Part shown: positions 1 through 64,000 of the stretch, piece by piece
Numbering within the stretch: position 1 is the first letter of the stretch
Layout of the letters: every line of letters begins with the position of its first letter
Assembly (NCBI RefSeq): GCF_018977255.1
Contig: NW_024704746.1
Location: 29,264,001 to 29,328,000, forward strand
Reading direction: 5' to 3'
From: Callorhinchus milii
Taxonomy: Eukaryota
DNA: 64,000 nt
Translations under genes and position numbers: made by a program
The notes under the pieces: generated by a model
What the model was told of the DNA's origin: nothing
What the model saw: only the letters and a program-made list of their open reading frames with translations
Databases searched by the model: none

Positions 1-712
1 GGCAGATTTGTCTTTGGTGTGCACAGGGAGCAAACTTCATTGACTGTATGACCTTTTTCCGTTGTATGCTTTCTATCCTCACAGACCTACTGCACCATGT
101 CTGTGATGTACTGAGGGACATAAAGGTCATTAGCACAACAAAGGCATTCCATCAATTTGTAATTACAGTCCTGTTATGGGCTGCATATGAACTCATCCCA
201 TTGTGGGATAGTTGCAGTGAAACAAATAGTCCTATTGGAATTGCATCTGGTTTCTGATTTTCTAAAGGGTATTAATTCAATTTATCATCTGAACATAATT
301 GTATGTTACAGCCCTGGTAAAGAGGGTTTTTTTTCAAAAAAAGTTACATTTCAGTCCATATCATAGTATTTAATGCATTTAAATTCAGCATTTAACTTTA
401 ATAACTCCCGCTATAAACAAGAGCAGTGTAACTGTTATTGAATCAATCCAGAGGAGTATCTAATGCTGCTTCTCATAATATTCCATGTGGCCTCTGGCTT
501 ACATACCATTTCACATGGATTCTGCGCTATATCTCTCACTTGACTGCGCTAATCCAATGCAAGATAAAATTATCAACGTTGTATAAGCTACCTTTAGTAG
601 TTACTGATAAATGTTTTCTCGCATTGGTCAAGAGCAGCTCCATAGCATTTGTTTAAAATAAATGCTCATGGAGTTTTCACCCTTCTGTTCTCTCGTCTTC
701 CCTACTAAGTTA

Positions 713-820
713 CAATAATAATAATCCTACCATTTGATATAGCGCCTTATCACTTCTTCGAGACGTCTCTAAAAGCTTCACACAAAATATTGTAAAGTTG
801 TATATTCTGCGGGCAAAACA
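713..820 (-). mobile_element. SINE 3' fragment (TCGAA-loop subfamily)
   Basis: AATAATCC..CATTTGATATAGCGCCTTATCAC tail matches the full-length copies. Confidence 0.85.
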
Positions 821-1400
821 GTATTTAAAATAATGAAAGGAATTTACAAAACAAAGTCATGTTGGAGGGAATTACTACAAGTTGGTTTAATGTCTTTTCA
901 GATTCTTTAAAAAAATCAGTGTATTATAGACATTGTTCTCTAGCATAAATGAAAATAAATCTAGAAATTCACCTTGGTTACATCACTTTATTCCAATTTA
1001 CAAACACCGTATTGCATAAGATCCGATTGATTTTATTTAACTGGAAATAAATGAATAACGGAACAAATGAAATGTTAATACATTGTACTTGAAACACAAT
1101 ATTCAAATACAAATAATAAGCGTTCAAATGTATTCAACTCAAGATTGCATATTAAAATGACAAGAACTTTGATATAAACATGAAAGGATTAAGATTATGG
1201 TAAATGAGGGTCACAGCAATTTATGCATTAATTGATCTTTTTGTTTTTGAATTTTCAAGGGCATTTCCTGAATTGCAGGCAATAAAATTTTCCTCCCATT
1301 GGATAATATATAATTGTTACAAATTGAACTTATTATACTATCACCATCTCAGTCATGCTAACTCCAAAGTCTAACATTGGACATCGAGCCTGTAACTACA

Positions 1401-1545
1401 AATAATATAATTATTACAATAAAAATCCTTGCATTTGGTATAGCCCCGTATCAGGTCTTCGAGGCCTCTCAAAGCACTTCACAGAACACACTGCAAAGTG
1501 AATTGACTGTATATTTTGTGGGAAAAACACGGCAGTTGCGTACTG
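1401..1545 (-). mobile_element. SINE 3' fragment
   Basis: Tail plus start of the central domain, as in 30921-31310. Confidence 0.85.
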
Positions 1546-3393
1546 CAGACATGAAGCTAACAGTAGTTACACGATCAGCAATGATTAATCCTAATGACAA
1601 AAAAGTTATATCACATGGTGATCAGAAAACCAATCGTACAGAAATATTTCTGATGCCGTTATTGTGGTAGGTTAGCCTCCATACATTACAATTGAAATGC
1701 AATCATCAATTGAAATGTCTAGGTTCAGAATCCACTTGGGCTGGTTAGAAGCTTTTTCTGTTGGTCATAATCAATGTTAACACATAGTTGGATTTCATTT
1801 ACTGTTTACATGCAAATAATCTGCAGTAACACAAACACAAACTGTATCTAGCGTGATGGCATCTGAAAAAATAAAAGTCACGTTTCAACTAAGGCAAAAT
1901 CAGTACTTTTTAGGATCAGAAATCTTGGTAAATCTTTGGTTAAAACAGCTTGAAGGATGTTATCTCACACAACATGACAGCAAGAGAATCAAGTCACTCC
2001 GGACATTTATTCCAGTGTAATCCCGGGAGATTAGTCCATATCCACAAAGGGCAGATTTCACAATATCCTTTTTAAATAGGTCACCAAAATGTATGCAATC
2101 CAACAGAACGCACATCAATCTAAGCAAAAGCCCAATAATTAAGAACCCAATTCACCTGTGAAAAGGCAAGTCAAAATTTAACAACCGCATGATTATCGAG
2201 AACATTTTAATTGAAATAACATTCAAAAGAAAGATTAGTCACGTAATTGTTACAATGAAAGTAATTCTGAAATTAATTTGCCACATAGACACATTCAGAC
2301 ACTTCTGAAAACAGTTCTATGAATCAGTGAGTGATCATTGGAGTCCACTGATATTTTATATTGTACTCTTTAAAGCAAACAATGAACAAAATTGAAAGTT
2401 ATCAAATCGGATAGTATAATAGACCCAGTATGCAATACGTGGATCCCAGTTTTGTGGTGTAGACAACAGAAGCAATTTGTGTAACCGCAGAGCACCACTT
2501 TAGCATTTCTGTGTTCCACACCATATCTGTAAAGTGCTCCAAGTATTAAAAAGGAAAGTTGTTTTGAATAACCTTAGTAATAAAACACGCAGTAGTGATA
2601 TCCACTGATGTAGAGCAGTGTAGTCTTTCAAATACTGTACTCTGTAATAGCTACACACCTCAGGTGTCTAAAGACTTTGCTCTTCAACTTTGCCTACAGT
2701 CACCTCCCCTCTCACCATGGCTCATAGTGGCATCAAACTATGTCACTGTTAAGTGCTCCGAGATGCTACCCTGCCTGAAGGGTATGTGGCTCAAAATATC
2801 TGATATCAGGTCTTAAAACATTCCCTATTTTGTGTACAAACCTATAAAAAGTAAAGATATTATGGGTACAATATATATGAAAGCAATTATGACCTTTCTT
2901 TGATGAAATGTCACACATGTTTTTGCACCTTTCATGTGTATGATGTGAGGCAGGCAAAGCAATTCTGCAATACTCCAGCCAAGACACAGTAGTACCAAAT
3001 ATTACCAAGGTATGAGTAAGCAGCAATATTGTAAGCATGGAAAGGAAAAGTTTTATTTGCATTACAATTTCAGCTTAACTTGTTAAATAACAATAATCCT
3101 TGCATTTGATATAGAGCCTTATCATGATGTTGAGACGTCTCAAAGCAATTCACAGAATATACTATAAAGTGAATTGACTAGATATTCTGTAGGCAAAACA
3201 ACTATACTCACGTGACCTGCATGAAGTAAAACTATTGTGATTATCCTCTCCCACCTGGAGGCAAAATTGGCATTTAAAATAAATGATAATTGCCTGTTTA
3301 CAGTGTGATTACTCCAAAAAGTCAGTGTTCTGCTTCAAAACATTTAGTAGAAGTGCTATTCCTTGATTTAAAAAAAGGTTTTGTTCTTATTTT

Positions 3394-3702
3394 CCAATTG
3401 GCTGCCGCATTTTGCCTACAAAATATACAGTCAAACCACTTATATTGTGTGAAGCGCTTTGAGACGTCTCTACGACGTGATAACAACAACATTACATTTG
3501 TATAGCGCCTTTCACGTTGGGAGGTCGTCCCAAGGCGCTGGACAGTGTACAGCATTTCAGACCTGAGCTGGGGTCAGGGCGGAGAGAAGGGAGGGGAGGG
3601 GAAGGGGGGTGGCCGATGGCATGGTCGAAAGAGGAGGGTCTTGAGGCTGGACTTGAAGGAGGCTAAGGAAGGGGCTAATCAAAAATAACAATTATTATTA
3701 TT
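3394..3702. mobile_element. + strand SINE fragment interrupted by a - strand L2 3' end (about 3484-3675)
   Basis: The SINE stops at GACGTGATAA, followed by an (AAC)n L2 tail; a degenerate SINE tail resumes near 3675. Confidence 0.8.
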
Positions 3703-4894
3703 TGTCCTCTCCCAAATTGAGCCTGGCTGAGATCAGCTAATTCAGATTTATTGTGGCAGATGAGCTCCAAAGGGATCCTGCTTATGTTCCTTCTCCCCTC
3801 TCACTCCCCAGAAGTATAGACACTTGACATCCAAAAAGCACAGGTTTGAGACCTCACTCAGTGCATAGCAAGTACCAGGAGCTTCCTGAGGAGCAGCACA
3901 GCTCAGCAGGAAATCCATGAGAACATTGCCATCATCCTACCCACAGCTCAGATACACATCCCATTGATTAATGGGTAGCTAAGTTAGCAAGATCAGGAAA
4001 TGTCCCTGAAATTTCCTGGTTTGAATGACTCAATTATACACTGAAACGTGGCTTTATCAACAGAGTGATTGGGATATAATATTAATAATAATAATCCTTG
4101 CATTTGATATAGCTCCTCATCACATCGGTGAGATGTCTCAAAGGGCTTCAGGGTATATTGTGAAGTGAATTTATAAACCGAAAAGTACAGTAACAAAGAT
4201 GATACAAAACACTGCGATCACATATTTCCTTATTTATCCATAAGGTATTTAACTGGACAACGTATTCTATCTGAATTTGTCAATTTCTAAAATTACAATG
4301 GGAATAAATGTATAATAACCTCATTAATAAACTGTTTCCTTTTTCCCCCGCAATCAGATAATTCTGGTACTGCAGAGGGTGGGAGGGGAAAGGGGGGCTT
4401 TTAATGAATTGTCACCAATCAAACAGATTCTGTGTATCACAGCCGTAAAACGTAGTGAGAGATCCAGTATCAATAACAGGCCAAACACTACCAAGTGTTC
4501 TTCCACTTAACACTGTTGCCAGTTAATTGACTAAAGGGCACCAAACTGCTGAGCTCACTATAACTCTATACGAACAGTCCAGCCACACCACACGATTCCA
4601 CTTCAGAGAAAGTAAAGTGATACTGATCACTTTCAGTCAAAATAATGAAATACGGTTAATATAAGATCCGATTTTATTAATCAACTTTTGGTTGCTATGT
4701 TCATGTACATATATACACACACACACACAGTATTCCGTTACCATATCTATGTACAATCTAACACCTTTGAAGCAATTAACTGCATAACATGGCCCACAGG
4801 TACTGCAGTGGAGGAGCAGTATAAATAACTTATGCAAAAGTTTGACGGATCCAAATTACTGTATAGACACACAAAATATATAACTATGCAGTTG

Positions 4895-5265
4895 TACAGT
4901 TAAGCTCACTCTTGCTTTTCAGTCAGAAGGTTGTGGGTCAAATTCCATGTCAGTACTTTGAACCAACCCATTGTTTCAGTTGACACTCCCGGCCATCCTT
5001 CAAATGAGGTGTAAATAGAGGACCCGTCTGCCTGTTCAGGTGGATGTTAAAGATCCATTGGCACGAGTCAAAAATAAAGCGAGTTTTTCCCCAGTGTCCA
5101 AATTAACCATTCAGTCATTCACTTCGTGGATGTTTAAGCGACATTGCTGTGTGCAAATTGACTGCCACGTTCATCTACAGATACGCAATCACTACGCTTC
5201 ACAGTAAAAAATCCTTTCAACAATGCCAGAAGACACTATCGCAAATGCGAGGATTATTATTATAC
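4895..5265 (+). mobile_element. Old Deu-domain SINE (SacSINE1/AmnSINE1-like)
   Basis: Degenerate tRNA head (CAGAAGGTTGTGGGT), then GTCTGCCTGTTCAGGTGGATGTTAAAGATCC and TTGCTGTGTGCAAATTGACTGCC, then an ATT tail. Confidence 0.7.
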
Positions 5266-8200
5266 ACAAACACAAAGTCTTTAGTGAAAGGTTTCTCTTG
5301 TCATGTCGGGACTCACTTGTGACTATATTACAATTGTCTAAGAGAACTACATGTTTACATGTATAAAACATACTTAGACCAAAACAGCACATACCAGAAG
5401 TTTGTGACTTCACAAATAAGTAGAATGCAGAATTCAGTTTAACTTGACCAGATTTATTTTTCCATGAATCACAGCACAGACTGCTTGACGTGTCAGGAAC
5501 CCCTTGCTGTAGCCATGGAAACCCAAGTTATAAAAGATTCTTACTTAACTCGCTCACTACCGCAGCATTTGTGAATGCAGCACAGAGTCTCCTTCGATCA
5601 TGCAATAAACATTACAGCACCAATTCATATTTGTATGGTCTACAGTTAATGCAGCTTTACATATGTTAAAAATGCCATATTTTGACTACAGACACAAAAA
5701 GGCATCAAATTCTGAATGCCATTGGAGCATCAATGTACCATGTTTATATCACCTACTGTACACAATACTGCAAGAGACATCAGCCTTTATATTGTCGATC
5801 ATGATGAATATCAAATGGCCTTAGTATAAAAAGAATTACTTTGCAATGGCCAATGTGCAATATTAAAATATTGCTCAAATTTTAGAATGGAATGGAGTAA
5901 TAATAATCCTTGCATTTGACTTAGGGAACTTCCATAACGTGCTATGTTTGTAGGTAAGCACAGCAGCCAATTTGCACGCAGCAATGTCCCCAAAACAGCC
6001 ATGTAGTCAATGATTAATTTATCTGGGAGATTGTTGGGCTCTGGGATTCTACCCATATGAGGGGTGCTTAAGTTGTTGTTGTTGGCCAGAAAACTAAGAA
6101 AAACTCCATTCTGCTTTCAAATAGTTCCACTGCAACTTGAACATACAATTTTCAAACCAGTTCCTAGTAGCAATGGACCCAGAGAAGAGAGGTGATCAAA
6201 GTTTAACGCTAATTGGACTAACTTGCTGTTTCATTCTGGAAGGTACAAATCTAGTCTGTGGAAACTAAACGCTGGTGCAGAAAGAGTGTTGTTGTTCAGA
6301 CAGACCAGCATACAGCTTACCATTTGGGATTGCTTGAGGTTGACATTAGGTGAAAAAAAAGTAAAGGCCTCCAATTCTCAGAACTGACAGCCTTCTTCTT
6401 AAAGAATAAGCATCCACTACAATCGTTTTAAAAAAAAAATGAATTCATATTTAATTGCAGTTTCACGCATGGCAGCTGAACAAAGTGGTTATGATTTTAA
6501 ATCATGCCTCTTCACAGTAATAGGCTGTTTCGTGATTCTTATGGGTGTTGCTCCCTGCCTTACCTCCTCCAGAATAAAACGTCAACTTTAGAAAATGCGG
6601 CTTTCATGCCTGTCCAACAACCAATTCTCATTATTTTCCTGCTGTGCTAGAGGCTCTGTCCATTTTGGTTTTTTCTGTTGTGCGGTAATGACCTTGTTAA
6701 CCGCTCATTATGAATCCAGGTTATGTTTCGGATTGTCTTTTGCTCATCGGTGTCTCCTGACGTGAAAGGCACTTTACAAATGTAATTTTGTTGTCGTTGC
6801 TGTTGGGGTTGTGCGCACACGGAGATGTGCTTAACTGAGCATCATCTTCATGACAAAATGCTTGGTAAACATTTGTTTACAAACAAAGCACATAATTTGC
6901 CGTTATCTTGTCACTTGGCAAGGCTGCAGTTTCTTGCCTCCCTGACCCAGGTGAGATTTCACTGACATTTTCGTTTTCTTAATGACGATGCATTCTTTTC
7001 AAATAAGATTGCAAATTCTCCCTGCGTCTCAGAATGTTTTAAATGTTGTTATTTGCGGCTCTGAGTACAATACAAACATTTCTCACTTTCCCCCAGGTCC
7101 ACAAAAATAATTTAAATAAAATAATAGTAATACAATATTATAAATAATTTTGCTGCTTTTCGCCCACAAAATACATAGTCCACTTTACAGTATATCCTGT
7201 GAAGCGGTTTGAGATGTCTCAACGATGTGATAACATTCTATAACAGATGCAAGTACCATTATTATAAACTCTTGCTTTGATATGTGGATCAGCTAAAATA
7301 GATGTTTTAAAGAGATATGGAGCTACTCTCAGATTCTCTCATATTGGATCATTAAATCTATTTTAATTAGGGTTTTAAAAGGACTAATAATCAGGTCTCT
7401 TTTGAGGTCAAGGTAAGGATGTTATTGGACTACATAAACGATAATATTACACCTGTACAGAAGTCAAGCAAACAATTTTTACCCTCATCTCAGGCATTAT
7501 GTGCAGGGAAAAAACACTAACCATGGATGATTCCTCATTGACCTCCTCAAACGTATAAGGGGACCTTTCCATCCCAATGGTTCCAGCTGTGATGAAGTGA
7601 CATATCTATTGATCTGCTATTGAAACTGCTACATTTCCTGTTTCTATTCCCTGGAACAGTGAGTGGCATTTCAGATTAGGTTGTACCAAACCTCTGGCCA
7701 AACCCCTCACTGTGGCAGCAAATGCGACATCATTGCTCTTCCTAATAAAATGCGAAGGTTGTAAAATAATCCTCTTCACCTCATTACGAGAAACAGGATG
7801 TTCTTTCCATCAACTCCCACCATTAAACTATTCAGTCTTTTCTTTCAACTGCTTGCCACCTACAATTTTTCCACTGGACTGCTGAAAGAAAATCTTAGGC
7901 TATAACATGGAAAATATTCACATAATTAATACAAAGTCATAAACCAAAATAGATTTGAGCTCATTTCAGACATTTACACTCCACCTTTTAAAACTCTGTA
8001 GATTATAAGTGTCAGTGAGGCATTTGGCATGGATGCATTCAATGGTATCATGTTTTATGATTCACAATATGGTCAATATGTTCTTTACTAGTTACAGTAT
8101 CAGCTGGAGCAGGTTTCAGATCAGATCAAATTGGCAAGTGGGTTATCAATTATATGCTAAGTTTGTGGTTAAGGTCAGTTTTGTCAAACCACAGAGCAAT

Positions 8201-9500
8201 TGGCCACATGTGGCTCATAAACCGTGTAGCTCACAGCTATATCAGCTTCAGCAGAAAGTGTGTGTCTCAGATAATTCTCGTTGACAATTTGCTTACAGAG
8301 ACATGGGAATTGCTATTTAACACGTTATATCCATATAGTGAAGATTTCCCTTGTCGGGTTTTTATAATATTCAGTTGAAATAGTCGCCTAAAATAATAAA
8401 GTAAAACACACCTAAGTCTGATCTGTATAAATCGTATAATCGCCTAAATCATACATCTGTCCTGTTCAAGAGGTTATATTCTATGCAAGTTTGATATAAC
8501 TCCTACTTTGCATAAGTCATATTAAATGTATGGTCCCAACTGATAGTATATATAAAGAAAGCAGTCAAATGCTATCAGGAAATGTTGGGGAGAAAAAAAA
8601 GAATGGCAAGAGGAAAATAGATTGCAGCCTTGCAACTAGCATAAATAGTTTTGATCCTATAAATCAATATAAATGATTGACCAGTGGGTAGTGTGGATGT
8701 TTAGCAGTTTGTCCTTTCATCTCTGGCACAAAACACATCCCAGAGAGGCACCTCTTCTCTGTGCTCCAGTTGTGAAATAATGTTTTGATGATTCTCAATT
8801 CAGTTGACCCGCTCCACAGCATAAAAATACCCATAATGTGGCCCCAGTTACCATGATATCAATAGTACAACTAGAAAATGCTGTAAATGCACAGCAACTA
8901 AATCAGTTTCTGATACAGAGGTTTATCTATTTGGAAAGAGAAGGGCATTTCTCTTTGTGTTCTGCCCAATGATCCTCCAGGCAATTGGCAATTCACTTAA
9001 TTGCTAATTGCAGGATATTGCCCAATGTGGAGCTTGAGCCCACAACCTTCTGTCTCAATAGTAAACGTGTTACCCATTGAGTGAGGCTGCCGCCTGAGAT
9101 AACCAGTTGCTCAATGGCAAATCTACACATTGTACAGTAGAGATTACGTCTTTTGAGAAACAGTCTTTGGGACCGATGAAGGAAGTGGTGCCCATATAAC
9201 TCGATATGTTACTGACTATCATTTTTAAGTAAAATAAGCATTTCGTATTACTTCATAAAGGGTGACTAAAATGTTGTGATACCACTACAATGTCTAATAA
9301 GTCTTAAAGAATTATATATAGAGATTTAGATAGTAAGGTAGATATCATGACTTTTTGGTCACCCTGTAGTTGTATTGTCTTTTGCTATATTTGTTAAGCT
9401 TTTATAGTTTTATATTTATGCTTTGGAGTATCTAGTTATTGTTTACTATTTCCCAGGGAACTTCAAAAGCAAGATAAAATGTTTCCAACTAAATAGATAA

Positions 9501-9822
9501 ATAATAATAATAATAATCCTTGCATTTGATATAGCGCTTTTCATGTCGGGAGGACGTCCCAAAGCACTTCACAGAACACACTGTAAAGTGAATTGACTGT
9601 ATGTTTGTGAGCGAACGCGGCAGCCAATTGAGCACAGCAATGTCCCACAAACAGTCGTAGATTGAAAATGACCAATTTATTATTGTTTTTGGTTTTGGAG
9701 GGATTATTATTAGATGTGTGGAGTAAGGAAACTTGCCCGAGGTTTCACCCTCTGCCTGGAATTGAACTCAGGTCTCTCGCTTGCAAAGCGAGTGCTCTAA
9801 CCACTGAGCTACAGGACTCCAC
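9501..9822 (-). mobile_element. Full-length young tRNA-Ala-derived SINE (subfamily A, CTCCC loop)
   Basis: Head GTGGAGTCCTGTAGCTCAGTGGTTAGAGC with A/B boxes and a TGC anticodon arm; (ATT)n tail; near-identical to the copies at 33, 35 and 36 kb. Confidence 0.95.
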
Positions 9823-12800
9823 TTGCCTGAGCACAAATGATCATCCGATAATTTTAATTCGTGATCAAGTAATACAGTGTACATTGTGAAATTTGATGCA
9901 TAATTTTCACGTTTGCGTTTTTCAATGTATATGACAGCAATTTTGTAGTGAATGGTATGTATAGAATTTATAGAACCCCACAGTGATTATTATTATTATT
10001 ATTATTTGCCTCTCCCCCCTCTGCTCAGTGTCCAAACCTGACGCTGTGAAGCACCCTGAGACGTCACCCTAAGTAAAGAATGCTATCTAAATCCAAATAG
10101 TTGTTAATTGGGAAGCTTATGCTAATCAACATGTGAGCCATAAATACTGTTTTTTGTGACTAGTCAGAAAATCTTTTCTGCGAGTGCTTATACTGTTTGG
10201 AATGTTTTTGCTGTGAGACGCTGCTTAGATTGGAATTCTTCCAGATGTATCATTCAAGTTGGGAGGACATCCCAAAGCACTTGGATGATATCGCATCGGC
10301 CAAAGTACCTTCTTGATCCATAATGTAATGTAATAGTAAGCGGTTATGGTCAGCACCAGTGACAATTGTGTGTTTCATTTTGTTATAAGGTGGCATCTTG
10401 AAATGTGATACTGTTGGCTACTTTGCACATTTAGGTCTGGTATTAATTCTTCTAGACACAAGGGTGCACTTTCTTTATCTGTACAAGACGATAGAAAGGG
10501 GAACAGAAAAGCAGGTACAACTGATATATCAGACTGGCCAGTTTTTGAATACCGCACAGTAGAAAATGGCTAAAAAAAATAATCGCAGCATTTAATAATA
10601 GCACCTTATATTGTCAAGAGGTCTCAAAGTGCTGCATTGGCTTGTACTGTGGAGTGTAGGGTATGTGTATTTTGTAAATGAATGTAGCAGACAATGTTTG
10701 CACAGCCATTTCTCACAGATAGGCTAAATCCACAGCTGGCTAAAATACAACCATTTTTATGGCATGGGAATGTGTAATTACAACACATTGCGCCAACAGT
10801 GACTGACCTGAAAGGCTAAAAAGGGAAAATATTGCAATAAATTTTCATCTAAAAATATAGCAGACAGTAGACATGTAATATCAGGAATATGGCTGGAGGA
10901 GGAATCAGCATGAGTACATGGTCAGTCTCAAGCGCTCGCCAATACATCTCCAGTTGGAACAGCTTAGAAGAAGCCTTATGCGATTATTTTGTCTGTGGAG
11001 TGTGGAAATGCGAGACAAATTGCTAAATTCTGCCTGTTCCAAAGAGTTAGCCTTAGACCAGGCATAGATTTACGTAAACTAGGCATTCTAAACGTGTTAA
11101 TGGCCAGGGAAAAAGCTGTCATACAGTGTAGTAGAAGTCTGTCTAGTCATGTTATTGTGCTTTCATTGAGATGAGACACATTTCTCTGTACTGTAAATTT
11201 ACAGTGTTCTCTTACAGCATTCAGTTCTATTGGCTCCAAAAACTGTGGGTTTTCTAATGAATTGTCACTCAGTATGATTTTGCCACAGAGACAAACAGAA
11301 CCAGTCTGTACTGTGCACTCCAGTGTAGCNTTTTTTTACAAAATGTAACTGGATATTATACATATATAGTCGTGGTTCAACCTATTTAATTACAAGAACA
11401 ATTTACATTTTTCTAGAGCCTTTCATTTCAAAGCGCTTTACAGAACAGAAAATGTTGCATGGATAATCCATAAATCCAAAAGTAATGACGTAAAACCTGC
11501 AGAATATTTCACCCACCCCTTCATCTTTCCCATACATAATACCTCACACACACACACACACAATTTTTTTTTTAATTTGAAACTTTTTCTCTTTAACAAC
11601 AAGCTACATCGCCCCAGTAATAACCTGGACTGCCCAAGAATGAGAGGCCATTTTTGAAGTGAACTGATATGTCACTACTTTTGCATCAATTTGTATAACA
11701 CAGTATAAACAAGAAATAAATACCTGCCACAGTCATGTAGAAAGTTGCAATGTTTTCAAATGCAAGCCTGGCCAGTGTTTCCCATTAAACCTGGCCGACC
11801 CATATATCGCAGCAATGGAGCACCAGTTAGCAACATATCAGCTTTACTCATATGTTTTGTTGTATTCAACCAGTGTACCACTATCTGTGTCAGTCCAACC
11901 TCCACACTTTGTGAACTTCAGGCCTATCACCAGTGTGATATGATGGAGTTAGGAGTAAATACTCCTGGATAAGTAATGGTTTTGATTACTATTGGCCACA
12001 ATGTCCAATGCCGCAACGATTAACACCAGTATTAGTTTACACATTAAAGGTTACAACTCTTACTTGATGGAACTCAAATCGAAACACTTGTGGCTTCATT
12101 CCTTAAGCGTTGTGAAGTCACAAACGGCTATTTTATAACTACCATATCGCACCATGACTAACATGTTCTTCTTTATTTATAGCAGAACCGGGTGGCAAAG
12201 ACTGAGTTACAGGAATGAAGCGAGGGAAACAGAATGGGAAATAGGAGTGGAGAGCAAGGCAGCACGGAATGGAATAGAAAAGGTTAATGAAATTGTTAGC
12301 GAGAAAAATGGTAAAGGAATGAAAAACAGCAAAGTGGAGAGGGGGAGGGTTTCTCAAATATTAAGTAACACTTAACTTTAATTATTGATAAAAATTATAA
12401 TCCTTGCATTTGATTTATATTCATCAAGTGAGAATGCGAGCAATGAAAGTATAAAAACGTTAATTATTTCCATATTTTTATGGTGTGTAAACAGCAATTA
12501 TTTGGGGGAAATGGAATGCACACTCTCTGCTCTGCTGAAGATTGAATAGTCATTCAGTTTGTACCACACGAGCAACAATTTCAGAGTAGGCAATACTTTT
12601 TACCCACAAAATATAGAGTCACTTTACAGTAAATTCTGTGAAGGGCTTTGAGACGCCTCGAAGACGTGATAAGGCACTATATCAATTACAAGGATTATTA
12701 TCATTATTACCCGGCAGCTGAAAAAAATTATCCTGCCTAAAGACTCGCTGATGTAACAACCCTACATTGAGAAGTCATATATTCTAAAGCTATCCAATAG

Positions 12801-13572
12801 AAACCTTAATCCATTGACTCACAGTATATTTTGCTGGACAACAAATAATTTCAACCAAATTATGGTGATCGTTTTTTCAAACAAAAATAAATGCGTGTAT
12901 GTTTACGAATAATTAAGCCTTTCTGATTCAGCTGCATTTGTATGTTTCCAGGCACAAACTGGGACTGTGAATTTATATCTGGGGCATTAAATTGTAGACA
13001 GATGGAGCGAATAGTAATCTGAGGTCAGCATAGAGCTGAATATGACAGCGTCCCACTGAATAATGTATTTATGTGGTTGTCTGTCGTTGCGGCACATTGA
13101 AAAGCTGCAACACAGAGCTATTGGGAATTCCCTTTTTTCTCTCCCCCTAACATGATTCCCCGCATGGTAAGTCGGGAGATAAAACCCAAGCTATTGTGAA
13201 AAGACAGCGGGTAGAGGCAAAGAACTTTACTGCAAGATAACAAGGAGAGAATATCAATCTGTGTTACTGCCACGCAAACGCCTGACAATCTGCATAGCCA
13301 GAAGATTGAGAGAACATCACCTCAAACAACTGAAGGAGGCCAATAAGACAAAGACCATATTTTTAGAAAATATTTATATGTATATGGATGAATCCACACA
13401 CTTTTTATTAATAAAAAATGCAGAAATGTTAAATTAGTATTAATAATTGAATTGGGCAAAAAAATATTTACTGACAATATTTTGATGGATGTTATGCACA
13501 CAATAAGGTCTAAATCAAACAGTTTAAAGTGTAGACATTCTTAGCAGTTTCTTGTTGTTCAATGAAAAATGC

Positions 13573-13851
13573 AATAATGATAATAATCCTTGCATTTCAT
13601 ATCGCACCTCATCACGTCGTTGAGACATCCCAAAGAGCTTCACAGAGTATATTGTCAAGTGAATTGACTGTGTATTCTGTGGGCGAAATGCGGCAGCCAA
13701 TTGCGCACAGCAGCGTCCCACAAACAGTCGTGGATTGAGTGAGAAAATTATTACTATTTATTTATTTTTGAAGAGATTATTAGCCCTGGAAGTGATCCAT
13801 CAATTGATTAACAACTGGGTTCCTGCTTATTTTAGGTAAACAGAGGCATGT
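13573..13851 (-). mobile_element. 5'-truncated SINE (subfamily B)
   Basis: Tail, central domain and the GGTAAACAGAGGC segment specific to subfamily B. Confidence 0.9.
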
Positions 13852-14167
13852 TTACCCTTGTCCCTGTAAACACATTCCTTGAAAATGTATTTGTGGCTAA
13901 TAAACACCAAACACACCACATGCAACATAGTAATAATAATAAGTGACATGCATTTGATATCGAACCTTTCACTGGGGAAGGATGTTTCAAAGCATGTCAC
14001 AGGATTTTTCCATAAAGTGTAGTGACTGTGCATTTTGGGACCCACAGCTATCTTACTAAGAAGCAAGCGTTTACCAACTAAACCAGGCTGACATCTAGTA
14101 ACAAGACAGTTGATTACTATGAATAGTCAGCAATCTGAATCCATAGCCACGAATGGATTTCAATTAT

Positions 14168-14400
14168 GACAACGACAACTTGCATTTATATAGTCCGCTT
14201 CACACTGGGAGAGCCTCGGAGTGCTAAACAGTTTCCGAGCTTGACGTTGAGCCAGGGAGACAGGGGAGGTGATCGTAAGCAAGGTCAAAGAGGAAAGTCT
14301 TCAGGTGTGATCTGAAGACAAGACAGGGAAGGGACAAAGCGGAGGGATTGAGGCAGAGAGTTCCAGCATCTCGGGCCTCAGATGGTGGAGTGGACTGAGA
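14168..14400 (-). mobile_element. L2 LINE 3' fragment (old)
   Basis: (AAC)n tail; translation FRSHLKTFLFDLAY matches the L2 ORF2 C-terminus. Confidence 0.8.
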
Positions 14401-14689
14401 CTGGGAACAAACTACCCAATGATGAACAATTGCAAATAAACAAACACACACAGGTGCATCTTAAACAGATTCGCTATGAGGTAAAAGGTGTCAGGGCACT
14501 CAAGAAAATGACCGGGGATTTCCATTACTCAAATACACAAAGCTATTATCATTTCAAATAAATATCAAAAAATACATTTCAAACCGTTTCACAAAAAAAA
14601 CATTTGACAGACGGGATTCATTTCAGATCTTTACCGAAGATGATTTGTGCACATCTGTACACTTCTGTACTGAGAAAACAATAGTCAAA

Positions 14690-14975
14690 ATGAAATTCTT
14701 TCAAAGGAGGAAATCAGTGGGATCTTCAGAGTGAGTTTGATGAAACCCATTTTTAATTCATTACCACAAGTAGTTATTGAGGCTGGATCAATAAGATTGT
14801 TCACAAGGGAGCCAGATAATCAAATGAGTGGTAAAGCATTAATAGTAGAGGGGAAAAATGCTGAAAAACTGGGATTAATTAAAAAAGAGAGAAAAATAAT
14901 AATGATTATAGAAAAACAAGTAGCAGTGGCACAGATCCAAATGCCCCCCTTTTCTGTACAGAAAATACCTTAGAT
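14690..14975 (+). mobile_element. Degenerate CR1 LINE 3' end
   Basis: FNSLPQVVIEAGSIRLFTREPD resembles CR1 WNSLPxxVVEAxSxxxFKxxLD. Confidence 0.65.
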
Positions 14976-15540
14976 TATACACCTCGCAGCCTATCATTCT
15001 CTCTTCAATGGGTATGAATAATTAATCATTTCTATTTTTCTTTCGAGTAATATTCACTTAAAAAGAAAGCAGGAAGTCTTAAAATGTGAATATCAGGATT
15101 ATGAAAGCACATCATATTTGCATCCCTTCCACAAAACTGCTTAAAGTTGATTGCAGCCCAGAGAAAAACCTAAACATCGAGAGGAATGTGTTTTCACTCC
15201 ATAATAAGCAGCAAGAAGTAGGAGCCCACCTACTAACTCAAACCACTGTCACCCAGTTCAGCAGCTTGTGTTCTAATGAGCTCCCATGATGTTTGCACGT
15301 TTGCTCTCTGTTCTTCAGTCCTTGCTGCATGTCAGCACCCAGTGATTATCCTGACATTGAACACTACCAACAAGCTGGGTTGGGCTGAGTGTTGTGTCCA
15401 TGCCACAGATTGCAAATAGCATGTGCTTTATCCATGTTTCAACTTTGGAGAGCACTCGATTAACAGGAATATTCGCCCATATTCACTGAGATTCACATAT
15501 GATGTTCACTTGCCAAGGATGAATCATGCTGCTATTGAAC

Positions 15541-16020
15541 AGGCATGTCATTCAACAGGCATGTCATTCAACAGGCATGTCACTCAACAGGCATGTTATT
15601 CATCAGGCATGTCATTCATCAGGCATGTCATTCATCAGGCATGTCATTCAACAGGCATGTCATTCAACAGGCATGTCACTCAACAGGCATGTCATTCAAC
15701 AGGCATGTCACTCATCAGGCATGTCATTCATCAGGCATGTCATTCATCAGGCATGTCATTCAACAGGCATGTCACTCAACAGGCATGTCATTCAACAGGC
15801 ATGTCATTCAACAGGCATGTCATTCAACAGGCATGTCATTCATCAGGCATGTCATTCATCAGGCATGTCATTCATCAGGCATGTCATTCATCAGGCATGT
15901 CACTCAACAGGCATGTCATTCATCAGGCATGTCATTCATCAGGCATGTCATTCATCAGGCATGTCATTCATCAGGCATGTCACTCATCAGGCATGTCATT
16001 CATCAGGCATGTCATTCATC
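15541..16020 (+). repeat. Minisatellite, 30 x 16 bp (AGGCATGTCA-YTCAWC)
   Basis: 480 bp in exact 16-bp register with no indels; variant unit ends TTCAAC/CTCAAC/TTCATC/CTCATC. Confidence 0.97.
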
Positions 16021-17720
16021 AGTCATGCAATTGCACGTTAAATCCAACACGAGTTACTTAAAATAAACCAAAAGAACTAACCTGTCATCCTTCAGCAACA
16101 GGTATTGATTTGGTCACAACATAGACTGTTTGTTTGAAGACACGTTTGCTGTCAGACTCAGTTCAGTTCAGTAACTAGGAATCGCCAATTCACTCCTTTC
16201 TGGGTTTTTGATTAAAAGTTGCTGATTTTGAGCAATTGGAAGACTGTCCCTCACTACTCAAAAGCAAGTTCTTACAGTGTTGCCCCACGGAGTCCACTTC
16301 TTCTGAGCATTTTCAAAGGGTAAATGATGAGTATGTGAGTACCAAATCCAAAAGAGTTGGTGATCATTGAGGTCTCCCCAGTCCAAACATACTGATCATA
16401 TTTTTTCCCCCTGTTCTCTCTGGCATTTTCATTGTAACTTCACAGTTCACATCTGGTCACGATTCCACTCCAAATCTTCACTTGTTCTCTTCGAGCTCAG
16501 TGTTGCAGCATTGTTGGTCAAGATAAATGTGCACTAATTTCAACACCACCGTCTTGCAGCAATAATATTACACAGTACATTTACTTAGGTCTTCACATAT
16601 TGTGAGCAGATGGAGATCACCCAATGAACCCCTTTGCACCTTTGTGCAGGGAAGCTCGTTTGCAAGACTTTTTCAGGAATAATTTACACGTTTGCAATTT
16701 GCAACAGAAACGTCGTCGATGGAAAAGTGTGTCTGGTTCCATTCCAAATGTAGAAAATGTTTGTATAAAAATCCAGAATGCACATTTCACCTCTCCTGGC
16801 GATTTTGAAGGAAATAAAAAGTTCAATTTAATTAAACGTGTTGTAATCAGTCCATTGTTTTTTTTTTATGAAGGCATTGAAACGTATAATGTAAACAGAA
16901 TGATGCATTGCTGTGTCCAGCTTTGCTGTTCATCATGATTGAAGCACTTGCCAAACTAACTGAAGGGACTGTTTCACATTTGTCCAATTCTAGGAGTGAC
17001 TGCACAACAAATACTGTTTGAATCTCTCTCAGTGTAAACCACAAGCTTTGCATTGACATTCACCACTCTGCCTATTTATCTCATGTGTTCATACTCCTCT
17101 CTCTGTGTGTACAAAACCTAAAACTTTTGAGAAAATAAATCTGAAAGCAAAGATGAGGCTCTGCACAAGAGGTCCACGAGTTTCCTTCTCGACCACAGCA
17201 TTAAAGTGGACTAATTTCCTGCCCCCCACCCAAAAAAAAATAAGCCAACAACCAAAAAAAAAACACCTGTGGAAATAGAAGTCAATTGAAAGAAACTTCT
17301 CCCTTTGGTTTTTTTTCCTTTCTTTCATGACTCGAAGGCATCACAAATACAATACAGAGCTGTAATCATATTTATGGACAGTGATTGGACTTCTCGTTGT
17401 TTTTTTTTGGAGGGGGGGTTTTGTTAAAAAAAAAGTGTGAATGATAGCACTTTGGGAGATTTCAAGAAAACATGGATGGGTTATTTCTGTGTTTTCCTGG
17501 AATTACAAAACTGCACCAAAGTCTACGCCTGACGTCCTTGACATAACCTTCTCTTTTAAGCACAACCCAAAATGGTACACAAACACACATGTATATATAT
17601 TTATATATATAAAAATCCACGTTAATTTCTCCCCCCCTCCCTTTCCCTCTCTCTCTGTGTCTCTCTAACTAGTTCCAAACCTTTTTTTTGGGGGGTTGGG
17701 GAGGAGGGGGGGGTTTAAAA

Positions 17721-17757
17721 AATAATAATAATAATAATAATTAATAATAATAATCAT
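17721..17757 (+). repeat. (AAT)n microsatellite in the presumed KCNA5 3' UTR
   Basis: Visible repeat about 120 bp past the stop codon. Confidence 0.9.
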
Positions 17758-17878
17758 AACGGTTCTTTCCTTGAGAGAAAAAAAAATGTTCTACAGAGAA
17801 AGCATCTAGGGTTTTTGCCACAGATGGACATGTCCTGGTGGTTTGGGTTCCCTACAGTTGGGTGTTGGGGACAAACCC

Positions 17879-19666
17879 TCAGAAGTCGGTTTCTCGGTTC
17901 GAGTCCAAGCAGAGAGCGTAGAGGGACTTCCTGATGTCCGGGGGGCTCAGGGCTTTCAGGTTGGCCCCTGCCCCATTGTTAATACCTTCGCTATTTTCCA
18001 AAGCCCCGGCTTTGCCCAGAGATGTCCTACTCTTCCTCATCTCCTCCGAGGAACTGCCCTCCGCGCTGTCGTCGTCGTCGTTCAGGCTGCCCTGGTCCGC
18101 GTTGTCCGTCTCCCGGTGGTAGAAGTAGTTGAAGTTGGACACGATGACCGGCACCGGGAGGGCGATGGTCAACACCCCGGCGATGGCGCAGAGCGAGCCC
18201 ACGATCTTGCCCCCCATGGTGACCGGCCTCATGTCCCCGTAGCCCACGGTGGTCATGGTCACCACCGCCCACCAGAAAGCATCGGGGATGCTGGAGAAGA
18301 AGGACGACGGCTCATCCGCCTCGGCGAAGTACACGGCGCTGGAGAAGAGGATGACCCCGATGAAGAGGAAGAAGATGAGCAAGCCCAGCTCCCTCATGCT
18401 GGCCTTCAGGGTCTGGCCCAGGATCTGCAGCCCCTTGGAGTGCCTGGACAGCTTGAAGATCCTGAAGACCCTGACCAGCCGGATGACCCTCAGGATGGCC
18501 AGGGACATGGCCTGTTGGCCGTTTGACTGCTGTTCCGCCAGCTCCGTGCCCAGGGTGATGAAGTAGGGGAAGATGGCCACCACGTCGATGATGTTCATGA
18601 TGTCCCTGGAGAACACCGACTTGCTGGGGCAGGCGAAGAACCTCATCAGGAGCTCGAGGGTGAACCAGACCACGCAGGTGGTCTCGATGACGAAGAAGGG
18701 GTCGGTCAGGCTCATGTGGATGGAGGAGATGTGGGTGCCATTGGGGCCCACGAGGTTGTACCTCTCGTCCCGAAACTCGGGCAGCGTTTCCAGGCAGAAG
18801 ATGATGATGGAGATGACGATGACCAGGACGGACACGATGGCGATGCCTCGGGCCGGGCTGGAGCTCTCGGGGTACTCGAAGAGCAGCCAAAGCTGGCGTT
18901 GGAACTCCTGCTTGGGCAGAGGCTTCTCCTCCTCCTTGATGAAGCCCTCCTCCTCCCGGAACCTCTCCATGGCCTCGGCGCCCAGTTGGTAGAAGCGGAT
19001 CTCGTCGGCGAAGATGTCGATGGAGACGTTGACCGGTCTCCTGATCTTCCCGCCGGATTGATAGAAGTACAGGATGCCATCGAAGCTCGGGCGGTTCCGG
19101 TCGAAGAAGTACTCGTTCCTCAAGGGGTCGAAGTATCTCATCCTTTTCTGGGGGTCGCCCAGTAAGGTGTCCGGGAACTGGTTGATGGTACCCAGTTGGG
19201 TCTCGTACTTGAGGCCGGCGATGTTGACGATCACCCGCTCCGACCTGTTCCTGGCCAAGAACTCCAACTCCAAGCGGTTGTCCTCGGAAGGCACCTGGTC
19301 CTGGTCCTGCTCCAGCCGCCCCCTTGCCATGGAATCCAGCGAGTTCTCCCCGGCCACGTTGATGTCGTTCATCCTCGGGCAGGGAGAGGACCAGGGAGGC
19401 GGTGAGGGCGATGGGGAGGTGATGGAGGAGGAAGAGGAGGAGGTGGAGGGGGGGGTTAAGCCAGAGGGAGAGCAAGGCTTGGGAACTGGTTGCGAGGCTG
19501 ACTCTGACTGTGACTCCCGGAGGTCTCCGGCGATGAGGATGGTGAGGGGGGGGCTCGGGTCAGGCTGTGTGGGGAGTCTTTGCTGAGCTGTGCTGTTGCT
19601 GACCTCCCGGTCACACCACTCACACCGTTCTCCAAACTCTCCGGAGCCGTCTCCATCCCCAGACAT
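17879..19666 (-). CDS. KCNA5: Voltage-gated potassium channel Kv1.5 (Shaker family), single coding exon; true start probably ATG at 19656 with a 1-nt indel near 19546-19553
   Basis: The 595-aa ORF has a T1 domain ([18 protein letters not shown]...[17 protein letters not shown]), S1-S6, S4 [19 protein letters not shown], the TTVGYGD filter and PVP. Kv1.5-type features: [25 protein letters not shown], and C-terminal [17 protein letters not shown] (human [17 protein letters not shown]). Confidence 0.96.
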
Positions 19667-19722
19667 TAAATATTCAGCGTCAGAGCTGCTCGGTCAGCGG
19701 CTTCTGCGGCTACATTAACTCT
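17880..19722. other. GC/CpG-rich island covering the KCNA5 coding exon
   Basis: Sharp rise in GC and CpG relative to the AT-rich flanks; it continues to the gap edge. Confidence 0.8.
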
Positions 19723-21821
19723 NNNNNNNNNNNNNNNNNNNNNNNNNNNNNNNNNNNNNNNNNNNNNNNNNNNNNNNNNNNNNNNNNNNNNNNNNNNNNN
19801 NNNNNNNNNNNNNNNNNNNNNNNNNNNNNNNNNNNNNNNNNNNNNNNNNNNNNNNNNNNNNNNNNNNNNNNNNNNNNNNNNNNNNNNNNNNNNNNNNNNN
19901 NNNNNNNNNNNNNNNNNNNNNNNNNNNNNNNNNNNNNNNNNNNNNNNNNNNNNNNNNNNNNNNNNNNNNNNNNNNNNNNNNNNNNNNNNNNNNNNNNNNN
20001 NNNNNNNNNNNNNNNNNNNNNNNNNNNNNNNNNNNNNNNNNNNNNNNNNNNNNNNNNNNNNNNNNNNNNNNNNNNNNNNNNNNNNNNNNNNNNNNNNNNN
20101 NNNNNNNNNNNNNNNNNNNNNNNNNNNNNNNNNNNNNNNNNNNNNNNNNNNNNNNNNNNNNNNNNNNNNNNNNNNNNNNNNNNNNNNNNNNNNNNNNNNN
20201 NNNNNNNNNNNNNNNNNNNNNNNNNNNNNNNNNNNNNNNNNNNNNNNNNNNNNNNNNNNNNNNNNNNNNNNNNNNNNNNNNNNNNNNNNNNNNNNNNNNN
20301 NNNNNNNNNNNNNNNNNNNNNNNNNNNNNNNNNNNNNNNNNNNNNNNNNNNNNNNNNNNNNNNNNNNNNNNNNNNNNNNNNNNNNNNNNNNNNNNNNNNN
20401 NNNNNNNNNNNNNNNNNNNNNNNNNNNNNNNNNNNNNNNNNNNNNNNNNNNNNNNNNNNNNNNNNNNNNNNNNNNNNNNNNNNNNNNNNNNNNNNNNNNN
20501 NNNNNNNNNNNNNNNNNNNNNNNNNNNNNNNNNNNNNNNNNNNNNNNNNNNNNNNNNNNNNNNNNNNNNNNNNNNNNNNNNNNNNNNNNNNNNNNNNNNN
20601 NNNNNNNNNNNNNNNNNNNNNNNNNNNNNNNNNNNNNNNNNNNNNNNNNNNNNNNNNNNNNNNNNTTGTGGGCGAGACAAACACACACACACAGAGGGAG
20701 AGAGAGAGACACACACAGACCCACAGGCACAAAGAGAGTNNNNNNNNNNNNNNNNNNNNNNNNNNNNNNNNNNNNNNNNNNNNNNNNNNNNNNNNNNNNN
20801 NNNNNNNNNNNNNNNNNNNNNNNNNNNNNNNNNNNNNNNNNNNNNNNNNNNNNNNNNNNNNNNNNNNNNNNNNNNNNNNNNNNNNNNNNNNNNNNNNNNN
20901 NNNNNNNNNNNNNNNNNNNNNNNNNNNNNNNNNNNNNNNNNNNNNNNNNNNNNNNNNNNNNNNNNNNNNNNNNNNNNNNNNNNNNNNNNNNNNNNNNNNN
21001 NNNNNNNNNNNNNNNNNNNNNNNNNNNNNNNNNNNNNNNNNNNNNNNNNNNNNNNNNNNNNNNNNNNNNNNNNNNNNNNNNNNNNNNNNNNNNNNNNNNN
21101 NNNNNNNNNNNNNNNNNNNNNNNNNNNNNNNNNNNNNNNNNNNNNNNNNNNNNNNNNNNNNNNNNNNNNNNNNNNNNNNNNNNNNNNNNNNNNNNNNNNN
21201 NNNNNNNNNNNNNNNNNNNNNNNNNNNNNNNNNNNNNNNNNNNNNNNNNNNNNNNNNNNNNNNNNNNNNNNNNNNNNNNNNNNNNNNNNNNNNNNNNNNN
21301 NNNNNNNNNNNNNNNNNNNNNNNNNNNNNNNNNNNNNNNNNNNNNNNNNNNNNNNNNNNNNNNNNNNNNNNNNNNNNNNNNNNNNNNNNNNNNNNNNNNN
21401 NNNNNNNNNNNNNNNNNNNNNNNNNNNNNNNNNGAAGAGAGAAACAGGACAGAGAGAGGGAGAGAGAGAGAGAGGATTTAAAGGTGAAGGCAAACTGTCT
21501 GCGGCAAATTGCAAATCCAGAAATAAAAAGGATTTGGGAAACACACACATGAAGCAGCTCCGGATGAGTAATAATGATTATTCCTTCTCTCTCTCTCTCT
21601 CTCTCTCTGACGTCAAGTGCTGTTTATTTTATGTTTGAAAGCAATATCTCCAGTGGNNNNNNNNNNNNNNNNNNNNNNNNNNNNNNNNNNNNNNNNNNNN
21701 NNNNNNNNNNNNNNNNNNNNNNNNNNNNNNNNNNNNNNNNNNNNNNNNNNNNNNNNNNNNNNNNNNNNNNNNNNNNNNNNNNNNNNNNNNNNNNNNNNNN
21801 NNNNNNNNNNNNNNNNNNNNN
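19723..21821. other. Assembly gaps (19723-20665, 20740-21433, 21657-21821) over the KCNA5 5' UTR/promoter
   Basis: N runs separated by short CA/GA-rich islands. Confidence 0.99.
21608..21615. promoter_or_regulatory. Perfect palindromic CRE (TGACGTCA)
   Basis: Exact consensus directly after a (CT)n tract, nominally about 1.9 kb upstream of the KCNA5 start; function not shown. Confidence 0.45.
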
Positions 21822-22171
21822 ACAGACTGACACACACACAGACAGACTGACACACACACATACACACAGACTGACACACACACATACACACAGACTGACA
21901 CACACACATACACACAGACTGACACACACACAGACAGACTGACACACACACATACACACAGACTGACACACACACATACACACAGACTGACACACACACA
22001 GACAGACTGACACACACACACACACACAGACTGACACACACACATACACAGAGACAGACTGACACACACACACACACACAGACTGACACACACAGACAGA
22101 CAGACTGACACACACACATACACACAGACAGACAGACAGACAGACAGACTGACACACACACACACACACAC
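21822..22171 (+). repeat. Compound (CA)n/CAGACTGA simple repeat
   Basis: Repeated ACAGACTGACACACACAC units. Confidence 0.95.
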
Positions 22172-23109
22172 CCGCAAAGACAAGTCCTTTAGGGCTCAGG
22201 TACAGTAGTTTAAACCAAATGTGTTTTGTTTCCAGATACATCTGTAGTTCTTTTGACATCTGTACTTATTTATTCAAAGGTAATTGTTTTTGTGTGTGTT
22301 TGTTTGACGTGTTTACGTGTGTACTTCCCAATTGCTGCATTGGTCAATAAAAAAAAATGCTATTCCTCTGGGTGCAGTGTTTTTTAAAAATAAACATAAA
22401 TATATATATATATATATATATATATGCATATAAAATTCAGACAGGTCAGTGATTTAAAAGGACAGTGCAAGGTTTTTGCTTCTAACGTGTGTGCAAGAGC
22501 GAGACTCTAATCCAAGCTCTGGGCGATTCTTTGCTGTGGAAAATAACAGATGAATGTGATGAAAAGTGCTAATAAATTAACTTAAAACAAGACTGCGCTT
22601 TCGCTGATTTTCTCAAAACATCCCCATGATGTGGGAATTCTCTCTGATGTGCATTCAAACACTCACTCGCACTCAGAATGAATGTGCGGAGCTGTTGTGA
22701 GAAAATTGAGTTCATTTTTTACAGTGTCCAGTTGGCTCCGGATTAAACGAGCAGCTTCTCTGCAAATGGGGTCTCTTCGTCTTGGCATTGAACCCCTTTG
22801 AGTATTGAAATGTCATTTGCTGCTCTGAGACCTCACATGTAATAATATATTGGATACTCACTTGTTCATTGGAACAATGTTATCCAGCAGTTCAATCACT
22901 TCCACTAAATGCAATGAAAAGTCCCACAACTGAACCAGGTTGGCATCTGGAAAATACCGAAACATTTCCAATAAAAAATCATTCATTGAACACGTCACTC
23001 CAGTTCAAAACCATTTTTACCGTAGCCCCTAAATGCATTGGATGGCCTCTTGGAGTTAGTGATCTCTTTCTTAATCGTTTGCAATGGGATTTTCCATGCA
23101 TGCGATTTC

Positions 23110-23430
23110 CTGCTTGACCCGGGTCCCGTCCGTCTGTTCAAGTGGACGATTAAAGATCCATTTGAACAATATATTCTTGGGGGGGGGTCCAGGCCAACAT
23201 TCCTCCAGATTGATTTGTCATTCACCTCATGGCTAATTTGGGAGTCTGGTTGGCACAAATGACTGCTGCGTTAGCCAATGCAACAACAACTTGCATTCAT
23301 ATTGCGCCCTTCACGTAGGGTAGCGTCCTGGAACGCTTGCCTATATGCCAAAAAAAAAGGCATTACAATTCACCGTAATTATATTCAAAGTGCTTTGAGA
23401 CCTGGTAAGGTTCCAAAAAAAATGCAAGTA
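23110..23430 (+). mobile_element. Old Deu-domain SINE with an antisense L2-type tail inserted at about 23281-23338
   Basis: CCGTCTGTTCAAGTGGACGATTAAAGATCC and GGCCAACATTCC motifs; internal CAACAACAACTTGCATT tail. Confidence 0.65.
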
Positions 23431-23689
23431 GTTTCTTCTTTCTGTCCCATTGCACATTAGTAACAAGATGAACAATACTTTTAGCAACCAGTGTGAGATA
23501 GGATCAATAGTCTTCCAGTTCACTGAGAGGCTCCGAGCACACACTTCGTGCGAGCATGTGAATTTGTAAGTGAAAGGGACAGCCAAATGTTGGGCACAGC
23601 AGTGTCTCACAAACAGCTATTAAGATCCTTCAATTGTCACCTGGAGTATGCAGAAATTCCCTCATCTTTTCAAATAGTATCAGAGGATC

Positions 23690-23920
23690 TTTCATCATCA
23701 TCGCCCCACCATCGGCAGTCGGCCCTTCAGCCTCTCTGTCCCCACCCTGTGGAACTCCATCCCACTTTCTCCTTGCCTCGCTCCCTCCCTTACCTCCTTC
23801 TAGGCACGCCTCAAGACCCTCCTCTTTGACCGTGCCTTCAGCCACCCTCCTACGCTCTCTGCACCTCCACCCTCCCTGATCCCAAAACCCCCACCCAGCC
23901 CCACTCGGGTCCTAATCCCT
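23690..23920 (+). mobile_element. L2 LINE 3' fragment
   Basis: CCCCACCATCGGCAGTCGGCCCTTCAGCCTCTCTG...CTCTTTGACCGTGCCTTC is homologous to the 52-kb L2. Confidence 0.85.
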
Positions 23921-26900
23921 GACTTTGCAAGGTTTATGATAGCTTGCAAGGTTATCAGCTAACAACTGTGAAGAATCCTGTCCCCCACTCTCAGGTCTAT
24001 CCTTAAAAATCCCACTGATGAGCGAGGCAGGCTGATCAATCATCAACGTTGTCCGGGAGTACTGCAGAGCTGCTTAGCTAAAATATTAGGTCAATGAGGC
24101 TACCACAGGGAATCAACTCGACTCTACTTCCAGTGTATCCCTGGAACAAATTAGGTAAGCAGGGGAGAGAGTATGCACAGGATTCCTGACAAGGCATATT
24201 TCCATGCAAATGTGGTACATTTATGTGGTACTTTCAGTCTGGTTTGGATATTCTTAAGCGTGATGATGGGTTTCTACATGTGTTAGATATCCGATAGATT
24301 AAAAAAAACATATTCTGTAGTGCACAAACTATTCACAGAGCTGTGATCATAATTTGTACGAATGCTTATTTATCATTTGAACTTTAGTTTCTGTAAAATA
24401 TCCAATTTATGGAGTTTGGCAGTCTGACTTTGTATCTGGTATTCTAAAGCTGTCCAGACACAAGCATTTTGAATTCTGTTTCTCTTCATGCCTTAATACT
24501 AATGGAGAACTGCAGAACCTGTTGATTGATGCACAACCGGTCTTCAAAATGTTTATGAATTTACTTATCTGTAATGGCCAACTTTTGTCTCATTTTACAA
24601 AATGTTTACACAGAGGTACAAAATGAATGTAGGATTAACTCTTGCAAAGTGGCAGTCTTAGAGTCGGGATAATTTAGGGGTAGAGCCACATTAGATTAAA
24701 AAATAAAATTTAAGCAGTGAGCAGTATAATTTGCAATTTGTTTTGGCAAATCACTCTCACGTAAACACAGTACCAAGTGTCGGGATATTGGGGTAAACAT
24801 ATTTGAAGGATGATATCCTTTACAACCAACAACAGAACCTTTATTCTAGCAACTCACAAAATCATATGTTAATAATAACAATAATCCTTGCATTTGATAT
24901 AGCGCCTTATCATGTCGTTGAGACATCTCAAAACGCTTCACAGAATATGCTATAAAGTGGATGAAGTGTTTATTTTGTGGACAAAACATATTGCCTACTC
25001 TAAAAGTGTTGTTCATGTGGTACTCGGCAGCCAATTACACACAGCAATTATATCTCTGACAGTTGCAAACAGATGCAAAGTTTTATTAAACGAAGGTTGG
25101 ACTTTGTCTTCAAACAACATGTAGGGCCTTGTGGGCTGCCTCTGTCTGACGTTTCAGCAATGGTAATTGACAGGAGATCAACGTTTAAGTTCAGAAAAAC
25201 CCTACCTGGGGTAGAGTTGGTTGTCTCTGCATTTAAGATCTTTTCATGAGGCACTTATCCTGGTGGGCTGCTTGCGTTGACTGGTCTGAACACAGAGCTG
25301 TGCTTGCACTTGCACTGTTGGTCCCACCATTCTTAGGACTCTAAGGACAACAATAGAAGAGGCTGAATTCTCTCAAGGTACTGTTGTAGAATCGTAGAGT
25401 CTTGAGAAGTAACAGTATACAAGGAAGGCCAGTCACCTCACCGAGTTGAAGTTGGTAGTTGCTCATATACTAAGGTGACCATGTTTTGTAAACCAAATCC
25501 GGGGACATATGAATATAAAAAAAATTGAACTCACCACAATTCCTGATGCTGGCAGAACTGGAGAAGCCCGTTGATTAAGGGCTGTATTTCTCTGATGAGT
25601 GTATCGGTTTTAGAATCTTATTGTTCGTGCTAATCGACTAACAACCATTAAACCACCTCAGACCCAGTAAACAGTAATAGATCACAAAGCAACAATGGAT
25701 GAAGAAGACCCTTTTGCCATTAATATTATTATTTGATTTGATGTTTCAAGAATAACCATTTTACCCTCTTCCCAATGCAGTATCAAACTGTTTCTTCAAC
25801 AATTCCAGTATCCTATTCTCTATCACATTTTCTGATAACTTGCTACGGTTGTTGACTACTCTGTGTGAAAGGTAACAACTGCTTTCTATTTTTGCTCAGC
25901 ATTAGGAAGGATCTAGGCCATTTATTTCCTCTTGGACTCATGTGAGCTATGTAATATAGCACGTCAAGCACTCTATCACAGTGCTGTGAGATATTGTGTT
26001 TGGAAGTGGGTTGGTGTCAAAATTTCTGGTTCAGTGAGTTTCTGCTCTCAGCTTTTCCTTCCTGAGAGGAGCTGAGGGAAATTGCAGCTTGATGCAGTAA
26101 TCGGGGAGAAGGTAGGGTGGGTGTTCTGGAGGGATGAGATCAAAGATGGACTAAAGAGATCTCTTCACCCAGACCAATCTTGTGCTCTTGCAATGAGTAA
26201 GTGCAGGAAGCACAGCCTTGCCAATGGTGAATCTCACTTTCGCTTCCTCATTCTCAATCTCACACTATACTCACAATATTAGTTTCATTGTGCGTGTGTG
26301 CGTGCGTGCTTGCAAGGAGATTAGTTGTATTTCCCTATTCACTCCAAAACCAATTGAACAACCAATGCTTTCTGTCTTTGTGTTATTTTGTGTTCGCGTG
26401 ACATGGACCATCCCTGCATCTTTGTTCCAATCCATGTACGCTGGTTCCCCTGAATGAGTCCTCCTTATTTTAACCTGTCACCATCCATCAATGAATGCCT
26501 GTTACGTCACCGAGGGAAATGCCCGCAATGGTTTTGCTGCTCACAGTATTCCCCCTGTTTATGCGGAGGGGGAAAAAAACCATTTGTAAATGATATGCTC
26601 ACAGTGAGAAAACTTTATTTTAACATAATATCTAAAAGCTGCCTTCTCCTGCATCAACCACCCCTTGCATTTATGTAATAATAATAATAATAATCCTTGC
26701 ATTTGATATAAAGCCGTATCACATTGTCGAGACACGTCAAAGTGCTTCACAGAATATATGCAGTGGCTTTCATGTGGGGTAGCGTTTTGTAGTGCTAAGT
26801 TTTGCTGCTCTGGTCGTATGTTATAAGAAAGAGTGATTGCAAACTTAACATCACAAAGATGACCAATTTGTTTGCTTTCAACCTGTTTCTTGACCGAGAA

Positions 26901-28866
26901 AAAATACAAAATTTGGAAGGCAAAAAGCTTTCAGGATTGCAATTTTGTTTTGCAATTTTTTTCAGGAATTTGGCAGCAGAATTTCGTATCCAACACAAAG
27001 CGCAGATTATTTCAGTACTTGGAGTACTTCAGTACTTTTTTCAGTACTGTGACTGCAATCATTTCGATCCTCCAACGTATTTATAGGACTATTTGCTCTT
27101 TTAGAGAAATGTTTGGGAAACCTTCACTGCTGATTTACACCCATGTTGAAGCCTGGGAAGTATTATCTTCAAGTCAGTAGCAGATTTAATGGGATTCTCT
27201 GCAGTTTCTTTCCCTAACTACAAAACAAAGCAGTCAGTCTCCGCAGCTCAATTATCATGCATCCTGGGCCAAAATTCCCTAGTAAGAACTGAAGAAAATG
27301 TGTTGAATTTAAAAACAAACAATTGAAGTTTTTATATAATGATAGGAACTTCTAATGAACTCATTTTTCAACAACTCAGAACAAATCTGGACTTCAATAA
27401 GACCGTATTTTTGTGTCCCCGCCAATGAATATGACAGATTCTTGAACTGGAAAACGCAAAGTATTAAAGTCTTAAAAGACTATTTGGCATTTGAGTCAAA
27501 GTCCCAAACTCTTGCGCTGTCTCGCTGCCAGAAATTCTGGTCGGTGTATTTAAAAAACAACATGAGACTTAATAGTACCTTTTCGAGCTGTCACTCACTG
27601 TACTGCTTATATAGCTTTACTGATCAGTAGGTTCATTACTGACCGAGGAAATTAAAAGCAATATATGTTGGTACTGACTTCACAAGAAAAGTAATAGTTT
27701 CTAAATGCCAAGCAAACGATAAACCCACAAGATGAGGTATTATGAACACGAGGGAACTGGTTCCTCTGAATAATTACTCTACCTCTATTAAATCAGCTAT
27801 TAAATTATGTTATCTTGCTGTGTAGTTTTTCGACACACATTAGATGATATATAAATACATATATATAAATATATATTTCAATTCACATTGGGATGGGGGT
27901 AAAATCATCTTTTGTTTCCCTGAAGGTATCCAACTCATAATACTGTTATCTCTTAAATATTCTTAAATACAAAGTGTAAATAGTGTTGCGAAGTGTTATA
28001 GATTTGCACCACTCTTGTATATTTATGTCCCAAATTAGAAACCTTACTCTTTACCAGGCCCTTAATATTTTACTTTGTATCAAATTTCATTTAATCTTTG
28101 CTGTTCAACATAACCGCAAGAGAAGTATAAACGCTTTGCTTTAGATTTATGTAAGGCAAGATAATAAAAGTATTATCGTAATTGAATGAAGATGCACTCG
28201 TTAGACGTTGAGCATGTGATTGGGTATAGAGGTTTCAGAAAAGGTTCGGTTCTTTTCCTCAAAACAGAGATAAATTGGAGAAATTACAAAGAGAAAAACA
28301 TATATTAAATTTAAAAGAAACCAAATTCTAATTTTACCATATATATTTTGATAATAGAAATGTAAGCCTGTTTATTGAAGCGCTTTGAGATGTCTCAAAG
28401 ACACGATAAGGCGCTATATCAAATGCAAGGATTATTATTATTATTGTGTGAAGTTTGGAGCTTATAAAATGGCTGCACAAATGTCTTTGCTTAATGTTGA
28501 ATCACAGCCAATGTCGATCTAAAGAAATTATAAACAAGGGAAATACCTGTGTCATTGAGCTTTCCTGGTAGAAGAGAAGATGACGCCTGGTAGGAATACC
28601 CTAGCAGTTATTCCCCTTCTAAGGAATCTCCTGGGTAACACTACAAAATGTTTCCAGGCACTTGTCATGTGAATAAAACAAGATGTCCTAATAAGTCAAG
28701 AAAACAGCAAGTGAACAAGAACTGGTGACAAGTTTCCAAAAGCTAAAACTAAACAGAATGTGCACACATAACGATTTGCAGACCCATCATCCACGTTGTC
28801 TTTATTCGGCTTTGTTCAAATTGAATTTGAGATTTAAAATATTCTGTTTCTATTTGTCAAAATTTG

Positions 28867-29240
28867 TAATAACAATAATCCTTGCATTTGATATAGCTCC
28901 TTATCAAGTCTTCGAGACGTCTCGAAGCTCTTCGCAGAATATACTGTAAAGTGAACTGACGGGATATTTTGTGGGCGAAACGTGGCAGCCAATTGCGCAC
29001 AACAGTGTCCCACAAGCAGTTGTGGATTGAGTGACCAAATTATTATTTATTTTTGTTTTGAAGGGATTATTATGCCCGGAAAAGAGATCCGACTAATGAC
29101 CGGGATCCTATTTTACTGCTAAGTAAACAGAGATGTGTGGAGTAAGGAAACCTGTCCAACGCTTTGCCCTACCCGAGAATTGAATCCAGGTTATCTTCCT
29201 TGTGAGGCTAGTGCTCTAACCACTAAGCTACAGGACTCCA
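28867..29240 (-). mobile_element. Full-length SINE, subfamily B
   Basis: tRNA head through ATT tail, with the extra central segment. Confidence 0.93.
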
Positions 29241-29251
29241 AGTGAGAAAGT

Positions 29252-29321
29252 GAGAGCGATTGAGAGAGAGGGGGGGAGACTGGGAGAGGGGGAGACAGAG
29301 AGAGATTGGGAGAGAGATACT

Positions 29322-29353
<32 letters not shown>

Positions 29354-29420
29354 CTGGGACAGAGATACTGAGAGAGACACTGAGAGAAAGAGACAGAGAG
29401 ACAGAGAGAGACTGAGAGAG
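29252..29420 (+). repeat. (GA)-rich simple repeat
   Basis: Visible GAGA/GACA tract. Confidence 0.92.
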
Positions 29421-30920
29421 AAAATATATTAAAGGAGTCCTCCCATTGAATCCTCTCAAAAGGAGTTCTCCCACAGGAGTCCTTCCAACTGAGTATCAAT
29501 GTCTAAACAAAATGTCTGTCTGTGGGTCTGTCTATGTGTCAATCTACATTCAATATTGGATCCTTTGGTTGCAAGCAAAGCTGCAACGGGTACAGCTAGT
29601 TTCACATAATCTTGTAAGGAAGCCAACCTTGGTATTTATTATGTGTTGATCGCAAAATGGAAAATTGGACTTGTATTGATCTTGCTATTTGCCAATGAAG
29701 CTCATCGCTAAACATTCATACATTTATCTCCGATTTGCTTTGGCATCATTCAAATCTGAGTGCCTTGTGCTTTTTGCTCATCAAATTGATAGATTATAAA
29801 ACTAAACAGAGCTGTGGAAAAGTGCTTCTACACTGGAATAAGGGGAAATCGCAAGCCATATCACTCCTACTGCCTTTTGCACTACCCAACACCTGGTTAC
29901 AGAGCTGCCTTGGCAACAGTAGACATGGGAGCATTTAAATCTCTCTGTCCTCCTCGTTCACAGAACAGTGCACAACTTTTATTTTCTTGATCAGCCAGGT
30001 GTCTGACACATGCGGCATTCATCACCATGCTTAAGAGGGTCCAAACCAAGCTGAGAATTCTGCGCTACACATGGAAATCCCAGAGATAGGTTGTTGGAAT
30101 GGAATCTGCACTCTCTCCCTGGAGGAACACATCTGGCTTACCTAATTCAAAAACGTATTAGGCAGAGGTTGGCAAGAGCCAAGGTTTGGAGACCCCAGAG
30201 TACGTGTTGGGGTACAACTGGAGCCTAACCAGTTAAAACCATTTAGCTTGCCACTGCACGATTTAGAAGAGGTGTGTTGCGGAGAATTTACAGAGGAAAA
30301 AATAAATTTGGGGAAGAAAACGTATACTTGCGAATAACTCACTTGAGAGAACAGTAACTCTAAAACAGACAAAATCTACTTAAAATATAAATGATCCTTT
30401 TCTTCTAATTCATATATGGGAATATCTTAAACAATCATTTCAGTTTGTTTCCTCATTCTTTGGAGTGAATTTTGTGGTGGTTCATAACACATTATCAAAT
30501 TTAGAGAATTTCAGTCCTTTGTTATGCAGTGTTAAAACACTTAGACAAGCCTTCTGACAAGTATATTTTAGAAAATAACAGTGTTTTTCTGCATAGAGTA
30601 GTAATATTAGTTAATCTTGTCACGATTAACATTTCTCTCTGATTACTTGAATAAAAAGATTGTCCAGACAAATACGAATACAGAAGATTCACTGAGAGAA
30701 AGCCCCAGAGTATTCTAACGTGAATCAGGTCTGAAACCGAAGAGAAGGTTAATGCAGACATCCTCAAGGCATGAGGAACGTATGTTTGTTGTGGCACAAA
30801 CCCTGTAAATAACTACTTCAGATGTATTGTCATGGAAACCATGTATAAAAAAACTAAAGAGGAACCAATGGGTGCATTTTTCCAGAAGTAAAGATAATAG
30901 ATACTTTCAGCTCCGTCAGA

Positions 30921-31310
30921 TAATAACAATACTAATAATAATCCTTGCATTTGATATTGCGCCTTATCACGTCTTCGAGACGTCTCAAAGCGCTTCACAG
31001 AATATATTGTAAAGTGAATTGACTGTATATTTTGTGGGAGAAATGCGGCAGCCAATTGCACACAGCAGCGTCCCACAAACAGTCGTGGATTCAATGACCA
31101 CATTTATTTTCCACTTTTTTATTTGAAGCGGTTATTATCCCAGAAAAGCAATTCTCCAATCGACTAACAACGGGTTTTCTACTTACTGCTCGGTAAACAG
31201 AGGCGTGTGGAGTAAGGAAACTTGCCTAAGGTTTCACCCTACCTGGGAATCAAACCCAGATCCTCTTGCTTGCGAGGCGAGTGCTCTAACCAATATGCTA
31301 TAGGACTCCA
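30921..31310 (-). mobile_element. Full-length SINE, subfamily B
   Basis: Head with a CGC anticodon arm, extra central segment, TCGAA-loop tail. Confidence 0.93.
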
Positions 31311-31825
31311 GATGAAATGTTTTATTTAAATCCAACACAACATTTTTAATCCCAATTCTTGCACTGTGTTTCACATACAATAATATCTAATGATGCAGTT
31401 ATAGCTAGTGATGCAGTTAGGTTAGACTAATCAGAGATTTTTCAATGTCTGGCAAACTGCGATAAGGAAAACACAGAAAGTTGGCAGAGCAGAAACCATG
31501 ATCATTTATAGCGAGGCAAATTTGATTTAATTTACAAATAATTGTATAATTGCCTTAAGCTGCTTTATTTAATTCCATTTTAAGAGACAATCCTACTTAA
31601 GTCTGTTAACTACTTAGTAAAATTAAGTCCCAGTGGCACAGTTTCCCCAGGGTAGTTGATGGAAAATTTAGTTCAGTGATAAACTATGTTTCTCACAGTC
31701 CCTAAACACAGGGAATAGAAGACTGTGTACATTTGCCACTCAAAGTCCCCTAAGGAACGCTCAGTCTGTCACTAATTCAATGAATACCGATCAGGAGCAA
31801 TCACTGCAACGAAAGATTTCCCCAG

Positions 31826-32015
31826 CAGGGTGAAACCTTAGGCAAGTTTCCTTAGTGCACATGCCTCTGTTTACCCAGCAGTAAGTAGGAAACCGGTTGT
31901 TAGTCGACTGATGGATCGCTTTTCCCAGGGTAATAATCCCTTCAAAATAAATAAATAAAAATAATTTGGTCACTCAATCCACAACTGTTTGTGGGACACT
32001 GCTGTGTGCAATTGT
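31826..32015 (+). mobile_element. SINE internal fragment (subfamily B)
   Basis: AAACCTTAGGCAAGTTTCCTTA through GCTGTGTGCAATTG. Confidence 0.88.
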
Positions 32016-32514
32016 CTGGAAGACAGGGATTTTGAAAGTTATGGCATCTATATTCACTTACTACCTAATTATCCAGCTGAGTTATTTTATAATCAAAGCA
32101 TTTTAACTTGCCATTTTTGTGTGCTATAAATTCTTTGATTCTATGGGGTTTGCCAATACATCTGATTCAAAGTGAACTGGAATTATTCACATCCAATTAT
32201 TCACATCCAGCATCTCAGGAAGAATAAGCAAGAATAATGTTTCCTCTGCTTATGTTTTCTAGTGAACAGTAATGAACACACAGTGAAGATAAAAATCTGA
32301 GGTGTAGATTGATCATGTTTAACTGAAACAGCATGATAAAATAATTAATTGACTTCAAAAATACTTACCTTAGTTCAAAATGAACGCTATCAGCAACCAC
32401 AGTAAATGGGCCACAATATCTCAGAGAGTCAATGACTTCTCTAAGAATTCCACGGGATTGTCAAAATCACACTATACTTTCAGGTGGGCAGCAAAGAGAG
32501 AAAATAGATGACAA

Positions 32515-32755
32515 TAAACAACAACAAATTACATTTATATAGCACATTTCATGTCGGGAGAACATCCTAAGGTACTGGATAGTCAGGGAATCGGACCCGT
32601 GCTGGGGGTTGGGATCAGGAGGGGTGGAGGGCAGCGAGGGTAGGGGGTGGAGGGTGAATGAAGGCACGGTCAAAGCGGAGGGTCTTGAGACGGGTTTTGA
32701 AGGAGGCAAGAGAGGGAGAGAGGCAAAGGGACGGTGGGATGGAGTTCCAAAGAGA
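32515..32755 (-). mobile_element. L2 LINE 3' fragment
   Basis: LWNSIPPSLCLSPSLASFKTRLKT...FDRAF plus an (AAC)n tail. Confidence 0.88.
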
Positions 32756-32930
32756 TACAAAGAGAGACAAACAAAGATCTAATCCACAGTAATAAATTCC
32801 TGGAGCATTAATGTAAAGGTTCGAATTTGGTTTCAGTAAGCAATTGCCAATCACCTCCATCCACTCCATGAAATAGAAGACTCTGGCAAGTCTGACTATG
32901 CGGTTGTGTTATGGCAAGGGCAAGGAGAAA

Positions 32931-33292
32931 TAATAATCATCCTTGCATTTGATATAATAATAATAATAATAATAATAATCCTTGCATTTGATATAGCGCT
33001 TTTCACGTCGGGAGGACGTCCCAAAGCGCTTCACAGAATATACTGTAAAGTGAATAGATTGTATATTTGTGGGCGAACGCGGCAGCCAATTGCGCACAGC
33101 AATGTCCCATAAACAGTCGTAGATTGAAAATGACCAATTTATTATTGTTTGGGGTTTTTTGGAGGGATTATTATTAGGCTCTGTGTGGAGTAAGGAAACT
33201 TGCCCAAGGTTTCGCCCTAACCTGCCGGGGATTGAACTCAGGTCTCTCGCTTGCAAAGCGAGTGCTCTAACCACTGAGCTACAGGACTCCAC
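32931..33292 (-). mobile_element. Full-length young SINE (subfamily A) with duplicated tail
   Basis: Near-identical to 9501-9822; ATCCTTGCATTTGATAT occurs twice. Confidence 0.95.
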
Positions 33293-34200
33293 GAGTACGT
33301 TACCATGTTGAAATGTCTCATAGAGCTTTACTGTAAAAGATAGTGACTGTATTTCTGTAGATGAACGCAGCAGCAAATTTGTAATATCCCACAAACAGCT
33401 ATGAGGTGAACGATCAGCATTATCTAGAGGATTGTTGGCCAGAACACCAGAAGAAGCTGCCCTCTCTTATAATAGTGCAATGGGATTGAAAACAACAACA
33501 ACAACTTGCATTTATATAGAGCTCTTCGCACGGGGTAGTGTCCCAGAGTGGTTATGATAACATCTATCTGAATAGGAAGACTTGGTTTAATATCTCATCT
33601 AAAGGACAGCATCTCTAAAAATGCAGCGATGCCCGAGCATTGGAGTGTCAATTTAGACAGTGGGCTCAAAGTCCCAACATGGGGCTTAAACCCACGCAAC
33701 CTTCTTAAGTGGCTTTGCACCATTGTTTTTGTACCAGGTGTAGTGTTCCTGAATCTGCAGTTAGAATGCAGTTTGCTTTGGTTTGGCACAAACATTGCTT
33801 CAAATCTGTGGAAATTGTGCCATCCATCTAAGTGGGTCATTACTGCAGAAGTTTATGAAGTGGTCAGAGGCTATATTCAGCTCCAGATATGCTATGACTT
33901 GACAACGTATTATGCAGTCGGGGGATTCATACACATACTATGTCACTCAAAATGAAAAGGGATGGAAAGTACAGTTGAAAGCATCTAAATCATATGAGTG
34001 GGGCTTCCACGAAGAAGATCTGCTATTACTGGAAGATGGAACATGGTCCTCTAACTGTCAACAAGTATGTTTATTGACATCTGCAGTATGGAGAAAGGGA
34101 TCAGCCAGGAGCTTACATAACATAATTTATTGCATTGCAATTTATATAATTTGATGGGCATACATATTATTTTAACTATTTAACTTTCAATTCCAAAACA

Positions 34201-34479
34201 GTAATAATAATAATCCTTGCATTTGATACAGCGCCTTATCATATCTTTGAGATGTCTCAAAGCACTTCACAGAATATACTGTAAAGTGTAGTGGCTATGT
34301 GTTTTGTGGGCGATTGTGCACAGCAGTGTCTCACAAACAGTTGTGGGTTGAGTGACCAAATTATTATTATTATTTTGAAGGTATTTTACCCCGGGAAAGC
34401 GATTCGCCAATTGACTAACAAGAGGGTTCTAACTTAATGCTAGGTAAACAGAAGCACGTGGAGTAAGAAAACTTGATAA
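34201..34479 (-). mobile_element. 5'-truncated SINE (subfamily B)
   Basis: Tail through GTGGAGTAAG. Confidence 0.9.
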
Positions 34480-34499
34480 AGTATGTTATCAAGTTTTCT

Positions 34500-35258
34500 T
34501 TCTGTATCCATTATGTGTCTTATATATTTTTATAAAGTCCCTTCTGAGACGTTTCTTTGCAAGACTGAAGAGTCCTACCTTATCTAGTTCTTGTTCATGG
34601 GTGATCTGTTTAATACAGAGGATCAAGCTTTGATCTGCACATCCCTATGTTGCAGTGCCTAGAGATGAACCCAGTACTCCAACAACAACTTATATAGTGC
34701 CCTCCACCCAGGGTAGGGTCTCAGAGCGCTTACTCCAAGTGCAGACCGACTAGATCACTCATCACTCTGGCTTTAGCATGATTTGGGGATTTTAACTGAA
34801 CATATTTAGCAATGTAGCCCCTGCATCCTTGTCATTTTGTGTATTGCTGCTTTGCACTGTTTGAACATTGTGAGCAATGAGTCAACCAATACCCCGAGGT
34901 ATCTTTCAACTTCCCCCTTGGCAAGTTGTAACATATCCTGAGGACTATTTGTGGAGTCCTGTAGCTCAGTGGTTAGAGCACTCGCTTTGCAAGCGAGAGA
35001 CCTGAGTTCAATTCCAGGCAGAGGGCGAAACCTTGGGCAAGTTTCCTTACTCCACACAGAGCCTAATAATAATCCTTCCAAAACCAAAAACAATAATAAA
35101 TTGGTCATTTTCAATCTACGACTGTTTGTGGGACATTGCTGTGCGCAATTGGCTGCCGCGTTCGCCCACAAATATACAGTCAATTCACTTTACAGTGTGT
35201 TCTGTGAAGCGCTTTGGGACGTCCTCCCGACGTGAAAAGTGCTATATCAAATGCAAGG

Positions 35259-35293
<35 letters not shown>

Positions 35294-35378
35294 CCATGGA
35301 GCATATCTGTCTCATATTTTTATTTCCTATATGGAGTATCATGCATTGGTCTGTATGGAACTTCATTTACCAGTGATC
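34500..35378 (-). mobile_element. Decayed CR1 LINE RT fragment, split by a SINE and a 48-bp L2-type tail
   Basis: Translations MKFHTDQCMILHIGNKN, ERYLGVLVDSLLTMFKQC and LVGLHLEYWV match CR1 ORF2 motifs in the expected order. Confidence 0.85.
34951..35292 (+). mobile_element. Full-length young SINE (subfamily A)
   Basis: Intact tRNA head and (ATT)n tail. Confidence 0.96.
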
Positions 35379-36046
35379 AACAACAACAATAACACATTAC
35401 ATTTATAGAGCACCTTTCATATCGGGATGATGTCCCAATAGAGATTCAAGCCCTTTTTGTAAGGTTTTGAGTACTGATTCCTCTACCTAACGATCCATTC
35501 CTTTAGCAGGAGATAGCCTACAGCTCAATATCAATACAATAAATAAAATGCCTGCATTAAACTAAATTCGATTTCAAAACATTCCTTTGCTACAAATGTA
35601 TCTTGTGTCAAATTATGGCCATGTGCTTTATGTTCACGTCATTTAAAGGATCTATTTGGAAATCAAACGTTTGTTGTATAGAAGGCAATGCATGTTCTAT
35701 CCTTTTGATGTTTGTTAAGCTCTGCCAACATGTAATCTACCATATTTTTAATTAACTGCTATATTTTACTGTGTGTTTACATGTAAACTGCAAACTACTA
35801 CATCGCCTAATAAGACTGTTTTGATGAAACTGAGGGCAACAGAGTTCACAATTAAGGACATGAGAATTAGAGTAGAGTTTATAGTTGAATTAATTTAGAT
35901 GTTTGATAATGTGTATGTAATGAAAGAGGGTATGGACTTCAAGTGGCTTTTGTTAAAACCATTTAATTCCGAGGGACTGCAACTTAATGTGGTCGTCCTC
36001 CATTCAGCAAGTGCTATTGAGCCCCATCAAAGGCAAACGTAGCCAG

Positions 36047-36359
36047 ATAATAATAATAATCCTTGCATTTGATATAGCACTTTTCACGTCGGGAGGACGT
36101 CCCAAAGCGCTTCACAGAACACACTGTAAAGTGAATTGACTGTATATTTGTGGGCGAATGCGGCAGCCAATTGCGCACAGCAATGTCCCACAAACAGTCG
36201 TGGATTGAAATGACCAATTCATTATTGTTTTTGTTTTTGGAGGGATTATTATTAGGCTCTGTGTGGAGTAAGGAAACTTGCCCAAGGTTTTGCCCTCTGC
36301 CTGGAATTGAACTCAGGTCTCTCGCTTGCAAAGCGAGTGCTCTAACCACTGAGCTACAG
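36047..36359 (-). mobile_element. Near full-length young SINE (subfamily A)
   Basis: Lacks only about 8 nt of the head. Confidence 0.95.
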
Positions 36360-36458
36360 ATAGGTATACCACCATTTTGTTTCGTCCATAAAATACAAGT
36401 CAATTCACTTTACAGTATATTCTGTGAAGTGTTTTGAGACATCTCGAAGACGTGATAA

Positions 36459-37011
36459 CAACAACAACAAGATTTCATTTATAGAGCGCCTTTCACGTCG
36501 GGAGGACGTCCCGAGGCGCTGGACAGTTGGGTCAGGACCCGAGCATTGGGGGGAAATGGTCACTGGAAAAGGGAGGAGGCGACGAAGACACTGGGGAATG
36601 GAGTTCCAGAGCCTCGGGGCTGAGAGACTGAAGGCCCGACCACCGATGGTAGGGCGGTTGGGGCGGGCAGACCGGAGCCAGAGGAACGGAGGGTACGGGC
36701 AGGTAGGGGGATAGTAGGTCGGAGAGGTAGGAGGGAGCGAGGCGGTGAATGGCCTTGTAGGTGAAGATGAGGAGAGAGTTCCCATAGTCCAGCCTTGAGG
36801 TGACAAAGGCGTGGACCAGGGTTTCAGCAGCGTGAGGGGTGAGGTAATGCCGTAGTCTGGCAATGTTTCGGAGGTGAAGGAAGGCAGTGCCAGTTGTGGC
36901 GCGGATATGAGGGAGAAAGGACAGCTCAGGGTCGAGCAGAAAGGCAAGGTTCCTGACCGGCTTTGAGAAGTGGAGAGTGCAGCCTTGGATGCTGATGCTG
37001 TCAGCGCCTGA
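36459..37011 (-). mobile_element. Internally deleted L2 LINE inserted in a + strand SINE tail (about 36378-37042)
   Basis: Aligns to the 52-kb L2 with internal deletions; flanked by TGATAA at 36453 and 37009; the SINE tail resumes after it. Confidence 0.92.
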
Positions 37012-38554
37012 TAAGGTGTTATATCAAATGCAAGGATTATTTATCCTCCATCGTTATTCATCGGAATGCAATCTACGAATAGCCATTTCGACATTTATTG
37101 GCAAAAAGTAAAAAAGGTAGTTTATACTCGTGGAGTTATATTAGGACACACTCACTGATGCAATTTGGAAATTTAAGCCAATAAATGTTACTCTGGCAGC
37201 TTGCGTCATGGTTTAAAATGCTTCTGATCTACTCAGAGGAAGTACCCCAAGATTGAATAGAGTATAGTGTGCTTTAATTTTTCCTGACAGGATAATACTT
37301 AAGGTTTGTTAAATACACAGTCAAACATTCTCCAGAGCCAAGATAAACATGGCCCTGTTTGATATTGCTTGACGTTTGGAGTCTATCTAATTTGGGCTTT
37401 ATTTCAAAATATCTGGTGGCAGCTTGGCTTACAATGATTATTTTTGTCTTTGCTTTTTAAGGACTTTTCCAGAATTTAAGGGGAGCCTAAGTAAGTAAAG
37501 GTTATTCTATGATCCGAAGGTCACTTTTGATGTTATTATCCCCGCAATGACTATTTCAATCATGGTATTTATCAGCACTTCTCATAACTAGTGCTTCAAG
37601 CTTTTATTTGGAGAAATTGTTCAGAATATATATTTCATTTTAAACTGACATAGCCCTCGGGCATTAATATGTACAAGTTCAGAGCAGATGGAGAATTTTA
37701 TACATTATTTGTTTGTGGTCCTTTGAAATACAAAATGTTTTCATAACATTTGCTCATTCATTTGTAACATTGTATTGGGGATCTAGAAGTCTATATTTAA
37801 ACTTTGCATATACTGTTTATATAAGCGGTTACAACATTAGTCATACAGCTGTCCTTCAGAATTCATTCCTGATTTAAGTCACAGCTTTCTCTGAATACTG
37901 AGATGCGTTTCAGTGTACACATTTTCATACATTGTGTGCCTTATTCTTTCAACCAGTATCTTTCAGCCCCTTGGGACGTTCTCCCGACATGAAAGGCGCT
38001 ATACAAATGTAATCTTGTTGTTGTTGTTGTGTACTCATTGTATGATATTTTTGCTGCTTATTATTTCACATTTTTTGGTATATAACCTGGGAATAATTTA
38101 TTTTGAGATAAATCCAACACGAAACTGGATCTATTATGAAGTCAATGTTACAGCATTCATAAGAAGCCAGTGATTCATGTCATTCACGGTGAATTTAAAG
38201 ACTATTTCATCATTACAAGAAGCTGTCATTCCAAATCACTAACCCGCTATTTATATTCTTTCCTGCGTAACATCATTCAAAAAATCTCTTGCTTTGGAGT
38301 AAATATAGCCGAGATTCTATTTTGTGCTGATTGACAATTAAATATTGGTTCAGTTGAACATTTAGGAATCATGAGCCTGAAGGCAAAATTAATGAATTAC
38401 TGAGTGAAGGGAAATGCTTGAGGTGTGATCCACCCTGAAATAGCAGAACTCGTCATTGTGTTCTGGCTGTGAGCTGGATCTCCCTGTTCTGAATGCAGCG
38501 TAAACGTCAAGTTTCACACAACAGCATGGACAGCTATAACCTGCTCTATTCTAA

Positions 38555-38815
38555 CATAATAATAATCCTTGCCTTCGATGTAGCACCTTACCACGTCTTC
38601 AAGACGTCTCAAAGAGCTTCACAGAATATATCGCAAGGTGAATTGACTGCATATTTTGTGGGCGAAACGTGGCAGCCAATTGCCCACAGCAGCGTCCCAC
38701 AAGCAGTCGAGGTGGATTGAGTGACCAAATTCTTCTTCTTTTTATTTATTGACTTACTTATTTATTTGTTTATTTGTTTGTTTGTTTGTTTGAAAGGATT
38801 ATTACTCCCGGAAAA
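38555..38815 (-). mobile_element. 5'-truncated SINE (subfamily B)
   Basis: Tail and central domain with an expanded TTTA/TTTG tract. Confidence 0.88.
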
Positions 38816-39122
38816 GGATAAAGCAAGTTGCTCCACACCTCTAGCTGTCATCGTCGCACAACAGGAAGCAAGTTAGAAACCATTTTGGGATGATTGCGTA
38901 TTTTTCCGAAAGTTTACTTGCACACTTACATTAACTTTAAATGGGTTTTCCAATGAACAAATGTCTCTTTTACCAAATTTCACTTCAATCAGAAGTTTCA
39001 AGGAAAACGCAGCAGCTTGCACTTTATGGGGTGAAAAATGTGGAATGTAATGTGATAATTATCACTGATGAAAATTATCACATCACCCACCTCATTTTAA
39101 CCCCCAAAACATTTTCTTGATC

Positions 39123-39158
<36 letters not shown>

Positions 39159-40029
39159 GAGTAAGACCATAGAGTATAACTAAAGCACAATACGACTGGA
39201 ATACAATTCATTTCTGGTACCAGTGATAATCTCTGATATCTGCAGAATTTAATTTAGATTTTTGGTTACATAAGGATTTTATGCCTTATCCTCTCTGTCT
39301 GTACAATAGACTTGGAAACCCGAACCACTACCATCTCGTCATAGCCATATCCTGTTATCTGGAGTCAAAGAGCAAAGCAGATTATCTTTGTTATTAAATG
39401 TAAACCCTAAATTAGAGAAAAAACACTAAACCAGTATGACATAATAACCATCCATGTAAAGGATTTACACAAATCTCCTACCAGAGAGTGACAGAACCAC
39501 CGGGTCAATCAACTGAGGGCAAGATTTGCATTCTGGCCTGTAATTTGTATTAAGTAGCAGAAGCCACCAAAAATGTTATTGGTCTAAGGCTACGCTGTAT
39601 TATTGCATGCATTTGCACATTCTAATATGCTAGTTTACCCATTGCATTGACAGAAAATAGCAGGGCTCATTATGTGCTGAAGGGAACGCATTGCGTATCT
39701 GTTGATATTTGTTACTATATTTGCATGCAAATGCTTCAATGCAGAAAAATATAATGTGCTGCCCTCGACAGTCTCCTTCTACAACTTTGCAATTATAGCT
39801 TTTAAAAAAAAGTTGATTTAAGCTTATTAATTGCAAGTTAAGCTCCCCTTGGACAAATCTCTGGCAGCAACATGCTGACTTTCACTGTGTTCCAAGTGTG
39901 AGCTGGATCCCGCTGCTCTGTTCTGATTGCAGGCTAGAAGTCACGTTTCACGCTACAGCATAGGCAGCTGCAACCTGCTGTATTTCGCAAAGTAAAGCAA
40001 GTTGCCAGACAGCTCTCGCTGTCATTGTC

Positions 40030-40400
40030 CTACATCGTTTCACCCACAAAATGCAAGGTCAGTTCACTTTGCAGTATATTCTGTGAAGCGCTTTCAGACG
40101 TCTCGAAGACGTGATAAGGCGCTGTATCAAAAGCAAGTTTTATTATTATTATTAGTAGTAGTAGTAGTGTTGTTGTTATCAGGGAGCAAGTAAAAAACAT
40201 ATTACCTAATGCCATTGGTGTTTCAATTTCTGAAAAGTGTTTTTTTTTCTGTGATTTGAAAGCATATTTGGGAGGCTTTATAATGATATAATAATAATAA
40301 TCCTTGCATTTGATACAGCGCCTCATCACGTCTTCGAGACGCCTCAATGCGATTCACAGAATATTTTGTAAAGCGAATTGACTGTATATTTTGTGGGCGA
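40030..40400. mobile_element. Two SINE 3' fragments tail-to-tail (+ 40030-40160; - 40290-40400)
   Basis: Both carry the GACGTCTCGAAGACGTGAT-type stem-loop. Confidence 0.88.
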
Positions 40401-41705
40401 TACTCTAACTGTTAGCGTGGGCTGATCTCAGGATGCCTTACATTTCATAGGCAGAGATAGATCCAAAGGCATTGTTGCTATTGAGTTTATTCATTCTGAA
40501 AGATGAGTCTGTGGCAGATGACAAATCTAGTCTCAAAAAGTGACAAATCTAGAGGCAATAATAATACAAAAGAAATTCAATAACAGTGTTCAACAATGCC
40601 TCTACTCACCAACCCCTTCCTGCCTCCCCCCACTCTTGCTCTGTGTCTGACCCCCATCATTGTGAAATTCTCTGAGTTATTATATGTGAAGGGTTGTTAT
40701 ATCAATACAAATTGTTATCGTTGTTGGTTGGGATGATTTGCCACAAAGGTACATTATAAATATATTCTGTAAAGCGCTTTAAGACGTCCCAACGACGCGA
40801 TAAGACGCTATATCAAATGCAAGGTTTTTTTTTAAAAAAGGGAGTATTATTTAAAACATTAGAATGTACTGCTTCTAATTTCAATGCATTTTTTCTCTTC
40901 CTTTTCAGTTCTCAGTTTTCCCCTCCACCAGCAAAGAGGGCAGTAGAGGATCTGCAAACGAGCCTTTTTTGATGTCTCCGTTCGACTGATCAGCTCCCCC
41001 ACTAATTGTTCCCTATTCAGTGTGCAATCGCAGCATTCTGTTCTACCTCATTTTCTCCAGCAGGCGTGTTTGAGATTTGCAGCTCACCATGTGGGAAATT
41101 GCAGCCATCAACCAATAATAATAATCCTTGCATTTGATACAGCACCTTAACTCTTCATTGGGACATCTCAAAGCGCTTCACATAATATTAATACGAAATA
41201 ACAATGATTTAACAGAATTGGCAGATTGGAACTCTAACTCTTTTTTTAACATTGTGATTTTTTATGTTTCTATTCTATTTTTATTGTAAATAATGTTCTA
41301 ACTACATTTTTGGATTATTTTTGCATTTTTCACTGTATACTTAGATATATATCTCCTCGCTTGTTTATTTTTCCTGCGTCCAATGTTACATTTTTCCTTC
41401 AGCACTGACTCTAGTACAAGTGGAGTAAGTAAAATAAAGGCTTCTCATTTCACAGAGTCCTGTCATTTGACTGAATTCAAAATCATGAGCCAAGTTACTG
41501 AGTAACAATGATTTATCTCCTTAGGACTGCTCGCTGCATAGTATTTGTATAGAATTTACACTGTGTGTAAACTAGTGAGACTCAAGTATATAATTGATCC
41601 CACATGTTTCAGTTGTAAGATTCGTCTTGGTATATTTTTAGTAACTATTTATCTTGCTTTTGGTTCACTGAAACATAATGAAATGTATTCTGCTTAAAAA
41701 GAGTT

Positions 41706-41900
41706 GTGGAGTCCTGTAGCGTATTGGTTAGAGAGGACCTGGGTTCGATTCCCAGGCAATGCAAAACCTTAGCTATTGGCCGCAACATTTCGCCCACAAA
41801 ACATACAGTCAATTCACTTTACAGTATACTCTGTGAAGCTTTTTGAGACATCTGTAATGTGCTATATCACATGCAAGGATTATTATTAATATTATTATTA
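41706..41900 (+). mobile_element. Internally deleted short SINE
   Basis: Head and tail present; anticodon arm and central domain missing. Confidence 0.85.
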
Positions 41901-44900
41901 TTCAGAAGCTCTTACAGGAAGGTGGACCCACTTCAATTGTGTCATGTGAGCAAAATCACATTGTACATCAGTAAGTATACAGACCACATCTGCTGACTTG
42001 GAAGCTGAAGGCATATGCCAATCTGCCAGATGGAAGAACAGCTTGCTCTCAGAGCAAGTAAATAACATTGCTATTGTAATGCCGCCCGCGCACAAGTTAT
42101 ATTGCAATTACATACTGAGAAAATATTAAACGTGAGTTAAATCAAACTAAAAAAAATAGCATTTGCCTAACGCGGTTCAATAATATATGTTGCATTTTTA
42201 CACTCAGACATTGTTCCAAAAAAATGACTACCATTATTTTAATCTTTGCTCTAACTTCTAATGAAATAAAGGCACCTGCGCACAGTGCAATCACACCGTA
42301 ACTTAAGAAGTGTACCACTGAATCTAAAACAAGTTGGGAGCGTATTGATTTACAATATTGGACAGGGCCTGAAATTGATACGTAGCTTAGCAGCATTGAT
42401 GTCAAAGCACTGAACATACATAACTACTTCCCTGGTTTCGACTCAAAGCTGAACTTGAAAGGAACCACAGGGCACTGTCATCACCTGTCTCCGCCATTAA
42501 ACTCCAATACTATTATTGTTCCCTTGAATAAATTTTCCATGGTCAGGTTTTTGAAGCGCCTTTCAGCTTGGCACTCATTTGTCTGCAAGCAATTGTTTGA
42601 TTCTTAATAATCCATTAAGTATCTCATAACCAACAAACACCTGGAAATTGATATATCTTCATTTGAAACGCCACTTATCTAAGATATTGCAAAATTACTT
42701 TTTAAAATCTTAATGAAAACACCCTTCTTTTTTCAGCTCTTCGGTTATTCTTATAATAATCCTAGCATTTTTATAAGCGCTTCACAGCATATACTGTGAT
42801 GTGGATTGCCTGTATATTTTGTGGGTGAAACGCAACAGCCAATTGCGCCCAGCAGTGTCCCACAAACATTATCCTTTAATTACAATCCATTTCACCGGAT
42901 TAATGGTGAGTTTATACTGATCAAAATAATACCACGCTGTATCTGTTGCCACTGCAGTTCAGAGCAGGAAACCTGATTTATATTTCCTGCTCTGAATTGC
43001 TTTTGCTAGAGAGGAGAACTGTGGGCGTGTGCAATCAGAGTTAGGATTTAGCGTTCACAAAATTGGTTGGATCTTACTATGAAGGGCTGTATTGTGGTAC
43101 AGGTTATTTGAGACCCAGTTTGCTGTTCCAGCCAGCACTACATTTCTCACCACCACTACCTCTTCTCTGTAGTTTTCAGTGCCTCACCCTGTGCTTGCTA
43201 ATCAAGACCAACATCTGCTTCGTGTTGCTTTGGTTGTGTCTTTGCTTCGAACAGGGAAGCTGGTGGATCAAGCCCAGTTGTGTGTATTCTTCTCAGGTGC
43301 AGTGTCCATTGCTCTGTGAAAAAAGTCGATGATATATTATCATTACATGTACACGTATATCCTTTTGGGTATCGCATCGCTGTGCTGAACTGCCCTGATA
43401 CTACCGCAACGCTGGCAAAAGATGTGATATGATGCACTTGTGCAATTCACGTAATATCTTAACAAAAAGGTACACACTGATCCAGAATATTCCAAACTCT
43501 TCCCTCCTGAATAAACTCACCAGTTTCTCTGTGTTCACTTTCTCGGTGTTCACTGGGATTCACTGACTGTTAGCCTCTGCATCCCTTCGTTTTGTGCTGG
43601 TTTTGACTTTAAACATAGAAACTATCCATATTAAGACATTGTGATGTGTCCCTTAGAAATTCCTTCTTGTGGTACGTTTATTCATCCATCCACAAACCCT
43701 TCTATTTACACTTCATTTATCTTGCTTGCTACAACAGGCATCTATTATTCTGTCAGAATATCTGAAATTCATGTTTCTTTTATAAATGCAACATCCACAA
43801 TGTACATGCGTATGCTTTGTTCTATTAATGTTTTACCTTTTTTTTTCAAACCATTCATTTTCTGCCAGACCTTCTGCCACGTCCTCCAAAACAGCTTGGC
43901 ACGACCCCTCACACATGGTGTCCCATGTCCCGCTTTCTTTCTTTACTGATCCACATCACTGGTCACAGGGCCTCGCCACATTCATCCATCATCGCCCATT
44001 TTGTTGCTCTCATTGAGTCGCTTTTGCTTGAGTGCCACACACCACCGTTTATAGAGGGCAAGTCAAAAGTTATTAGCTGACTCGGAAGCATAAATGCTCA
44101 TTCTTGCAGGTACATCATGATTTACTAGTTTCATCACTAAAGTCAATTGTCTTAACACCTTAACTGTCCTGTGGCACTGAAACATGCTCAGACTCACTCG
44201 GTGCTTAGATACGTTGGTGCACTGCAGATTTTTGTAAGGAAAAACGTCAATATGAGAAAGGGTCATGCAGCCTATCCAGATGATTCTAGCCACTTATGTC
44301 CATGCACAGAGCTGAATTCAAACCATTTCATAAAAACACATGAACAGCTAGTTCTATATATAGTGGTGCTATACTACAGCCTTTTCTGTGCTGTTACGTT
44401 GGTAATCTACCAAGAGCACACAGCTGCGAAAAAGCATACGTGTCAACTCTTATGGATGTTAAATAATGCAGACATCGGGAATATTTATTGCAGAGCAAGG
44501 TTATTCTCTGCATTCAGCTGCACATCAAAAAAAATGTATTTATTTCAGCAACTGCAAGTGTGGCAAGTGTTTCAAAGAACAATCTCTTCTGTACTGTCCC
44601 TGATTTAGGTGGGAGTGACCTCATCTTTGGGTCCAAAGTTGGTGGGTTCAAGCCTCCACATTGGGACTTGAGTTCCTAGTCTGGGTTGACACTACAGCAC
44701 AATACTGGGGGAATGCTACACTGTTGGTGAACCACCAAAACATTTACCTTCGCCTACTCAGATTGTACAAGCTAAAATTGCTGAAGTCAGGTTATAACAT
44801 GAACTAGATTAAACCTGGCAATATTAGAGGTGGTGAGATTTGAAAAATGAGAAATCAAGGTGTTTATTTCAAAATCTTAACATTGAATGTTTCGGTTGTA

Positions 44901-45269
44901 CACTTTCATCATCATTATTAACAAATGGATAATGGTTTTGGCATCAAATATCACTCAACATTTTGCAGGTTATTTTACTGCTTGAAAGATTTGCTATGTG
45001 TCAGATCACAAGACATGAGAAGATGCGAATGGAATTGAAGCTGCACAAACTATAGAGCGCATTTATCTACAACCTATTTCTCTGTAAACACAAAAAAAAA
45101 TAATTCTGTCTTTAGATTTCACGTGTTTTGCAGTATCTTATTTTTTTACAGCACCCTCTCACACTGATAGAGCTAGAACTGTACAGTGGAGTAGAAAATT
45201 TGGCCAATTGCCACGATATTCTCTAAAAATGACTCAGTGTTGCAAATAGGGAATACCTTCAGTAACTAT

Positions 45270-45545
45270 AACAATAACAACAAAATATTACATTTGTATA
45301 GTGCCTTTCACGTCAGGAGGACGTCCCAAGGCATTGGACTGTCAGGGATTGGGACCCGAGCTGGTGGTTGGGATCAGGAGGGGTTGAGGGCGGGGAGGGG
45401 AGGGGTAGAAGGGTGACTCAAGGCACGGTCGAAGAGGAGGGCCTTGTGAACGGCCTTGAAGGAGGCAAAGAGGGGTTGGGGGTGGGGGATGAGGGGGCGA
45501 TAATATAGGTGTGTAATGGTTGGGGAGCCTGAGGCCTTCAAGCTC
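45270..45545 (-). mobile_element. L2 LINE 3' fragment
   Basis: FASFKAVHKALLFDRA plus the stem-loop tail. Confidence 0.85.
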
Positions 45546-46349
45546 TGCGTTATTGTCTTCAGAGGGCAGATTGACAGTCTCCACCAAAACATAAATTATA
45601 GCCAATACAACTTCTAGAATGTTCACACGTTGTGTGCAACATTTCAAGAGCAAATAGGAAAGGAAATTAAAAATATGGACATTTTGAAAGTTAATTTTTC
45701 AGGGCTTTTTTTTTTACATTAGATACCCTACTTGATATAATGCATTTCATTTGATCCATTTGATCTAACGGCAAATATAGAATGAGAATGTTTTTTCATA
45801 AAGCAATCTCTGTAGTAATGAACCTTCTAATATACCCAATGACTGAATAATTACTGCAAACGTAACTAAGGAAATTAATAATTCTCACATATTTATATAC
45901 TGATATAACAGTAATAATAACATAATAATAATTCTTCGATTTGATATAGTGCCTGCAAACACTGCTATACAGCAGGGTGTACATGTGAACATCTTTAATA
46001 TATATCACAATATATATGTTGATACTGTAAGGTTCTTGCCAAAATATGGAAGCTGTTGTAAATGTATTATAAATTTCTTTACCAACTATTAAACCAACTA
46101 CCAATATTATTTCTATCTTCATCAAATTGCACAAAAACAAGAGCCAAACAGTATTATTCTCTATTATGAACCCCCCACCCACCCTTCACCCCCTCCGACT
46201 GCCCCGTGAAAATCAAACCAAACCATAATGTTGGTAAAACTGAACCTGGAAAAGGCAAGAATCATTATATTTCACTAAAAAATTCCAACATATTCTGGAA
46301 TGTATTCCAAGGAAGCAACAAGGAGGTTGGAATAAATTGTAAATAAATA

Positions 46350-46522
46350 AGAATAATAATGCTCGTGTTTGATTTGGCGCCTTATCATGTTGTTAGGACA
46401 TCGCAAAGCACTTCGCAGACAAATTGTAAAGTGTATTGACTGCATATCTTGTGGGCAAAACGCAACAGCCAATTGCACACAGCAGTGTCCCACAAACAGT
46501 CGTGGATTAAGGTGACCACATT
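46350..46522 (-). mobile_element. SINE 3' fragment
   Basis: CAGCCAATTGCACACAGCAGTGTCCCACAAACAGTCGTGGATT. Confidence 0.85.
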
Positions 46523-46859
46523 TTTAAAACTGTTCAAATGGTCGGTTGTTAAAATCATCTCAAGAGGGCATTTTGTCATTAATTCATCAAATGAAACAAG
46601 TATGCTCAAGGCAATTAAGAAAATTAAAAGGTGAAAAAATGCACTTCACAGAGAAGGGGGTAGGTGATCTTTGGGCTGGGTAGAAGATGATTTAGAAATA
46701 GGTCAAAAAAGAGAATAGATGTGCCAAGATACAAATCAAAAGAAGCATTAACAATAGGTTGCTTAGTCATTGAATGCTGTTTGTGGCACACTACTGCACG
46801 ACAATTGGATGCCATATTTCCCCTACAATTTCAGGAAATTTACTGGACTAAATGAACTG

Positions 46860-47127
46860 TACTTCAAGGTACTTAAGAGGGATAAGGGAAGAGATTTTTA
46901 GAAGCACTTACAATCATTTTACAGATGTCAACAAAGACTGGAGAGGTTCCAACAGACGAGTAAGAGGAAAATATAATTCCTGCATTCATGAAGGGTGAAA
47001 AATCAGTTACAGAACCATTAGCTTGACCACAATGATCGAATAACTAATACAATCAATAATCTTAAGAAAATGGAAAAGTACCTACGTGAAATTAGTCTTA
47101 TGAAATTCAACTAACACAGCTTCACAA
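46860..47127 (+). mobile_element. Decayed CR1 ORF2 fragment (start of RT)
   Basis: EILEALTIILQMSTKTGEVPTD*...SYRTISLT resembles CR1 PLTIIF..SL.TGEVP.DW...NYRPVSLT. Confidence 0.75.
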
Positions 47128-49356
47128 GTTTACGAGGTCCATTCAGGTGAAAAGGGAAATTGAACCATGTAAATTATTCCATTGACCAGACTTCAAACAC
47201 CCATCCTGGCAACCTTTCTCAGTTGTTGATTACTCAGTGCAATCCAGATTGTAACAACTCTCTGAGTAAAAAAAATTCTCCTCGTCTCCCCTCTGGTTCT
47301 TTTGCCAATTATCTTAAATCAGTGTCCTCCGGTTACTGTGATTGACACCTATTTAGAAGTTATATATTACTTCTAATGAACATATCAAAATAATTTACTT
47401 GAACGTCAGTGTTCTAAGTGGTTACTTGAACTTCTGTGGCACATATTTCTGCCACTGCAAGTAATTCACTGCATCAGCCATGAATTTCTTGAATGAATAT
47501 ACGCAGAGTTATGTTACAGTGACCAAAACTGCACGTGGTATTTCATTTAAGAAATAGTTTGGCACTGTAAAGAGAAGAGTGGATATTCAGGAAGAATCAG
47601 ATTAAATGGGCTCTAAAATCTTTCTCGAATGAACTTCTTGTCAATGATATCTTGTACCAATGCCTTGCATTGCATTTTGTTTCCATTCAAGGAATAAAAT
47701 ATATGGCTCCATATTCTTATGAATGAAGTGCTGGCAGTTAGTGCATTGCAGGATTTGTCGACTGCACAAAATGTGTGCATTACACTTTTTAAATTGTTTT
47801 CCTAAGTCTAGTTTACAGCACAGAAGAAGGTTATTCGGCCCATCGTGTCTCAGCTAGCTCATTCGGGAGATAAATCAGTAAATAGTTTTATACGGTTGTC
47901 TCTTCCTCACAGCAGTGGACTGAAATCATGCAGATTTTGGCTCATCAAATGCTTTCACCACCCACACATGACACCATCAGTCTGCCCCTCAAGGATATTT
48001 AGATCATTTCCAATATTTCCAAAGTTCCTGCCTGTAAATTGCAAGAGTGGTCTAACTACTGCTTTCACAATAACTGTGCCTTGAATATGCAGGAAAGTAC
48101 ATCTACACACCTCCAACATATCACACGTAACAGTGAACAGTCTTGAAATGTGAAACCAGAGACTGAAAGTTCAACTGCATAGAAATATATTGTGTGAATG
48201 TAAAAGTTAACCTTGTGGAACAATTCTAAGTTTCCTTGTTAAGGAATCACATTAGAAATCGCCATCAGGCCATCACTACCTCGAGGTAATCCTTTAAACT
48301 TGCCAGCCGCTCTTTTCGAATTGCAATACATATGTTTTGCAAATTTTTGAAAATATACAGTGGGATTCAAGTCAATTTAGAAATGAAACTCTTAAGGGCT
48401 ATGACCTGAAGTAGCATTTGGATTATACGTGATCTGCTGCTGATAAGTACACAAGACATGTGCCCCAGAGAAGATAGCCATTGTTGTGAGCTGAAAGGTG
48501 CTTTTCATATTTAAGTGCTCACTCCATGGCACTTGATGTTCAACCATGCACTTTCTCTGTCCCCAATCCATGTTGCACATCATCCCGTAATAAACACCAT
48601 CCCACCAAGTAATATAGAACAACTACGTTTCTGAGATGATCTCTGGGAGTTCACTCTCATTGCGGGACAGTAATCCTGGACAGTAGTAAATGCTGAAGAG
48701 AATAACACAAGACATACATTTTATTTTTCTTAAATAATACCCTAGTATTTTTTATTTTTTAAATCTATCTTGCCGTTCGCTTGTTTTCTACCGTGCCATG
48801 CACTGAAAGAAACTCCAAAAATTCACCGAATGAATACGAAAGAATGTCCGATTGAGCAAGAACAGACCAAACATAAGGAATTAGACCAGACCAAAAGTAA
48901 GTAATTCTGTAATTGGCTCTCTGTAACTTGCTACAGCATGCACTAATTATGTGGACAAATGGTCCATTAATAAGACATTCGTTCTCCCTGTGTTCATAAT
49001 CTATGATTCTTTTTCGTCCTGTCACCTATTAACTCCCGCTCAACCATCTGCTGTCCTGTGACAGATGTCTCTGTGTGATTGACAGCTTAGGGTGAACTCA
49101 CAAACTGTGATTGGGTGCTTCCGATCAGACCAAACGTAGCAAAGGGCTCTGTAGCCGTAACTTCCTAAAATTGTACAGGAAGGAAGACTCTCCTACTGAC
49201 ACAAATCTTCTAACCTGTTCCTAACCGTGGGATGGGTTTGTGGCAATTATCAAACAGGTGTGATAGAAGATGAACCTAATTACAATATGAAATGTTAATA
49301 TCCAGCAGATAAACTCCATGGACTACTTGGGCTGAATGGCCTATTTCAGTGCTATA

Positions 49357-49613
49357 GAAGAGAGAAATTCCACTTGGGTCTAAATTTACTCTATTTTCAT
49401 AGCATTTCAAAGCCTTAGAATTTTGAAAATTCTTAAATACAGTCAAAAAATACAGTTAAATACACAAAAAATTGTGAAGCTGGCTTTCTGTCAGCTCTTT
49501 CAAGCAACTACTGGCTTCTGTGTTAAGACCCGATTCCAAATTTTCCAAATTCTATGCATCATAAAATGCTAAGGAAATAGAGTAAATCTAGACTTAGGTG
49601 GAATTTCTCCCCC
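49357..49613. mobile_element. MITE-like element with ~70-bp imperfect TIRs and TA target duplication
   Basis: Arms 49362-49431 and 49539-49609 are inverted; the element sits in a CR1 3' tail at a TA. Confidence 0.75.
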
Positions 49614-49629
49614 TAGATTCCATGAAATT

Positions 49630-49830
49630 CTCCTCTCCGACCTCCTCACTCCCCAATCCACCACCTCCGCTCAACTGGCACCGGCCTCCTGCTCATCTCT
49701 AACACCCTCTGCCCCACCATCGGAGGTCACACTTTCAGCCACTACACCCCGAAACTGTGGAACACTCTGACTCGGTCCCTTTGCCTTGCCCTCTCTCTTC
49801 CCTTTTTCAAGGTGCAAGTTGTTATCGTTG
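49630..49830 (+). mobile_element. L2 LINE 3' fragment (old)
   Basis: CCCCACCATCGGAGGTCACACTTTCAGCC...CTGTGGAAC. Confidence 0.75.
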
Positions 49831-50157
49831 TAACTCGATCTAAAGCATCAAATGTGTTCTTCAGCACATTCAGCATTTCAGAAAGTTGATTAGGGTGCAG
49901 GTTTTGTTAAGAAATCTGTTTATTTCTTAGTTATTTTCAAAGTAAATTGGACTCCTATGAATACACACGAAATACAAGTAGTGAAAGGTGATACAAAAAG
50001 ACCTGAATGACTAACTGGCCATTTTCTACCTCGTAGTTTAATGAAGAATTAGTGCAAATAACCAGTTGCACTTAATACTTTGAAGCAGATTACATTGTAT
50101 GCAAAGGTAACCCATCAGATGCTCTTCCACAGTCAATATTTGCAATTTGCAAGCATG

Positions 50158-50479
50158 GTGGAGTCCTGTAGCTCAGTGGTTACAGCACTCGCCTCACAAG
50201 CAAGAGACCTGGGTTTGATTCCCGTCAGGGCGAAACCTTGGACAAGTTTCCTTACTCCACACACCTGATAATAATCCCTCAAGAGAGAAAAAAATAATAA
50301 TAATAATTTGGTCACTCAATCCACGATTGTTTGTGGGACACTGCTGTGGGCAATTGGCTGCCACGTTTCGCCACAAATATATAGTCAATTCACTTTACAA
50401 TATATTCTGTGAAGGGCTTTGAGACGTCTAGAAGATATGAAAAGCGCTATCAAAATGCAAGGATTATTATTATTATTAT
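50158..50479 (+). mobile_element. Full-length SINE (mixed A/B features)
   Basis: tRNA head through ATT tail; no extra central segment but a B-type loop. Confidence 0.92.
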
Positions 50480-51334
50480 CACCAATTCCACCTGTTTTGC
50501 AGCGACTCAGTCACAAATGTGAAATGCAATAAACTCCTAATAACTTGTCCCTGGCTTAACTTATCAACTATAACTTAAGTCACCGTACTATCAATATCCC
50601 GGCTGCATTTATTTATGTGTTTATACAAATGCGAATAATGCGTCACTGAGCCCTTTTCCCTGGAGTGACGAATAATCAGGAGTTTACTATATTTGCAAGG
50701 GCAAAGTTTGAACTTATCTGATTACGATCCTATGCACTTGACGTGCATGTACTTGACACTTTATGTCCTGAAAATCTGGATGTGCCTCTCCTTTTAGCCA
50801 AGTTTTCAAAGCTTGAGTTTAAAAGAATAAACAGTCACTCACTCCAGTGTAGAAAATAATTTGAGAGTTTGTAGGCACAGGCCATATCTAAAATGCAGAT
50901 AAAATAAATAATACTGATGCTCAGATTACCCATGATAAACACATATTTCTGCACTTAGCAAACACAGCAGAATATCCTCGCAATTATCGGAAGAATATAA
51001 GTGTTCTAATGTCTTTGTACCTCAGTGACAGACTGGAACAAAGGTAAACACCGTTCATTTTGAGTTTCATTTTCAGCAGAAAACAAGAAAGCAACTGGCA
51101 GCCTCATCTATTGCCATACGTTGTAGAACGAGAGCGTTTTATTCAGCAGTGTAATGCTTTCTACATTGTAAAATATTGAATAACTTGGCAAAAAAATCAA
51201 AGCAACCAAGCTGGCTGGCTGTGGCTCCACACCCAAAATTAATTTAGTGCAACTGCTAATTTGCTACAAAAGCAAATTAGCAGCTGTGGTATATATAAAA
51301 TTATATATATATAATAATCCTTTCAATGCCCTCA

Positions 51335-51535
51335 CAATAATACTAATAATAATCCGCGCATCTGATATAGCACCTTATCACCTCTTCAAGATGTCTCAAA
51401 TCGCTTCACAGAATATATTGTAAAGTGAATTGACCGTATATTTTGTGGGCGAAACGCGGCAGCCAATTGCTCTGAGCAGTGTCCCACAAGCAGTCGTGGA
51501 TTGAGTGACCAAATTATTGTTATTATTATTATTTT
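51335..51535 (-). mobile_element. SINE 3' half (subfamily B)
   Basis: Tail and central domain. Confidence 0.88.
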
Positions 51536-52100
51536 TCTACACAACTGACGATATGGGATCCTCTGCAACTACCAGGCGAGTATGTTAGTCTGACATCATA
51601 TACACTGTAATCTGCAGTGTTGCACTGCAGCAATGATCATCAACCAATCTTGCAGACTTTTGTCAGCTTCACAAAACAAAGCTCAGGGCCACAATTTGTT
51701 CAAGGCAGAACGGGCAGATTTACAATAAAAAAAACTGTAAGGGGAATTCCTATATTAATTCTGACTTCTTACAAACAAAGATAGTTGTTCTTCCAAATAC
51801 AGTACAGTGTTTTTCTTATTGGTTTTCTCTTGTTAGCAGAGAAAACAAAAGGTTGCCTTTTTTTGGGAGAAATTGCTACATGTTAATTTGTGAGGTGGTC
51901 GTACTGAGTAGCTGATCGATGTCTATGAACGCAATAAATATAAGGAATTAAATGGAAGCAGTGCATAGACTGAATTGCTAATACAGATACTTGTTCAGAA
52001 TAACATAAGCAGGAATGGTATGAAAATTAATTTGAGACCTCCATCCCCAGCTGTAAACCATTACCAAACCATTATAAGTATTCATTATAAAATGGTTACA

Positions 52101-52920
52101 ACAACAACAAGATTCCATTTATAGAGCGCCTTTCAAGTCGGGAGGACGTCCCAAGGCGCTGTACAGTTGGGTCAGGACCCGAGCAGGGGGGAAATGGTCA
52201 GGGTGAGGGGAGGGAAGGGAGGGAGCGAGGAGGGGGAGAGAGTCGAGAGGGGAGCTGAAGGCTCGGTCAAAGAGAAAGGCCTTGAGACCGGCCTTGAAGG
52301 AGGAAAGGGAGGAAGCGGCGAAGGCACTGGGGATAGAGTTCCAGAGCCTCGGGGCTGAGAGGCTGAAGGCCCGACCACCGATGGTAGGGCGGTTGGGGCG
52401 GGGGATGTGGAGCAGACCAGAGCCAGAGGAACGGAGGGTACGGACAGGTAGGGAGGGGGATAGTAAGTCAGAGAGATAGGAGGGAGCGAGGCCGTGAATG
52501 GCCTTGTAGGTGAGGATGAGGATCTTGAATTCAATCCTCTGGGGGATGGGGAGCCAGTGGAGGCGAGCGAGGGTGGGAGTGATGTGGTCGCGGTGTCTGG
52601 TGCGGGACAGTACACGAGCTGCAGAGTTCTGAATGACCTGCAGTGTGGAGGGAGGGCCGGGAAGGCCGACGAGGAGAGAGTTCCCATAGTCCAGCCTTGA
52701 GGTGATAAAGGCGTGGACCAGGGTTTCAGCCGCGTGAGGGGTGAGGTAGTGCCGTAGTCTGGCGATATTCCGGAGGTGATGGAAGGCGATGCCAGTTGTG
52801 CCGTGGATATGAGGGAGAAAGGACAGCTCAGGGTCGAACAGAACACCGAGGTTCCTGACCGGCTTTGAGAGGTGGAGAGTGCAGCCTTGGATGCTGATGC
52901 TGTCAGCGCCTGAGGTGCAT
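52101..52920 (-). mobile_element. Young 5'-truncated L2 LINE, ORF2 C-terminal part still open
   Basis: VRNLGVLFDPELSF, ETLVHAFITSRLDYGNSLL, HITPTLARLHWLP and GGRAFS..APRLWNS; (TTG)n tail; flanking GTTACA at 52095 and 52921. Confidence 0.95.
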
Positions 52921-53747
52921 GTTACACGCATTTATATAATGCCTTCCATATAGGGAGGACATCCTAAGGTGCTTGACAGGCCTGGCATGTCACCCGAGCT
53001 GGGGGTGTGAGCCGAGGCTGGGGAGGGGAAAGATGACATGATATATTGATGGACCAGCTTTGCACTAGTTTCATTTTCATCATTTTCACATTAGAGAATT
53101 GAATTTTTGCGGAAAATGTGAACTTTTTTAAGAAATGGTTTATAAATCTGGCATCAATGTGCATCATAGTGTTACTTGGGTATACAAAATGAATCATTAA
53201 ACAATGCAACTATTTAATATTCTACTGAGTAGCTACTTTCAACAATACACACCATTAAGAAGCATTGCAAAAGGAAAACTCCCTTTATATATATTTTTTC
53301 TATTTGGATTTTTTTTTAGCTTTTATGCACTTTACACTAAGATATATCACAGGAATGGAATATAGTTTTCCAATTTTTAGGTCAGGTTAAAGAAATAATC
53401 TCAAAGGGAGCAAAAACTGTAATTAACACTGGTATATAGATGAAAAATTTAAGAAAGATTCCTATGCCATAAAATAAGCTGTTACAGTTAACATTTACTT
53501 TTATGCCTTTTACAATTCTTTCAACAAAAATATCTATATTTGTAAAGTCATTAAGCACACTGAAGATATATATTTGAACTAGATGTTACTTCTGTCGAAA
53601 ATACAGAGGAACCTGAAAGATAGACTAACGTCAATAAAGAAGATGAATTCTACAATATTCATACTGACAAAACCTTTCCTACATTTTGATGAAAACACAA
53701 ATGAATGGAGCTCAAAGCAAAGCATTTGATAAGAATGCTTGTGAACT

Positions 53748-54092
53748 AATAATAATAATGATAATTATTGCATTTGATATAAGGCCTAATCACACAGTTG
53801 AGACATCTCAAAGCGCTTCACAAAACATACTGTAAAGTGAATTGACTGTATCTTTTGTGGGAGAAACGTGGCAGCCAATCGCCCACAGCAGTGTCCCACA
53901 AACAGTAGCGGATTGAGTGGCCAAGTTTTTTTAAAGAAAAGGGATTATTACCCCAGGAAAGCGATCCACCAATCAACTAACAAGCTGGTTCCTGTTTACT
54001 TCTAGGTAAACAGGGGCATGTGGAGTAAAGGAACCAAATCTGGGTCCTCTCACTTGTGAGGCGCTTGCTCTAACCGGAATACTACAGGACTC
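53748..54092 (-). mobile_element. Near full-length SINE, subfamily B
   Basis: Tail through a degenerate head. Confidence 0.9.
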
Positions 54093-54409
54093 TAGCGTAA
54101 ATGCAAGTAACATTTACAATATATCTCACGATTCCATTGCTTCCTCTTAACAAACATACCACCCACTAAACAAAGAAATCTTATGCAATTGTTGCAGCAT
54201 GGAGAGTTATGTTATTGTAAGGTATTTTGACATCACTCCACTATCTTTCCTCCACTCGGAAAAAAATCCATTTGTTTCCTTCCGTGGTTCACACATGAAA
54301 TTTGTCCCCAGGAATGCTGCAAGGAAGTCTCCTGCTTTCAACACTCTCAATTTACACAAATGCAAAGGATCTAAATAAAAGTGGTACATAAACCAATATC
54401 AAAACATCA

Positions 54410-54780
54410 AGTTATTATTGGCCCATCAGATCTCACTGTTCCCATTCTATTATCCTCCCTCCAAATCATCAAGGAGTCTTTATAAATGAGTTCAGTGTCT
54501 TGACTGCAATCACCTTTTCTATCAATCTGCTCCAGTCATTAGTTACCCTAATGATAAATAAAGGCTTCCTGGTGTTTGTCCTTAAATTGTCCTTTAAAAC
54601 TCTAAACCTATAGTCTCTTGTTTTACCATCTTGGTGTATCCTGAACTATTGTTCTGGGTTTAGTTTTTCAATGTCATTTAAAATGTTCTACACTTCTTTG
54701 AAGTTTCCCCTTGAGATTTCTTCTCAAGACTGAAGATCACTAGCTTGTCTAATTGTTGCTCATAGTGTATTCCTCCAACA
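54410..54780 (-). mobile_element. Decayed CR1 3' region
   Basis: TTCTCAAGACTGAAGA... segment and CR1-like C-terminal remnants; similar to the sequence near 34550. Confidence 0.65.
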
Positions 54781-56329
54781 CTCACCCGCAAAACACTCAG
54801 TCAATCCACTTTACAGTATATCCTGAGAAGTGCTTTGAGATGTCTCGACAATGTAATAAAGTGCTGTATCAAATGCAAGGATTAATATTATTATCATTAT
54901 TATAAATAGAAATGTCTGCAAAGAAATGGATCACTGTATCTGTGTCGCTGCTACCTTTTCTCTAAATTCCCTTTTTTTCCAAATTAATTCAATTTTCTAC
55001 TTCTATCGCCATAATTCCTTAATATTTGTACTGAACAGGTGCTTATCTAACTAACTTTTGAACACTTGTGTTAACCCAATCCCAATGGAAACTAGTTGTA
55101 GTCTCTCCTCTATATTTTTCTGTTATAGGGTTGATAATGTAATATTTTTTTAATTTGCTATGATCAATGCACATTGCTCCAGAAGAAATGAATATGTTAC
55201 AGAAGTGCCAATTTGTTTGATGAAATAGGTTTAAAATCTATTAAAGCTTTAACCCACTAAATAACTTGAATTCCATATGGTCAGTAAAGAGAATAAACTG
55301 ATTTAGCATTTAGTTGGGTATTTAAAGGTGAATTAATCCAGAGTTGTTTAGTCTGATAGATTATATTGTCTACTAATCCATCTGCATTCACAATTTTTTT
55401 TTACTGTTTCTGAATCCACAAACAACATCTGTGTCTGTCATCTGAATGGATCCTCTGTACCAATCCAGTGTCTCTCGCACGTTTCTATGATTGTGGGATC
55501 TGGGCATAACATCTGTGTCATCTGAAATTTCTATCAGTTGTCAAATATTTTAGCTATTAAAAGCATTCTCTATTTCAGCCTTTGCTAAAATTAGAAGCGG
55601 TAGAAGCTAACTGTCTCCTTAAATGTCAGGTCTGCACAATTTTACAATCCATGACCTACCTTAAGACATTCTTTTATTTCTGCATCACCACCTCTTAACA
55701 TTGGTAGAAATTGTATTAGTTGTGAAATTGCAATATTTGTGACCCTTTCTGTCATTGAAAGAATGTTTAATAATAAATGCTAATAATGCTTCCATTTGAT
55801 ATTGCATTTTTCAAATCGAGAGAATATCTCAAAGTGCTCCATGGGATTTACTGTAAAGTGACTGTGTAAATTGCGGACAATTTGTACACAGCGAACAGCC
55901 ATGAAGTAAATGATCAAATCTAAGTACAGTAAATCAGTTTCTTCACTTAGCTGATCAGTAATCGAAGAAACTGCCTCAACACTATTCTTCAGTACCGTTA
56001 GAATGGTGGAAAGTACACAAAACTTTCATAATAGGTTATGTTGGAACATTTATTTCATGTCAAACACAAACCTGATACACACAAACAGCAACTAATAGGG
56101 TCACAAGTTGATTGCATTGTGAGGCACACCTGAGCTTTGAGCATAAACATTCTTTGTCATCATTACATTTTTTTAAAAAGACTATTTATAATTTTCTCCC
56201 TTCTCTTCTGAAAACAGCTGAAGTTCCCTTTCTGCTACAAGGATACCAGTTACCACTCAACCAAGATCTCCTAATGAGCATTATTCATGTTCATTATTAT
56301 TATTAATAATACTATTATTATTCACATCA

Positions 56330-56630
56330 TTATTCATGTCCTTCAGATGAGATTTTAAACCAAAGTCCTGCCTGCCTATCCAGATGTATGTTAAAGATCT
56401 CATGGCACTATCCAAAAAGAGAATTAAGTTTGCCTCAGTGTCCTGGCCAACAATCCTCCAAATAAAATTGGTCATTCACTTCAATACTTGTTTGTGGGAC
56501 AATGTTGTGCGCAAATTGGTATTTGTTTGTGTATAAATACCACATTCACTACACTTTACAGTAAATCCTGTGAATCGCTTTCAGATATCCCATAATAAGG
56601 CACAAAATCAAACCCAAGGATGATGATAAT
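56330..56630 (+). mobile_element. Old Deu-domain SINE
   Basis: ATGTTAAAGATCTCATGGCACTAT...GTGTCCTGGCCAACA...TTGTGCGCAAATTGG. Confidence 0.75.
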
Positions 56631-57276
56631 TGCCACATGTGAGCCTTGACAACGCTCTCTCGAAACACCTTAGCTAAGACAAATCCTGTTTTCTCCCAAT
56701 GTCATCATAGACAGATTGTTCCAGCAACATTGCCTGAACAGCAATCTAAACGAAGGAACCACAGGTTTTTTTGACCTTGCTAAGTCAAAGCATTGAGGTT
56801 AATTGCACCACCTCAACTGCCAGCACAGACTGAGAGTGAAACCTGGGACCTCTCTGTTCTGGTATGACTCAGATACTCATTGGATTAGTTTGCTGATTCA
56901 TCAGGTAGTTTTAGTTACAATTTCTTCTGCTCTTTTGTTCTTTCTTTTAAAAAAATGTACTAGGTGGGCAGATATAGATAGCAACCTGGCATCTGGTGGC
57001 TGTCAGAAGTATGATTGTGTTGCAGTCATTACACAAGATTTTTCAATCCAGTTATGTGGGACATTTAGTTCAATCATCCTGATGAAGTGTGCTCTGCAGG
57101 GGATAAAATGGATTGATCTTCTACAGAAGTGGCGAGGACTTAAATGACAGAGGGTAAGGAAAGAAACTGCCATCAAAAGAGACTTGGCAAGGGGAGGCAA
57201 TCAGCTGATGACAGGCAGATGGGCGTTTCAAATTTAATGCTAGTTATCATTTTAAAACATTCTGGTAGCAATTTTA

Positions 57277-57400
57277 TAATAGTCCTTGCATAATGGGAGT
57301 TGGGTCTTGATATGGCGCCTTAGCACGTCTTCGAGACGTCTCAAAGCACTTCACAGAATATACTGTAAAGAGAATTGACTGTATACTTTTGCGAGCAAAA
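57277..57400 (-). mobile_element. SINE 3' fragment carrying a templated insertion
   Basis: Tail interrupted between CCTTGCAT and TTGATAT. Confidence 0.88.
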
Positions 57401-58805
57401 TTTTAGACACTATTCGGATTTGGAGAAAATTATCATCTGGCTACATAAAGGGGAAATTGGGAGAGGGCGACAGGAATGAATGTTATGGAACCTGAACACA
57501 TGTGTGACTGATTTGCACTGAATGCAACTATAGGCATCTTGTGCTGGAGCATTGGGGAAAAGTCATGTTAAAATGCTTTATCTCCCATTCCACGTAGCAA
57601 ATGTAGGATACAAATTCCTGAATAGCCGAGCAAACCTATAAAATGTGTGTCTATCATGGTGGAAGGAAAGGGGGCTTGACAGTGTTCATAATATTTTGCT
57701 GTTTGCCTAAATGTACCATTATAAATGATTCTGTCAACAGAAAATTAAAATTATTCTTTTTTTGTGATTTTTTATAAGGTTTTTCTGCACTAATCTTGTC
57801 AATTTTTTGCCACAGCACTAATAGCACTTACATATCAAGACCCAACTCCCATTATGAACAAGAATATATTATATGATGATTTTTTCCCCCTTCATTTTGC
57901 TTTCCTCAACACATAACTGGTATAATGCAGAAACGCAACTTAGTGCCATCACAGAAAAAAAAACACCCCAGGCCACAGGTCTATTATCAGTTTACAAGTA
58001 TTTAATAATTTACTAAATGAAGGCCATTAAAAACAGACTGCAGTCAGCTATCTGCAATGTAACAAGTCACTGACATCGATGCATTCGATTATCCCCACAA
58101 GAAAATGCAGTAATGAGAATCGCAGAGAATTCTCACCAAAAAGCAGCCTATGCTATCCTTTCTGCAGCTATGAACTGGCCAATAGGGCTTGACTTATCCC
58201 CAATGCCACAACATCCCAGAAGAGTCATACAATCAAATAAATATTATTCAAATACGAATCACAAAAATATTTTTTTTAAATGTATGTGTAATAGATTCAT
58301 GCAGCACATGTAATCAGCTGTACATTGCCATTTTGCGCTGGCAATCCCAAAGCCTGAACTTAGTGTTATTATATCACATTATATTATATTTCAGATTTCA
58401 GTTAATGTATAAAAACAATAATTCATACCTGTGAAATATGCTTATACTGCATGCATATCACCAGCCAACACTAAACAGAATATCATGCACCTATATAAAA
58501 AAATAAACAGAACAAGCTCTGGGATTGTTAAATATGGTGTTGTTTCATTTACACGAAAGAGCATCCAACTCACTCAAGGTATGGGTGTTTGCATCATATC
58601 TGGCTGGCCGTAGTGCACTATGCTTACCATACAATGCATCACTTAATATTATATCTATTTGATTTAACTCAATTTTCCAAGATATAGTCAATAGAAAAAA
58701 AAACATCTGAGTTGGCCTAAAAGTTATTTTGTTTAGAGATCACAAATACACAAAGAAAAATATTTTACGTCGCTTGGGCAGCAACTGCATGACAGTAATT
58801 CCAGT

Positions 58806-59210
58806 CAATATGAGTTAGGAACAGGAGTAGGCCATTCATCCCCTCGAGCCTGTTCCGCCATTCATAGCTGATCTGTACCTCAACACCAATTACCTGCCTT
58901 TGCCCCATATCCCTCGATACCTTTAACTGACAAAAATCTATCCACCTCAGTTTTGAAAAATTGAATGAATTCACCATCACTGCCTTTTGGGGGAGAGAGT
59001 TCCAGATTTCCAGTAACCCTTTGGGTGATAAAATGCTTCCTGATTTTCACTCCTAAATGGCTTAGCTCTAATTTTAAGATTACGTCCTTCTTGTTCTGGA
59101 TTCCCCCACCAGAAGAAATAGTTTCTCTGCAGCTGCCCTATCGAATCCCTTCACTATTTGAAAAACCTCAATCAGAAGCTCTCTTAACCTTTGACATTCA
59201 AGGGAATAGT
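58806..59210 (-). mobile_element. CR1 LINE 3' end
   Basis: YSLECQRLRELLIEVFQIVKGFDR...EKLFLLVGESRTR, and a tail GGAACAGGAGTAGGCCATTCA.CCCCTCGAGCCTG typical of shark CR1. Confidence 0.9.
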
Positions 59211-62200
59211 TTGATGTAGCTTTATACATGAATGATTTTAGTGTGTTCCAACAATAGATCACTAAAATGTTTTATACCTGATACTGATTTCAGAAGTTTG
59301 AAAATAACCAGTCTGGACATATCTGAATCAGAGCTTGGAGATTCATCTTTAATTTGTTATTAAATATAAGGGGAAGATAAAGTGTTTGATACATTGAATA
59401 GAATTCATCGGGCAGGAAAATATGCTTTTAAATAACAAATATTTTTATAAAACAAAAATATAGGCATGTTTATGACAGTAAACAGGCATAACGTATAAAT
59501 AATTAGTTGGAAGACTGAAACGGTGTATGCCAAACGAGTAGGGATGTCACAATGTGATTTCTGATAACAAAATGCTTCAATTTCACTGCGTTGCGATAGT
59601 GCAAGAATCTGAACGGAATCATTCTAATTAATGCTGACATTTCTCAAGAATCATGATTTGTCTACGTTATTAGGAGATTGTCTTTTTTGTCCAGTGTCCA
59701 CAACTACATTCCCCGTGAGCTTATCATAACTTCAAATGTTATTATGCTTACAATTATCCGAGGGGGGGGATAATCAGATATTTACATGAATTTACATATT
59801 GCAATATGTTGTCATAGTATCATGACATCCCTAAAAGGGAAATAAACAAGCCTGTTAACGTGAGCTTTTACAAAACAAAAACTCTATTAAATGACTGTAA
59901 TCATAATAATAATTATAATAATATGGCCATTCAAACGTAAATGTCCTGGACCTGATAGTATACCGGTTGCAGAGCCTCTTTTCACCTTTAAGATCAATAT
60001 ACCAGTTAAGGCAATTTGTGCTGAATTTTAAAGTGCATTTTTTTAATGTTTATTAAAGGTTACTTCTGACAGCACTCGAGAATAAGATTTTTTTCTATTT
60101 CGTGAAGCCAAAGTGTGGTGCTAACCATTGTGGCAGCCACAAATAAAGTGCATTGTCGCAAGATGTAGCATCAACTTCCACCTTAACTTATCCTTAGCTT
60201 AAGAATCTACTGCACCCGCCAAAGCCAATTCTGTGCAGTACCTTTAACTGAAGTGAATCAAACCTAACGTCATTAAAACATGGGTTGTTTTGGTCACATC
60301 CTCATATTTCAAAAGCATCAAGAGTGCAGACTAAAACTACGAGAATATAATTTATGTGTAACGATATTTAAAAATAGACCTCCATCACTTAATTCTGAGC
60401 TGAAATAGAATTGTGCTCTTCAGTGATGTGTTGTGCTCTACATTGTATGCATAATCTGACCTCCCATTTCTTCTCAGTGTTTATTTCTAGATCAAATGCA
60501 CTTATATTCTACCTCAGAAACAAATGATAGAGAGGTCCTCTTTGTGACGATATTGCTTTGATGCATTGTGTTCAGAGCAAACCACTTTAAACTGGGCACA
60601 GCCATTTTACAAACCACTGCACCAAGACAGCCATTCTTGGTGTATTGAATTGTTAATTCCTCCCCCACTACAAGCATTTTAATGGTTGCGTTAAAAAGAG
60701 GCTCTGTCAGTATTCTGTTTACAAACAGCCATCTTGTGTGTGTACATTCAGGCCTTTCTATAACATGTTTGCCTAGCCAGTGCAGGATTAGGAATATCTA
60801 CCAAAACTGTTTTTAATCCGAAATACATGCCTATATTACATTAGATTTCCTCCATATCTCAGATCTTTTAGTTCAGCCGAAATGGTTTATAAATAAACAT
60901 CTTAAGTACTGTATCATCGGTACCCTAACCCATCCACTTGATTTTCAGAACCTTTCTTATCAAAAAGCTGCATGCAGTACGCAGTCACATGCAGCTAAAG
61001 GCTAACTTAAAGCGCATTTCCCCAATAACTAGTAACTCAATTGACAAAATAAACATGACCTGCCAGAAGCTACATAGAATTATCAAAGCAGTCCTGCAGC
61101 ATTGGATCATTTATTGCTGTTTATTGAGTGCAGTATTCAAGTCATTTAACACAGGGGAAAGTTTTCTCCTACCTCAAAGTTTATGTGATGTAGAAGTGTC
61201 AGGACAACCAGGTTATGGGCGATTTACATATTCTACATGAAGAAGTTAATGCCCTGTTGTCAACAGCAATTGCAGTTCATCAAGTCATTCAAAATTCCTT
61301 CATATCACTTTCATTTTTTTTACTCTCAGTTAACTCAGTTTATACGTAATGGTTGTAATTGCATCCTTCGTGAAATCGCTTTCACTTGCATACCTCAAGC
61401 TTGAAGGATATTTCAAATTATTGTTCCGTGCCTTAATTTCCTTCCTTCCAAGATTTAATCAGGTCTTGCTGTTTCTCACTCAGTCTGTATTATCCTGCGA
61501 TTGGGAATCTGTCTCTTGCGAGCGATGCAGATTGAACTGTATACCGTTGTCTGAAGACTTCTCGTGATATCATTACAAAAATTTAGTTCTTGTTGTTTCT
61601 CCAGGTCTTCGAGAAATTGTCATGCAGGTTTCCAAATATTAATACGATAGTCCCTCACTTTGAGATATGATGTTTTTGAGAGCTTCTGGTCTTAACTGTC
61701 ATGATGGAATGAGCTGTGACAATTCTCTCTAGAATGACGCTAAGGAGGACAGTGACTAGCTAAACAAGAGAGGTTGGCAACATAGATATATAGATATATA
61801 TATGTAGAGTATATATATAGCACTGATTTTGACTTGCAGGTGTGGCTCCAGAATAGAAGATAGTAAAGAATATTCAGGAAGAACCTGCATTTAAAAAGTT
61901 GTTTGTGTGCACTTGAAGTTGCCAAAAACAAAAAGATAATTCCTCAGTCTGGAGCCACGCAATAAAACAGTCCTTGCTTTTCCATCAATCTGAACTGAGG
62001 TAGTCTGCCATGAAACTCCTTTCTTCTTAAAATATTTTTGGTATGTTGTAGCTTATGCGGGTAGACACAATGAGATGAAGTTGACATTCTTCTGTGGTAT
62101 TTGAAGTTTTTGAAGATCAGGGTAGGTCTGTGTATTCGCTTTCAGGTTCTGAACACTGACTTTCAGCACCTTGGGATGTCCTCCCAACGTGAAAGGTGCT

Positions 62201-64000
62201 GTATGGATGCAATGTTTTCTGTTGTTGTTTAGTGTGTTGCTTTTGTTTTCAAATCAATACGATGGAGAGGGGGGAAACCATCAAAGATTATTTATCAGGC
62301 ATCTCTTGCTCAATTGTAATGTCCAGTTGCTAAGGTATTTTTGCATTCTTCACTTCCTACATCTCTCACCAGCTGGTTTAAATACTGTCATTTTCAGAAC
62401 TGTGTTGTACAAACATCTGGTCTATATTTTCCACCCTTGTGTTGCCAAGACAACTGTCCATTGGCCCTAGCATCTGAAACATTTGCCAGACTCTTTGGAT
62501 AGAAATTAGATGGTACATTTCATTGTGTTGCAGATTAAGAGGATTTCTCTGGATGCCAGCTCACAACAATTCTTTGTACATGCAGGCACTTCCATCACTC
62601 TGGGCTATTAAGGGTTTAAAAGGCACTAGCAACTATCTCATTTGCTGAGTTTCTGCAATAAAGTATAGGGAAGCTCAAAAACAAATGTTCTTATCTCAAT
62701 CAGGAACTGATTAGGAAACTAACTGCAATTGAAATGCGTCCTTTACACATATTTTACATTTACATTCTGCTAAAATGCACCAAAGTCATGCTTTTTTTTT
62801 TAAAATCACTGAATAATTCTTTTTTTAATTTAGGTAGAACCGTATGTAAGTATATACATTCTCTAACCTGTTTTCCTTTGATTCAGAGATTTATTTCCCC
62901 AGAAGTAATTAGGATATGTTATATCATATTTTGAACAATGTGAGGACATGAACCAACTCATTTCCCTGAAATTCTGCAGGAAAATCATCAGGTCCCTCAA
63001 TGTCCTTCTATATTTATAATTCAACCTTTTTTTCCCCAAAGCTCAAGTCATGCATACGTTATACTGGGTTACATATTACCTATCCCAAATAGGCCATAAT
63101 GCTAAATAGTTAAACATGCTATGATTTTCTAAAATTATCCTACCCCATTACAAGTTAACAATCGGGAACATGAGTGCTTGTAAATAATAAATTACATGAT
63201 AAATAATGACTGCACTTTTGGTGAAAGGAAACAAGTTTCAAGTAAATTGAATTTAAACCCAAACAAATATTTTTTCCTTTTTTTTATATATAAGTAATGT
63301 TCCAGTCATGCCACGACAAAAGTTAATAATGGATAAAAGTGAATAACACCAGGACATGCTACTATTTTTAGGTTGGAGATTTTTTTTTTGCATTATGCTG
63401 TTTTGCAACAAATCGGGGACAGATAATCTTACATCCAGTCTTGGAAGCATACGAATTATTAACAATCTTGCACCATTGCGGCATTGCAGGTGTTTTCCAA
63501 AGATTCATTGTTACATCATAAATTTGAGGCAAAAAAATTCAGTCTCTTGTGTGGGGTTCTTTTTTTGTGTAGATGGAGGTCGGTGATTTGATGCGATCTT
63601 CTGTCGATGCAAAGCCATCAATCACATCATCCTTCAAAACTCGAAAAAATATTCTTCAGTGAGTGAATCGATCGCTGCAGATGCTTGCATGTTCTCACCA
63701 GAACTTAGAAATCGGATGCGTTTGTATAATGGTCCCCTTGTGCATCTTGCAGAATCGTACCTTTTAACACATGCATTGCTGTTGGTAAATGAGCTGAATT
63801 GGGTTGTCTTTTCAAGACAGACGAGCAGCAGAATAAGTCAACAAGGGTTCGAGGAGAATGAATGTAAGTGCTCACGTAAACGTATCTGTAAAGATTTCCT
63901 TTTTTTTGTTTTTTTTTGTTAACCCCAGTTAGGGGGAGAGAGAAAGCCATTTAAAAAATAAATGAAAAATATACCTTTCACGTATTTCTGAAAGCTTATT

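Follow-up and report, generated by a model that had tools for sequence, protein, structure and literature searches.

The window analysed here, a 64,000-nucleotide stretch of Callorhinchus milii contig NW_024704746.1, carries on its minus strand the elephant shark KCNA5 gene, which encodes Kv1.5 in a single coding stretch and fails one family feature, the in-frame start motif. The channel body shows T1, S1-S6, the S4 arginines, the TVGYG filter, the PVP hinge and the C-terminal ETDF, together with the Pfam domains PF02214 and PF00520 (assigned on P0002). In a tree of 22 rows, from which one planned row (P0003) that did not match the trimming pattern was left out, the gene lay within a 16-row KCNA5 clade (support 99/99), apart from the other Kv1 paralogues. 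Since it is the sister of six elasmobranch KCNA5 rows (99/98) and its end branch (0.14) equals the tree median, the channel body is, judging from this sequence comparison, still under selection. A pseudogene was ruled out, the body being unbroken and its branch length ordinary. The KCNA5 clade also included a Scyliorhinus retifer protein named KCNA3 (Kv1.3) at its source (P0011, AWO14626.1), which we take to be the shark electroreceptor potassium channel of Bellono 2018, and many shark KCNA5 records carry the names member 1-like or 3-like.

Upstream of KCNA5, at distances of about 45 and 95 kb, the same strand carries two more Kv1 genes; one of them (L010) reads like KCNA1. KCNA5 is the last gene of this same-strand KCNA6-KCNA1-KCNA5 cluster, an order compared with the one given in text passages of PMC3141671. 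No second KCNA5 was present among the scored matches in the species' own genome, and the single-copy gene has its usual setting, with KCNA1 and a third Kv1 gene as neighbours. Two further Kv1 loci of this genome are split (L016/L020 on C31 and L017/L018 on C1589) and presumably KCNA7-like; the C1589 match holds one TGA, perhaps an intron edge.

The features of the KCNA5 locus considered below are as follows.

17879-19372, minus strand: intact channel body of Kv1.5 (KCNA5), 497 aa, beginning at the conserved internal Met (MNDIN)
19666-17879, minus strand: long ORF of 595 aa, whose first 98 aa are a putative new N-terminus overprinted on the old one
19656-19456, minus strand: 66-codon ORF from the ancestral start codon, in frame +1 relative to the body, ending in TAA
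19621-19656, minus strand: vertebrate Kv1.5 start motif, decayed, with Thr3, Pro5, Glu6 and Val12, each in 0/105 orthologue motifs
19710-19715, minus strand: start-stop element (ATG TAG) in a weak context, upstream of the 19666 and 19656 starts
19328-19330, minus strand: point at which the public gene models (482/483 aa) begin, 14 codons beyond the conserved internal Met
19546-19553, minus strand: run of eight C (C8), eight in both read contigs; candidate break site only
19532-19553 and 19434-19455, minus strand: 22-nt direct repeat, copies 18/22 alike, both with a C8 run, 98 nt apart
19597, minus strand: SNP of run X5 that leaves the 66-codon frame's residue unchanged and turns Asn into Asp in the 19666 frame
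19374-19603, minus strand: candidate cryptic 230-nt intron, the removal of which would fuse old codons 1-18 with the internal Met

Along the minus strand the ATGs come in the order 19715 (the start-stop element), 19666 (in frame with the body), 19656 (out of frame), 19372 and 19330 (both in frame). The 19666 ATG, the only in-frame one upstream of 19656, stands in a weak context (TATTTAATGT, T at -3 and +4) with an in-frame stop 30 nt upstream, while the 19656 ATG has the strong context GGGATGG (G at -3 and +4); A is found at -3 of 19372 and T at -3 of 19330. The distance from 19656 to 19372 is 284 nt, and adding one base would give 95 + 497 = 592 aa. The initial annotation had described a Kv1.5-like N-terminus out of frame with the channel body; its coordinates, ATG contexts, distance and arithmetic were all reproduced on the sequence, and the central claim was confirmed, the 19656 frame stopping at 19456. 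The open state of the 19666 frame across the overlap is at chance level (P about 0.25-0.34, Markov resamples).

From 19330 on, the long ORF is identical to the stored record P0121. Compared with Callorhinchus milii XP_007902374.1, an older record, the window has one more Asp in an Asp run and one Glu/Asp change (about 18080 and 17990, minus strand), either an allele or an assembly difference. An exact look-up of the 595-aa and 497-aa products in the protein collection returned neither. Another public model, P0122 (UniRef A0A4W3J9W2), begins with third-frame residues near the C8 run; it is apparently a forced model and a sign of how annotators struggled here. The 482/483-aa public models, used in published alignments (PMC5429088, text passages), probably start too late.

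The annotation had preferred a homopolymer assembly error at the C8 run and proposed counting C8 against C9 in reads. Five runs of two studies contained 0.81-0.87 of the sampled words (X1-X3 each 0.87). Four runs were tried on 19440-19722, of which X2 and X4 yielded no contig, an outcome that speaks neither for nor against the assembly, and X1 and X5, from two studies, one each. The X1 contig (depth 20.4) spans 19440-19722 with 0 differences and 0 gaps; the X5 contig (depth 7.2, other study) spans 19440-19681 with 0 gaps and the one SNP, which marks another haplotype. Both cross the 19656 start, the C8 run and the TAA without joints or loose ends, and both show eight C rather than nine at contig level, which leaves the assembly error unsupported. 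This evidence consists of contigs, which drop rare alleles, and covers 19440-19722, the stretch 19372-19439 lying outside; X1, possibly the source of the assembly itself, counts as RNA only by guess, the library type being unrecorded. Of the sampled words of 19100-19722, 13% are absent from X1, whose contig matches 19440-19722 exactly, so that a sequence difference in X1 further down than 19440 is possible.

To characterize the displaced peptide, we used a 12-column Kv1.5 start-motif profile built from 31 distinct orthologue motifs. These came from M[ED][ILV] in the first 30 residues of 105 of 131 fetched proteins (the species' own three excluded), a pattern of which position 3 formed part; the remaining 26 were paralogues, fusions, divergent starts or records with a later Met start. 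The fetched set is heavy in birds, reptiles and teleosts and contains no other chimaera. A pattern without position 3 found the motif in 101 of 103 proteins starting M[ED] and ending TD[LF]. On the profile, the 19656 peptide scored 14.3 bits, the best of 2,426 ATG-started 12-mers in the window (next 8.4) and also of its 124,055 six-frame 12-mers (next 10.1), and the 19666 start scored -27.9. Against amphibian orthologues such as P0023, 8 of 11 residues match. The comparison of N-termini proposed by the annotation was run on shark and ray records: 18 of 24 start M[DE][IL][AV]L, six start at an internal Met, and none resembles the 19666 frame at its start. The profile score and these 18 starts support homology of the 19656 peptide to the Kv1.5 N-terminus; by sequence, the displaced 66-codon frame begins with the ancestral N-terminus. 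A search with the 66-aa peptide among longer proteins scored 0 of 229 candidates, which is weak evidence.

Among the short shark records, those of two species are accompanied by a full-length record, and for Stegostoma, Mustelus, Heterodontus and Pristiophorus (P0009, P0010, P0124, P0125) the sole fetched record starts at an internal Met, through either annotation truncation or a similar break. The KCNA10-like paralogue L014 of the same genome (G000:C19:8106414-8110631) shares the start motif, retaining its hydrophobic pattern, with an in-frame ATG located five codons before the motif.

The displaced motif is decayed. Orthologues keep Leu5 in 105/105, Val, Leu or Ile at position 6 in 104/105 and Gly12 in 92/105, whereas the elephant shark lacks an in-frame N-terminal M[ED]xAL[VL] motif and carries it out of frame, substituted at positions 3, 5, 6 and 12; its 14.3 bits fall below all 31 distinct orthologue motifs (15.2-44.9). 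One missing base is thus not the explanation, because the motif has lost residues that orthologues retain, and substitutions found in no orthologue further counter the assembly error. Since four positions carry residues seen in 0/105 motifs and the score is lower than that of every one of the 31, we infer that the break is old, release from selection being able to cause such decay. Among the fetched records, and judged on proteins only, this is the first case of an out-of-frame, decayed Kv1.5 start motif.

Where the frame broke is less clear from homology. The annotation had pointed to the C8 run as the site; a second C8 run lies at 19455-19448, just past the 19456 stop, and homology does not place the break, local alignments to eight relatives (24 comparisons) giving signals that were weak, mixed and spread over the three frames. 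Up to about codon 42 the old frame is similar to Heptranchias (P 0.065), the body frame directly before the internal Met is similar to catshark N-termini (P 0.01 with P0132, one of the 24 comparisons), and the third frame also scores against P0011. From start to internal Met, the distance is 284 nt here and 51-65 codons in those relatives, 10 of the 29 listed, in which the pattern detected the Met. Two 22-nt copies at 98-nt spacing had P 0.00-0.03 in three resampling schemes and are possibly the edges of a frame-breaking insertion; because 284 - 98 gives 62 codons, a 98-nt insertion would be a fair guess for the break. A 98-nt tandem duplication was ruled out, the likeness being limited to the 22-nt edges. 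For a repeat-element origin of the extra stretch, own-genome matches were found only over its low-complexity part (query 242-340 of 341).

The evidence favours what the annotation had offered besides, that a frameshift specific to this lineage left the gene with either a new N-terminus or initiation at 19372. Our leading reading, to which we give not quite an even chance, is that the N-terminus is out of frame, the body intact and the channel likely rescued by the ATG 10 bases upstream, with a new 98-residue N-terminus. A non-triplet indel, perhaps the 98-nt insertion, would have fallen between old codon 12 and the stop. Scanning ribosomes would meet the weak in-frame 19666 ATG first and make the 595-aa channel; 10 nt later the strong old ATG at 19656 would produce a dead-end 66-aa peptide and lower channel output, most ribosomes that pass 19666 being caught there, and a minor 497-aa form could arise by leaky scanning or reinitiation at 19372. 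Because 19656 would trap scanning ribosomes and brief elongation favours reinitiation (PMC10275272, text passages), with 66 codons being long for reinitiation downstream of the 19656 frame, most of the channel would likeliest come from 19666, with a lowered yield. The layout is that of closely spaced competing AUGs, a weak in-frame ATG followed 10 nt on by a strong out-of-frame one. Passages of PMC9743702 report that initiation at the upstream start suffers when an out-of-frame ATG follows within about 17 nt (for a weak start in HeLa, activity 0.33 at +8 and 0.74 at +14), that such layouts lower output in yeast and HeLa reporters, and that they are depleted in yeast and human genomes. The elephant shark differs from those systems in that the out-of-frame ATG is the gene's own ancestral start.

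Three of the four motif substitutions are silent in the 19666 frame at the changed second position (weak; about P 0.1, a hand estimate), and Thr3 requires a second change, perhaps not silent in this frame; the pattern weakly fits selection on it. The lone SNP (n = 1), while silent for the old peptide, alters a residue of the 19666 product, the opposite of what selection on the new frame would give. Relatives of residues 1-142 of the 595-aa ORF amounted to 1 match among 1,556 candidates, the species' own record, and phmmer of this 142-aa part against 1.84 billion representatives gave 0 matches. That the new N-terminus is selected in the second frame, with the old start kept as a competing ORF setting the amount and form of Kv1.5 in heart or electroreceptors, is a doubtful extension.

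The main rival accepts the same break and has translation of the channel begin chiefly at the conserved Met 19372 (497 aa), reached by leaky scanning, reinitiation or a shorter 5' end, the upstream part being a leader and the 19666 frame open by chance; we rate it as unlikely, though a serious contender. Sharks, coelacanth and gar retain the MND motif, with alignment beginning at its first residue, A stands at -3, and the six internal-Met starts among 24 elasmobranch records resemble such an arrangement, although these short records may be annotation truncations and the MN[DN] pattern occurred in only 16 of 134 fetched proteins. The chance-level opening of the 19666 frame and the SNP that is non-silent there point the same way, but three ATGs lie upstream, one of them strong with a 66-codon frame, and the X1 contig (RNA only as a guess) continues through 19722. 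N-terminally short Kv1.5 forms, reported for mouse and human in passages of PMC2229503, also speak for a start at 19372. It is quite improbable that a gained or cryptic intron removing 3n+2 bases joins the old start to the body. The 230-nt candidate combines the best-scoring donor, by an unfitted scoring table, with the most pyrimidine-rich acceptor in matching phase, preceded by about 100 nt free of AG, and 10 phase-compatible pairs pass loose cut-offs. Its acceptor, on the other hand, is an unusual GAG, and GAG splice acceptors are rare; neither contig shows a joint or loose end (only X1 being guessed to be RNA), and motif decay is unexpected if the old start is still in use. Splicing within the Kv1.5 coding exon has been reported for mouse (PMC2229503 citing Attali 1993, text passages), whereas vertebrate KCNA genes except KCNA7 are intronless according to passages of PMC3141671.

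Very improbable in our estimation is either a mistake in the assembly or a length allele that segregates, with the actual or prevalent sequence one base longer and encoding the 592-aa channel: a C8 run is a typical error site, contigs drop rare variants, the platforms are unrecorded and X1 may be the assembly's source, but X1 and X5, from two studies and one with its own SNP, are gapless over the whole 66-codon frame, and a missing base fails to account for the motif decay. Homopolymer frameshift errors do occur in long-read assemblies, and the locus is like them in its one-base frame offset with C8 upstream of the stop, and unlike them in two respects, the eight C found in independent contigs and the decay of the displaced peptide. 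If instead an indel error within 19372-19439 hid a shared frame, the lesion would be a nonsense codon, the TAA itself, and the channel would come via 19372 or readthrough, the old start being still cut off from the body. That stretch is low-complexity and beyond contig cover, X1-X3 hold only 0.87 of sampled words each, and the old frame is Heptranchias-like to about codon 42; filters may account for the missing words, however, and the catshark likeness of the body frame argues against it, although the third frame also scores against P0011. We consider this reading highly improbable. Barely credible is recoding at C8, in which ribosomes from 19656 shift -1, or polymerase adds one C, to give a fused channel. 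C8 lies in the old frame upstream of the stop and permits re-pairing of two proline tRNAs, yet a canonical -1 slippery site is X XXY YYZ with Y = A or U, which is absent; the downstream 76 nt fold weakly (-12.6 kcal/mol, no hairpin in the first 15 nt, folded without pseudoknots), so a programmed -1 site with slippery heptamer and structure 5-9 nt downstream was not found at C8. The contig guessed to be RNA has no extra C, and the motif is decayed. Summed over the readings that imply it, we consider it very likely that the genome itself has the old start in another frame or cut short by a stop. This amounts to a genuine and probably old loss of the ancestral N-terminus, specific to the lineage.

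A start-motif loss of this kind is tolerable because human Kv1.5 without residues 2-19 still makes current. Passages of PMC8050386 report that these residues carry a PKC-dependent degradation signal and that the channel lacking them conducts and escapes PKC-driven degradation. A similar S/T-x-R/K site occurs in only 6 of 105 orthologue N-termini, so the PKC-degradation role of the start region may not be general. What was presumed an assembly error thus becomes a natural experiment on start-motif function: a motif that persists from rays to birds, and that the KCNA10-like paralogue has as well, was dropped in a lineage in wide use as a slow-evolving vertebrate reference. If the rescue from 19666 is true, it would be N-terminal replacement by overprinting, caught in the act.

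Compared with KCNA5/Kv1.5 of other jawed vertebrates, the elephant shark gene is alike in tree position, neighbourhood, T1, S4, pore, C-terminal motif and single coding stretch, and differs in the start motif, which 105 of 131 other fetched proteins retain and which is out of frame and decayed here. Short Kv1.5 forms include human delta-N209 and a mouse intra-exonic splice form (PMC2229503, text passages) and a skate 'short Kv1.5' transcript (bioRxiv 10.1101/274449, text passages). The likeness is a channel made without its normal N-terminus from an internal start; those forms, however, lose most of T1 and coexist with a normal long form, whereas the elephant shark T1 is whole and its genome, unlike those of the short-form species, could yield the normal long form only through recoding or splicing. 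Chimaeras are electroreceptive. Kcna5/Kv1.5 marks the electroreceptors (ampullary organs) of paddlefish in a study that used the 482-aa elephant shark record (PMC5429088, text passages). Text passages of the literature on Callorhinchus Kv1.5/KCNA5, a scope that leaves subscription papers, figures and supplements outside, do not describe the break, and those of bioRxiv 10.1101/2023.04.14.536701, PMC13069148 and PMC11979771 hold nothing on it.

Elsewhere in the window, positions 15519-16066 form a tandem repeat, probably a minisatellite, open in all three plus-strand frames for 170-180 codons, and a 270-aa ORF lies on the minus strand at 52119-52931.
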